Below are positions 1 to 64,000 of a stretch of 64,000 nucleotides of DNA, piece by piece. The position numbers were made by a program, and so were the translations under genes. The notes below the pieces were generated by a model. The model worked only from the letters and a program-made list of their open reading frames with translations. It was not told where the DNA came from and searched no databases. The stretch spans positions 62,001-126,000 of the forward strand of contig JAHLWZ010000808.1 in the NCBI GenBank assembly GCA_020536535.1, in the 5' to 3' direction. Positions within the stretch are counted from its first letter, which is position 1. Each line of letters starts with the position of its first letter. The stretch comes from Pelomyxa schiedti. Lineage: Eukaryota > Protista > Evosea.

Positions 1-2144
1 ATCAAGCTCTGTTGTCGTTGTTGAAGAGTTTGAAAAGAACGTACACGCTGTACGGCGCTATGCCGGGGACGTACGACCCGAAGTCGTTTTCTCTGTCACC
101 AAGCGAGGCTACGGCGGCAAAAACGACCAAGGCCAGCGACGATGCGGGCGAGAGACCGACCGCGGCGAAAAAACCTGAAAAGTCAACCAGGAGAGATTAC
201 AGCCCCAGCGATGCTGTGAAGGTTAGGCTCTTGACCAAGATCTCGGGAGAATATGCGAACGTTCCGGCTGCTACTCCAGCCGCTGCGCCGGCTCAGCCAA
301 CCAAAAAACGTCAGAGGAAGACCTCCAAGGCATCCACACCAACGGAAACTGAATCTATGCCAGTGGAAAGTCCCGTCACAGTAACTGGCCCTCATCCACA
401 CCCGTCGGCACCAGGTTCTTGAATTCTTACATTATGCATGCAACTAACGAGTTTCTCTTTTCAGGTGTCTCTTTAACAGAAAACACAGCTGTCCCGGGAA
501 GGCAGCCTTCTAGTGCGGCCAAGACAGCTGTAATTGAGGACATGGACGAGTAAGATATAATCCCTTTTTTTTCTATGTGATGACAAAATAACCAACAACC
601 AAAAGAGCTGCAGTCGATGCAAGCATTAATGCAAGCCTTTCAGCAATCCGTCAAACTGCACATGAGCATCTCCCCTCTACATCCACATCTTCCACTACCC
701 CAAATAACCTGGCTCTTGTTAAATCCTATCAAGTTCCTCTACTTAGTGACATTGGAAAACCAGAGTGGCATCCCCCCTGGAAATTATATAGAGTACTTAA
801 CCTCCACTTCTGTTGTAAGCTGATTCTATGCAGGTCATAGCAGGTCATCTTGGTTGGGTTCGTTCAGTTTGCGTTGATCCAGCAAATGAATGGTTTGCAA
901 CAGGTTCTGCTGACAGAACAATCAAGGTGAAAAGGTTGAAATGCCGGAAATGGCTTAACTTTAATCAAAGATATGGGACCTTGCAACAGGGCAGCTCAAG
1001 TTGACCCTTACTGGGCACATCAACTCAGTACGTGGCTTGGCAGTAAGTGCAAAGCACCCTTATTTGTTCTCGTGTGCAGAAGATAAAATGGTAAAATGCT
1101 GGGATTTGGAGTATAACAAGGGTATGTTATCTTCTGCAATATGCTAGCTAGACAGTAATTCCTATTCTAGTTGTCAGGCAGTACCACGGCCATTTAAGTG
1201 GTGTGTATTGCTTATCTTTGCATCCCACTCTCGATTTGCTTACTACTGGTGGACGAGACTCTGTGTGCCGGGTAAAACACCGACTCCTGCGTAAAACACT
1301 TTACATCCTGTAGGTGTGGGATATCAGAACAAAAGCACAGGTTCACGTGCTTGAAGGCCACAATAACACTGTTTCGTCAATTTGCTCACAGGGACCAGAT
1401 CCACAGATTATATCTGGTAGTGCTGATACAACTATCAAGTGTGAATCTACTCTAATTTACCATTTACTAACAGTAACCTAGGTATTGGGATCTGGCAGAG
1501 GGGCGTTGTATAACTACTCTTACCCACCATAAAAAGGGAATACGAAGCATGGCTATTCATCATACAGAGTATTTTACCAAACTCGGTAACTTTCGATTTA
1601 TTGGTACCAGGTTTACCATGATGTCGGGTGCAGCAGATAACCTTAAAAAGTGGCGACTTCCGAAAGGTGAGTTCATGACCAACTTCACTGGGCACAACAG
1701 CGTTGTTAATGCGATCGCCTTATCTTCGGATAACGTTCTAGTCAGTGGTGGAGACAACGGTTCGTTTCTAACATTTCCTAGGGTTTTTTACCTGACATTT
1801 CATTAGGGTCACTGTATTTCTGGGATTGGAAAACTGGTTACAACTTCCAGCAAGAGCAGACAAAACCACAACCCGGTCTTGTTTAAAGCGCGTTGTATAC
1901 TGGTACTTACACAACCCTCAGGTTCTCTCGAGAGTGAAGCCGGTATTTATGCTTTGTCATTTGATCAGACAAGCCTAAGGCTCATCACATGTGAAGCCGA
2001 TAAATCTGTCAAACTGTGGAAAATGGATGAGGAAGCAGTAAGACTCCAAATCCTACTTTCAATTCCTTACTTGCTTTTTCCAAGACTCCTGAGACCCACC
2101 CCGTCAAGAACTGGAGAGTTCCAAAAGACAAAAAGAAGTTTTAA
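1..2144 (+). CDS. PLRG1: Pleiotropic regulator 1 / Prp46 (WD40 spliceosomal NTC protein), 5'-partial, multi-exon
   Basis: Spliced exons give [56 protein letters not shown] and [33 protein letters not shown]. The N-terminal KSLKRTY and [12 protein letters not shown] segments resemble the PLRG1 N-terminus, and that frame is open to the window edge. Stop TAA 2142-2144. Confidence 0.95.
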
Positions 2145-2186
2145 ACTGCTTAACAAGAGAATTTCTTCATCAACCACAAACAATTC

Positions 2187-3122
2187 CTAAATCAGTTTCT
2201 TTACTCTCAAGAAAAATTTGAGTGAGTGTAGGCCCCAGAAGGAAAATCCTAACAACAAAAGCATTTGCAGCAAAGCCCAAATGTACATTCGTTTCACGGT
2301 TTTGTCTGAACCGGTTGCAAATGCGTCCATCTTTGCTCTCTGAAGACAATTTGGTGAGTTGCTTTGCACATGAATTCAGGTGGGCTACTTGATAATAAAC
2401 TTCTGCTTTCATCTGTTCTACAACATCATTGGCGTGCCTGATAGAAAGCTGGCACCGAAATGAGTTTAGGAGAACTGGGTGTAAGTTACCACCTCAATTG
2501 CCGAGATATGAAAAGCAGAATAGTCCACAGCGTGAGCTCCTGTTTTGATTGACACTTGTAGTTTGACATGGGCACCAAACCAGCGGGAGGTATTGGTGGC
2601 AAAGCAAACTTGGTGTTCCCCAGCAACCTTTCATAACATTATGAAGAGTGTGAATAGAGACTACGGAAGGCATACTTCTGAAGTGAACCTGAAACTTTCA
2701 CACACGGAATCGTCAACTGATAGTACATGTTCTCCATCAGGATCCACAAGCCAAGCCCTCACTCCGATTTTATCAAGGGTGTCAGTTCCTCTATCCAAAA
2801 CAGAACTCTTCGACAGTGGCCCAACAATGCAGTATCTCACTAAAAAGAGGCAGTGTCATTTCCATGTAACAAAAGCGAGGGGGGGAAAAAAATACCCAAA
2901 CCAATACTGTCAATCCTCATAGCACGACTACATACCATGCAGGAGAGTCAATTCAGGAAGGTCTGCAATGAAGCATTTTGTACGGCCAGGCACGAGGTTG
3001 GCGTCAAACATTGCACCCACATTCTGACTGAATCCGCACAAAAAAAGAACCAGCACAGCCACATCAATACCCACCAGTATGTTCCGATATCCACGACACC
3101 CCATGTGCACGCGCACTCCCAT
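2187..3122 (-). CDS. p24/emp24/gp25L (TMED) cargo receptor, probably alpha subfamily
   Basis: Signal-peptide-like N-terminus followed by RTKCFIADLP (GOLD-domain start). Coiled coil IRHANDVVEQMKAEVYYQR, then TM segment MYIWALLQMLLLLGFSFW and C-terminal FFLRVKKLI* (FF plus dilysine-like tail). Confidence 0.85.
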
Positions 3123-3281
3123 AACAGCAGTTTCCCACGGTTCTAAACGGTTGGAGCCAACACAGACCTCTCATGATTACGCCCCAACCCCAGGAAAACG
3201 AAACGGTTTTGCTGAAGTTTTGATTCGTTTCTCAGAAAAACAACCAGAGCGGTCAAGACGGGAGGGACCGAGTCGTTTAGC

Positions 3282-6622
<3,341 letters not shown>

Positions 6623-6662
6623 AAAAAAAGTCGTTTTTCAGAGAAATCAGAGGAAGTTCTTT

Positions 6663-9277
6663 TTATTCATGTACGGTCACAACTAAACCAGAGCAACCTT
6701 TGCAAAACATTTTGAACTTGTAGCGATATTGCGGGGGCGTTATCTTTATCACACTGGAATTTCTTTTGAAGGAAATAGTCTCCACAGACCCACCCTCACT
6801 CAGCAGGTCCTGTACATTGCGTTATTCAGAACAACATGTGTTCACATCGTTTCTACCTGAGTGATTGTATCAATCACGTCTTTGATTGTCTGGTTTGGTT
6901 CCACAAGCACAGATAAACATTCGCCTTTGATTTCCACTTCAACCAGAACATGTTCCTCCTCGACCACTTCCTGCCTCTGAACTGGTAGTGGTTGTACTTG
7001 CATTGAAGTGGGAGGTGGAGCTGCAGGTGTGAGTGCAGGTGCCGTTGGGGTTGGAGTTGGCACAGTTGTTGAAGATGCTGCAGTCTGGTGTTCCCCTGGT
7101 TGTGTGTGCTGGGGTACAGACTGGGCTTGCTGAGGAGGTGGCACTTGTGCCTGAGGTCGGGGTTGTGAGTCGGTGGTCTTGGTAATTCCTGGTTCTCCGG
7201 CTTCCTTCTTTTTTTGCTGTAATTCCATGAACTTGGGCTTTCCAAGAATAGTCACAAGGGTGCCGAATAATGAGCCATTCACTGCAATATGGACATCAGA
7301 AAAGATGATCTTTTCTGCCAGAGCCTTGCTTTTAGAAGCATTTAGTGCCGACACGAATGAACTGAGATAAATCTTATTGGGAGTACTATAATCTGCTTCT
7401 GAGCCAGCAAAGAGCTCTGGGTGATCTAGAACAGCTTCAGGGTTCTGCTGCGCAATTCCATTAAGTGTTGACGAATCCAGCCGAGAAGCTAGCACAGGAT
7501 ACCGCAGGATGCATGCTGGTTGTCCTCTGGCAAGTGCATTGAGAGTTTGTGAGTTCACTTTGAACAAATTTCTGTTTATGTACTCAGCAAGTAAGGAAAC
7601 GATCTTGGGATCTAAGAGAAGTTAAAAGAGAGCACTATGTGCAATGTCATACTGGATGCTGCCTCTTTCAAGGAGAATTCGAGCGCTTGAGAAGCAGAAG
7701 AACCATAGATAGTACCCTCTGTATCATACTGCAGAAGAAATTCCAGTAATTCAACAGACCCCAGGGTACAAGCAATGGATATAGGTGTAGGAAGACCACT
7801 AGTCTGGCCTCGGAGCAATCCAGGAAGTGCCATTGGTGGAGTATGCTCGAAAATGCACCGTAAGATTTGAATTATCACAGGGAAAACTGCACTTCCACAG
7901 TGCAGGTATCTAGACACCATTGCACTTACGATGTCATGGGTAGTGACTGTGATGTGGGAGATTTTTTCTTCTAACTGTTCAGGAGTAGATAATGCCAGGA
8001 GCTGCCGCTTTTCATATGTAGAAGAGGAACTGGAAAAGGGTTACACAATTACAAATATTAGCCATACGAGATTAGTCTAATTTCTTTTATGCAGCTAGTG
8101 CAAGCAACAAACACGGTATTGTCTGCCAAATCTATGCAAATTCCACGGCAATTTTGAAGGCATGTGCTCTGCAGAGTACCGTCGGCCATCGTATTACGTA
8201 TTCCGCCAGATTGTGGTACTAATTGTTCGTTAGAAGAAGCCGTGAGGAAAACAAACATACTGCAAAATGACATAGTTTCATCACAGACCCAAAGGTTTCC
8301 TTGAAGGTCACACAAAATTCCTTTTATTTGATTTGGCCACCTTGTATATGCGGTTCTTGGCGGTTCTATCCCATTGACAGTATCTTTTACATGTCAAAAG
8401 GTGTCCATGTGCAAGAAACTACCATTCAAAGGGACTTCCCAGACCAACTTAGTGGAATCAAGGACGTAAAGGATCTGGCGAATGGGGTCTAGTGCCAAGT
8501 GTTCTGGATGGGAAAGCGAAAGAGTAAGTCCGTCTGTATTTTGGACACTCCAATTTGCTCCTCGTACAACGGTAACATTTCCTAAGTGGTGATGGGTGGT
8601 GGCTTGAGACAAGAGGAAAGTAAACCTTCTGCAATTTTTCTGATACAGTTGTTATTGTAGTCCGCCACATATATCACCCCCGAAATGGGATCTGACACCA
8701 TACCCATCGGACCATTGAATTTACATTCACTTAGAGGCCCGTCTTGACATCCAGACACGCAATTTCCCGCAAAAAGGCTCACTGTGTTTTCTTCTAGGAA
8801 GTTGGATTGAAAAGAATGGAAAAGCAATTTCTACCATGAATCTTTCTAATGCAGTTACTGCCAGTATCTGAGACGAGCAGTGCCCCATCTCTTGTGACTA
8901 CCATGCTGTGAATACGCCTAAATAAAGCTTCCGAAACAGGGCCGTCACGATAACCGTGCTCATTTTCTGGATTACGCGGAAGTATTGTAGTGACATTTTT
9001 GTCTGTGGATAGAAACTAAGTCAGCTTGTGGGAACTGTGTCGATAGACGACCTGTTATCTTTCGGATAACATTATATCCTTCTTCCAGAACATACAACTC
9101 CATCCTCAAGAAATCAAAAGCCATTCCTGAGGCATAAGTAAAACTGGAGCTACTCCTTGGCCCGTCATTGTACCCAGACTGATACTGGAACTGATAGTAG
9201 TTCTCTGATACCTTGTACTGTTGACTTAGAGCTCCTGCCTTGGTGGACACAGTATATAGGTTAGGGTGTGCTAACAT
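6663..9277 (-). CDS. NHL-repeat protein with ankyrin-like middle and putative ubiquitin/PB1-like C-terminus
   Basis: NHL repeats DGPLSECKFNGPMGMVSDPISGVIYVADYNNNCIRKI and DGPVSEALFRRIHSMVVTRDGALLVSDTGSNCIRKI. Ankyrin-like TPISIACTLGSVELLEFLLQY. C-terminal VEVEIKGECLSVLVEPNQTIKDVIDTITQ. Start codon and last exon are inferred. Confidence 0.7.
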
Positions 9278-9446
9278 GATCGAGTTTCTCTGTTTTAGGT
9301 AATGAGAAAAATGGACTTTGTTGTAAAAGAGATACTTTCTCACCAAAAACTAACTTGGTGGGAACTTGCTTTTGTACGTCATTTATGGAGGGATTCAATT
9401 GCGGGGAACCACTTTTTTTTTTCGTACAGTAAAACATTGATCTAAT

Positions 9447-12400
9447 TTACACATTCATTCTCTTTTTGAATTTTCCCCAGCCTTCTTGCAGCTTCATCTT
9501 AGAGGCAGAAGCCATGTCAGTCAACTGTTCTGGTAATTCAATGTTGATGCCTGGGGTGTTGGGGTTGTGTGAGGATGCTGATGATGGGTGAGATGTGTGT
9601 GGTATGGAAGGTAGACTGCTTGGGGGTACTGAAGGAAGGGAGGGAAACAGTGAGGTGAGTTTGTTCCCACTAGGTGCCGGCATGGGTGTGGGAGTTGGTG
9701 TGGGTGGTGGTGCGGGTGCAGTTGTAGTTGTAATTGTGGCTGTAGGTGGGGGCGCCGGTCCAGGTGTTGTGCTGGTTTTAGGTGCCGCTGCCGCAGTGGT
9801 CGCGGCGGCAGTGTGGGGTGTGGGTTGGTTCCCTGGCGGCATTGAAGGGGTGGTTGAAGTCCCAGGTACTGATGGGAGGGAAGTTTGTGATATTGATGGT
9901 AGGGTGGCTATTGCTGGAAGGTGGGTATGGGATGGAGAATTCGTTGCGCTTGGTGCTGGTTTTGGTTGTGGTTGTGGTTGTGGTGCTGCTGAGGCTGTGT
10001 GAGTGACAGTGTGTGCCGGTTGCGGTGGAGGGTTTACCTTCGCCGGCGGAGGTTTTGTGTGTTCAGTATTTGATGTTTGTTGATGTTGTGAGTGCTGTGG
10101 GTGAAGCATAAACTGTGCTACTTTTGCTAAAGCGTCAGCTGGAGATTGGGAGGGTGTACTCACCGATGTAGCACTTGCTGAAGGGCGAGGTTGAGTTGAG
10201 ATTGGAGATGGGACAGCTGTGGATGGGGGACGTGATGTAGTAGAAGGTGGCAACTGTGGCACTAATGGTGCCGAGACAGTAGATTTTTCTATTAGAACAC
10301 TAGGAGCAGGTTCAGTAGACGGAACTGAAGCTGCAGCGGCTTGGGTCTCAGCGGTCTTCTGTTGTTTAAGCACTTGTTCTGTAAGGGTTTTAATTCGCTC
10401 TTTGTCATACTCTGCCTCTCGCTCAAGGGCACTTATTTTCTTTCAAGAAATGAACTCTTAAGAAGGAAGGTAAGGGAAGCAAACAGCTTTCAAGGCGTCT
10501 AAGTCGCTATCTTTGTTTTTGATTTCAGTCTTCATCGTAGAATTTTCAGATTCCTATGTCTGGTAAGGTATAGCAAAATATGGATGCTTTTTTTTATTAC
10601 TAGAGCAGTTATTCTTGCCCGAAACAGGGTCAATGCGTCTTCATGTGCCTGATTTTTTACACGTATTTCATCTTTAAGTAACACTATTTGAGATTCGGCT
10701 TTCTTTCTTAGCTGCTCAGCCCTTTACGTCAGTCAGGTGTGTGAATATGAACACAATATACAGACTCTGTATTCACAACAGTGAGACTCTCAATAATAGA
10801 TTTCATCTGACGCATAGGAACAGAGGGGAATTGCTCTTCAAGCATACGTAAAAATCTTTTTGAGGTTACTACTTATTGGTACTGATCAGTCTGCCATACC
10901 TGCGATTTTCTGACGCTAATGCATTATTCTTTGCCGTTAAATCTTCGTTTTCCTGCATGAGGGAGTTTATCTGCAAACATATTAAGTGCCAGCCCAAAAC
11001 TTCAAACACATGTACTTTGTGGGCTTTGGCATCTTCTGATGTCAAACGGGCCAGCAGGTCACATTTGACAACTACAAATTGCTGCTCCAAATTGGAATAT
11101 GCTTCTTGTGTCTGATGCAGTTGCTTTTGTAAGGTGTCTGTTTCAACTCTGAATTACGGTGTTGGGAGGTCCCAAAAAGCTTAAAAAGGGTACTGATGAT
11201 TCTTGGCTTGTAGACTGAGTTCCTCACTCATAGCTTGCTTGAGTCGGTCTAAAGTTGCATTTGGTTGGTTGATCAGTCTCATGTGTATCAAGGGACCTAA
11301 GAAAAATTGAATGCAATAGTTTGATAAGATCAATTATACCTGCAGAACCAGGAGTCATGCAGGCTGGGTTCCATTTAGGACCATGGAATGCAAGATCCAC
11401 ATTTTCAAGTTGCAACTCCACCGATTGTTCAACTAATGTACTCGTCAGTGCTGTTTCATGTTCCAAGGAGTTTATTTGTCAAGGAAATTGACTCACCGAT
11501 GTCAATTAGAGGAGTGTCTGGCGCAGGATTTAGAGCCTTTATCTTTTCTCTGTTTTTCTTGATCTTTTCCCCTATCAGCAACAACTTGTCTGGGACGGTT
11601 CCAGAAGCCTGTGACGCATGAATCCAGATTTCATTTAGTTCATTTGTACCTGAATTTGAAAGCTTGAAACAGAAACAGAGCCCCGAGCAGAGAGGCGCTT
11701 CTGTGTGAATGTAAACGCACAGTATTTGGAAAAATAAAACCTCAGATAACGCCAATTCCCCTTTATAAGAAATCTCGACCATGGATTCATTTTTATTGAC
11801 AATAGCTTCTCCAATGGTTGACCCACTTCCGCCGATTGGTAGAAGATGGAAGGTCACAGGATTTCCTGGGAAGCTGAGTAACCTCCCCTGAAGGAAGTTA
11901 AATTAAATTCGGTAATCACTAGGTACTACCTGTATCCCCTTACAGGTGGCTGAAACAATAGACAAAAAGACAGAAAGAAAAGGTCAGTCTACAAAAGATA
12001 CATGTTGTTCCCAACCAAAAAAACTGAAAGGCACTACAGGAATCAAAGAAGTTTCTAAGGTGCATTTTGTTTCTTCAATAAGCACAGAACACAGCTGTTC
12101 TTCTTGGTCTTTGGAAGAATTATTGATGTAGTTGGTTTATTTTTTTAGGAAGGAATTACCTGTAGTTTGTCGAGAAAAAATATTAGTGACATCTTGGACT
12201 GTTTTGAAAGTAGCCAAAGATTCCTCAGAAAGAGAGCCAATGTAATCTTTTGAGTGTGGGTTTTAAGATCTTATTGGAGGAGGTACCAAGGACTTCAGTA
12301 ATTGATGTTGTTGAGGCTGATATATCAACTTTCACTGGGCCCAACGTGAATTTACTCTGTGTCCTATCTTTGTTAATACTACAAAGGGCATTTGTGGGTA

Positions 12401-15258
12401 CCTTAGATTCAATAATGAAAGGGGGTGCACAGGAATTGCGTTTTGGTGAGCGGTTGTTACAGAAGTAGATGTATGTGGACCATGGGAATTGGTTATGGGA
12501 GGTGAATGTGGAATTGTAGCAGTAACACTAGCGAGTACAGTTAGCCCCTTCCGTATTGTGGAAGACAAGATCTGCACATGAGGTTTTAGGATTGCAAGTA
12601 ATGCAATAAGTGAGGATTCTGTTCCACAGTTAGTGATTTTCAATTTGATCTCCTATACGATGTAATGACAGGATGACTGAAGATATTTGTGCATCAAATT
12701 GCCCTTTTGCAATTTCTTGCTAGTAAACTTAGAAGACAAAAAAAAAAAAAAAAGATAAACCGTGGGATCTAGGGTGACATTGAAATTTTTAGTAAAAAGC
12801 TGCCAGGGTGCAACCTCAAACTAAAAAGGAAAAACAGTGAGCTGGAAGACATATTAAACTATGCGTTGTAAAAACCTGAACGGCAATGGATATGGGGTGA
12901 AGTAAAAGGGGTGCCGAAGAAGCATTCTCCCCTCGTTCTATAGAATCACAAAACCCAAGGGAAAGTGCATCAAAAGATAACTATCAAAAAGTTACCAGTC
13001 ATCATTAAGGAACAGAACGTTACTGTTGCTGGTAGTCCGGGGTTTGTGGGATCCACTTGGGTGTTCGGTTTGTTTACCAGACAACACATAGATTTTAGGT
13101 GAACTGCCAGTGTATGAGGAGATAGATTGCATCGCAGTTTCACAAGAATGTCCCCTACCTATGAGTAGACAAGAATTTATTTGTTAAACTTGAGGTCATT
13201 CATGAAATGGGTCAACATTCACGGTCATCTGGCATTTCTTCAGCTTTTGTAAATGCTTAGCCAGGGGAGTTGTTGGTGTGCTACCAGATGATAATGAGGG
13301 AGCCAAAACTATGCCTGCCAGATTTTGAAATATTGGACTTGTGATTAATGCATAGTCCTGTGCATCAACAAACATTTCAAGTGGCGCTACTTCAATTCCA
13401 AGTTCAGCCAGTCCCCCTTTCATCACGAATCTGCCAGTTGTTAATGAACTCTGGAGAATGAGGGGAATGGGGCCTACTGTATTTGCAAGAATTTCTTTTC
13501 TGGATGGGTGGAAAGTAATGGTGGGACTTTTAACTGAGGTGATTTGATTACAAAGGAAGATAATCCGGCGGAAATAGACAACAGAAGGTGTTTTCTCTTT
13601 TTTTTGGTAGAGTGACCAGTGGGGTCTGTGATAGCTCTAAGAGCTGTTACTTAGAGAAATTAGGTAATCTTAACCTACTGGTCTAGGGTTGAGGCAACCA
13701 TAGCATTTAGACCATGTGCTTCAGCATAAAGGGCTCCAAACTTGATGTGCATTGTTGATATGTTGGCCTCCATGGAAACTATAAGTCCACTGTCTTGGGA
13801 GTCCTTCTAAAAGTTAAAACGTTGCGTAAAATGGCTTGTGTGTTGTACTGTTTCTTCAATTTCGAGTTCTGGTGTCAAATCCTGTGTAAAGTTAGAATGG
13901 AAACAAAGTAAAAAGTTCGCCAGGTACCTCGAGATCTGCATCTACAGTAGGTAACTCTTCACCTTCGTTCTCGCCATGTGACAGGGTCTCCAATTCCAGT
14001 CCCAGTCCCGGGATGTTTATTTCCGCCACTTAGGTATTTAGACATTTCCCACCATTTCATGGTTGTACCTTTAGCTCCAGAAGTGTCGCGAGAGAAACAC
14101 CATTGAGTAGCTGCCAGGAAATGAAAGCCGATGCCAAGGCTGCTATCGTCCAGTGAAACATCGATAGTAGGGACGCTTCCACCCAATTTCACTTCAATAA
14201 GCCGGCCTGTCTTAGCATGCCTCAAGATTGCTACCTTCACATTTTTTTGGTTAGAGAATTATTATTCCTTATGCCTAGATACATGGCTGTTAAATGGAGC
14301 GATAGACATAATGTGTAGTGGAGCAGGTTTGGTGACAGGAGCATGGTCAGTAGAGTCTCTTGTGTGGCAAAGAGATACTGTTATCTGAGAGGAAAGTTAT
14401 GTAAGACTACATCCCTTTGTGTGCAAATACCTGTCCAAGGACAATCTCCTTATAAATTGTGACCTCTCGCTTTCCTGCATTCATTTGCTTGAGTACTTCC
14501 AGATCAACAACCTTACGATTGTTGGAAAAGAAAAGTCAGAACGCACCTACCCTTCTTTGTGAATTAGTAGAGAACAAATCAAAAGAATCCACAGTGATTT
14601 CACAGAATTGAGTGCATTTAAGAAAGTGTGCTTGTAAGTGCATGTTTGTGACTTGTACATGAACATTTTCCAACAGTGTGTCAATAAAACCACGGGACTC
14701 TGTAGAATCTGTATTTCCTCTAAATGTAACGAGGAGTGAGGATAATTCTTGTGTGTCAAAATTTTAACAAACAAACAGGGAGTGCTGTGAAATTAATTAC
14801 TGAAAAAGGGAAATACTGACATACTTCAAAATTTTCTTCACTGCAGACATGTCAGGTAAAACTACAAGTTCTTCTGCCTCTTTTATAATTACATTTACAT
14901 CTGAAATGCTCACAAATATAGGTTCATGCTTCAAGTTTGTCCAGGGGACCTGAATAAAATGAATTCCAGTAAGAGCAAGTAGGAGGAAGTAATACTCGAA
15001 TTTTTAGAGCTCCCACAGTAACACGCTTAAGCTCCAACGTTGGGGGAAGGTGCATCAAGTGTTGGACAACCTGTTCATTCAATTCTTTCCCCATTATTCG
15101 AAATTCACGCACTGCAATAAGCAAAATCGTAGAATACCCATGTTGTTCAAGCGCACTTCGCCCTTCAACAAGCTCAATGACATGTTTTTGTCCGAAGATC
15201 TCAAGAACACCCTCATGTAGTCACGCAGCACCTTGTTCAACACTCCCGCTGCCGCCAT
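9447..15258 (-). CDS. Bridge-like lipid transfer protein, BLTP3/UHRF1BP1-like (Chorein_N) with C-terminal coiled coil and Pro/Thr-rich tail
   Basis: The N-terminus MAAAGVLNKVLRDYMRVFLRSSDKNMSLSLLKGEVRLNNM..ELNEQVVQHLMHLPPTLELKRVTVGALKIR matches the VPS13/BLTP Chorein_N pattern. Many minus-strand exons follow down to a 308-aa Pro/Thr-rich terminal exon. Internal exons were not all resolved. Confidence 0.8.
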
Positions 15259-15429
15259 TTATTCCCTTTTTCTCGTCCTTCCGCCTCCTTTTTGTTGACT
15301 TCTCTTGTTTCGAGTGGTTTTTTTTATGAACTTTTGATCTAGATGGTAGGTTTTTTTTTGTTCGTTTTTTTTGTTTGGGTGCTAGGCATTCCTACCCGGA
15401 TGCCATTGGCATTAGGGTTTTTTTTAATC

Positions 15430-17869
15430 CTAATTCTTTTTGAGGGATGGTATTTGGAATCCACCACCAAGAAGTGCTAAGAGAGCCTCCTATGTAGAAT
15501 GAATTAGTGACCTGTTCCTTTCAATACATCTATCCCATTTGAACGAGTAGAATTGGGGAGGTACCTGTTTCTCGGGATTTCTTGTCCTTGATGTACCACT
15601 AGCAGTACCACCACGGGATTGTGTTGCTTTAGTTGATTTCGCTGCCCGTGTTGGTGCCCGCTTCGTGGTTGTCTTTGTGGGTTTGGGTGCTTTTGTGTGA
15701 GGCGGCTCCTGTGTGGCTGTATTCTTCGCTGCCGCCGGTGCCTTTCTTCCGCGTTTTTTTGGAGGTTCTTCTGGTTGTGCATCCGTGGTTTTCTTGGGAT
15801 CGGTATCCTTGTTTCCTTTTTTGGTGTGCTTGACCTTGGAAGCCTCTTCATCTTTTGAAGGCTCGGCGCTCGGTGGTTTACCTGTTATGGGGTGCGTCTG
15901 CTGTGTGCCGCTTTCCGGTGCTGGCAAAGGTTTTTTTGAAGCAGTGCGCTTTGATGTTTTCACAGATTCCTCTTCCGTAGTTTCCTTGGGTACTGCTTCT
16001 TGGGGCTTTTTGGGTTCTTCCTCCTTTGCTGGGGGAACTACTGTTCCCAATCCTTTATGAGAATCACTTGAGTCTGTTTGCTCTTTGCCAGCCTTTGGGT
16101 CTGTTTCAGTCACATTCTCCTCTTTCCCTCCCGCTGTGGAACCGTTGGGTGCAGTAATGGACTTTTCTGGCACAGATTCACTACTCTTGTGGGCTTGTTC
16201 TACTGTTGGTTTGATTCCATCTGACATAACCTCTTGCTTCGCAGGCTCTTCTTTACTTGTATGTTGGACTCGTGAAGGGTCATTTGTTGCGTCAGATTTT
16301 CCATCTGTTTTCCCCTCTGAGCTTGCTTCTGTCACTTTCTTTGGGATATCTTCCCGTTGCTTGCTTGCTTCAGTCCTTGCTTCATCATCTTCCTTCTTGG
16401 CAACAGGGGGTTTACCTCTGAGTCTCTGTTTTGGTTCTGGTTTAGGAAGTTTCTCTTCTTTTTTTGTTCTTGCCGGCTTGAGATCCTTTTTGTGTGTTCT
16501 TGTAGTTTTTCCTCCCACCTTTATTTCATCTTGCTGGAGGTCTTCTTTATTGGCTGTTGGTTCTCTGTTGCCTCTGTTTTTCGCTTTTTCTTCCGGCACA
16601 CTGCTTGCTTTCTTGGCTTGAGATGACTTCGGGTGTTCACTCTCCTCAACTGGGGGTGGGATAACTGCAATTGGTTCTACGGGAGTATTGTGTTTACGAA
16701 GTCTATGCTTTTTGGCAGGAGGGGCAGCCACATCAGTGACTTCACAAATTGATGCGGCAGTTGGAGTCACAGAGGCAGTTTTGGTTGTATCAATTAGGGT
16801 ACTAGAGTTTTCCACATTTTGACGAGGTTTCAAGGCATGAGACTCCACAGGAGCGTTATAGGGTTTGTCATTTTTCCTCTTCCTGGACAGATTTTCGTTG
16901 TCACGTGTGTTTTCACACTGTGTTGCTTCAGGCATATGTGGACAGGAGCCAGGTTCAACACTCTGAAGAGCTGCTCCACTTTTCACTGAGTCAGTTGTCT
17001 TGGAGGATTGGTCCGTAGCACTCATGGGGAGACCAACTGTGGAACAAGAAAGCAGACCATTGAAGCCTGAGGTGCACTGGAGAGTAATGAATTGAAGGGG
17101 GAAAAAAAGGATCGATTACAAGTGTCCTTAGAGCTTCAAACTGGGTTTTTTTCTCCTCTATCAAAACTTGATTTCTTTTCTGAGCCTTATATATTAGAGG
17201 AAACTTAGTAGAGCGAACACACATTTCGGTCATTCAACTCCATTTCCTTGTGGCACATCATGCAGCAGCACTTGATTGGTGTGGGTAAATTTTTCCCTGG
17301 GGAACTACGCTTTGAACTAAAGGCACTCAACTGAAGCTGTAAGTGAGACTTCTCCAACAGATGAGAAGCTCTCTCCAACCCTATATCAACTGCGTCACTC
17401 TCCAACAACTCCATATAAACAACAACACCAGCAACAACAATAACAACAACAAAAACAACAACACCGCCGAACCGACTGCCACCGAGTACTACATACAATT
17501 GCTGAAGCCCAGCTTATGTATCTCCACGCCCAGCAGCGAAGCGGTGCAGCGGTCCTCGGCCCGCACCATCCTCAGCTCCGCAAATGGCTTGGCGTGGGAC
17601 CACGGCACCCGCGCCAGCGTCTGCGCGGGCCGGTAGTCCAGCGGCGCCCAGGGCTCCCAGCTCCGCCTGCCTCCCTCCCCCTGCGCCCCGAGCCCTGCGC
17701 CCTCCCCGTCCTCCTCCTCCGCCCTGGCCCCGCCCCCCGTCCCTGCCGCCTCGTACTCGTCTTCCCCCTGCTGCCCCTCTCGCTGGTGGGCCACCGCCTG
17801 TTGGGCACTCGAGTGGCTCGTGTCCTTTTCTTGCTTGACGGCAACCAGCCGTTGCTGTGTCTGCTGCAT
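15430..17869 (-). CDS. Hypothetical protein: small N-terminal Cys-containing region plus a long Lys/Glu/Pro-rich disordered region
   Basis: Splicing joins ORF 17489-17869 to exons containing PIKCCCMMCHKE and then the 511-aa ORF 15490-17025. Probable last exon EALLALLGGGFQIPSLKKN*. No family recognised. Confidence 0.6.
17418..17463. repeat. Imperfect (CAA)n microsatellite in an intron
   Basis: aacaacaacaccagcaacaacaataacaacaacaaaaacaacaac, lying inside the predicted first intron of the 15430-17869 gene. Confidence 0.8.
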
Positions 17870-17945
17870 GGCCTTGGAGTGAGTATTCTAGTGCGAGAAA
17901 AAAAAAAGTGCACAGAATTTTTTTCTTTGTATTATTGCGCACTGA

Positions 17946-20900
17946 TTAGAGAGTGAGTGCGACTTTGAGAAGAAGGTCACGGAAGGCCAGCCTCTTGTTG
18001 GTAGGATTCTTTGCTACCGCCGCCCATTTTTCTCCATGGCGGGGTTCTGCTTGTGCACAGCGCTGCTTTACATCCTCTTGGGTTTTCTGTTTTGGGGGTT
18101 TCATGGATGTTAGTTTGGTTGGGGAAGAAAAAAGAAGAAGGGTACCGCTGTGCCGTGCTGGGTTTCGAACTTGTAAAAGTTGGCCCATGCATCACCCAGG
18201 TCGGGGTTGAGAGTAACAGCTCGGTTGAACCAAGTCCGTGCCTTTTCCACTTTGCGATCCGCCCAGAAAATCCTGGTAATTTGGTGATTTGGTGATAAGG
18301 AGGTGCTCCCATAAAATTGTAAGTGGATGACACACTTTGCAATAGAGACAATCACGTGAGCGTCGTCGTCGCAATGCTTCAGCGCATCAACACTGCGTGC
18401 TTTCTTTCCTTGAGGAGGTTCATTCTCGATAAGCTCCGCCCACAGAATGCCAGATCTTGGGCACTCTTGCAGTGCTTTGAGAAAGGTGGTCAGAAAATTG
18501 AAAAGTGAGAAGATATATACCTTTGGCCATCAATCCTTGGGCTACTTTCTTATTTCCTGCACGATTCTCCACTCGTATTACCTCCAACCACAGGTCAGCA
18601 CACTTTGGTATTGCGTGTCTTGCTTTCTCCAGCAGGGCACGTGCTTTTCCTTGTGCCACAGATGTGCCAACACTCTCTTCACACCGGGCTGCACTGAGCC
18701 ACAACTTCACACTTGTTGGGCAGTGACGCAAGCCAGTTTCGTAGAGCTCTCGAGCAGAATTCACACCTTCTGTGTCAAATGCAAGAGAACCACGCATAAT
18801 CCACAGTTTTGCAGACTGTGGGTACAACTTCAGGGCATCTTCCAAAAGGCTCTTTTCTGCATCTCTGAATGTAGTGATAAGTGAAAAGAGTCTGAGGCAA
18901 TGCCACCACATACCTGTTGTTCAATTGTTTCTCTAACTGTGCTGACTTGATCCACACATGCTCAGTAGGACAAGTGATTCTCGCACGATTAAGCAAAGAC
19001 CGGGCTCTTTCTTGTTGATTGTTCTCATTTTCAAGTTTTACTGCAGCTAACCAGATAGCCTCACTGTCGGGATTTGCAGCAAAAGCTTCTTGAAGTATAC
19101 ATCTTGCCGCTGGCACGTCACCCTGTGTTGGAAAAATTATTTTACCTTCCATAACTCAGGACAGACATACCCCAAGCCACTTTTCTTTAGCTGCCATGAG
19201 CCACAGAACCTCTGCTTGAGGACAATATGAAACAGCTTTTTTGAGTAAAGCATCCAATCCATCTCTTGTTCCATACTACACATAAAATCCAAGGGAGAAG
19301 AGAAAAAAAAGGGAGGAAGGGGGGAGAGGTAGACAGAAGGTCAACAGGAACTACGGACAGGTTAAATATTTTTATTTAAAGAGAGGAAAGGAACCTGTTT
19401 TTCGAGCATTGCAGCACCAAGCCACAACGACTTTTTCCCTGGAAAAACAGTTAAAGCATTGGCATAAATAGCCCGTGCGGTAACAGGGTTTCCTGCGCCA
19501 ATTGCCTGCAATACATTAAAATCGAGAAGTAACAGTAGGAACAAACATTTTCGGCATCCTCTTTCCATGTTTTCTTACGATCAGCTTCTTCCACATCCAT
19601 GCCAATTGTCTCCGCAATTATAGCCTGGCAGGTAGCAACAGAGCCAGCTTTCTCGGCTGTCTGTGCTTCTTTCAGCCAATCTTCCCTTGACATGGATACA
19701 TTGTGCACTCGGAGAGATTTCACTCCTAGGGGGCTCTATTGTTAAGAAAGAAGTAAATAAAATAAGGTACTCACCCCTTTTAATGATAGTGGTAACAGTT
19801 GATTCCAAGCCATGAGCTTCCTCCAGTTTGGCTGCCGTTATCCATATGAGGGGTTCTGTTGGTAATATTTCCCTAGCTTTGTTGAGGACTTTCCTTGCAT
19901 TTTCATGTGATTCAAGGCGAGCCAGGGCAAGCCATACATCTACGCTCTGGGGCACACACCTGCAAATATTCAGTTTATAATCATTTAGATGGCTTACATA
20001 CTCAACTGCCCTACTCAGAAGAACACGCGCATTTTCAGGATCTTCCAGCTGTACAGCTGCTTTCCAAAGTCTTACGGAATTGGGTACAAATTCGAGGGCT
20101 ATATCTACATAAGAATAAAGCGAAGCACTCACATTGAAAACCTTTTCTTAGAATTCTTCTTTTTGCATTTACGTCATCCTCCAAGTCAGCAGCAGCAATC
20201 CAAACCTTCACAGATTTGGGAATGTTTTGTACTGCCTGTGCAAGTATTCCACGTGCGTTTTCTTTTGTCTGTACTGTGTCACTAAAGGTACTGTAGAAAG
20301 GGTATATTGCTCACTTGTAATCTTGCAGCTTCAAGCCAGACATCTTCAGCCTCTTTACACATCTCCGTGCCCCTCATAATAATCTTACGTGCCTGCAGTA
20401 ATCTTCCAGCAACTTCCTCCAGGCGGGCTGAGGCAATCCAGCCTGGGGGGTGATGAGGATTAGTGGTCCGCACATTCTTTAGTAGCATGCGGGCTCTCTT
20501 GATGTCTCTGAAGAAAAGAATAATGAGCTATCTATACCACTCCTCAGATGACAACTTACCCAATTTCTGCATCACTTATGCCCTTCAAACTATTGAGGTC
20601 CGTCAGGTAACCTTTACTGTCCACAGCTGATTGTCCTGCAACTGCTGTAGATATCTGAAAGAAGTTAGTGTCCTGCTCCAAAAACTGTCAATGGCAGAGT
20701 CACATACACCAGATAACTTCATCTCCAATAGCTTGCTTCTTGTTATACCGATCTCTCTAAGGTCAGTTGTAGTACCAGGAACAGATGTACCAGCTGGGGT
20801 GTTCACACCAGGTGTAGAAATCCCCGATAGTATACTGGTAGGAAAAATAAGTGATATAAATAAATGGAAAGGCTTACGGGATAGGCATATTTTCAGTACG

Positions 20901-21778
20901 TGCATGCTCTATAATAGAGTCAGGGACAGGGGTGTATCTCTGAAACTCAGGGACCATTCTGCGCTTCCTAGGGCGTGCTTGATTGGTGGAGTCAGGGATT
21001 GCATCCCAATCGGCTTCTGTTAAAGTTCCCAGTTCGCGCTTTAGGTCACTCAACTGTTGTTGGATTTTAGGGCGTGTGGCTCGGTATTTCTGGAGGTCTT
21101 GTTTCATACGCGTCTCCCTGTGTGTGTGGTTGGTATCATCTAAGGTTAGATAATACAGACAGTGCACCTTCTAGTTCGCCTACGGGAGTCCATTCGAGAG
21201 TCAATAGCTTCCCAAACTGCATCAGCTTCTTTGTCCTCTTGGTCATACCTAGAATAGTGAAAGTGTGTTAGTAGGCTGTTGTCAGTTAAGTTAACGTACG
21301 GTGTGGTTGAATCGAAAAGAGGAGCAGAGTAACCACTGAATTCATCAAAGTTGGACTCAGAGTAGTCCCCTCTGTCGTCATCGTCCTTTGGTTTACAGTA
21401 AGGTAAGGCCAAAAAGAGGGGAAAAAAGGCACTATGCTCACGTCTTTTTGTGGTTGAACAGCAGGCCTAATACAGTGTGAATAAGAAGTAAGAATACATA
21501 GGAACTTACACAATTGGATCGGGTCCATCACGTGCAGGACCAATATCAGATCGCGTGGTGAATCCGGTGGCACTTTGAGCGATAGTAAGCGAAATTAACT
21601 AACCCATAAAAAAAGGTGGGAAGAAAACAGGAAGAAAGAAAACCATAGCAAAAAATCAAAAAAAAAAAAAAAAGCATGGGGGAGGGGAAAAAAAAAGCCG
21701 GTACCCTCTGCCCAGACCAGCCACGTAATTTGGAGGCGGTTGTGCGGTCAAGAACGATCTCTTCTCACTCCCCAACAT
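17946..21778 (-). CDS. PRPF6: Pre-mRNA-processing factor 6 (Prp6, HAT repeats)
   Basis: [83 protein letters not shown] and C-terminal [13 protein letters not shown]. Confidence 0.97.
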
Positions 21779-21891
21779 CCTAGTCTTTATTTACTTGTTT
21801 TGATTGTACTGATTTTGTTCCTTTCAAAAAAAACTCAGGAAAATTCGCAGGGAACGATTGGCGTATCACCCATAATCTCGTATCTACACGC

Positions 21892-23511
21892 ATGATAGTT
21901 GTGGGTGATAAGGTGGTTGTCGGGGGGTGTTTTGGAGAGGTCTACGACCCCGGTTTCGTTGAGTGGGACCCATTATCTGGTTTGGTGACTCGCGTGGGTC
22001 ACGGGGTACCTTCGCAGGGGAGACTTGACGAACTGTCAATTCCCGCTTCTGAGGTGCCACACTACAACTTGGTACCTTGGTTTTTTTTTTCTTTCCTTTC
22101 CCTCACTTGCTGTGTCATTTCATTGATGGGCTAATGTGTATCGCATTAGGTCATGCCAGGATTTGTTGATATACATAACCATGGAGCAGGGTCATTGGCT
22201 ACAGATGTGATTGAGAATTGGTCCAGACCGGCGGATGTGTGTAGAGTCACAAGTGTTTTTCAAGTAACTAATAGAAATTAGGTTTTGGGTTACCTTGGCT
22301 CAGTTGGAACAACAAGCTGCCTGGCTTCATTGACACTGCCCTCTGACAACCTCGATATAACTCACAGAATAAATGAAACTCTACGTGGTCACATAAACGA
22401 AATTGGTAAATATACTACCTATATTTCGATAGAGTCGAAATTTCTTGGTCTAATATTATTTTGGAGAGGCCTTGGCTGTGTACTCAGAGGAGTGCATTGT
22501 GAGGGACCTGTAATTGAGACTCTTGGAGGGCTGCCAAATTCTGAAGCCTACATTTCTCCTAAGGCTTTTTCAGCTCTCTTGGATGATACCCCTGCATTGA
22601 AAATGATGACTGTTTCTCCCAGGTGTTAATGTAAGGGAAAAACCCGAGATGAGGTTGTAATTACTATATCTAGCCTTGCCGCCAAATATGACTACTGGCA
22701 CATAAAACAGCTTGTGGAGAGAGGAATTAAACCGGCTCTTGGTCACGACCTTAATGCCAATGCACAAAATATTCTTGGTAATCCCACTTTTACTTTTTTA
22801 CTTCACTATTAATAAGCTAAGGGGCGTTATCTTGTAGCAAAGCTGCTATGCATATTACACACATGTTCAATGTATCATCATTTCATCACAGGTTTCCCTA
22901 ATTTTTTTTTTCACCCATAATGAAAGAATAAAGGAACATGGGGTTGTGTAACTTCGGGATGGTGAAGAAGTTTCCCAACCTTCCAGAGTACAGTGGACTT
23001 GTCCCACCAACAGTTGAGGTGATTGGTGATCTCATACACATGTTTGTCCCCAGTGACATTTGTCATCTTGACTTGAACCAGAAACCCTTTAGTAATACAG
23101 GCATTGCTTGACCAAAACCGAGACAACGTTTGCTTTGTAACCGATGCAGTTGCATGTGGTAAGGACCTTACAAGGAATAAAACCTATCTGGGAAGACCAT
23201 TGTCAATTTCTGACAGGGTTACAGTAGCAGGTACACAATTTTTGTTGTTCACCAAATTCCAATACAAAAAAATAGGAACAAACACGCTTGCTGGCAGTTG
23301 TGTGGACATGATGCAAATATTTCGCTCCCTTAACATATTTGGGCTTACTCCTGAGCAAGCCAGTCCAATGTTAAGCAGCATTCCTGCTAAAATAGCCGGC
23401 CTTTTGAATGTGGGTACTCTGTCTGTTGGAATGTCATGTGATTTCGTTGCATTTGATGGTCCAGAGAACACACTAGAGGCTGTTGTTTCTGGAGGAAATA
23501 AAATACTGTGA
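21892..23511 (+). CDS. nagA: N-acetylglucosamine-6-phosphate deacetylase (amidohydrolase superfamily, NagA/AMDHD2-like)
   Basis: MPGFVDIHNHG, GVHCEGP, ALGHD, THMFN, FVTDA (catalytic Asp), LAGSCVDM and a C-terminal GTLSVGMSCDFV. Start codon uncertain. Confidence 0.88.
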
Positions 23512-23649
23512 TTCCAACAGCACAAAAATTTATTTACTAGAAGACACCAGGGCATCAATATGGATGAAACCGTGGAGAAATGTACTGGATAGGCTACTGG
23601 AGGGTTTAGTGGGGAGAGGTGGGTGCTACTGGTTCTTCCCAAGGAGACA

Positions 23650-25107
23650 CTACACTCCACAAGGTAAAGGGAGTCCAAATTCGTCCAAGAAAACTCCTGT
23701 TTCCGTTGCAGTAAATGCTTGCTTCAGAATTACGTTGGCACCAAAGGAAGGATCTTTTTTATTTGTGAAAGGAAGCCTCCATGAAAGCTCCTACCTTCCA
23801 AGTTCAAGAACGAGTGCCAGGAGGCAGGGATAATATCTGTATTGCATGTTCCGGGGTGAACACTTGTAATCAAAATACTGGGGTATTTGGTTGCATAAAT
23901 CTTGGTTATCAGAGTGACTAGTACTTTGGAGAGACCATAAATATAAGTAGCCCATCCTTGGGCGGCAGTATGTTCCTTTCCCTTAGAAAGGAGCGAAACC
24001 TACACGACTTAGGGTTTTGGACAAACAAGTTTGTAGGTACATACATACTCCTCCATCAGTGATGTGATTGAAGGAATATCATAAACAGAAGTTACGTGGG
24101 ATTGCACATCAGGACTACATTGCGCCAGGAATTTACCTACACCCTTACTGGACACATTTACAATGTGCGGCATGGGCAGGAGACTGCTTGGCGTAGCATG
24201 GTCCATCATAGGAATGAATGCGTCCATGGTTCTAAGTACTCCATGCACATTGATATTAAATACGTCAATTGCAGCCTAAAGAGAAACAAACCAATTAATT
24301 TGTAAATAAAGAAATCAAACAAAAAAAAACCCACTTTGGCAGAAACTTCCAAACCACTGACGTCACTGGGATCGTGAGGAGCAATTCCAGCGTTGTTTAT
24401 AAGTAAGTCCACACGTCCCCACTTTTGCTTCACGGAATTCGCCCCCTGGGTAACAGATTCAGGATCGCCGATGTCCATGGCGAGGCTATCCACAACCACA
24501 ACAACGACGGGCCCGGTCCCATAATCCTGAGCCATCACTCCCGGCATTCCGCCGCTACCGTTCACCACTACTCGTGGGACCGTCCCACAATTAACAGTGG
24601 AGGCACTCCCACTAGTCGCATTTGTGGCTCCACATCCAGCCACGATCTCGTCCCTGGCGGCATGTATCTTCCCACAATCTCTACCCACCATAATCACCAC
24701 GACTACAACCACATTCCCATCCCGATTTTCATCCACTCCACCTCGAGAGGTTGGGCACAGAGCCCCCCAGTCTTTTTGCGCCAGTTGTTGGCACATGGCC
24801 TTTCCCAGTCCCCTGTTGGCCCCAGTAACAACAGTCACAAATTTCGCCGCCTGAAGAACAGGTTTCGTACTTATGGGAGCCGAAGGTGAAGATGCCGACA
24901 TTGATGCCGCTTGAAGAACAGCAAGTAATTCGTTTTTTTTGTCTGTGAACTGCTGTTGTTGGTGTGGCTCTTTGAAAAGGAAAAAAGAACTCTCACATCT
25001 TTCACAAGGATAGAGAGTTCCTCACGGCACTGTGCCTGTTGGTCTTTGAGTTGTCTTATTTCGGCCAAAGTAGCCCGGATTCTGTCAGCTGGTGTTTGGG
25101 GCTGCAT
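23650..25107 (-). CDS. Short-chain dehydrogenase/reductase (carbonyl-reductase-like) with N-terminal coiled-coil extension
   Basis: VVTGANRGLG, DLLINNAGI, IVNVSS and catalytic YGLSK. First exon MQPQTPADRIRATLAEIRQLKDQQ splices in frame (GAT|gtgag...cag|TTC) to FTDKKNELLAVLQAASMSA. Confidence 0.85.
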
Positions 25108-25350
25108 TTTTCAAACGTTTGAAATTTATGATGGTTTCACGGAACATGTTAACTTATTGAAACAACACAAAGGTTCTACAATGAGTAATGTTGGAATGAA
25201 CTCTATACAGGAGGAAGAGAAGCTTGGCTTTCGAGGTGGTGCTGTGTGTGTCTAAGCAGTAGTGTCTCTGCCAACCATCATCCGGCTATCTTTGTGATAT
25301 AAATGATTGACGGAGTGGTGACTGGCAGAGGGACACAGCAGGCCTCCCTC

Positions 25351-28300
25351 TCAGGGGTCCCCTGCCTGGGCCTGCACCTCTTTTTGCTTGCGCTCCCATT
25401 CCTCATACCACTTGTGGGTCTCGGCTCTTTTGATGGCTTCCTCCTCCCGTTTGCGGGCCTCTTCCTCCTCCCTCTTTTTCCGCAGTTCCTCACGCCGGCG
25501 GGCTGCTGCTGCTTGGCTCTGGGTGAGTTTGTCCTCACTGGCACTGGCGCTGCTTGGTGCTGCAGGGCCCTGGGTGTTTGTTAGTGGGCCGGAATAGATG
25601 AGCAATGGGAGGAGAATCAACCTTCATGAAAACGCCGCGAGCACTCTGGACGGCGCCGGATTCTATGGATAGAGACTTGGTTGTGGCTCCTTTCTGGGGG
25701 CCTTCTTGCAGCGATAAGAATTTCTCGCGCTGCTGGTGAACGATGTTTATATGTTGCAATTGCTCGGTTTCACGCTGTCGAGCAGTGTTTGGAGTAATAT
25801 TCGTTGGTTTGTGCGTGATAAGAGTTGTAATTGCAGCGCTGACTGCACCTGTTTCTACTACTTTCGGGGCTGGTGGTGGTGGAGGTGCAGGTGGAGGTGG
25901 AGTGAGGTTTGCTTTTATAGTGGATGGCGGTTTTGATTGGCCTTGTTCCGTAGTTATCACCTCCACCTCTACCTCTTTAATTGTTTCAATGGTTACCTCA
26001 CTTGTAGGTAAAGGTTGCACAATAAGTTGCATTTCAACTTGCTCAACAGTGCTAAGTGCCCTCTTTTCATTTTTCTCAGGGAGTTTCGCCTCCGCAGTCT
26101 GTCTCCTTGCAGCTTCCTCTGCAATGCGTTTCCTCTTTGCTTCATCGGCAGCAAGTTTCCTCCTCGCCTCTTCTTCTGCAATGCGCTTCCTCTCAACTTC
26201 TTCTTCTGCAAGGCGCTTTCGTTTTGCTTCAGCTGCCAGGCGTTTCATCTCTGCTTCTTCCTCTGCGATGCGTTTCTTTGCTGTTTCTTCTGCAAGGTGC
26301 TTCTTTTCTGCTTCCTCATCTGCAATGCGCTTCTTCTCCGCTGTTTCTTCTGCAATACGTTTCTTCTCTGCTGCCTCTTCTGCAACGCGTTTCTTCTCTG
26401 CTTCTTCTGCAAGACGGTTCTTCTCGGCTTCCTCTTCTGCAAGGTGCTTCCTTTTTACTTCTTCCTCGACACGTTTCCTCTCAGCTTCCTCTTCTGCAAT
26501 GCGTTTCTTCTCGGCTTCTTCCTCTACAACACGTTTCCTCTCTGCTTCTTCCTCTGCGACGCGTTTCTTCTCTGCCTCTGCATCTGCGACGCGTTTCCTC
26601 TCTGCTTCTTCCTCTGCGACGCGTTTCTTCTCGGCTTCTTCCACGGCAAGTCTTTCTTCTTCCTGTTGTTTTAGGAGAGCCTCCTCTTTTTTCTTCCTCC
26701 GTTCCTCCTTTTTCCTTTCATGTTCTACTTGTTTGGCTTCCTCCTCTTTCAGTCTTCCAGCTTCCTGGTCTTCCTGAGATTCTTTTTTTTTACCTTCGTC
26801 CTTCGTTTTGAGCTTCGTACCTTCAGCAAGAGCCTCAGATGGTTGATGTTCTGGAGAGCTGTGTTCCTCCGAATGTACATTTGCCGTATCCACTTTGACA
26901 GGAGCATCACTGGAAACCGGTTGGTTTACTGGTCCCACTGACACTGGGGGAGTATTTGGCTTGGGTTGGTTCTGAGCGGTCTGTTGATTTGCTTGTGCCA
27001 CTTCAGTTTCTGTAGTCTTAATTGAAGCCTTTTCCATAACAGCTGGGCTGGGTGACACTTCAGTTGAAGACTTGCTCAGTGTGTTTGTAGGTCGTAGTTT
27101 CACAGTGAAGGGGAGTCCCCCTGTCCCTGTGGATGGTGGGGTTTGTGGTTGCTTTATTGTTGCAGCATTCACCCCAAATTTCTTTGGCTCTGCTGTTGCT
27201 TTCGTGCCAACAGTTTCTGAGGCAGGAGGGACATTGGACCTGGGTGATGGATTGGGTGATGGATTGGAGTTGGCTGCTTCAGAGGGAGCAGTGTCGCGCA
27301 TCTTTGCAAGTTTCTTAGCCAATTCCCCTCCATCACTTGGCTCAGTTGGAACAAAGGACTTTTTCATGGTCTGAGCTGAACTAGCTCTATTCAGAGGGCG
27401 AGCAGCTGTGTTAGTTGAAGGTTGGGGAGTGGTCACCGGTGGGTCAGGTGTTGGTGTAATTGTGACTACCACAGTGGGAACTTGTACTGCAGGTGATGGA
27501 GATGGTGATGGTGAGGGAGAGAGCTCCCTGTCTGACCCACCTGGGGAGTGAATTTTTTTCCTTAGTGTTGAACCCCAAGCAGGCTGATCCTGAGTCTTAA
27601 GTGAAGCAAGCTTAGCTTGCCTGTCTGACTCTATTCGATTAGCTCTTTCTTCAGCTTCCTTCTTTGCAATCTCTTCTTTATGCTTTATCTCAGCAAGACG
27701 CTCCTCCTCAATACGCCGTTCCTCAGCAAGTCTCTGTTCTTCTTCTTCTTGTATACGTTTCTTCTCGGTTTCTTCTGCAAGTAACTTTTGTCTGTCCTCC
27801 TCTTCCTTTTGTTTGCGTTTTGCTTCAGCAGCAGCATTAGTTTTTCTTTGCCTTTGTTCCATAAGCCGTTTCATCATAAGCTCTTTGCTGGTGGCTTTAG
27901 AATGAAGTTAAAGCAAGAAAAAGATGCATGTATAAATACCTCCAGGAGTAGTAGCACCCTCACCCATTTTGACCTAAAGAAAAACAAAAACAGTGACAAT
28001 ACACAAGAAATAAAGTTAGTGAGGCTTGGAAGCTATTTGTAGTGAAAGCATAAGCTTTTTTTTTTTCCCCCACACTCACCAGTTTTAAAGAAAAAAAAAA
28101 AACCCAAACAAACCTCCATCTGTAGGCCACTGGAAGTCAAGGCCGTGCCAGTGTTCACTGTTGGGATATCCGGCGATGAAGCCGACAGCGAGGCTCCTAC
28201 CCCGGGGGGCGAGGAGCCCAGCACGGGGGAGCCGCCGGTCACCGGCAGCGGCGACAGCGAGGCCCCGCGCCTGGCGTCCTTGTCGCGGTCCCTGTCCCTC

Positions 28301-28608
28301 TCCCGCTCCCTGTGCCTCCCCCCCTTGTCCCGCTCCCCTCCCTCGCCGCCGCCCCCCTCGGCCTCCTCGCCCCCGCTCGTGGCCCCGCTGCCGCCCCGCA
28401 GCCCCGACTCGGCGATCTCCGCCTTGGCCGCGGACGTCGGGGGGAACTCGCTGCGGTGGCGGTGGTGGTGGGACGACGAGGACGACGCCGCCGCGCGGGG
28501 GGCCTCGGCCTCCGCCGCTACCGGCGCGGCGGGCTCCTCCTCGTCCTCGTCGTGGCCGTGCTTGTGTTTGTGTTTCCCGCTGTGTTTGCTGCTGTGTTTC
28601 GAAGACAT
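25351..28608 (-). CDS. Large low-complexity charged protein with E/K/R repeats (putative single alpha-helix/coiled-coil segments)
   Basis: GC-rich first exon (MSSKHSSKH...) splices via QME|VKMGEGATTPG|ATSKELMMKR into the 780-aa ORF 25535-27877. Last exon GPAAPSS...EWERKQKEVQAQAGDP*. No catalytic domain recognised. Confidence 0.7.
26170..26645 (-). repeat. Coding tandem repeat, about 30-nt unit encoding AEEEAE(K/R)KR(V/I/L)-like decapeptides
   Basis: Recurrent forward-strand units such as tcttcctctgcgacgcgtttc and ttcttctgcaaggtgcttc; translation EEAEKKRVAEEEAERKRVADAEAEKKRVAEEEAERKR... Confidence 0.9.
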
Positions 28609-28916
28609 CGAAATTTTTTTTTTGTTTTTTTTTTGTCGTGGTTTTGTTGCTCTCTTTGTGTTTTTTCTTCGGTTCTTGTTGTTGGAAGGGAATTCGGCGA
28701 AGCGTTTTACCACAACGCGGTATTTTTTTTCCTTCTTTCAAAAAGGGAGCGCCATGTGGTGTGCTGTACATGAATTTACGGTAAAGGCCTTGAGCTCACA
28801 TATGTTGTGCTTTATAAGTATCTCCTGGGAAACGGAATTGGGAATGGCCTATGTCAGGGTGCAACACGAGATAGCTGTTTGTTTACGCGGCTTGTTCCGT
28901 CCAACTGTACACTGAG

Positions 28917-29647
28917 TCATCCCCATACAGCCGAGCCATTGAATGTGTAGCCCCCAATTGGTGGTGGCATCAAAGACGGGGGAAGTGAGTCCTCTATTGC
29001 CTCCAGCTGTGGTGGAATATGATAGACAGTTGGAGGATGTACAGTGGCTGTTGAGTGTTTTTCTGTTTGCGTTGAGTTTGCTTCGCCACTAGATTTTGTT
29101 TCCCCAACGGTGGTGTCTTCACTGTCGCACTGCGTCTGATCTTTGAAATGAATGGTGATAGTAAATAGACGGAACAAGTTAGAAATTCCAGGTTAATTAA
29201 AAAGTATCATCTTGTTAGCGCTATGGTGGGTGCTGATTTTTTTTAGTAAAAATTAGAATGCGTAAGATAGCGGAATATTACCATAGTGAGCAGCCAGTAC
29301 TTCGTACGAGTGTGAAAAGCGGCACTCCGCACCCTGTAGGCAGATGCCAGTACGAAGAAGTTTCTGACAGGGCATCACAGTCCTCCTTGGTCTCTCGGGT
29401 GGCATGTCTGTGCATAACAACCAATCCTTGTGTTAAAAGAGAGACATAAAATACGTTTGGCGCACGACTGCACCTTGAACAGTAACAAAATAACCACACA
29501 AAACATAAAAAGGGTACATTTGTAGGCATCGTAGTGAAGTTTAACAAGGTTTTTGTGCCTGGGACTCTCAAAGTGCTTTTTTCGATTGGCAACCGAGTAA
29601 TTGAAGTACTTTTGGCAGTGGTCGCAGTAATACTTCGGCAGAGGCAT
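28917..29647 (-). CDS. ZMAT5: Zinc finger matrin-type 5 / U11/U12 snRNP 20K protein
   Basis: N-terminal matrin/U1-type finger MPLPKYYCDHCQKYFNYSVANRKKHFESPRH..HYD. Exon 2, in a frame not shown in the ORF track, adds the CCCH finger PCQKLLRTGICLQGAECRFSH. This two-finger layout is typical of ZMAT5 and not of U1-C. Confidence 0.8.
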
Positions 29648-29773
29648 AAAAAAAAAACCTCCCCGTTATGATGCTGTCTTTTCCTTTTTTTTGAAAATTT
29701 TCCAGATGAGATAGAGGGTACTGGCTTCTATCTGTTGGTGTTTTTGAGGGAGTTCTATGTGGGAGGCACTGGA

Positions 29774-31171
29774 TTATGACGATTTGCTTGTTGTTTTTGT
29801 GGTGGTTTGTGGGGGTGGGTTTGGGCTTTCAGAGGCGGCTAGGCACATTCTTGCTATTAGTCCAAGAATTTGTGTAAGGGTATTCACACTATCAGCACCA
29901 GTAACAGCGTGGGATTCCGACAGTAACCTCATGAACTGGAGTTTGAGGAACTCATTCCACTCTGATGATGACTTTAGCACCCTAAACCTAGCCAATGATG
30001 TGAGATGGTCCTTTGAATTCCCTGCTGACAGGGTGGAAATGAAGTGCATACATAGTAGACATGATATCGGAAGGAGTATATCCGTGCCAAACAAGTCTCA
30101 CACACTCATCAGTGGCAACATTCAAGTCCATTGCGGTACAAGCATTTATGATTGCACGCACAGTGGTGGGATGAGGTTGATCGGCAACCTTGAATACATT
30201 GTCCTGGGATACAAGTCCAAACCCAAGGAAGGTGGCATGAAGATTGTTTATTGCCTGCCGCATGTCACCTGGTGATGTGCCATAAGCTAAACGACTTGTT
30301 GTGAATCATGTACCATCAGCCGTGAATACCAAAGCCTCGATACCATCGCCAGTAAATGATACATTCTCTGCATTTATTATTTCTCGGAGTCTTTTGGTTA
30401 TCTATTTTATAATAGCACAATTAACACGAATTTACCACCAAAAAAGGGTAAAGAAAAAAGGACCTGCATATCAGTCAATCTGGAAAATCGAAGCACTGCA
30501 CACCTACTTTGAATTGGTTCTATGATGTCATTGCTATAGTTGCATGCGAGAGCAAATCGGGTTGTATTTGAATGAACTTCCATGGTCCTTCTCATGGCCT
30601 GCTGGGCCGCAACAGTCATACTGTCTGCTTCATCCAATATGATGATTTTGTGCCGCCCTAAAAGGCATTGGTTATGGTAACGCGCACATGTGTATTGATG
30701 CTGGCTGATAAAAACCTGGAGGAAGAGTGACCTGCTTATGTGCGAAAATCTTGATTGTGTTCCTTACTACATCAATACCTCGATCGTCGCTTGCATTTAG
30801 TTCCATGACAGCATTTTTGTATGTCACATCACCAGGACTGCCACCAAGCAATTCACGGGCCAGACACAGTATACTCGTTGTTTTACCACTACCAGGGGGT
30901 CCAGATATGATTAAATTCGGCATATTACCTTGCTTTGCAATACACTTTCGGGTTTTTTTGTTTTGAGTTATGAGCGTGGTGCACGTGCACCCACAATTAT
31001 GAAGGGAGTGGGTTACCTTGAGTCGCGTAACAGTGTCTTCGTTGCCCACAACGTCGTCCAACGTTCTCGGTCTGTATTTCTCCACCCACGGCATGTCCTC
31101 GTCTTCAGTGGTTTAGAACAAGCACGCCGACCGACTCCCAAACCTGCCACACTGGCTGTTGCAGCCGCCAT
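29774..31171 (-). CDS. RFC2: Replication factor C subunit 2 (human RFC2 / yeast Rfc4)
   Basis: [17 protein letters not shown] (Walker A), [28 protein letters not shown] and IIEPIQSRC. Short first exon MAAATASVA splices to DEDMPWVEK. Confidence 0.93.
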
Positions 31172-31230
31172 GAGTTCAAATTTTTTGTTTTTTTTTCATT
31201 TCCGAGATCTGCAGCGGAACCGAAAGTGAT

Positions 31231-31758
31231 ATGGGCAAGCACCGCCACGGAAAGCACCCGCACAGCAACAACAAACACAACAAACACAACAAGCAAGACA
31301 AACACCCGAAGAAAGCTGCGCAGTGCCTAGCCGCAACATCCTCCGCCAGTATCGCCCCAGCACCGCCTTCGACCACGCCCACGACGGCCCCGCGCGTCTA
31401 CCCTCCGTCCCCGACCTCAACCAGCAGCAGCACGCCGCAGCCTCCACCCGCTCCCTCTGCTTCTCCCGCCGCCAGCAGCCCACCACAACGGCAACAACAA
31501 CAACAACTACTAGATGCAGAAAGAATGCACAGACTTCTGCCAGAGGAAGAGATGCAAACCACCTGGCAACAGTTAATTCACCTCGGAGGGTGCATCAACG
31601 TCTACGTAAAAGATGCACTTGCAGTGCCGAACACACTATGTGCGCAGCTTAAGAAGAGCCAGAAAAACGATAGAAATCTTAAAACTAAATTAAGACACGC
31701 ATATAACTTCTTCCTGTTGCGAAGCTTCAGAGCACTCGAAAATTACAACTATGGCTGA
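31231..31758 (+). CDS. Hypothetical 175-aa ORF (basic His/Lys N-terminus, Pro/Ser/Gln-rich); may be the 5' part of the next gene
   Basis: ATG lies 59 bp from the RFC2 ATG, in divergent orientation, with a GC/C-rich start like other first exons. The 3' part may contain an intron. Confidence 0.5.
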   Translation: MGKHRHGKHPHSNNKHNKHNKQDKHPKKAAQCLAATSSASIAPAPPSTTPTTAPRVYPPSPTSTSSSTPQPPPAPSASPAASSPPQRQQQQQLLDAERMHRLLPEEEMQTTWQQLIHLGGCINVYVKDALAVPNTLCAQLKKSQKNDRNLKTKLRHAYNFFLLRSFRALENYNYG

Positions 31759-32331
31759 ACAACAAGGCAAATTAAACGCTTTGAAAGTATTTCCCTTTTT
31801 TTTCCCCCAACACACTAACATACCTCCTCTGGTAGGAAATAAACAGCAGGACCACTGCTGAAAGTTGCCGATTAAGCCAAGAGAATGAAAGCGTCACAGG
31901 TACGCACTTAGCAAAGTAGCCTGGTCTAACTCTTTTTCAATGCCTTTTGAAGAACTGCTGAAGAAGTTTAAGAAAGAGGTTGATGAAAGGTTGAGTAAAC
32001 TGGAGAGAAAGACTGTTGAGTTGGAGAGAAAGACTGTCGAGTTGGAAAAAAAAACCACTGGATTGGAAAGTGTGAAGAAGGACCACACTGCACTTGTTGA
32101 GCGTGTCACAGTTCTAGAGGTCTGAGACTCTTTCATACAAACATTATTATTAACCAATCGCAGAACTTCAAGAAGAAAACTGAGGAACAAATAGCCATTG
32201 CAGAAATGGCCACCCATCTGTTTACATATGTTGGACAACAACTAAATGTTGAAACTCCGGTTCCCTCTTCCAGTCTGCCCCTAGAATGCAACAGTGACTA
32301 CAAGTTTCAACTTTGCTCAATGATGCCCTAA
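31751..32331 (+). CDS. Hypothetical coiled-coil protein
   Basis: Three GT-AG introns join MAEQQGKLNALK|EINSRTTAESCRLSQENESVT|ELLKKFKKEVDERLSKLERKTVELERKTVELEKK...LE|NFKKKTEEQIAIAEMATHLF. The 3' end is uncertain. Confidence 0.55.
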
Positions 32332-32519
32332 AACGCAAACTCTTGCTTTTTGCAGGTTTGTTCTTGTTTTTTTCTTCCTTACCCAATTCTAAGCAGGACA
32401 AATCAACACCACAAGCACAGTTCACGGGCACTGAAGGGCAAAGCTTAGGATCAAGAATACTGTTAAAAAAAAACTGCTGGAGAGTGGCAGCAATGCTTCA
32501 ATTTTCAATACTTGAAATT

Positions 32520-34507
<1,988 letters not shown>

Positions 34508-34851
34508 CTTCCTTGTGTTGTTTGATTTTTTCTAATTTTTTCGTTGTTTCTGGTACAGCGACGGTTTTCTAGATAATCAGGCTTCTTTCCTCTGAAATCG
34601 CTGCTTTTTCCTCGGCAGAGATTCGCCTCGCACCCATCCACTGTTTCTGACCAAGGGAGTGCTGGATTCATCTCATGCACGGACCCCAAGCCGAGTTAAA
34701 CTGAAGCCAGTTGACATTCCTGACTTGGCGAGATAATCAACAGACCGGAAAGCTGTACTTTTCGTTATCGTCGTTCAGGATCGGCGGTCTGGTGTTTTTT
34801 TTTATTCAGCCACTTGGCATAGATTAGCATAATAACAACCCCGTGGAGTGA

Positions 34852-36133
34852 ATGGAGAGCATTGCGGCGCTTGGTGCGGAGTGGAATACAGCGTGGAGAT
34901 CTGCGTCGGTGGCGGTGCATGATGCAGTAAGCAGATCCAAGTCTCGTGTGATGCAATACGACTCGGTGACAATCGACGATCAGTTGCACGAGATCATTAT
35001 GTTCCATCTAAGGAAGTCCCTCAAGCTTGCTCCTGCACGTGCCTTTTTTCTTTCTTTTGTTTTTTCCCTTTCTGTGGTTTTTTTTCATTATTAGGGGCGA
35101 ACTGTTTTATATGGTTTTTGCTTGCTTTACTTGCTCTAGCACTAATGGCAGTTGTTGTAAAACCAATAGGGGGATACCCTTTCGAAATACGAACCAGAGA
35201 TTGTACTTCTAATGTCGGGGCTGGTATGGTGGTTTACTGTTGGGTACGGAGGTGCTCCATATGGAGCCAGACTGAACAACCTCGACTTGGTTAGGGCATC
35301 ATCTCTGCAGCCAGTCTCCAGGAAGATACTTGCTGCCCACGGTATTATGACCGTTGGAATGAGGTGGGCAAATGATAGAGGTATCTCCTAACAAGTAGCG
35401 TTTTCTTAAACTCATGTACCCTTCTAAAAAGGCTCGCAAATGATGATTGAGAGGGGTTGGGCACACAAGGTATCCCCATTTTTCTTTTTATGTTTGACCT
35501 TTGCTTAATTATTCTAAGTTAAATCACAGAGAGATGTAAGAAGAAAGATATGGGCTGCAAAAAATGCCATTGAATCTGCTGTTAAAGCTGCCTCACTTCT
35601 TAACATACTAGCTTTTCTTTTTCAGGGCAGGTAAATATGATATCATTACATTCAATTTATCTTTCACAGGTACATCTCACTAACAAATCGTGTGCTTGGT
35701 GTTACACTCAAGGCTCACTACTCACCTGAATTCCAGCGGGTAATGATGTTCGATGCCATGAACAAAGAAGTAGTCTGGGATACCTTCACTGTATGTGTCT
35801 CCTTAGTATATCGCTTCTGATTGTTTTTAGGAATTCCTTGCATTCATGGCTCCACTTGTTCGGTCGGGGTGGGCCAATTCTGTGTCATCCCGTCTACGAA
35901 ATTTGCTGTGGGTTAAAAAAGCACCCACCAAACCCAGCATCCAAGTGAGTGTAAACAGTCCACAGTGTGCATTTTGTGGTTCCGCGGCAGTCAATGGCTG
36001 CACAATTGGACCTTGTGGTCACACTGCATGCTACTATTGCGTTGGTACAGCCCTGAAGAGAAATCAAACAACTTGTCCACAGTGTGATGCCCCGCTACAC
36101 AAAACTCCCACTCGTTACAAGAAAGCCTTGTGA
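34852..36133 (+). CDS. PEX2: Peroxin-2 (Pex2/Pex12 N-terminal region plus C3HC4 RING)
   Basis: RVMQYDSVTIDDQL, YEPEI, PYGARLNNL, AFLFQGRYISLTNRVLG and MMFDAMNKEVVWDTFTEFL, plus RING CAFC..CGHTACYYC..CPQC. Confidence 0.85.
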
Positions 36134-36184
36134 GTGTACAGGGGAAAAAAGTTCTAAAGTAATTTTGTGTTTTTTTCAAAATCA

Positions 36185-37448
36185 TCACATAAGGTAAGAT
36201 AACGCTAGTTCAGGGTTGTTTCCTGCCAGTTGCAAAGCATTCTCCACATTAGTACGAGGGAATCCCATTTCCATCAGAAGTGTGATGTTCTCTTCCGTGA
36301 CGGTTACTGTTGCAGAGGGGGTTGTTGGGGGTGGTGTGAATGTGCTGAGTGCACTGACATTCTCACTGTCTGCCGCCCCGAGTGTGATTACACCAAAGTC
36401 AATTTGTGCTGGTGTGCGGTTGAGGAATGTATTCTGAATGATTGCGGCGGCATCGTATATGAACCTTTCTGCAGTGGTGGCACAATGCACGATTGGGGAA
36501 GGGCGGGCACCATCCTGGAATTGGAGTTGGTATTCTCTTAAGAGAATATGGTGCACTTACTAATTCATACAATTTTCCATTAGCGTGGACAAAGCATATG
36601 AAATGGTAGTTGACCTTTTCATGTTTTGTGTACTAATTAACAAGTTAGAAGTGTGAAAACACGTGCGCTGGCATACATCTGTCTGGCCCTTCTTCGCCAC
36701 AATATCGTGTGCAGCAGCAATGCCTTCGCATAGTCCAAGTGACTCGCCGCGGTCATGTGGATTCATGGCCGCTGTGTGTTCAAAGAAATCACTCAGAGCA
36801 CCTCTGCCTGTACCGAAGGTAATCTTATGTGATAGTGAGTTACTTTCTGGGAACCTATTTCGATTTTGTCTCGATTGTTTGCTAGAGCGTGAACAACTAT
36901 TGATAGGAGAGGTATTAATTAAAGGAAACAAAATTTTACTACCTGCAATGGATCCACAAGCATTGCTCACCATTTGGTGCATGAAATAGACACTCCCTTC
37001 AGCTTCTTCCCTGGATGTCTCCGGCAAGGGCCTCGTCCTTTCCTAGAGGAAATGGTTTTACAATCAGTCCCTTTATGCCAAGTCACAGAGAAGAATAAAG
37101 AAACTTACATCGATTTTCCTCCAAGGGTAGACCAACAACAAAGCCACACAAGGAGACGGCACGAAGGCAAGCTGGTCTGGGCTGATACTGTAGCAGTCAG
37201 TAAAAGACCACTTCCTGCTCACCCCCAGATTGTATATGAACTATATCACAAAGTCAAATGGGCGTTATTATCAGTGACACAATGTGTTTCTAGTGCCAAT
37301 TCCTTTCCCACTCACTTTCGGGCGGAATTTTTACAAAAGCAACTGAGGCGCAACACCTCAGCCACAAAAATCGTAAGAGGAGTACCTCGTTCATCACTTC
37401 GGGGTTGGACTCGAGTGCAACCCACCGCGGCTTACGCACCCCTGCCAT
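36185..37448 (-). CDS. Ubiquitin C-terminal hydrolase (C12, UCH-L3-like) with C-terminal UBA domain
   Basis: RWVALESNPEVMN, QMVSNACGSI (Cys), YHFICFV (His) and YELDG (Asp). C-terminal ITLLMEMGFPRTNVENALQLAGNNPELALSYLM carries the UBA MGF motif. Confidence 0.9.
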
Positions 37449-37758
37449 TTCAATATTTGGCTTTTGACTGGAAAACAACAACCGGCACTGAGAGACCTCG
37501 ACCAAGCCAAGGTAGACCCATGAGATACTATAGGTTCTCAGCTGAGTTTTGATGACTGAGATAACACGAGGAGTGTTGGACAGTGAACTTCTCAGCTACG
37601 ACTAGCAGGGAAGAAGCCATCAAAAAAACTTTGTGATCGAGTTCGTCGCAATCTTCGCCAAACGCTTTCGGCATCTGAACCGGTAAACAACACCGTCACC
37701 AACAAACCACTCCACAAACAACGACCCCCGTCCCATAACCCATTTCGGCCCTCCCTGC

Positions 37759-39864
37759 ATGTCGTCGTCCCGAAGGAACAGCCTAGCGTCGGGCAACGGT
37801 AGCAGCACCAGCCACCACCAGTACAACCCCACGCCCCCAGGCTCGCCCCCGAACCCCTTGTCCCCGTCCCAGGCCCCTCCCTCCGCCTCCGCCGCCGCCT
37901 CCTCCTCCTCGTCCATCTCCAACCCCTCTGCCTCGTCCTCCTCGGCCTCCTCGCTGCTATTCACGACCTCCCAGCTGCGCTCGTCCGTGTCCACGTGCGC
38001 CCTGCAGCAGCAGCAGCAGCAGCAGGGGGCGCCCTCGTCTTCGGCTGCAGCGGCGTCCTCGTCCTCCTCGGCGTCCGCGTCGCCGTCGCACGCGCCGCAC
38101 GGGAGGACGCACGCGCACACGCCGTCGCACCACTCCACGACGTCGTCCTTCTCGCGGCACTCGGAGCCGTCTCGCCCGCCGCTCTCGTCGTCCCCGCTCA
38201 TCATCGGGAGCTACCGCGAGGCCAGCCCCAGGCTCGCCACCTCGGCCTCGGAGAGGGACAGAGAGAGGGAAAAGGACAGGGGGGACAGGGAGCTCAGAGA
38301 TAGGGACCGGGACCGGGATAGGGATCGGGGAGGAATGCGGGATATGGATAGGGATAGGGACCGGGACAGAGACAGAGACAGGGATAGGGACAGGGACAAT
38401 AGATTGCGAGATAGGGACAGAGATAATAGGTCGCCACCAACTCCTCCGGCTAGGTGCCGATCACGTTCTTCGGCGGCAATTAACTTGCCTGACGGAGACT
38501 TAACTGAAGGCTATGGCGACCTTGTGTTACACCGCACTGCGCGATCACCTAATGGACTTGACCCTGCAAGCCCTCCTTTGCTTCCACCATTGTTGTCACA
38601 GCCAAGCTCGCCTGCTACATCATCGAAAGGGACACATGGAGCTGTGGCTCCTCTGAAAGTCCGGCTTACCTTAAATCAGACTGGTCATTCTCATTCCCAT
38701 GCACATGTTCATACAAGCACGCATGCTCATGGACACAATCACACTCACTTGAGGGATGACTACAAGCATGACTCCTTTAGTGTTAGCTCTGAAAGTTCCG
38801 AGAAGAAAGAGGCAAAATCTGGTCACAATTCCTCAGATGCAGACAAAGACAACACGTTTCGTGACGACCGCCGTGATAGATATAAGCACCACCATAGAAA
38901 ACCAAAATCTTCAACCTCTCTCTCCCCATCTTTGGAAGAGTCTTCCACACCACCCCTACCATTACCAGAAGCGGAAGTGGAATCCCCTGAGGCTCCCGAG
39001 CCACAGCCGATTCAGGCCACACGGAAATTGCCAACCCAAATTGAATTAATTCAGCAACACTTGAAGGAAGGACACCAGCCTGGCACCCAGGAAAATCTAG
39101 AATCTGAGCTGAACTCACGAGCACAAAGAAGTGATTCTGATATGTCAACTCTTGACATTCACGCGGCTCTGGCAGTTAAAGAAAAGGAGCTTGCCTCTCT
39201 GATTGGTAGGTACAACTACATCAAATTGCTTTTTTGATCTCTGTCAGAATTGGTTACAATTAAGAAGACTACTTGCAGCCAACTCCTATTAAGGAAACTG
39301 ACATTAGTCTCTGACATAGCTGAACTTAATAAAGTCAATTCTACCCTACGAGGTGACTTGTCCATTTGACTAAGATATCCACTAATGAAATTTTTGACAG
39401 AGAAAATTGCTACTTTTACTGAAGAAGGTATTGCTGTAGAGTACGAAAATGAATCCACCGCCCAGCATAACTCGTTCCTGCAAGTTATATCACACCTACA
39501 GGGTGTGGTTGGGAACTTGGAATCATGTGTCTCTAATATAACAGCTAATACCAAAAAGGTTCGTTTACGAGGTTCTCCTTCACACCCCTTATTCTATTCT
39601 GCAGAACTTCACAAATATAAATCTTGTACAAATGGGCAAAATGGTGGAACAGAGGGAAGTGCACATTGAGGACTTGAACAAGTCACTCAAAAAGTCACTA
39701 GGAATAGTTGAGGAGGTCAAAGCCTCAATACAACAAGAGAGGACAGGTGGCTCCCTCTTCAATACACTTTTTTTTTTTTAATCAACAACATAGAGAGTGA
39801 TAAGGTAGAAGCCAATGTAACACAGAAGTTAAAACTACTTGATGGCCTGGGTATGAAGCACTGA
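37759..39864 (+). CDS. Hypothetical protein: Ser/Gln/His-rich and RD-repeat N-terminus, coiled-coil C-terminus
   Basis: 492-aa first exon, then short GT-AG-flanked exons giving a heptad-rich sequence (..VEQREVHIEDLNKSLKKSLGIVEEVKASIQQE..). No family recognised. Confidence 0.6.
38256..38430 (+). repeat. Arg-Asp dipeptide repeat (AGGGAC/CGGGAT/AGAGAC hexamers)
   Basis: ERDREREKDRGDRELRDRDRDRDRDR...RDRDRDRDRDRDRDRDNRLRDRDRDNR. Confidence 0.9.
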
Positions 39865-40280
39865 AAAACAAGTTGTAAGAAGAGGGAGTGCCTCAAGCTT
39901 GTAACAATAGTAGTTAGTACTTTTGTTTTGGTACTACCACCTCTGAAGGTGATTTTTGCGAAATAATATTTACCTGTCACTCTTCCTTTCGGCTGCTTTT
40001 TTTCTCATTCACGTAGATCCCTGCTGGGCGAAAACACCCCTAATTTCTTCCTTGTCTGGTCTTGTGTCTTGAGTAGCTTGCATTTTTGGCTCTAGATGTG
40101 CAGATTCTGATGTCGCTGAAAATGTCACTCCCGGTTAAGTTAAACTCGAGGGAATCAGGGAATTTAGGGTTCTGCACTTCCCGCCTAATCATTCCAGCTT
40201 ATTTATCAAAACAAGAAAACAGGCAGATAAAAAAACAAAAAAAGGAACTAAGCTGCCACTTCGAACCCCAAACGACAACG

Positions 40281-40737
40281 ATGCCGACTGAAGACATTGT
40301 CTACAGCGAGAAGTACACTGACTCTGTGTACGAATACAGGTGGGCATTGTGGGTTTCGAACATGTTTCAACACTGAGAAATACAACTTCCCATTTGTTCA
40401 TTTCGTTATGATTGTTGGGCCAGCATTCCCACCACACCCCACAGCATTTGTGTTGTTCCCCATCTCAAATTGGAAGGGTAATGTGTGCGTAGGCATGTGA
40501 TTTTGCCACCAGATATCTCTGCCCTCCTCCCAAAGGACAGGTTATTGACTGAGGAAGAATGGAGAGGTGCGGGTGTACAACAGTCATTGGGCTGGGTGCA
40601 TTACCTGTATGTTCGCTATCGATTGTTCCCCTAATTCTGAGACACTTCCCAAAAGGATTCACAAGCCGGAACCACACATTCTCCTATTTAGGAGGCCCAG
40701 ATCTGACATCAACGCCACCGCACCGCGCCACTACTAG
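40281..40737 (+). CDS. CKS1: Cyclin-dependent kinase regulatory subunit (Cks1/Suc1)
   Basis: Three exons give [15 protein letters not shown]|[29 protein letters not shown]|[14 protein letters not shown]. Confidence 0.96.
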
Positions 40738-40835
40738 GGAAACACACTCATGGGATGTCCGAACATTTTAAACCTTGTAAAACCTAAGCTAAACTTGTTA
40801 AAACACTGTGGTGAAAAAACCAGTTTTTTCCCTTC

Positions 40836-43800
40836 TTAGTACAGAGACCTACCACAGTTGTAGCAGTGTGTTGCCTTTGTGGATCCTTGCAAGTTAGAGG
40901 TACCACAGTGCGAGCATTTTTCGCTGTCGCCTATGAATTCCGAGGGTAATTCTATGGGTTCATGGGTTACACTGATACTTGTTTCGGTTGTTGTGTTGTT
41001 GCTTGCTGATTCGGATGTTGTTGATGTTACTGCCATGGGTTCAGTTGAGCCTGTTGTTGCAGTTCCGGTTTCAGTAGTAGTTGCGGTTTCAGTTGCGGTT
41101 GCAGTTGTGGTTTCAGTTGCACTTGCAATTTCTGCTGTGTCTGAGTTTGTATTTGTTGAGAGAACTTGATGGTCATCATCCATTGAATTATGTGGTTCTA
41201 TGGTCACAGTGGTTGTTTCACTGAGCGGAGTGATAGATTCCACGGTTTTGATGGGTGGGGCAGCTGAACTTTGTGTATCGGTGCAGGTAACGCTCTTATC
41301 TGGTGTTGCTGTTGTCGGTGAAGGGGTTAATGTGGAATTCAGTTCTGAATAGGCAGTTTCAAGGGTGCTGGGTGATGTAGTGATGACGCCATCTTGTTTT
41401 GGGCTAATGCTATTGGAAGTCGTAGCTGAGCTATCTGCTGTGGGAGCCTTGGATGAACTGAGAGTAGACTCCGATAATCCAGTTCCTCAGAATAAAGTTA
41501 GAAATTCATGGGAACCCCATAAAGCATTACCTTCAAATGCTATTTGTTTCTTTTTATGTGGGGGAGCTGATTTGCTACTGGATGAGTCTTCCTGAGGCTC
41601 ACAGTCTTCCACCTATATGTTGTGGGTCTTAAAATTAACAAAAAAAAAAAAGCAAGTTAACTTGAATGGTGCAACGAGGGGTAACAAGGAACTCCCCCAG
41701 GGACTTTGCGTCATTATCTAGTGCATGTAGAATGCGTTTTTCATCTTCAAACTTGAGAACTTGGTTCTGAGGAGGTATTTCCTTTTTGAATGTTACTGAC
41801 AGTGCTACTTAATATACGCAGTATACCATAGCTTCAAGAACCAATAACTTTAAGTCACTGACGGTTGTAGAGCTGCTGATCTTAACATATGCACCTATTT
41901 TAACATTACCCTAGTGCCTACTTGAAAGATAAATACTTGAGTAACCAACGAAAGAATTGTACCACCCCATGAGTCGGCTACGGGAAACTGTGCACACAGT
42001 GTTAAAAAGTTTTGGAATTACAAATAAGTCTTACTTCTCTTAACCAGAACATCTTGACATGAAAATTGAGCCCGTTCAATTTCTTTTATCGTCTGGTAAT
42101 TGGTTGCACATGGTAGACAAACTTCGGGTGTACTAGTGTATTCAAGGAGGTCCGGCTCGAATGAATGAATATTCAATGGAGGGGTTTGATTAAACTCTTG
42201 ACAGGTAAAACTAATGGCTGTTCCTTTTTGTCCATATCTGAGTAGTAAAGGGTAATGCAAATCAAAGTAATGAATGTAAAAACTTGGTGCTCAATCTCAT
42301 AAAGGCCTCATTTGATATGAGCTGGAAAGGTGAACATGCTGTATAGTTGGAGATGTTTTTCATATCCCAGAATACAAATTTCGGTATGTTCATTGTAACC
42401 TTTCCATGTGGGCAGAGGAGGCAAGTAAAATCAAGAGGACCAGGCCTGTTTTCCCATGTTATTGAGACATTTCACAAAAGGCAAGTCCTACTTTGTTGTG
42501 CTTTGACCTGTTACATAACTCCGCCATGAAACATACCACTCTGTAGGAAGTAGAGAATATCTAAGAAGGTCACTAAATAAGTACCCGAAACTCACTTACG
42601 GGACATCAAGTCGAAGGTCATTGGGGTGTTTGATCATCTCGCCAATGAGTTCTCGTTCTTTTACCTGCACCCATAAGTATTCTTGCTGGAGAAAACCCGA
42701 CCCACCAATTCTTCAGCTGTTAGCTTGTTTTCCAGTATGCACTCGGCACACTCCCCGTTAGCAATCGGAAGGGTTACAGGTTCACCTCCTTCACAAAGAT
42801 CCACAAAATACTGCCAAATCTTGGTGAAAGTATTTTGTGAGTAAGATTTTGGTTAAACGTGAAACTTACATCAAGTGGTACAGGCAAGTAAGCTGACTTG
42901 GCATTGGGTAGGAGTTTCTTGTGAGGACACAGAATATTTGCTGTTAACCCTTGCACTGGAAACCTTGCCCCAAACCGCGATTTTTTCCAGTCTTTTGTAG
43001 AATTAACAGGATCAATTCAATTTTGGCATTTACCATCAATAAACTTCTTGCTAATATAAAAACCATCACGTGGGGGTGGGCCATATTCACATCTACTTAG
43101 AGTGGCACTGAGAGCACTTTTTTTTTCTTTATATGCTTTAGAGGCCGCTTTTTTCCCTAGCCAGGCCTTTTGGAGGAGAAAATGAATTTTTTAAATAAAA
43201 AAGAAGAGAAGAAAACCTGGAGGCACTCAACACAGCACTGATCATGGGATAGCTCTGGTCCACCATTGTAGTTTGAATGCAAGAATGTCCACATATTCTG
43301 TGCATCAAGTCAGTAAGTCAGCTGTAATGCATAAACTCACTGTGGTGATACGCTTCCTGAGGGGAGCTAGGTGCTTCCCCATGCTAACCTTGTTATGCTC
43401 ACAGAGAAGAGGTTTGTTATCGATGGGGGAAATGTCTGAATGGCCATTGAGCCATGAACTAAGCCAGGGCGTTGATATCCATCTGTAGTCCCTTGTGTTA
43501 GGTGCAGCTAGCCCCTTTTTGTGGTAAGATGAGAAGTAAAGAACGGGCCATTACCTCCAGACAGGAATCCAGATTGTCCAGGCAATTTTCAATGGCTCGT
43601 TTCTCTTTCAACTCCAGTGAGGCCAATTCTTGCATTTGTGTAACCAGTGATTGATTTTCTTTGAGTACCTCAGACACAGCTTTTGTTTGATAAGTTATCT
43701 TTCATCAATGGAGAAATAGTGCTGGAGGTACCTTGGCAAAAAGGAGTCGTTGTCGTGGAAGTTTCTTTAAGATGATACAAAAGCATGTAAGGTGTTTCAT

Positions 43801-45964
43801 TTCCTATTGTGGTTTGCATTACTTCTGGGTTTTTTTTTTCCCCCCATTACACACTCAGAGAATTTTCTGGTGGGAATCCAGCACACTCTGTGATTGTTGA
43901 GTCATTACATTGCCACCAATGTGACGTCTTGCTAAAATCAAGTGAGTACTTATTAAAATATTTAAAATGTTTTAAACCTGTCTAAGAGAAAAGTGATATA
44001 ATGACCTCCTGTGTTTGTATTAGGGATAGATGTCTTGAAAAAATGCCACCTTGTGCAGATTTTCCAACATGGCAAACAACAGCAAACAACTTATAAATAG
44101 CGTGAACTGCAGCCGAATCTCCTTGTGGGAAAAGTGCTTTTGTGTCTATAAACCCAGGATACGCTATTTCGTTCATAATCTATGTAGAATACTAAGTATG
44201 CTTAACTGAGGTAAAAAAAAAACCTTCACTTCAGAACGGGACAAGGAAGAAAAAGAAAACCTCACTAGTTGCAAATTCAGAATCTAAGTACCGTGAAAAG
44301 AAAAAATGGAGTCAACTGTTGAACCTCCGGAAATCTTGTCACTCGGGCTACTCGACGAATTTGTCCCAAGTTAGGACATTTACAACGATCAAAACGGTAA
44401 TCGCTATTTGAAATTTGGTCTTTAAACTAAAAATATTAAATGCAGTTACCCTGGTATGGCTTCTTCTGAGAAGTATTCTTTGATACAATCCCCAATAGTG
44501 TTTGACTTCTAAGTAGGATTAGACATACTTATCTTTCGATTGTCTCAGTGAAATACTGTGATACAAAGCTTAATTTCAAAAAAAGGTTCTCTCTGTAAGC
44601 TGGATTCTTTGCAAACAGTACACCTCGTAACATATTCCATATCCCCTCCAAGGGAATTAGTGATCTGTTATATCAAATAAATCTCGTACCAGTAATTAAG
44701 GAGGAAATCCTCTCTTTGTCTCCAGGTGATTGAGAAAAAATTCCCTCTACAACATGGGATAGTAAGTTGTAGAACCTGTTCCCTGTGACTTCCTTTATTT
44801 AACAAACTAATCATACTCATGAGGGTCTTGCTGTATCTTTGTATCGATATTTGCTGCTTGGGCTAGAGCGCTTATTGAAATACTCTTCCGTAAAGAGAAA
44901 TGCATAGCTGCAACAATCTTCTGAAGTTCAGCACATATTTTCAGTTTTACAGGGTCGACTCCTTGGGAGTTCTTTTTACGTTGAATTTTGAGTTATTGAG
45001 TTCCAGTAAATAGACCTCAGGATTCCAGTGAAGTAACATCTGTGAGAGTGACGGGTCAGCTGAGATGCATTGCACGACTGAATTCATGTAACAAGTGGAG
45101 CCAAGATTCTGAGGGAAAATCAGGTTTAGTTGAACCACAGCTGTCGGAATACTGATAGGCCAACAAATGGCACAGAAAAAGAGATTCCATCAGGAAATTC
45201 CAGAGAAGACGCCTGCAAATGCAACCCATCTTGACAGAGAGACTGCTGTGCGTGAGAATCACATTCCATCTGCGTAGTCAGTTCCCCCGACTTTTGAGTG
45301 CCAACCACTTGTGACACGGGAGAAATTTTCACTCTCAGTGTGGACCTGAGAGCAGTACCATTCGGGTGTGATGCAGCCACCCTTTTGGATACAAGTTTAG
45401 TCATCAAGTCCTCCACCCGCTGTTGCTGTTGCTGCAGATACAGCGCCGAGCTCTCCAGCCTGGACCCAGCAAAATTTACTCCTACAGAGGCCGCAACAGA
45501 ACCCGTGCCAACACTAGAAGCCGCGGGAGAAGCTGGCGCTGCAGAAGCCAGCATGTGCCGCGCAGATAGCAACTGTTCAAGGTCTCTGTCAACCAGGCCC
45601 AAAAAGCAGTTGGGATTCGACGTGCAGTGGGGCGAAACGGCGTCCTTGACACCACTGGAAGCCGAGGAAGTGGAGCTGGAGGATGATGTGCTTGAGAAGG
45701 AGAATTGTGCACTGCCTGTCACAGACGTGCCTCCCCATGACGAGGTTTCCCAGAATGGGGTTATTGCATAGGGACTCTTTTTGCATACAGTGTCATTCAA
45801 CCTGTACAGTAAATCGAAGCCCTCCTCCTCTACAAAAAGCCACATATTCGTCAGGGAAAAGCGAAAAACGGTTTGCAAAAAGGGAGAAAAGTACTTAAGG
45901 AAAGAGGATCGGGCTTTGCGAGGTACTCTCTAACCTTGGTTTTGCGTGCCCAGTCAAACTGCAT
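40836..45964 (-). CDS. Ubiquitin-specific protease, USP48/UBP26-like (USP plus DUSP-like repeats)
   Basis: N-terminal FDWARK..HCTSNPNCFLGL resembles USP48 NCKGNPNCL. Cys box NLGSTCYMNSVVQC and His box YKLFAVVCHVGKSAQGG. Start placed at aaaaATG 45964; in-frame ATGs exist up to 46309. Confidence 0.82.
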
Positions 45965-46314
45965 TTTTAGTGGTTTCCTTGTTTTTTCGGCTTTGCCGCT
46001 ACACAGTTTTTGATCATCAAATTGGTTCTTCTCACCGAATTGGTGCTGAGTCACACTCACTGGTCCAACGCCAAGGCACCATGTGCTACCGAGTAAGCGC
46101 ATAGGATTCTCAGGTTCACAGGGGGGTTTTCTGATGGTTTTGACAGGTACCAGACAGGATCGAAAAAATAGTTCTGGACCCCAGTGGAAAAGTGCACTCC
46201 CTTTGGCCAACTGCACTTTGCAGAAAGACTCGTTGTACACATCAGGGATCCATTCCAAGAACAGAGTTTTACTAACGGACCCATTGGCAAATTGGCCTGC
46301 CATCCCCATCTAAA

Positions 46315-49008
46315 ATGCAATCAGCAACAACCCTGGACGACGAGTACTACACCCCGCAGCCCCAGTTATATTCACGCGGGGAAGAAGCGCAAGTCCCCGC
46401 CACCACCACCACTGGCCCCCTCGCCATCGACGACTGCTACTCCTGCTACGACTACTACGACGCTCCGTCCTCCTCCCCCATCACCATCACCACTACGTCG
46501 TCTTCCCCTCCCGGCTCCCGCCTGCAGCAGCAGCCTCAGCGACCTGAGGCCCCCCCTTCATCGAAAACCGAAACCACCACTACAACTACTACCACAACTA
46601 CGGTCTCATGGTCGCGGGAGGGCGAAAGTGCCGAGGGCGGGGAAGTGAATGTGAATTATGGTTGCTGCGGGGATGACAAGGAGAAGGCGGATGGGGGCTC
46701 GTCGCCTCTGTGTGCTGTGAATTCCTTCACTACCACTAACAACACCACCAACACCACCAACACCACCACCACCAACAACAACAACAACAACAACAACAAT
46801 GTGCACCACAACTACTACAACATTTACATCCAAGCTTCTTCTTCTTCGACTTCACAACCACCATCTCCTGGGGAGAAGGAAGCCAGCGCTATCGGCAAGG
46901 TAGTTTCTGGTCATGTTGATGTGGATATCCCACCTCCGGACATGCCCCCACCAACAACACCACCTGTCAATGTTGATAAGCGCATTGAGGCTAATACAAA
47001 TTCGGAACCTGTACTTACACCGGAGGACCACAAGCGTTTTTCCATTGGCGAGGAGCTTATTTCTTCAGAAAGGCAATTTATTGCATTAATGGAAGATGGC
47101 ACAAGGGTGAGCACTCTTTCTTTTTCCCGTTTGAAAGTCATTCATTGCAAGTTCTAGGCACTGTTGCAATACCTCCTAACCCCTGAGGCATCAAAAGACT
47201 CGGATTTTGCTGACAAAAAGCTTATGCTTAGAGACCTCGAGAAGTTAATAGAGATTCACAAAGAGTATCACTTCTACCTTTCCACCTTAGTTTTTGTAAC
47301 AAAAATGGGTGCAGATTCTTGAATGTATTAGGGCCACATCGAAACATTGGAGAGAGAATACTACAACAACTCGCTTCCTGGAAGTCGTTGTACTCGGTCT
47401 ATGTGACAAGAAAAATGGTTCAACAAATGGAACTCAATCTGGAAGAAATGTTGGTAACTTGATTGCCTTCACCAATAAACTACTAATATCCCTCCCTTAG
47501 AGTAATACTAGCTCCGAACCTGAAGATAATTTTCTTCAAGAACCTTTCAACCAAATCTACAAAAGTACTTGCCTCCCAATATAAGAGAAACATTAACAAC
47601 AGTTTCGCAGTTATTAGCTTGTTCAAAAGAATCGCTGATGCAACACCTGCTTCCCACATGGATCACACCAACACCACTGATGTAATCACTCAATTCCAAG
47701 AAATTGGTGACTACGTTGTAGCGTACCGTATACTTGGCAAAATTAAGAACTACAAGGGCCCTACTATTGCATCTCCTACCTCAGTTCAATCTCTTGTCCG
47801 CCATGGCCCTGCCATTGTAGACAGTTCGAACAGGTCACTTTTAAAGTAAATGGTCTCCTACTTAATGTCACTAGATATTTGTGGTTATTCACTGGCACAC
47901 TTGTTCTGACAAAATTCGTGAAGACAAATACAAAACAGCCTTACAAGTACAAACAAGCTGTAGAACTTTTCCGATGTGCTGTGGATCTCCTTTCTACACC
48001 CAAAGGGAATGCATTTCGGATCACTAGTCCCGCTTGCCGTGGGACAATTGAGGTATCATCCAACAGAGACGACTGGGTGTTAGACATTAAGCGCCTAGTG
48101 GCTGCGTCTTTGGCTGATCAACTAAACGAAGCTGGGAAATCCGCAAGTGCAAACAAGTCTGTCGTTCAGAGACAACGCGAAGCGTTTTTGAAAAATGAGG
48201 TAAAGAGAAAGGAAGTAATGACCAAGATTTCTCTGGGAGAAACTGAATATCTTGTTACTCTTCACGACCTTCAAGAAGTCAGCAATGCATAACAAATACA
48301 ACCGACTTACCCTCCTTAGGCACTCCAGTCTGTCAATGAGAAACTGTTACTCTCAGATGATGTCAATAGAAAGCAGGCCAAGCCTTTCCATGTACTTTAC
48401 AATGATATAGCAGATATGATCAAGTTTCATGAAGGGTAAGAAAAATTTCTCCCAATAAAATGCCTCACTCCTGCTCAAGATTGCACACGCTGTTGACGCG
48501 AAGAGTTGCAGAGTGGGACACTAGGTCCACTGTCTCTGATATTTTCACTGATCAGGCAAACAAGATTCTCTAATTGTTACCGTACTTACATCTGCCCAGT
48601 TGCCAGCACTTCGAAAGAAATATGTCAGTTACACAAAGAAGCACAGCGAGAAGCTTAAAACGGCAGAGGATTTCATCCGCGGGCACCCGGACCTCTTCAA
48701 CAAGATTTCCGTATCTCGTTCACTGCAATCTTTCGCCACCTACTAACTCCACCATCCAACCATTCCTCTTTGTTTGGCAACAGGGCGAATCCCCCGAAGT
48801 ACTCCGGCAGCTCCTGTCGGCTCCCCTGTTCCGAATCTCGCAGTATTGCGCGCTGTGCCAAGAGCTTCTCGAGTGCACCAACTGCGGCCACTTTGACCAC
48901 GACCGCACCAGCCAATTGGTGCGCAAGATGGAGGAGCTATCCAGCACTGTATCGACTGCGTACGCCGCTGCAACTACGGCGAAAACTTCACCCTCCCACC
49001 GCTCCTGA
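46315..49008 (+). CDS. RhoGEF with two DH domains separated by a PH-like region
   Basis: DH1 start RFSIGEELISSERQFIALM, DH2 start RKEVMTKISLGETEYLVTLHDL and DH2 end LLSAPLFRISQYCALCQELL..HFDH. The N-terminus is Asn/Thr/Pro-rich. Confidence 0.8.
46738..46800 (+). repeat. Coding (AAC/ACC)n repeat (poly-Thr/Asn)
   Basis: aacaacaccaccaacaccaccaacaccaccaccaccaacaacaacaacaacaacaacaacaat. Confidence 0.85.
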
Positions 49009-49191
49009 GACTGTCACAGCCACACAACAAACTCTCATTGTGAATTCACCCACCCACACCGTGTACACGTAACAAGAGATATCTCGTTTTCCCAGGGACC
49101 CAGGTGGTTTTTCCATAACACTAAAACACAGCCGTCCCTGCGCGTTTCAAAGAATAACGGTTGAAAGGTGACAAGACAAAAAGTGGTGGGG

Positions 49192-50903
49192 TCAGTCTTC
49201 CTCGTCTGGAGTATGTACAAGGGGGAAACATTTGGTGAGTTGGTGCAGGATTACTTCGAATGTCGGTCTTGTGGCCGGATCTGGGGCCCAGCACTTTGGG
49301 ATGAGCTCGATGGCCTTGCCGCAAACTCCTGGGGGAGCGACGATCTCGGGTCTCTCGCCGTTCAGTAACTTCCGCGTGACTTCAAAGTGGTTCGTGACTT
49401 CTTGGAATGGCGTTTGGCCGGTCACCATCTGGTAAAGCATGACGCCGAAGCTAGGGTATTTTGGGAATATTTGTTTTTTCATTGTGCATTAGCATTGCGT
49501 TGAACTAAAGAAAGGAAGTTTACCTGTAAACGTCAGCTTTTAGGTCGTAGTCAGTGCCTGTAACGACTTCGGGAGCCATGTAGGTTGGAGTGCCTGTTGC
49601 TATGGTCATCTTTTGGCGAGCAGATGAAGATATTGTCTTGGCCAGGCCAAAGTCGCACAGCTTTACAAGAAGTGGGTCTAACTCAGATACAAGTACATTT
49701 TGAGGTTTAATGTCCCTAACGCTCTGTTTAGACAATGGAAAAAAGGGAAGAAGCTGTACCTATGTATTACACCTTTGCTATGCAGGAACGCTATGCCCTT
49801 TGCCATGCAAATTGCAGCGTGCGCTATTTCTGCAGGTGTCAGTCTTCTTGCATCCAGTAGAGACGCGAGGCTTCCGTATTGAACAAATTCACTCACAATG
49901 CAAAAAGGGTCTCCCTCCGTTTCCGGAATAATAACTCCATATGTTGTAACGATGTTCTTGTAGAAGGTCAGTGAGAAAAAGCTGCCCAAAGGGGGAAAAT
50001 TAACTGGGTGATTTCCAAGGGAAGCAATTCCCTTTATTTCTGTCTCAAATTCAGTAGTAGTCATTGGGTAAAACTGCTTCACAGCGACAGTTGTCCCTCT
50101 CCAGGATCCCTTTGACACTCTTCCTGTAGCACCTGCCCCTGAAATGAGAGTAAGAGAGTACCTTCCAGAGAACAATAGCGTTGGTTACCGATTACATCAC
50201 CAAATGTGACTTCTTCTCTGGCAATAAAATTGAACACAAATGAAATCGACTGTGCCCGGATGAAAGATGGATGCTTGCTCAAATGAGTTGACCCTCTTAC
50301 AACAGGAGAGGTAAACAATGACAATATTGCAGGATTTTCCGTCAGATCAAGAGGAGACTCGCCAGACTTGTTCGGTACCGTCGGATCTAAGAATAACGGT
50401 TTGGCCTTTTCCCCAAAAATGCCTCTCACACACACAGAACACATACACAGAACACGCACCCGCACGCACACGCACACGCACATACCAGCGCCATATTGCT
50501 TGAGTTGCTTGACAACTTCCAGGTGGCCCTGGGCACAAGCAAAGTGCATAGCCGTGAACCCGTTCTTATTTACAGCGGCCACGTCGGCGCCGGCCTGGAT
50601 AAGCAGGGCCACCGACTGCGCGTTGCCCCCCTTGGACGCGTAGTGCAGCGGCGTCTCCTGCGTGTTGGTGTTCCTGCAGTTGGCGTCCACGAACTCGCGG
50701 CCGTGCATCAGCAGCAGCTCCAGGGCCTGCGGGTGCGGCCCCCACGCCGCCACGTGGAGCAGGGACCACGGCTCCCCGGGGTCCTGGCGCACCAGGTCGG
50801 GGAAGTGCTTGAGCAGCCTCTTGAGCTCCTCGATGTTGCCGTGCTCCGCTGCCTCGAAGGCCTTGGACTTGGCTTTCGCTCTCGCCGACGCACTGGCTCC
50901 CAT
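49192..50903 (-). CDS. Ankyrin-repeat tyrosine-kinase-like (TKL) protein kinase with N-terminal MG (possible myristoylation)
   Basis: MGASASA start. Ankyrin repeats SLLHVAAWG, TPLHYASKGG and TAMHFACAQG. Kinase motifs IGAGATGRVSKG, VAVK, HRDIKPQN, DFG and GTPTYMAPE. Confidence 0.9.
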
Positions 50904-51086
50904 TATTTTGTTCTTGTGTGGTGGCGGGTGCAACAAGCCAAAGCGTCTGTTTGGTTATTGATCAAAAAAAAATGTGTTTTTTGTTTGTCTTGGTGGCAGG
51001 TAGGTAGAGAGAAAGTACATGGTGATGTTGGTGAATGGCCTTTATTGGAAACCACTCGTAAGGAGGTTTTTTTGAGGGTTGAGGAA

Positions 51087-54000
51087 TCAGCAAGATACTG
51101 TGAGCCTGACAAGGAGGAGGCTTCGGCTTACCTTTTGGGCTGGTTTGACAAGAACTTCGGACACCATATAGGAGCAATCAAGCTTCCCTGGTACGGGTGG
51201 GCAGTAGAGTGGAACAGACATCTTCATGGCAGCTAAGGTGAGGAGTACATCACCCGGAATTACTTTCTGGCCAACGGTGACAGAGATGGATTCAATGTGG
51301 CCGGATATGGGCGCCCTGATTTCACCCGGAGCGCATACAACGGGCGCGGAACTCTCTGACTTTTCTTTGGTGCTTGTGCTGGAGTTATCATTTGCGGCGC
51401 CGACGCAGTGAACTGGTGCCGAGTCATCCAGGAAGTGCAGGGTTCTAGTTTTCTGTAAACTAACGGGCTCGATGCGCTGTAGTTGTATTGTAGTAACACT
51501 GAGGGAATCGGCGCCGGGGGGAGGCATCGAGTCGGCGGCGGGTGGAGTCATTCCCTCCGTACAATGATTTTCGGCAAGAAGTGAGTAGTTGTGAAGAGTT
51601 GTTGAGCCGCCGATGGACATGCCAGTAAAGAAAACACGGGAAGTGAGGCCTCGTGTCAGGGTGCCATATTCTTTTGTGAATTCGGCGTTCTTACCCAGAT
51701 AGGCACGAGGGAACAATGCACAAGCCAACAGGCTTTCGATTGGTACAGGATCTGAAGTGCCATACGCAGACTGTATTTTGGCGGTCAGTTCTTCGAAATT
51801 TGCATCAACTGGAACTTGGTTGCGTTTCGTTGCAGGATCAGTCTGAGTTGCTGCAAGAACATTTGCGGGGAACCCATGGTGTGGAACACCCAATGCACCA
51901 TTTAGCATATCTTTAACTGATTGAGGGAGCTCCCACCGGGCTGTATCTGAAAGCAGTGCTTGCTCTGGAGTCATATTACGACTGACCATATGGACAGCAA
52001 GATCTCCAACAACTCTGCTAGAGGGAGTTACCTTGATTACACGACCAAGTGCTTCGTCAGCCAGGGCGTACGCTTCAAGAACACGCGGCATGAGGTGAGC
52101 AATGCCCAGTTGTTTGCACTGATCGCACAGATTGGTATACTGGCCTCCTGGCATTGCAAAGCGGAAAGCTGAGGTTGAGGGAATATTATGGGCGTTGTAA
52201 ATGGAGTACCACGGTGCCCGCACAACTCCCTTCCACGCGTCATCAATTGGTTCTAACCACTCTGATTCAATTTTAAGTTGCCTTGGAGCTCGTCGCATAT
52301 ATTTGAGTGCAACACAGAGGGCCGCGAGGGATGGTTGTGAAGGTGACGCCGACATACACTGAGGGGCGCATACATCAACTACTTCGCACCCGGCCTGCAC
52401 CATGGCAATTATTGTTTGCAATGCAAGACCTGAGCTATCATGTGTATGGAAATGTATAGGAAGTTGGTTATTGGTCGCTTCACGCAAGGCATTCAAAAGA
52501 GGGAGAGCATGAGATGGCTTAACCATTCCAGCCATATCTTTTATGGCAAGAATATGAGCTCCAGCTGCAACAATTTGTTTAGCTACGGACTTGTAATAAT
52601 CAAGTGTGTAAATCGTTTCTTTCTCACTTTCAAAATCTCCGGTAAAGCAGATGGCCATTTCGACAATCTTACCACAAGCAGAAGCTGCCTTGGCAACCTC
52701 TGTCATACGACTTACGTCATTGAAACAGTCGAATATGCGGAACACATCAATTCCACTTTGTGCAGCAGTTTTGACAAACTGATGTACAACATTTCTGGAC
52801 TGACGAGCAGAGGCAACGATATTTTCTCCACGAATTAGCATCTGTAGTGCTACAGTCTTGGGAAGTGTCGCTCTAATAAGACGTAGTCGCTCCCAGGGGT
52901 CTTCACTTAGGAATTCTAGGCAAGATTCGAATGTTGCACCACCCCACATTTCAGCAGAGAAGAAAGAGGAGCTCTTTGAGAGTGGAGAGGAAGCCATTAC
53001 TTGACATATTGCCAGCAGGTCTCGAGTTCTCACACGGGTTGCAAGCAAACTCTGCTGCCCGTCTCTCATTGCAGTATCGGTAACAAAGACTTGTCTCTTT
53101 CCCTTCTCTAGTAGCCATTGTGAAACTGCTTTTGGACCATAAGCGTCCAAGATAGTTTTCATTGATGATGTATCGTCCGATTTCGTGAAATCGGGGCACA
53201 CTACAGACTCAGATGCCCGTGGTGTGCTTGCTCCGAAATTAAACTGTGGTACAATCAATTCAAGTGCCTCTACTTGAGTTGCTGAATCCCCCATAGCAGC
53301 CCATTGGTCCTTTCGTTGACCAAGAGTCGTATTTGTTATGTACTTGATATATGGTTGAGCTGGGTAAATTTTCGGCACGGGCCTGCTGAAAATAGGGGGA
53401 ATAGACTTGCTCAAATTTGCTAGGAGTTCTTGTTTTTCCTTGGGCTTGAGTTCACGGATAGCTTGCGGGAACATGCGCCTGTATTTAGCAGATCTTCGAT
53501 CAAGTAATTCTTTGCCGTTCAAGTCAGCAAGTGATAGAAGCGACTTCAGAATAAATCTACGTATTTCATTGGCTGTCCCCCAAATATCGCCAGGGATCTC
53601 AGTGATTATATGGTCAACAAGACCTAAACTATGAAGCTTTGCTGCGTTCCAACCAAGTGAGGTGGTTATTTCATTCGCTTGAGCAGTAGTACAAGATTGC
53701 CGCCGCAAGAGTGCAACGGACTCGGGCGTCATTACACCAAGGTACCCTGAAGAGAGAATAGCTGAGTAGTCGGAGTAGCACAGACATGCTGCTCCACCAG
53801 AGCTCGCTTCAGAAATAATCACAGTGATGATGGGTACGGAGCATTTCGAAAGAGATAGAAGTAAAGCAGCCATTGATTGATACACACCCTTAGCTTCCTC
53901 AAAGAAATTTGGAACAGCACCAGGTGAGTCAACCAAAATTACAATGGGGAACTGCCACTTTGCTGCCATTCGAGCAAGGCGTCGCGCAAAGCGTAGGTCT

Positions 54001-55732
54001 CCGTGACTTAGCATTCCGCAGTTATTTTTCTCCATGTCTCCCAGAGAATGGCCTTTTACAGTGCCCATAATAAACACTGGGACTCCGGCAAGAGAGCCAA
54101 CACCTCCTCTCATACAAACATTGATGCTATCTTTGGAATCACCATGCATCTCATTGAAGTTATCGAGAATTGCGTTAAGGCAGTCCTGTGCTTGCAAACG
54201 GCTACTATCTCGTAGCTTTGAAATGTCGAACTCAAATTGGGGTGTTTTCTGTGCGCTGGCCTCAAAAAGCTTTGGTGTGTTATCCAAGGCGTTGGTGAGA
54301 GTTGATTTAATGACAGCACGGGACGGGTTTCTCCACAATCTCCAGCCAACGGAAATTACATGCAGTAAGTTTAATAGGTAGTCACTGATCTCTTTATCAA
54401 CAATTACATCAGCACGCCCATGATTGTACACAAACTGCGAGGTCTGGAATCCTTGAGGGCAATTTGCATCATACTCAACCACGTCTCCTTTGAAGATGGT
54501 GTTCAGGATAACTCTCACACCAGAAAATCCAACCCTTGCAGACTCTAGGGCAATGATAACATCGCAAGAACTTCCATAAGCGGCAGTAATGGCCCCAAAT
54601 GAGGGGTCTTTTAAAACGGCAATCACGGGTAAACCTAATGAATGAGTGATTACGTCGTATGGAAAAAAAAACCCTTTACCTTGAAGGTTGAGCTTGTAAA
54701 GTACAACAAAGTACTTGCAAATTTCTCTGAGAGAGTATGCACCCTCTACATGTTGAGTTAGAGGAGGTGAAAAGAAGTGGTTACTCAGACCTTGTATTCG
54801 CAGCCCACCTCCAGCACATGACAAAACAACAGGAATTTGCTCACGAATTGCTTCCTCTAATCCTCGAGTCATAGTTTCACCTTCTACAGCCCCGATAGAA
54901 CCACCCATGAAACCAAAGTCATGTCCAATCCACATCACACGACACCCAGATACTTCCCGTACATCCGCGGTTACAGCCGAGAAGGATGCATGATTCATGT
55001 CTCTGGCTGGGTTTGCGATCCACCTTAAAATGGCGGCCTTCTTGATTTTTTCCTTGTAGGTGTCACCCCCAAAGCAAAATCCAAGAGGATCTTGTGGCAC
55101 TAGCATAGTCTTCCGGGGGGATCGGGATCGAGGTTCCTCAGTCATAACAGGAGGAGTTCCTCGTGGAATAGAAATTGTAGCTGAAGATTCAGCTGCAATT
55201 GAAGTGGAATTGAACATACGAGCCAGATGTGCTGTGTCCGCTGGAGATTGGGAGACGGCATCCAAAAAGTGGTTGTAGGACTCGGAGAAAACGGGAGGAG
55301 TAGCACTTTTCAATGCTGATACAACTTGGCCTTGATCAACCCCTGCAGAAGGAAGATATATAGCCAATAGAGAGTAGTCATCCTTCAATTGGAATTTCCA
55401 GAGACGAGGTCCCAGAGTTCTATTTGTATGTGTGGTTACCTTTTTTTTTGCTACGAATTTCCTTTAATTAAGAAATTGCAAAAGTATGGAGTGTGTGTAG
55501 GCACCCCCAAATTTCCCTCACATGTTACAAATTCTTAATAAATATTCAAGGAAAACAGAGGGACACACTTTGTAGAGGCACATATTGATTTAAGAACCGT
55601 TTCACGAGCATCCCACCAAGCGTCATGCCCTCGCTCTTTTGCGATCGTGTGATCAAAAAACTCGAGCGATTCCACGGCATTGCCGAAATACTCACGGGCG
55701 TCGAACTTCGATGGAACATAGATCCAAAACAT
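51087..55732 (-). CDS. Fused biotin-dependent transcarboxylase (AccD-like CT beta + AccA-like CT alpha + pyruvate carboxyltransferase/OadA + biotinyl carrier)
   Basis: GGSIGAVEGE and spliced LRIQEG (CT beta). VDSPGA and SEASSGGA (CT alpha). DTAMRDGQQS, IKDMAG and HFHTHD (pyruvate CT TIM barrel). AAMKM biotinylation motif at 51219-51230. Upstream exon 55732 plus a 22-nt micro-exon restore the N-terminus. No ATP-grasp domain seen. Confidence 0.9.
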
Positions 55733-55980
55733 GGTTGTGTGGTTTTTTTGTGTTTGTGTGAACTACGACGATGGCTTCGACGCTCCTTTCGTCAGGGCAA
55801 TGTGGTTTTGGGAAAAGAAAAAAAATCCAAAATGAGGGAACAAAGGTTGAATTGTGTTAGCGTCCGAATGGGAAAAACCCGAACGGTGTCTTTCCGAGAA
55901 GTGTTTTTGAGAATCCGATGTTATTCTCAACATTTACAATCAAACACACAACCAAGCAAACGAAGAAGGCCGGCCTCGTC

Positions 55981-58297
55981 ATGGGACAAGTAGTAACTGC
56001 GTTCACGAGCACCGCCATCAATGCAACGTGCTCCCATCATTTCTCTGCAACTTCCACAGATGACCCAGCCGAGCCAACGCCTCCCGCCGTCGTCGCGGAT
56101 ATTCCTTGGCCCACAATGCACTTTGACCCCCGCTCCCCCCTTCCACCTACGCCAGAGGAGCGGTCCACGGCCAAGAGGGCACGTGGTCGCAGCCCGGGGC
56201 TGTCGTGGAAGCGACGTCGGGATCTCTCGGCGTCGCGGGATGCCGCCATCAAGTACATCATCGAGGGGAGTAGCGAGGCGGCCTGGGCGGCCCCGAACCC
56301 CAACAGCATGGCGTCGTATCTGGAGCCGAAGCTCGTCCCCTCCGGGGGGTGGGGCCCCGCAGCCCGCCTACTTATGGGACAGTACCAGGACTCGTGGTGC
56401 GCCCCGTCCAGGGGAGTCGACACTTACGGCGAGGTGGATATGTCTGAAATTAATCTGCCGGAGGAGGAGTTGCCGGCTGTGATGCCTGGGGACGTGGATT
56501 TGGTGAAAGCAACTGTTTTGGAAGAAGTGATGCGGGGCTTTTGTATGCAGAGGCCGGCGGTCAATCAGGACTATGGGGGCTGGTACAGCTTTTTTGGGGA
56601 ACCAGAGTGCAAGAGGCCAAAAACTGATGGACTTCCTCCTTATAACGTTACCCACTTTAGTTATTCACTGAAGAATTCCAGAACACGCGCTCTTTTTCCC
56701 CATTACCTTCTCATTGTACCTAATGGCTCAAACTGCGAATAGGAAACCCAAATACAGTTTGTGGAAAATAGAATCAAGTGGTACCGACAGAGAAAGTGCG
56801 CTTTGTGGGCAAAGAATTTGATGGCAACGGGGTGTGAAGCTATGTTGCTTACTACTGCCTGCAAGCGGGCTTGGGCTGACTGGTATCCAAAAGAGGCCTG
56901 TGACGCTCTGTACGAAACTGTAGCTTGGAAGTTGATATCGAGTATGATGATTATTATTTCGTTGGTGATACATATTGGAAAACCAAGGGTCATGCCAAGT
57001 TTCCGGCCAGCGCTTATTATCATTTATTTGCGGGGCCCATCCTCGTGCTGGGAACAAAAGTCCTATATCGCTTCTTAGTTCCCACTTGCTAAGCCACATC
57101 CTGCATATCATGCTACATTTTAACTGGCGAGATGAATGTGATGACTTGGAAAGAGAACCAGCACAAACAGATTTTGAGAAACAACTTCAATCACGTCTTC
57201 AACTATGGGTGGACTCCCCCGACACTGTGTACATGGGGGCGTTTGGAAATTTTAATCCCCATGATCGCCAAGCTGATATGAGATTTTACGCTCGTAAGTT
57301 AATAAGGAAAAATCAATGTAGTAACGAAAACCCAGTTATTGCGGCGTACTCTCTTGTTTGGTACAGTGGACCATGGATTTCTACTGCACAATTTATAGCA
57401 GCTGTAGGTTCGCTTTTCTTTTGAGTTACTGATGACCTAATACTCCTTGAGAGGATGGAAATGAGGCCAACCTGCAGTGTTATGCATTTTTTCGGTGTGG
57501 GGCCTATGCCCATACGCCACAAGAGCGATTTATGGCTATAAGACTTCACAGCACCCTATTTGGTGAAATATCTGAATCAGAAGAGCAATCCGTTATTACT
57601 TGAAATATTGAATGCGGGCCTCCTAACATCACAATTACAGTTCCGGAAATGCTTTACTGGTGAGGGAACAGTTTCAATGGCAGATGGTTCTAATAAGTAC
57701 AAAGATCTTAACTCTCTACGTTAATTTTTCTCATGGAAATCAGGCTAGTTGCTAATGTCCGTGTTGGGGATTACGTGAAAACTGAATCAGGAACCAGGAA
57801 GGTTTATTATGTGGAGAAGAAGTCTGTAAATGATACCATTCCAATGTGTGAAGTCTCTGGAGTTTGGTTGACGCCTGGGCACCCGGTTTTCGTTGTATGA
57901 TATTTGTCCTACCTCGACGTAAAATACACACAACATTTACCACACACAGGGAGGGATATGGACCCATCCCTTTGAGGTATCGCCAGTTGTAGAGAGGTTT
58001 GTTACCGACTTATTCAACTTTGAACTGGCTGGGGGTCCACTAGCATCCGACCACTCTCTCTGGATAAACAATCTTCTGGTAAGAGGATGACAAAAAAAAA
58101 AAAAAAAAAAAAAGCAATACCTCACAAAGAACCAGGTATGCACATTGGGTAAAGATTGTGGGGAAAGGATAGTTAAAGGGTGGCCCAAAGCAGACAATTT
58201 GGCCGGTACTGGCTATTGGCGTTATGGGAACTCCAAATGGGTTCAGCACCAAGTCAGACGAATGGCAGACAACAGGCACTGTCCTGGATCTGGATGA
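55981..58297 (+). CDS. Uncharacterised protein with C-terminal Vint-type Hint (intein/hedgehog-like) domain
   Basis: Spliced C-terminus FRK-CFTGEGTVSMADGSNKLVANVRVGDYVKTESGTRKV..WLTPGHPVFVGGIWTHP..LFNFELAGG..HSLWINNLLVCTLGKDCG. All joins use in-phase GT-AG introns. Confidence 0.8.
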
Positions 58298-58576
58298 CGT
58301 TTTGTTAATGTAATAAACACAAAAACTGTGAAGCAAACAAAGGCTCTTGCGTTTGGTGTGTGGAACTCGCAGATCAATCTGGCCAGTCAACACAGAGGAA
58401 AAGAACAATCAAATCACCGGTATTCGTTCCCTGTTTTGTGAAGACAGCTCTCTTTGGGGTAGAAAAACTCTCATTCGGTTACCTGAAGGCCAATGAAAAA
58501 GGCTCGTTTTTAACGCTTAGAAGGTACAGTACAAACGCAAACAAAACAAAACAGATAACCGTTGAAGGCACAAGGC

Positions 58577-59423
58577 ATGGGAAAGGACGAAAAGAAAGGA
58601 AATAAGTGCTGCATGGCAGTCTGTTGTTCTATAACAACAACGATAATAGCCGCAGTTGTGGCTATAGGCACGCAAAAGAAACAACGAGTGACGCTGGATC
58701 TCACGTTTCTTATGTGTTTCCTGCTCTTTTTTTATAGTGATATACGTTGGATTGGCGTACCAGACTCTGAAGAATGCACAGTGGCAAGTCACATCATCGT
58801 CGGTTGATTCCTCTTTTCTTTCATTCCGTATACACGGTCTGACTAAACTGTGCCTTTCCTTTTGTGTTATTTTTAGGCCACAGTGGAGCCTGGAACGAGC
58901 ACATTCACCTCGAATATTACTATGGATATGGGTGAATTATTGTTAGTACCTTTCCTTCCATGTTTCTTACATTTCCTCAAAGATGTCTGGGCAACAAAGG
59001 GAATCACCGTATCTGCTGATGGGGTGAAGTTCGATCTCACAATGCTGGACAACTCAGGGGCTGATTCCTCTATTAGTGAGTTGCTCTTTGTTACCTACAA
59101 AAATATTAACCACCTACAGCTGGACCTGCTGATTGTGGTGGTGTATCTGTTGGGAAAACTGCGAGCAGTGTAACGATTGACTCCACATTAACTGGAGACA
59201 ATTCCGATTCGGATTTGATGCTGGCATTCCTGGCCGGAACACCTGAGGACTTCTCAATCACCGTGAAAAAAATTAAGGTTGCCTCCCTTCTTTCTGGTAG
59301 TTCCCTGACACATAAAAGTTTTGGGGAAGATGGGTTCCTATAAAGTTCACGTGTAAGTATTTCCCTAATAAGACTTCCTGTTCTTATCTTCAAACAGTTG
59401 TGCAGGAGCTCTCCATGTCCTAA
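58577..59423 (+). CDS. Type II membrane protein with LEA_2/WHy-like beta-rich domain
   Basis: Basic/Cys N-terminus, TM CCSITTTIIAAVVAIVIYVGLAY, then beta-rich exons ending VKKIKFWGRWVPIKFTFVQELSMS*. The model needs one GC-AG intron. Family call is tentative. Confidence 0.55.
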
Positions 59424-59590
59424 CATCTGATGTCATCTGCCTTTAAACGAGTATTCGTGTACATAGGAGCGAAGACAACCCGGAGCAAACGCCGTTTCGA
59501 TTTTCAGAACAACCAAGCAAGAAATAATCAAAAAAATGATTTGAAGTTGATTTATTTTGCATGGTTATCTGTTTGTAGTTTACAAGGGTT

Positions 59591-62500
59591 TTATGAGAGG
59601 AATACAGGCGCGCTTATACTAGAGGCTATGTACTCAAATTCAGACTTTAGAGCAACACCATCAGCCCCACAGCAGAAAGTCCCCTCAGCACATTCCGCGA
59701 GCCGGTTCAACCGGGCGGAATCCTTCGGAGTTGTGCCAAAGCCCAGTACATAAACCGGTACTCCTGGGAATTCTCTGTGGAGTTCTGTCATCTCGTGGTC
59801 ACCGTTCTCGCACTCCCCATCAGACATGAACAGCAAGACAGGCTCGTGGGTTCCAAATCCACCGGCTTTGAGAATTTCGTGGCATTGCACAATGCCTGCA
59901 GCGAAGTTGGTGCCACCACGTGGGTTCGCATTCCTTGGTAGGGAAGAGGTCAAATCGGGAGTGAGTTGGACCTGCCCCAGCCTAACACTTGCGCTGTTGG
60001 AGTATCCAACAACTGATATTATGTCAGAACAAGGAGTACGCAGCTGTGAACACTGGTTGATCCTATCTTTAGCAAATGCAGCTACTGCTTCGAGTAGCTG
60101 AAGCCATCGCTTGCCACACATTGAACCAGATTCATCCAAGCACATGACGACGAAGCGCGGTGGTGGGTTGGCAATGTTTGATCCAAGTCTTGCAAGCTGC
60201 ATTATCCTGTTTTGAAGGTCTCGTTTTGGAGCTTCACCACCGTCAAACGAGAATAGTGCTTTGACAAATTCGTCAGTATTGCTATGCAGTATTTCAGCTT
60301 CTTCGACTTCTTGCATAAGGACTGCAAGAGACTTGTTGTATTCTGACTGTTGCCTTGATCTAAGACTGGCATAATCTCCCCCATTTATCATTGCGGATAT
60401 TTCAGTATCAGTGAAGCTCCAGTCTTCCCTAAGACTTTCCGAACATAAAAAGAGTTTGTAGTTCCCTTGGTGACCTTGCCGCGCTGTCCTTCCACGTATT
60501 TGAATCTCCTCTGAGATAGACGCGGAGAGAAAAGTTTGTATGACCAATACACCCCCTTTAGTATCCACTTCTTTGTAAGATTTGAAATCGATCCCGCGGC
60601 CAAAACTTCTAGGTAGTAATGTAACAGCCCCAGGTTTTGATGCTTGAGAAATCAAATTGTCTTTGTACTCTGACTCCTCCACAAGAACATTATACCCAAG
60701 TGTTATGTTCTGTGCATTCGAGGATAAAAAGGTTCTGTAGGACTCTAATGCAACAACATTTTCAAAAAAAATTAGAACGGCACGGCCTTTTGTTTGCGCA
60801 TCAGCAGCAAGGCAAGATATTTCATAAAAGTGATTGTGCCTGTCGGGTAAGATTTTTATGTCATTGATGGGCCTGAAGTCAAGCCTGGAAGGGCCGTAAA
60901 TGGATGGCGCATAGGAAAGAGTATTCACTTTATATTTCTTTAGAAGCTCAAGTTCTTTATCGCACAGAGTATCTAGGGTGCCTGTAACACCAGAAATAAT
61001 AGCATACCGCGAAGGCAGCTTTGCATAAGAAAAGGAACCACAAATAATTGAAAAGCCCACTGCAGCCTTTACAGCCTCTTCAGGCAAGGTTTGATTTGAA
61101 AGCTCGCTCATGTATGCGAAAGTAGTTTTATGAGCAAAATAGGTAGAGTAATCATAGGCCATAGAAATTTTCTGTGTTTTGTATCCAATTTTTCCCTTTA
61201 TACGATCAACATGGTATGGGGGACCTGAGCGAAAGTTCTGTGCATCAGCAACCATTTGGCAAATTTGGCAATCAAAGAGAGGCTTAAAATCGGGCATTTT
61301 GGTAACCAGGGTTCGATAACACGTTTGTTGTTGTACTTTGCGTGCACTAAAATGTGGATCAGAATAATGATCCCACACAAACTTAATTAGTTCATAGCAT
61401 TCAGGTTGTGTCAGTAAGGCAGCTGGCATATAGGTGCCCCCTAAGAAATTGTCACTGAAGAACACATCAACTTCGTCAATCAATAGTACTCGCTTCCGCG
61501 TCGGTGTGGCAATTGGTCTACAAGCAGTAGAATTGTTCAAGAAACTTGTCACTCGATCCCTTACATTTCCTTGTGCATTGATGATTTTTTCACAAAGTGC
61601 ATTGACTGTAGAATATGAAATTCTTTCTCGTGTGCGAAAAATTTCAAACAGGAAATTGAAGGCTTGGCTGTCACGAGAACTTAAATACTCAGAATATGAA
61701 ACCACATCCACATCATAGCCAAGAATGGCAAAGAGAGTAGCGGTAACTCCCAACACGACTGATTTGCCTTCTCCTGTACCAATTTGAATGAAGTGACTTC
61801 TAGGAGTACACAATGACTTGTCATGGCTAAGAAGTTGGAGAATTGCCACTATCTGAACACTGTGGGGTTTTCTAAGAAACTCGATTTGTGTGAAAGTTTG
61901 ACTTCTATTGTTGAGAGTCCAAAGAGAAAATATGTATGCCATAACAATAGGCAAACGAGATGGATCTCTTGGAAGTGTTGTAGAAATTGCTAAAGCTTCT
62001 GATTTCAGATGTGTAAGATCCATGAATAAATTCTGCTTAACAAGGGAGTTGTATTTGGACTCAAACTTCTCGAAGACAGATTTTAGCTCAGGCCATTTAA
62101 TTCCCGTTTTCGCTGACCAACTCTCCGAGCCAAGTAAGCCGAGAAGAGGACCTTTCATTTGTTGTGTCTTAAACTGTGAAATTGTATGATCGATTCCTTG
62201 GTGTGCTATTTGCGCTGACATTATCTTGTTTCGAAGCCATTCAAACTCGGCATTTTCTGAAAGAATCTGCGTTCCAGTAATTCCAGAGGTCTCCAGTTCT
62301 CCAGCCAGTCTCGTTTCTACTTCTTGGTCGTTATTATTTTTCCTTATGAACTCACTAATTGTGACTTCAATTTGCGCTTTTAGTTCCTTTTCAATGGAGG
62401 GGATTTTTTCTGCAACGCCACGAATATTACACAGAAGCTGTGCCATACTTATTGGATCATTTTCTTGTTTCGTGAGTGCAATCTTAGATTGAATACTTGA

Positions 62501-64000
62501 GAAAACATGCTTCTTCACGGTGTTTGCCGGGTTAACACCTACAAATGAGCACAGGCAAGCGCTTCTATCGCATTTCAGGAGCACACCGGCCACAACTTCG
62601 AGCTTTTCCGTGTCCCAGGCCTTAATTGCCTGCTGCTCGATGTCGGAAAATTGTTTTCCAAGGATTTCTATGGGGTCAAATAGAACTTGGATTTGTGGTG
62701 AAATTGAGTGCAATTTCCTGGCATCCAGTTGCTTTCGGGAGAGCTCTTCCACGACATCATATCGCTCAGATTTAAGCGCCTCTCCAAATTCACGTTGAAT
62801 TGAACACAAAGCCTGATTGGCGAGATCTACTCCCTCTTCAAAGGAAAAGAACTTTGCTTGCATTTGAAGGTGTTCAACAATCTTTGACAAAATCTCCTGG
62901 AGAAGGCCCAAGGACTGCAAAAAGCGGAGATGATTTCCCACTGCTAAAAGGTCACGGTGTGTAAGGGCAGATTTGAAGCTGAGTTCAACTTTATGACTTG
63001 CCTCGGCAGATAGTTTCACCAAGGAAGTTCCTTTTTCTGCTTGCGCCTTTATAAACTCCGCAAATTCCCGTGGAATTTTGGGTGTGGTGACTTCAGGGGG
63101 TGGCTGAGGTACAGAACTCCGAGAAAATTGTTTCAAAGCATGATGGTACGCACAATACATGTTATTGAAGATATAACTGTATATTTCTGCTTGGGATGAT
63201 TTAACACTCTCTGGAGCCATTTCTTCAAGTGCCTTGCTTATGCAAAGACTTCGTTTTACTTGCTGTGCGTCAACTGACTGAAGAAATAAAACGAGGGGTT
63301 TGAGTTCAACTTCCTTCTGTAGGATAGTGAAAGCTTGAAAGACATCGGCCATTTGTGGACTGAATTCTTCATTTACTTGGATTGATTTTAGAACAGAATT
63401 TAACTTGGTTTCTAAGGTTGCCGCTATCACTTGGAGGGTCTCTTCAAAAAAATGTGTGTCACACTCTAGAAGGTGCAATTTCCTTTCGACACTGTGATAG
63501 TTCTGTTGCTGGCACTGTGAGAAAATTTCTTTTTGTAATTGTTGCTTTCTCTGAAGAATTTTTTCTCGAATGACTTTTGCCTTAGTCAACACAGAACCAG
63601 AGAGCTCTGAATGAAGGTCTGATACTAATAATTCCACTTCCTCAAAGGATGAAGGTGCCTCTTCCATAATCGCTTTGGACAGTGATGGGTCGTGTTCTCC
63701 AGTTGATTTGCTGTAATACCCTTTCAGAAGCTGATCGAAGTAATTTCTGATTTCTGCCGTAATAGAGAACGTGCAACTGTGAGACGTGTCAAAGTTGTGC
63801 TTCGAGTTCTCAAAAAGGGCATTGACTCTGCTGGAATCAATATAGGGCCGCTGCCTAAGAGCAGGACGCAACGTTTTCTCTATCAATTGTTGCAGTTTTG
63901 TGTCAAATGTGATATCAAGTTGATCAAGAAGACTCGTTGTATGTGGGTCTAGAAGACCACTCAACTTATTCTTAAACCCAAGTAAATGGTCTTGAGCGGA
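59591..64000 (-). CDS. SecA-like SF2 ATPase/helicase fused to a C-terminal vWA domain; 5'-partial, no introns seen
   Basis: Motif I IGTGEGKS (61760-61780), SEYLSSRD, DEVD (61466-61477), GVTGT, FGRGIDF and QIRGRTARQG. vWA MIDAS DESGS (60119-60136) with GGTNF and FMSDG. The frame stays open to position 64000. Confidence 0.85.
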   Translation of the reverse strand, partial: SAQDHLLGFKNKLSGLLDPHTTSLLDQLDITFDTKLQQLIEKTLRPALRQRPYIDSSRVNALFENSKHNFDTSHSCTFSITAEIRNYFDQLLKGYYSKSTGEHDPSLSKAIMEEAPSSFEEVELLVSDLHSELSGSVLTKAKVIREKILQRKQQLQKEIFSQCQQQNYHSVERKLHLLECDTHFFEETLQVIAATLETKLNSVLKSIQVNEEFSPQMADVFQAFTILQKEVELKPLVLFLQSVDAQQVKRSLCISKALEEMAPESVKSSQAEIYSYIFNNMYCAYHHALKQFSRSSVPQPPPEVTTPKIPREFAEFIKAQAEKGTSLVKLSAEASHKVELSFKSALTHRDLLAVGNHLRFLQSLGLLQEILSKIVEHLQMQAKFFSFEEGVDLANQALCSIQREFGEALKSERYDVVEELSRKQLDARKLHSISPQIQVLFDPIEILGKQFSDIEQQAIKAWDTEKLEVVAGVLLKCDRSACLCSFVGVNPANTVKKHVFSSIQSKIALTKQENDPISMAQLLCNIRGVAEKIPSIEKELKAQIEVTISEFIRKNNNDQEVETRLAGELETSGITGTQILSENAEFEWLRNKIMSAQIAHQGIDHTISQFKTQQMKGPLLGLLGSESWSAKTGIKWPELKSVFEKFESKYNSLVKQNLFMDLTHLKSEALAISTTLPRDPSRLPIVMAYIFSLWTLNNRSQTFTQIEFLRKPHSVQIVAILQLLSHDKSLCTPRSHFIQIGTGEGKSVVLGVTATLFAILGYDVDVVSYSEYLSSRDSQAFNFLFEIFRTRERISYSTVNALCEKIINAQGNVRDRVTSFLNNSTACRPIATPTRKRVLLIDEVDVFFSDNFLGGTYMPAALLTQPECYELIKFVWDHYSDPHFSARKVQQQTCYRTLVTKMPDFKPLFDCQICQMVADAQNFRSGPPYHVDRIKGKIGYKTQKISMAYDYSTYFAHKTTFAYMSELSNQTLPEEAVKAAVGFSIICGSFSYAKLPSRYAIISGVTGTLDTLCDKELELLKKYKVNTLSYAPSIYGPSRLDFRPINDIKILPDRHNHFYEISCLAADAQTKGRAVLIFFENVVALESYRTFLSSNAQNITLGYNVLVEESEYKDNLISQASKPGAVTLLPRSFGRGIDFKSYKEVDTKGGVLVIQTFLSASISEEIQIRGRTARQGHQGNYKLFLCSESLREDWSFTDTEISAMINGGDYASLRSRQQSEYNKSLAVLMQEVEEAEILHSNTDEFVKALFSFDGGEAPKRDLQNRIMQLARLGSNIANPPPRFVVMCLDESGSMCGKRWLQLLEAVAAFAKDRINQCSQLRTPCSDIISVVGYSNSASVRLGQVQLTPDLTSSLPRNANPRGGTNFAAGIVQCHEILKAGGFGTHEPVLLFMSDGECENGDHEMTELHREFPGVPVYVLGFGTTPKDSARLNRLAECAEGTFCCGADGVALKSEFEYIASSISAPVFLS

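Follow-up and report, generated by a model that had tools for sequence, protein, structure and literature searches.

A Vint domain joined to an orphan helical domain in Pelomyxa schiedti: a family of predicted self-cleaving proteins

Of the three eukaryotic Hint lineages (Hog, intein and Vint), the last has been studied least. A gene on the + strand of the window (the whole stretch of 64,000 nucleotides of Pelomyxa schiedti DNA that was analysed) raises the question of what such a domain does behind a cargo that resembles nothing recognised, and whether the two together form a precursor able to cleave itself.

Gene structure, relatives and expression

Throughout the region 55900-58400, no long open reading frame is found past 56742; stop-free blocks occur in three frames, with short GT...AG stretches between them. 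Exon junctions were set by aligning the window to four full-length relatives, the yield of an exhaustive HMMER run queried with exon 1, and the resulting model aligns end to end with the paralogs. It defines a single gene at 55981-58297 with nine exons and eight short GT-AG introns (42-96 nt), encoding 626 aa counted from the ATG at 55981 and ending at the stop codon 58295-58297. The window carries one copy of it. Exon 1 (55981-56646) encodes a variable Pro-rich N-terminal region and, from 56290 (APNPNSM), the first part of the cargo domain. Exons 2-5 (56743-56941, 56988-57293, 57336-57407 and 57452-57591) and exons 6-9 (57641-57696, 57744-57894, 57950-58078 and 58136-58297) follow from the paralog alignment, as do introns 1 (56647-56742, 96 nt, GT..AG), 2 (56942-56987, 46 nt), 3 (57294-57335, 42 nt, GTAAGT donor) and 4 (57408-57451, 44 nt). 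The length of intron 3 is divisible by 3, and the 14 residues that its retention would add are missing in all paralogs. Intron 5 (57592-57640, 49 nt, GTTATT donor) lies directly 5' of the exon with the predicted cleavage site, and introns 6 (57697-57743, 47 nt), 7 (57895-57949, 55 nt) and 8 (58079-58135, 57 nt, holding an A-run) separate the last four exons. Genome-wide, P. schiedti genes have 7.4 introns each, 98% of them GT-AG (PMC8887013). Ab initio splice paths, scored by codon usage or by longest ORF, gave the three C-terminal introns correctly and the middle exons wrongly when compared with the paralogs; frame 0 for the exons past 56800 (FVGKEF..., EVDIEYDD...) was ruled out, the paralogs using frame 1.

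The product agrees at every residue with positions 22-647 of Pelo_11079, the GenBank model (hereafter P0008, whose numbering is used), a hypothetical protein encoded at 117918-120297 of contig JAHLWZ010000808.1 (assembly GCA_020536535.1). The two models differ in the start codon alone, placed by GenBank at 55918, 63 nt upstream, to give 647 aa. The P. schiedti gene models came from Augustus and were then improved by PASA and EVM using RNA-seq (PMC8887013); since the paralog-guided model matches this RNA-seq-aided model, the gene is genuine and had been annotated before. Every coordinate of the original prediction agrees with the sequence; GGWYSFFG starts at 56575, YMGAFG at 57230, FFRCGAY at 57487 and MGQVV at 55981. 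The prediction was also right that introns had concealed the domain from the ORF track, but public annotation already contains the spliced gene, and the precomputed Pfam column of the database gives Vint for Pelo_11079. Thus, the domain is hidden from a prokaryote-style ORF list only.

The two candidate start codons have different consequences. The 21 extra GenBank residues are common to no paralog, and for this reason the ATG at 55981 is preferred as the probable translation start. From there the protein begins MGQVVTA (55981-56001), in agreement with the consensus G-{EDRKHPFYW}-x2-[STAGCN]-{P}, the PROSITE pattern for N-myristoylation. Four paralogs fit it as well (MGQTGSK, MGQSHST, MGLGGST and MGATTNK), making five members in all with MG-x3-[S/T/N]. 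Myristoylation, first proposed from the MG start of this one protein, gains strength from these paralogs; it holds for the ATG at 55981, while the GenBank model starts upstream, and a start at 55918 would leave no Gly2 and thus no myristoylation. By inspection, a hydrophobic core is absent from the N-terminus (MGQVVTAFTSTAINATCSHH...), and with no signal peptide evident the protein is probably cytosolic rather than secreted.

Pelo_11079 belongs to a family with at least 14 members in P. schiedti, 13 besides itself, and one transcript in Mastigella eilhardi. The P. schiedti members include Pelo_8821, 18372, 14740, 3772, 16849, 18870, 11079, 17233, 9027, 15031, 10047 and 17218, together with a further one deposited under the name 'Hint-domain', and they are ∼45-58% identical to one another. 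The Mastigella protein (EP01105_P013037, 358 aa) consists of the C-terminal half of the cargo and Vint. Every cargo-bearing protein found also has Vint or ends at a contig end, and the cargo was found solely in fusion with this Vint subtype. No member outside Pelomyxidae was detected among 1.8 and 5.8 billion proteins, searched exhaustively with the cargo's less conserved half (exon 1) and by word index with the rest; distant relatives could escape the word-indexed search, which covered the conserved half. One match of the exon 1 search, P0005 (E 9e-4), is a low-complexity repeat protein without the family motifs and was discarded. The 'new family' proposed at the outset is a real one, but its sequences had already been deposited as hypothetical proteins, one of them as 'Hint-domain'. 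The description of the family is new; the sequences themselves are already public.

Expression was traced through a paralog. In the collections searched, no transcript of the Pelo_11079 copy was found, and P0008 is alone in its cluster. A Logan contig from SRR23919873 carries one uninterrupted ORF of 321 aa and aligns with the Pelo_17218 locus in six blocks separated by gaps of 50-218 nt. Four of the six blocks are 96.5-100% identical to this locus, and the other two are lower only because they were read across a further ∼50 nt intron. This pattern of blocks and gaps identifies the contig as a spliced mRNA, in which CFTG, TPGH and VCTLG of Pelo_17218 stand in one frame. One of the blocks matches exon 8 of the window nearly boundary for boundary, so that the edges of this exon coincide with those of a paralog transcript block. 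Judged by the same transcript, the GenBank models Pelo_16849, 18870 and 17233 are mis-spliced at their last intron.

The Vint domain and its catalytic residues

The C-terminal part of the protein is a Vint domain by sequence and a Hint domain by fold, as had been predicted. The Hint fold covers P0008 residues 486-598 (57650-58147, exons 6-9, with introns 6-8 in between). Pfam Vint (PF14623) matches residues 486-604 far above chance level, with an E value of 1.7e-21 and 77.1 bits, for a cut-off of 27; the match covers profile positions 2-119 of 166 and stops at ∼119. Exon 7 by itself gives a Vint match above the cut-off (E 2e-8). The Hedgehog Hint module PF01079 remains below its cut-off (20.6 bits versus 29.7), as does the intein-related Hom_end_hint. 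Among the sequences of solved structures, the sole relative of the Vint part is the crystallized Vint of Tetrahymena thermophila (8r2c), found with E 8e-6 from the single sequence and E 9e-11 from the family profile. The profile aligns with 8r2c with one five-residue gap, and common to both are T-P-x-H-P, G-E-W-x-x-P-x-E and x-C-L-G.

Structural comparison leads to the same assignment. An AlphaFold model of residues 120-647, cargo and Vint together, was built from a 15-sequence alignment (mean pLDDT 70.8; 80-93 in the Vint part) and served as query for all fold comparisons. Foldseek placed 8r2c at the top (E 5e-7, rmsd 2.2, 122 columns), followed by BIL2, inteins and Hedgehog 1at0. A search independent of Foldseek (VIA) scored 8r2c at 14.9, BIL2 at 12.6, Hedgehog 1at0 at 12.0 and ∼25 inteins at 8-12.5, all matches covering model residues 365-480.

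The predicted nucleophile is Cys486 (codon 57650-57652), with Lys485-Cys486 as the scissile bond. The junction FRK|CFTG is found at 57641-57661, where it had been placed. Cys486 is invariant in 15 of 15 sequences, aligns with Vint profile position 2 and, as model residue 367, falls on residue 1 of inteins and on Cys258 of Hedgehog 1at0 in the VIA superpositions. The block B motif T-P-G-H (57871-57882) supplies Thr544 and His547; its four residues are all invariant in the Vint alignment A3, and Tetrahymena Vint reads TPKHP there. Motifs A (with Cys486 first) and B (T-x-x-H) align with those of 8r2c. Conservation in the family alignments extends well beyond the nucleophile: C486, F487, G489 and G491 are invariant, and invariance is complete or almost complete for T544, G546, H547 and P548 (12-15 sequences) as well as for W555, H557-E560, N574, E576, G579-P581, H586 and T597. 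The motifs LFNFEL and HSLWINNLLV lie within exon 8, as expected, and CTLGK is at 58139-58153.

At the end of the fold, Cys596-Thr597 (58139-58144) occupies the site of the intein His-Asn terminus. In about 10 intein superpositions, the last intein residue (Asn) coincides with Thr597 (model residue 478), and Cys596 is one position before; consequently, Cys596-Thr597 stand where His-Asn would be. This placement uses alignment ranges, without per-residue alignments, and at that resolution it bears out the predicted exchange of His-Asn for Cys-Thr. The companion proposal, that 'CTLG' is a Vint signature, survives in part. Tetrahymena Vint reads I-C-L-G there, its Cys being one position off, and C596, present in 11 of 12 sequences of the Vint alignment, is Ala in P0016, while T597 is invariant in this alignment.

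How these residues act may be proposed with some confidence by homology with Hedgehog, inteins and BIL domains. The protein is probably a cytosolic precursor in which a helical cargo and a Vint domain are joined, the latter being predicted to cleave itself from the former by N-to-S acyl shift followed by hydrolysis or transfer. Cys486 would attack the carbonyl of Lys485 to form a thioester, with Thr544 and His547 of T-P-G-H assisting the shift. A quite different function, namely that Vint persists without catalysis, as an interaction or regulatory module such as a redox or metal sensor, in a protein that stays whole, is very unlikely. It would accord with a number of conserved cysteines and histidines (C486, H547, H557, H586, C596 and C602, the last invariant), with the unusual Lys at position -1, and with a searched literature that reports no biochemical activity for any Vint domain. 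However, the acyl-shift residues (Cys1 and T-x-x-H) are strictly kept in paralogs that are ∼50% identical, which is what catalysis predicts. Hint domains without function usually lose Cys1.

An orphan cargo and a conserved extension

The cargo (56290-57649, exons 1-6) is a domain of ∼360 residues (P0008 ∼125-485), in which 8 members share 58 invariant columns (alignments A1 and A2). Its conserved tail, E-E-x-S/K-F-x-K, directly precedes the Cys and ends F-R-K in P0008. In the AlphaFold model the core is all-helical (pLDDT 78-95), while the N-domain modelled alone with 8 paralogs reached a pLDDT of 45. Searched at E ≤ 10 with P0008 and with each of 8 members, Pfam returned no family for the cargo, and NCBIfam no entry; against PDB sequences, the best E value of its profile is 0.56, for an HU protein, the only one returned, which was rejected. 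Among PDB folds, compared by way of the joint cargo and Vint model, the cargo likewise found no match. Pattern matches in JGI metagenomes and IMG/VR viral contigs yielded none that could be confirmed. Thus, within the sensitivity of these searches, the cargo has no detectable relatives. The earlier reading of an unrecognised upstream region without vWA is upheld by the blank Pfam (8 members), NCBIfam and PDB profile searches: neither VWA nor Vwaint is found upstream of Vint at E ≤ 10 in P0008 or the 8 members, nor is any ubiquitin-family Pfam domain.

This last result bears on the fate of the thioester. In Tetrahymena, BIL2 conjugates its upstream ubiquitin-like domain by an isopeptide bond, independently of ATP (PMC8616854). 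By comparison, a lysine of a target protein would here attack the thioester, so that the cargo becomes attached without ATP or E1/E2. Some encouragement comes from two other Vint fusions of Pelomyxa, P0016 and P0017, which show an F-box-like region. Yet the cargo, a helical domain of ∼360 residues, lacks the ubiquitin-like fold; hhalign detects no similarity between it and the F-box region of other Vint families, and BIL2 uses a C-terminal Asn (its crystal is the N143A mutant) that is absent in P0008. BIL2-like conjugation is very unlikely. The cargo segment S-P-L-x-x-L-x-x-D-I-L-x-x-I-L was also tried as a cryptic F-box and abandoned (hhalign probability <1%; Pfam F-box in 0 members).

Past the Hint fold, a conserved C-terminal extension of ∼50 residues (58148-58294) follows the pattern L-G-K-D-C-G-x-R-I-x-x-G-W-P-x-A-D-x-x-A-G-x-G-Y-W-x-x-G-x-S-x-W, with ∼15 invariant columns. 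Apart from the catalytic motifs, no other stretch is as well conserved, and P0016 and P0017, Vint proteins with other cargo, have it too. Tetrahymena Vint likewise runs ∼44 residues past the aligned Hint core, and these residues (8r2c 125-169) do not align in sequence with the extension. A WW domain, considered for the G-W-P...G-Y-W tail, was dismissed (2ysc match with a non-significant E of 1.6; no Pfam WW). The model gives the extension low confidence (pLDDT 36-55), and any role assigned to it is therefore a guess.

One such role is suggested by Hedgehog, where cholesterol is the nucleophile, the late Cys143 (C143) forms a branched intermediate in cholesterolysis, and a segment past the Hint module binds the nucleophile (PMC12054796). 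By analogy, the extension would recruit a small-molecule or lipid nucleophile, and the cargo would gain a C-terminal adduct beside its myristate, becoming a doubly lipidated cytosolic protein. The high conservation of the extension across different cargo classes, the similar overhang of Tetrahymena Vint, the nucleophile-binding segment of Hedgehog and the conserved MG start are in favour of this idea, but the extension, modelled at low pLDDT, has no likeness in sequence or fold to lipid-binding regions, and Vint proteins are not known to carry an adduct. Such transfer is unlikely on balance. It is a refinement of self-cleavage, the preferred explanation, and not an exclusive alternative to it.

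From precursor to Vint biology

Self-cleavage, as the preferred course, would start from a precursor with a variable Pro-rich N-terminus, the helical domain of ∼360 residues, a short flexible F-R-K tail, Vint and the ∼50-residue extension, in this order, and with Gly2 probably N-myristoylated. Once formed on Lys485, the thioester would be resolved either by water, for plain self-cleavage, or by another nucleophile, for a C-terminal adduct on the cargo. In both cases an N-terminal fragment of ∼52 kDa, probably membrane-anchored, would part from an 18 kDa Vint module. A relay or the recruitment of the nucleophile may fall to the late Cys596, to Cys602, which is invariant, or to the conserved tail. 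Protein splicing is excluded, because there is neither a terminal Asn nor a C-extein past the conserved tail.

Comparison with known systems delimits what is particular to this protein. Vint was defined by Burglin in 2008 as the tail of VWA-Vwaint-Vint proteins, which were judged intracellular and were assigned no function (PMC2362128), and no later paper on Vint function was found in the searchable literature. In contrast to these proteins (PF14623), P0008 has the orphan helical domain in place of VWA and Vwaint and carries a predicted N-myristoylation signal. Being without both upstream domains, it is Vint by domain criteria and not by family architecture. From Tetrahymena Vint it differs in the sequence of the extension and in a late Cys shifted by one position. 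The Hedgehog module (1at0) has Gly at position -1, whereas P0008 has Lys, and no sterol-recognition region is recognisable in P0008. Unlike inteins, its Vint is not inserted in a host protein, bears Cys-Thr instead of a terminal His-Asn, and lacks both a +1 nucleophile at the equivalent position and a C-extein. In BUBL proteins a ubiquitin-like domain lies directly upstream of Hint, whereas the upstream domain of P0008 is modelled as all-helical.

In P0016 and P0017, F-box-like or WD40 regions are combined with nearly the same Vint subtype (43-48% identity to the Vint part of P0008). They share with P0008 the G-K-D-C-G...G-W-P...G-Y-W extension and the lineage, but the two kinds of cargo are not related (P0008 has neither F-box nor Kelch, WD40 or GTPase; hhalign <1%), and the residue before the Cys is Ser or Ala in place of Lys. 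Pelo_11079 is thus a distinct Vint cargo class, separate from these fusions.

Hog domains sit behind various cargoes in nematodes and cnidarians. The present family, together with the fusions P0016 and P0017, suggests that Vint, too, is a modular self-processing unit placed behind different cargoes. In the searchable literature, Vint appears solely as the tail of VWA proteins; here, with all acyl-shift residues intact, it is joined to a lineage-specific helical domain in at least 14 copies in one amoeba. It is tempting to go further and regard Vint plus its extension as a portable thioester-transfer cassette that would place a lipid, a metabolite or a protein amine onto Lys485 of an N-myristoylated cargo. 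This remains a speculative and rather doubtful proposal; if true, it would describe a cytosolic counterpart of doubly lipidated Hedgehog, or a conjugation free of E1/E2, on a cargo fold unseen elsewhere. Practical value will be limited until cleavage is demonstrated. For the biology of Vint, these proteins are a compact intracellular substrate, probably anchored by a lipid, with which to ask what resolves the Vint thioester.

Genes flanking the Vint gene

Upstream of the Vint gene, a single protein of 1468 amino acids (window 51087-55388, extending to ~55815, minus strand) contains Carboxyl_trans, ACCA, HMGL-like and PYC_OADA domains in the Pfam list, and from this combination of four domains it looks like a one-chain transcarboxylase. 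Downstream, according to the annotation and the Pfam list, window 59591-64000 (minus strand) covers part of a convergent gene whose 2436-aa product combines SecA_DEAD with VWA/VWA_2 and lacks Vint; the occurrence of VWA in a gene adjoining the Vint gene looks like a coincidence. Between the Vint gene and this SecA-VWA gene lies a small spliced annotated gene (window 58577-59423, plus strand), whose 173-aa product has no Pfam match.

Variable N-termini and the C-terminal tail

In the tail of P0008, the Vint gene product, residues 609-630 (window ~58178-58243) follow the pattern G-W-P-x8-G-x-G-Y-W-x2-G-x-S-x-W, with a spacing resembling that of WW domains; the match to WW domain chain 2ysc is non-significant (E 1.6). 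Across the family, the variable N-termini are Pro-rich. The family member P0003 (Pelo_14740) displays a long Lys/Gly-rich N-terminal extension (residues 49-138) that barely exceeds the Pfam cut-off for PAF, the PCNA-associated factor (27.3 versus 23.4 bits), probably a compositional match.

The last intron

The GenBank models of three paralogs, P0006 (Pelo_16849), P0007 (Pelo_18870) and P0009 (Pelo_17233), depart or end precisely where L-L-V-C-T-L-G is expected. Since this ending is intact in the transcript-derived P0011 and in model P0018, all three models probably carry a mis-called last intron. In the Vint gene itself, intron 8 (window 58079-58135) harbors a run of ~25 A (window 58088-58114), which is of no consequence for the gene model and could be a source of internal oligo-dT priming artefacts in RNA-seq.

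Follow-up and report, generated by a model that had tools for sequence, protein, structure and literature searches.

A nuclear Pelomyxa schiedti gene whose last exon lies at the end of the window (the whole stretch of 64,000 nucleotides that was analysed) encodes a predicted protein of ~2,580 residues. Its parts are, in this order, a tentatively GIMAP-like G domain, ~1,400 helical residues assignable to no family, an SF2 ATPase of SecA type and a vWA domain that bears a complete MIDAS metal-binding site. This architecture, and membership of a family that shares it, are almost certain. The inferred function, best explained overall as that of a GTPase-gated, ATP-driven remodeller, plausibly in host-symbiont conflict, is somewhat more likely than not.

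The minus-strand translation of 59591-64000 has 1,469 sense codons with no stop as far as the window edge, in agreement with the single open reading frame of more than 1,460 aa described by an earlier, sequence-only reading of this DNA (Table 1). Homologs end within 1-6 residues of the stop codon, so the C-terminus of the Pelomyxa protein is complete. Exon 4 extends 20 to 29 bases past the window edge (base 64000), just beyond which a GT-AG intron of 40 nt (or 31 nt) joins the frame to ~1,100 further codons. Recovery of the 5' end, which the sequence-only reading had advised, yielded exons 1-3 beyond the window, encoding the N-terminal G domain, and the gene comprises four exons, three GT-AG introns (107, 49, and 40 or 31 nt) and a 7.74-kb coding sequence; the description of it as intronless was mistaken. 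Compared with homologs, the exon 4 portion of the helical region has no extra stretch in which another in-frame intron might lie hidden. The G domain and the helices together place ~1,750 residues N-terminal to the motor, and the ~700 of these encoded in the window, present as the earlier description of a helical stretch had it, match nothing in Pfam at an E of 0.1 or less. Neither a signal peptide nor a transmembrane segment was found in the Pelomyxa protein, and 19-residue hydrophobic windows above 1.6 are confined to the RecA core, in its Walker A helix; the protein is predicted from its sequence to be soluble and cytosolic.

Table 1. Features of the Pelomyxa schiedti gene. Positions are those of the window, except for the introns and exons 1-3, which are given in the coordinates of locus L002 (window-equivalent position = L002 + 58999; exons 1-3 and the introns are outside the window).
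Feature	Position	Strand	Evidence or remarks
Stop codon of gene	59591..59593	-	translation
Open frame	59594-64000	-	exon 4 of the four-exon gene; last and largest exon
vWA domain, Rossmann-like alpha/beta fold	59609..60157	-	Pfam VWA_2 E 7.9e-9, VWA E 4.8e-6; AF2 model residues 643-825
MIDAS motif DESGS (D-x-S-x-S)	60122..60136	-	site completed by later Thr (GGTNF) and Asp (MSDGE)
Helical linker after motor	60176..60442	-	two short helices, 41-residue helix (model 571-611), 20-residue helix (617-636); DSSP on AF2 model
End of RecA-like domain 1 (motif III, GVTGT) and RecA-like domain 2 (GRGIDF, QIRGRTARQG)	60443..61042	-	SecA-only PDB matches; NCBIfam SecA models
Family-specific insert, ~135 residues, between Walker B and motif III (SecA PPXD position)	61043..61447	-	
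RecA-like domain 1	61448..61888	-	Q-motif-like Gln, Walker A GTGEGKS, YSEYLSSRD, Walker B DEVD; Pfam SecA_DEAD
Walker B DEVD	61466-61477	-	translation
Walker A GTGEGKS	61760-61780	-	translation
N-terminal helices packed on motor	61889..62083	-	AF2 model residues 1-65
C-terminal third of long helical region	62084..64000	-	open frame; exon 4
Intron 3	L002 5022-5061		
Exon 3	L002 5062-8011		
Intron 2	L002 8012-8060		
Exon 2	L002 8061-8185		
Intron 1	L002 8186-8292		
Exon 1	L002 8293-8527		

The motor is nearest to SecA, as judged from the agreement of Pfam, a PDB sequence search and the AF2 model. Every one of the SecA-type motifs that the sequence-only reading had listed (GTGEGKS, YLSSRD, DEVD, GRGIDF, QIRGRTARQG) was found; all ATPase motifs are invariant across 41 family rows, including G365, G368, T369, G495, F500, Q528 and R532. 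The domain scan recovered, besides the vWA models, SecA_DEAD above its cut-off (E 5e-10) and P-loop_SecA just below its own (26.5 bits versus 27). PDB sequence matches to the second part of the motor are SecA chains only (phmmer, E 3e-12), and the family profile aligns to the true-SecA profile with probability 99.9 and E 7e-33 (hhalign). With the AF2 model (pLDDT 87.6; block-mean pLDDT 92-93 over residues 1-60), the top ~35 Foldseek matches belong without exception to SecA or SecA2 (E 1e-20 to 1e-11), followed by DinG and UvrB at 1e-7; Z is ~31 for SecA (441-562 residues aligned) versus 20-21 for DEAD-box helicases (VIA). The predicted protein resembles SecA and SecA2 in its two RecA-like domains (GxGEGK[ST], YLxxRD, DEVD, TGT, GRGxD, QxxGRxxRQG), in the N-terminal helices on domain 1, which superpose on those of SecA with model residue 1 at SecA residue ~20 (VIA), in an insert that separates Walker B from motif III, and in the long helix after domain 2.

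The insert is filled in nearly every family row at every sampled column, and is modelled with beta-strands at its entry and exit, helices and one beta-hairpin. PPXD-bearing SecA chains align over 462-562 residues, versus 374 for a PPXD-less motor chain. Pfam did not find SecA_PP_bind in the Pelomyxa frame, and the insert alone has no significant similarity to the PPXD profile (hhalign, P 0.05); it is therefore position, size and partial superposition that underlie the analogy to the SecA clamp. The 41-residue helix of the linker superposes on the scaffold helix of SecA, and SecA structural alignments reach model residues 634-647 (residues 729-746 of B. subtilis SecA). The gap between motor and vWA is only 89 residues, which is too short for a SecA scaffold plus wing domain, and SecA_SW (PF07516), carried by most true SecA proteins from the same search, was not found by Pfam in the Pelomyxa frame. 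The sequence-only reading had seen no SecA wing or scaffold C-terminus: the wing and the C-terminal tail are absent as stated, but one scaffold-like helix is present.

The same reading had considered a protein translocase unlikely, and the Pelomyxa protein is very likely not one. Curated SecA equivalogs (NCBIfam TIGR00963, NF009538, TIGR03714 and others, including SecA2 models) score 32-64 bits versus cut-offs of 725-1,493 (best model 64.4 versus 862; TIGR00963 51.2 versus 800), and in a tree of the motor, branches of 100% support and lengths of 1.26 and 2.03 lie between the family and true SecA. An organellar or symbiont-derived SecA or SecA2, serving as the ATPase of the Sec pathway, would be in keeping with the SecA_DEAD and P-loop_SecA scores, with SecA as the best structural match, and with the name 'protein translocase subunit SecA' that some databases give to relatives. 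Such an identity is extremely improbable, being contradicted by the NCBIfam scores, by the missing domains (most true SecA proteins from the search have both SecA_SW and SecA_PP_bind), by the long, fully supported branch and by the short linker. Unlike SecA and SecA2, the Pelomyxa protein has no wing domain, two-helix finger or C-terminal zinc/SecB-binding tail, its insert is not recognisable as PPXD by sequence, its motor is preceded by the ~1,750 extra residues, which have no targeting signal, and followed by a vWA domain, and it is eukaryotic and apparently cytosolic.

The vWA domain with an intact MIDAS (DESGS, T, D), previously read after the motor, was confirmed by Pfam and by translation. 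Its model matches the solved vWA domains of Mfa5, the PilB pilin and TFIIH p44 at Z 20-21 (VIA). Among the 32 rows of alignment A2 that carry the C-terminal domain, D650 and S654 of the MIDAS are invariant (32/32), position 652 is Ser or Thr in 32/32, and D755 is present in 30/32.

The p44 match, among the best for the vWA domain, also suits a different reading of the protein as a GTPase-regulated SF2 helicase or translocase of RNA or DNA (for example an RNP remodeller or a nucleic-acid sensor or effector), in which the vWA domain would regulate the motor much as the vWA domain of TFIIH p44 regulates the XPD helicase. The core does have the SF2 two-RecA fold, RNA-bound DEAD-box helicases align at Z 20-21 over ~325 residues, SecA is followed in the Foldseek ranking by DinG and UvrB, and some relatives score with Pfam Helicase_C, DEAD or ResIII. 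The similarity to SecA is nevertheless far stronger (Z 31 versus 21, E 1e-20 versus 1e-7), PDB sequence matches are confined to SecA, SecA-specific signatures are kept (Y-x-x-Y-L-x-x-R-D after Walker A and the TGT of motif III), and the insert lies exactly at the PPXD position in company with the SecA-like scaffold helix; action on nucleic acid in this manner is therefore considered unlikely.

Exons 1-3 encode the G1 (GPTSAGKS), G2 (Thr of SQT) and G3 (DSAG) motifs of the G domain, and 14 family G domains (the Pelomyxa gene and 13 relatives) conserve the P-loop Gly and Lys, the switch I Thr and DxxG. The G4 motif is non-canonical, VTKTSE without Asp in Pelomyxa and T[KH]xx across the family, so that specificity for guanine can only be presumed. 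The structure was predicted on P0002, a metagenome homolog of the sister clade, rather than on the spliced Pelomyxa gene; the model matches GIMAP4 (Z 14.4) and GIMAP7 (Z 13.5), with EngB and Toc33 close behind (VIA). Pfam found no GTPase family above cut-off in the G domain, and AIG1 appears on P0002 only and below threshold (E 8e-4, 19.2 bits versus a cut-off of 27). The modelled domain may thus be a TRAFAC-class, GIMAP-like GTPase, the GIMAP assignment being weak because EngB, HflX and Era-type GTPases are within ~1 Z unit. It shares with GIMAP/AIG1 and Toc34-type GTPases the G-domain fold and the G1-G3 motifs, including a DTPG-like switch II, and differs from GIMAP/AIG1 GTPases in the missing G4 Asp and in having no AIG1 match above the Pfam cut-off.

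Fzo1, mitofusin, MxA, IniA and bacterial dynamin-like proteins, along with GIMAP7, are among the Foldseek matches of the P0002 G domain; in the protein the G domain is followed by a long helical stalk, and archaeal ArnAB (said to be orthologous to the core motif of Sec23/24) is one of the structural matches of the vWA domain. These observations would fit a large dynamin- or mitofusin-like GTPase for remodelling or trafficking of membranes or organelles, with the SecA-like and vWA parts as accessories and no role in conflict. Against this, the Foldseek matches are weak (E 1e-4 to 1e-5, TM 0.27-0.39), GIMAP4, EngB and GIMAP7 fall within 1 Z unit of one another (VIA), and there is no membrane anchor; moreover, repeated occurrence in intracellular bacteria and lineage-specific expansions are not as expected of a housekeeping trafficking factor. 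A dynamin-like function is accordingly judged quite improbable.

The search found 103 relatives, 16 of them with both G domain and motor. The motor unit of ~610 residues, insert included, matches family members at E 1e-60 to 1e-166 and 27-48% identity. The family occurs in amoebozoans, ciliates, bdelloid rotifers, diplomonads and a euglenid, with transcripts from Mastigella, Endostelium, Pyxidicula, Luapelamoeba, Arcella, Salpingoeca and Eutreptiella; bacterial relatives, which include obligate intracellular bacteria and come mostly from MAGs in which binning errors are possible, belong to Legionellales, Coxiellaceae, Chlamydiae, Wolbachia, Bacteroidota and Margulisbacteria, and some have the full G-to-vWA layout. 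The sequence-only reading had alluded to a scattered eukaryotic SecA-like group with no established function, and the Pelomyxa gene belongs to one: it differs in nothing essential from unnamed giants annotated as 'SecA DEAD-like' or 'SecA family profile domain-containing', such as Arcella A0A6B2KWF2, the Mastigella eilhardi transcript, L. fallonii lfa2470 and the 'SecA-like helicase-related' effector domains of Amoebophilus, which have the same motor with its insert, many also sharing the G domain, helical region, vWA and MIDAS. Literature on the family consists of passing mentions, such domains being listed among Amoebophilus effectors (PMC3482391) and among eukaryote-like genes of Legionella fallonii (PMC4256840). 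The Wolbachia branch is without the vWA domain, one member having a sub-threshold OTU match; other members have lipase, DnaJ or Sel1 domains (precomputed lists), and a PARP-ankyrin gene adjoins a Legionellales copy.

Even with three introns, the gene is very intron-poor for the Pelomyxa schiedti genome, which has 7.43 introns per gene (PMC8887013). Its unbroken 4.4-kb exon, the relatives in intracellular bacteria and the prokaryotic symbionts that Pelomyxa carries (PMC10579272) could suggest that bacterial DNA contaminates the single-cell assembly or that the gene arrived very recently, by horizontal transfer or retroposition, a recent arrival having been put forward from the absence of introns. 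Both are highly improbable, since the gene has GT-AG introns, of which the one next to the window edge coincides in position and phase with an intron of a paralog (C1034, 44% identical), and since its nearest kin are that paralog and the Mastigella eilhardi transcript (99% SH-aLRT), in a clade with no named member from outside Amoebozoa; the GC content of the gene is 0.43, versus 0.45 for the window. At least four further SecA-like loci, the paralog count that had been called for, are present in Pelomyxa schiedti. The gene has long been part of a widespread family, and a gene of this kind may have passed in ancient times from bacteria to eukaryotes or the other way.

ATP motors are coupled to MIDAS-type vWA domains that dock a partner or substrate in MoxR-vWA, midasin and TFIIH XPD-p44. 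The Pelomyxa protein may be analogous to these NTPase-vWA pairs, proteasome chains as well as TFIIH p44 being among the structural matches of its vWA domain, and differs from them in that its motor is SecA-type SF2, not AAA+, and is fused to the vWA domain in one chain. The suggestion of a substrate-capture, unfoldase or defence enzyme made by the sequence-only reading is a reasonable one to infer. No PADLOC model matched either large exon, and hence there is no link to a known defence system.

The N-terminal G domain, outside the view of the earlier reading, would make the protein a two-NTPase machine. The G domain would be a nucleotide-dependent assembly switch, and the MIDAS site would dock a target or partner protein through one of its acidic residues. 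With ATP turnover in the SecA-like motor, a clamp made up of the insert, the scaffold helix and RecA domain 2 would open and close, gripping and remodelling a cytosolic substrate, either an extended polypeptide or, with lower likelihood, RNA. The chances that the substrate is a polypeptide rather than nucleic acid appear about even. The setting most consistent with the distribution would be conflict with, or control of, intracellular bacteria, a role to which the phyletic pattern points and which may be regarded as a serious possibility falling somewhat short of an even chance.

The gene behind the giant open frame at the edge of the window is a genuine, old member of a widespread family whose giant proteins carry two NTPases and are built on a SecA-derived motor. 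Translation and Pfam searches confirmed the sequence-only reading of a single frame with SecA-type motifs, every one of those quoted being present, and a vWA domain. The gene is not intronless as had been claimed: its 5' end lies in the adjacent DNA of the contig (segment L002), which holds three further exons. An upstream open frame of 983 codons joins exon 4 just past the window edge via a GT-AG intron (intron 3) with two in-frame acceptors 9 nt apart, yielding either the 40-nt form or a 31-nt form that would add Asp-Phe-Val to the protein; comparison with a paralog favours the 40-nt form. The other two GT-AG introns (107 nt and 49 nt) interrupt the P-loop (between GPTSAG and KS) and the stretch preceding switch I. 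The four-exon model is in frame, with a coding sequence of 7,740-7,749 nt from the second ATG or 7,806-7,815 nt from the upstream ATG and a predicted product of approximately 2,580-2,600 residues (2,449-2,556 residues in full-length relatives); the database gene model P0001 (2,436 aa) is without the first two exons. Searches and folds were run on exons or homologs, and the joined coding sequence was used for frame, length, motifs and hydrophobicity; neither a signal peptide nor a membrane segment was found in the protein predicted from it.

Features of the SecA-like gene, its surroundings and related loci (positions in the window unless another segment is named; L002, same contig beyond the window edge, where window position = L002 + 58999; L017, Legionellales MAG segment)
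Feature	Position	Strand	Description
Exon 4 open frame	59594-64000	minus	single frame of 1,469 codons (translation)
Stop codon	59591-59593	minus	ends the 1,469-codon frame (translation)
Modelled motor-vWA part	59594-62083		830 residues
Intron 3	L002 5022-5061 (window-equivalent 64021-64060)	minus	40 nt in model P0001; GT-AG
Contig end	L002 9460-9493		homopolymer run (poly-Lys read on the minus strand), upstream side of the gene
Neighbouring open frame	51087-55388	minus	1,433 codons, uninterrupted
Open frame	25535-27877	minus	780 codons
Open frame	15490-17025	minus	511 codons
Open frame	37759-39237	plus	492 codons
Divergent SecA-like paralog	G000:C730:3-9980		within a 3,326-codon open frame
PARP-ankyrin gene	L017 10835-13165	minus	adjoins a bacterial G-SecA-like-vWA giant

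The single-cell assembly of P. schiedti averages 7.43 introns per gene (PMC8887013), and three introns in 7.7 kb fall far below the density expected from this average; therefore, the intron poverty is real, though the gene is not intronless. Hidden in-frame mini-introns were sought in the two giant exons by comparison with homologs, transcript-derived ones included, and were ruled out, since apart from eight residues the alignment shows nothing inserted relative to these; neither the 4.4-kb nor the 2.95-kb exon is interrupted. A long unspliced frame is not peculiar to this gene, as a neighbouring frame in the window is also intron-free; with its carboxyltransferase (ACCA and Carboxyl_trans), HMGL-like, PYC_OADA and biotinyl domains, this neighbour looks like a single-chain transcarboxylase. 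Three further open frames of the window (see the table) matched no Pfam family at E ≤ 0.01.

SecA, a textbook SF2 helicase-type motor turned polypeptide pusher, is regarded as an export enzyme of bacteria and plastids. In the giant open frame, Pfam detected SecA_DEAD (E 5e-10) and P-loop_SecA (26.5 bits, slightly below the cut-off of 27), and a sequence search of the PDB returned only SecA chains (best E 3e-12). For the motor, profile-profile comparison with true SecA was decisive (probability 99.9, E 7e-33), the match stopping right after motif VI. A weak Pfam match to Tox-PLDMTX (E 0.066), lying across the Walker A region, was taken as chance. A model of the motor and vWA domain, built from a 41-row family alignment, had a mean pLDDT of 87.6 and a pTM of 0.75; the first approximately 35 Foldseek matches to it were all SecA or SecA2 (E 1.5e-20 to 2e-11), followed by DinG and UvrB at about 1e-7. 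With VIA-align, SecA structures scored Z 29-31 over 441-562 aligned residues (model residues 1-645 against residues 20-746 of Bacillus subtilis SecA), and DEAD-box helicases Z 20-21 over approximately 325.

The model also bears on which parts of SecA are retained. An Escherichia coli motor construct without the preprotein cross-linking domain, PPXD (3bxz), aligned over 374 residues at 3.0 A, versus 462 residues for SecA-N68 with PPXD (5k9t) and up to 562 for full SecA; so part of a 135-residue insert between Walker B and motif III apparently superposes on PPXD, and a 41-residue helix after RecA domain 2 on the SecA scaffold helix. Profile proof that the insert is PPXD was attempted, and the insert alone gave no significant match to the PPXD profile (P 0.05). 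Pfam found neither SecA_PP_bind nor SecA_SW in the giant open frame, matches to the NCBIfam SecA and SecA2 models are confined to the two RecA-like parts and reach 32-64 bits where the cut-offs are 725-1,493, and because the linker from motor to vWA domain is a mere 89 residues long, there is no space for a wing domain or two-helix finger. The modelled protein thus has a SecA-type fold with insert and scaffold helix and, in contrast to SecA itself, is without the parts needed to engage SecY and push substrate, in keeping with the earlier view that it is unlikely to be a protein translocase.

The vWA domain at the C-terminus, already proposed from sequence, was recognized by Pfam (VWA_2, E 7.9e-9; VWA, E 4.8e-6) and matched solved vWA domains at Z 20-21 (VIA-align). 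Its MIDAS site is intact and near-invariant in the family (D and S in 32/32 rows, S/T in 32/32, distal D in 30/32); family members without a Pfam VWA label have VWA_4 or a sub-threshold VWA match at the equivalent place.

At the other end of the protein is a G domain, for which sequence-based classification was given up, Pfam matches being sub-threshold throughout (e.g., MMR_HSR1, AIG1) and the profile reaching only FlhF in the PDB at E of about 2e-3, with septin-9 and GIMAP weaker. An answer came from structure: since the gene's own G domain is split by introns, that of P0002, a metagenome homolog from the sister clade, was folded as a stand-in (pLDDT 87.6) and adopted a TRAFAC GTPase fold. 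Its best VIA matches (GIMAP4, Z 14.4; EngB, 13.7; GIMAP7, 13.5; HflX; Toc33) are nearly tied, all within about 1.5 Z units, so that the label GIMAP-like, drawn from this homolog model, is fair but weak; Foldseek matches include mitofusin/Fzo1, MxA and bacterial dynamin-like proteins. In an alignment of 14 G domains from the family, the P-loop G and K, a switch I Thr and DxxG are conserved, and G4 is degenerate (T-K/H-x-x, without Asp), which makes guanine specificity uncertain. The catalytic motifs of both NTPase modules are intact. The approximately 1,400 residues between G domain and motor matched no family in Pfam or the ESM Atlas, where this helical region scored 0.75-0.77, below the useful level.

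The lack of introns had been taken to suggest recent acquisition or retroposition, and bacterial contamination had been raised as a further possibility. All three were rejected because the gene has introns, shares one with a paralog, is placed among archamoebae and has a GC content (0.43) near that of the window (0.45). Intron 3 recurs in the paralog on contig C1034 (44% identity over the motor), where it splits a Gly codon at the same position and in the same phase. These two genes cluster with a transcript of Mastigella eilhardi in motor trees (99% SH-like support in FastTree, 126 rows; 99% SH-aLRT in IQ-TREE PMSF, 48 rows). IQ-TREE places the C1034 paralog as sister to the Mastigella sequence (93%), which would date the duplication before the divergence of the two archamoebae; FastTree does not order the three. 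The surrounding clade consists of Endostelium and Pyxidicula, also Amoebozoa, and metagenome proteins.

A word-based protein search with the motor-vWA part recovered 103 proteins, family members at E 1e-53 to 1e-166 and true SecA only at about 1e-7; the G domain is also present in 16 of the 103. Sources include Amoebozoa (Arcella, Mastigella, Endostelium, Pyxidicula, Luapelamoeba), other protists (Reticulomyxa, Hexamita, Tetrahymena, Blepharisma, Eutreptiella, Symbiodinium, Salpingoeca infusionum), Brachionus and two bdelloid rotifers, Adineta and Rotaria. Several insect records are also among them, the majority grouping in the tree with sequences from Wolbachia, another source. Species-representative bacterial genomes yielded 24 family loci, in Legionellales, Coxiellaceae, Chlamydiae, Wolbachia, Bacteroidota, Margulisbacteria and unclassified Gammaproteobacteria; several are uninterrupted 2,900-residue frames with G domain, motor and vWA domain. 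Bacterial sequences are scattered at several places among the eukaryotic ones in the motor trees, which implies repeated transfer in one direction or the other.

Pelomyxa carries at least four other such loci: the C1034 paralog, two on contig C262 and a divergent one on contig C730. The last has an N-terminus of coiled-coil-like character and a low-complexity C-terminus rich in Pro, Thr and Ser; it falls close to the base of the tree and outside the main family. Fish proteins of approximately 2,590 residues labelled 'SecA' in the database (P0087-P0091, from eel, Synaphobranchus and fathead minnow) carry a SecA-like motor mid-protein and make up a clade of their own, placed between true SecA and the family. 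Beside a copy in a Legionellales MAG lies a gene with a PARP catalytic domain and ankyrin repeats, a eukaryote-like effector architecture.

Neither the family nor its architecture is described in the literature recovered by full-text searches, which gave only passing mentions. Legionella fallonii lfa2470 "[SecA DEAD-like]" was tabulated under horizontally transferred eukaryotic proteins (Gomez-Valero et al. 2014, PMC4256840), and giant actinobacterial toxins have SecA-like ATPase domains predicted to be secretion aids (Kaur et al. 2021, PMC8195603). The 'secondary SecA_DEAD proteins' of Planctomycetes, which have been described in a type I secretion gene neighbourhood (PMC4452313), are probably a different group.

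By analogy with known families, nucleotide binding would cause the G domain to dimerise or oligomerise, as in GIMAPs and dynamin-like proteins; a partner's acidic residue would bind to the MIDAS site, as happens in integrin I domains and midasin; and ATP-driven closure of the RecA domains would move a clamp gripping an extended chain, in the manner of SecA. Taken together, G-domain assembly, MIDAS capture and the ATP-driven clamp suggest a machine that is gated by GTP, powered by ATP and remodels or strips a protein it has captured. The main rival to a protein remodeller is a motor with nucleic acid as its substrate in place of polypeptide. As the setting for the family, conflict between hosts and intracellular bacteria is circumstantially indicated by its patchy yet wide distribution, its paralog expansions, the accessory enzyme domains of some members (a sub-threshold OTU match; a lipase in the precomputed list) and its occurrence in obligate intracellular bacteria. 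PADLOC defence models had no match in the two large exons.

A speculative and rather improbable extension of the protein-remodelling scheme is that eukaryotes and intracellular bacteria have in common an undescribed class of cytosolic machine, in which a SecY-free SecA-derived motor grips and then unfolds or strips polypeptides captured by the MIDAS vWA domain under the control of a GIMAP-like GTPase, serving hosts in innate immunity or symbiont control and bacteria as effectors. If true, this would be the first polypeptide-threading role for the SecA fold outside protein export.

The gene reveals that the SecA motor has an old, widespread branch of its own, within proteins of approximately 2,500 residues in which a GTPase and an adhesion domain with a metal site accompany the motor. 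Numerous free-living protists and rotifers have kept the family, and it recurs in bacteria of the Legionella, Coxiella, Chlamydia and Wolbachia types. Its biochemistry is tractable by fragments, the motor-vWA part being of manageable size and confidently modelled. The function of the family, once worked out, would tell what a SecA-type motor does without a membrane channel, and may also reveal a new layer of host-symbiont conflict.
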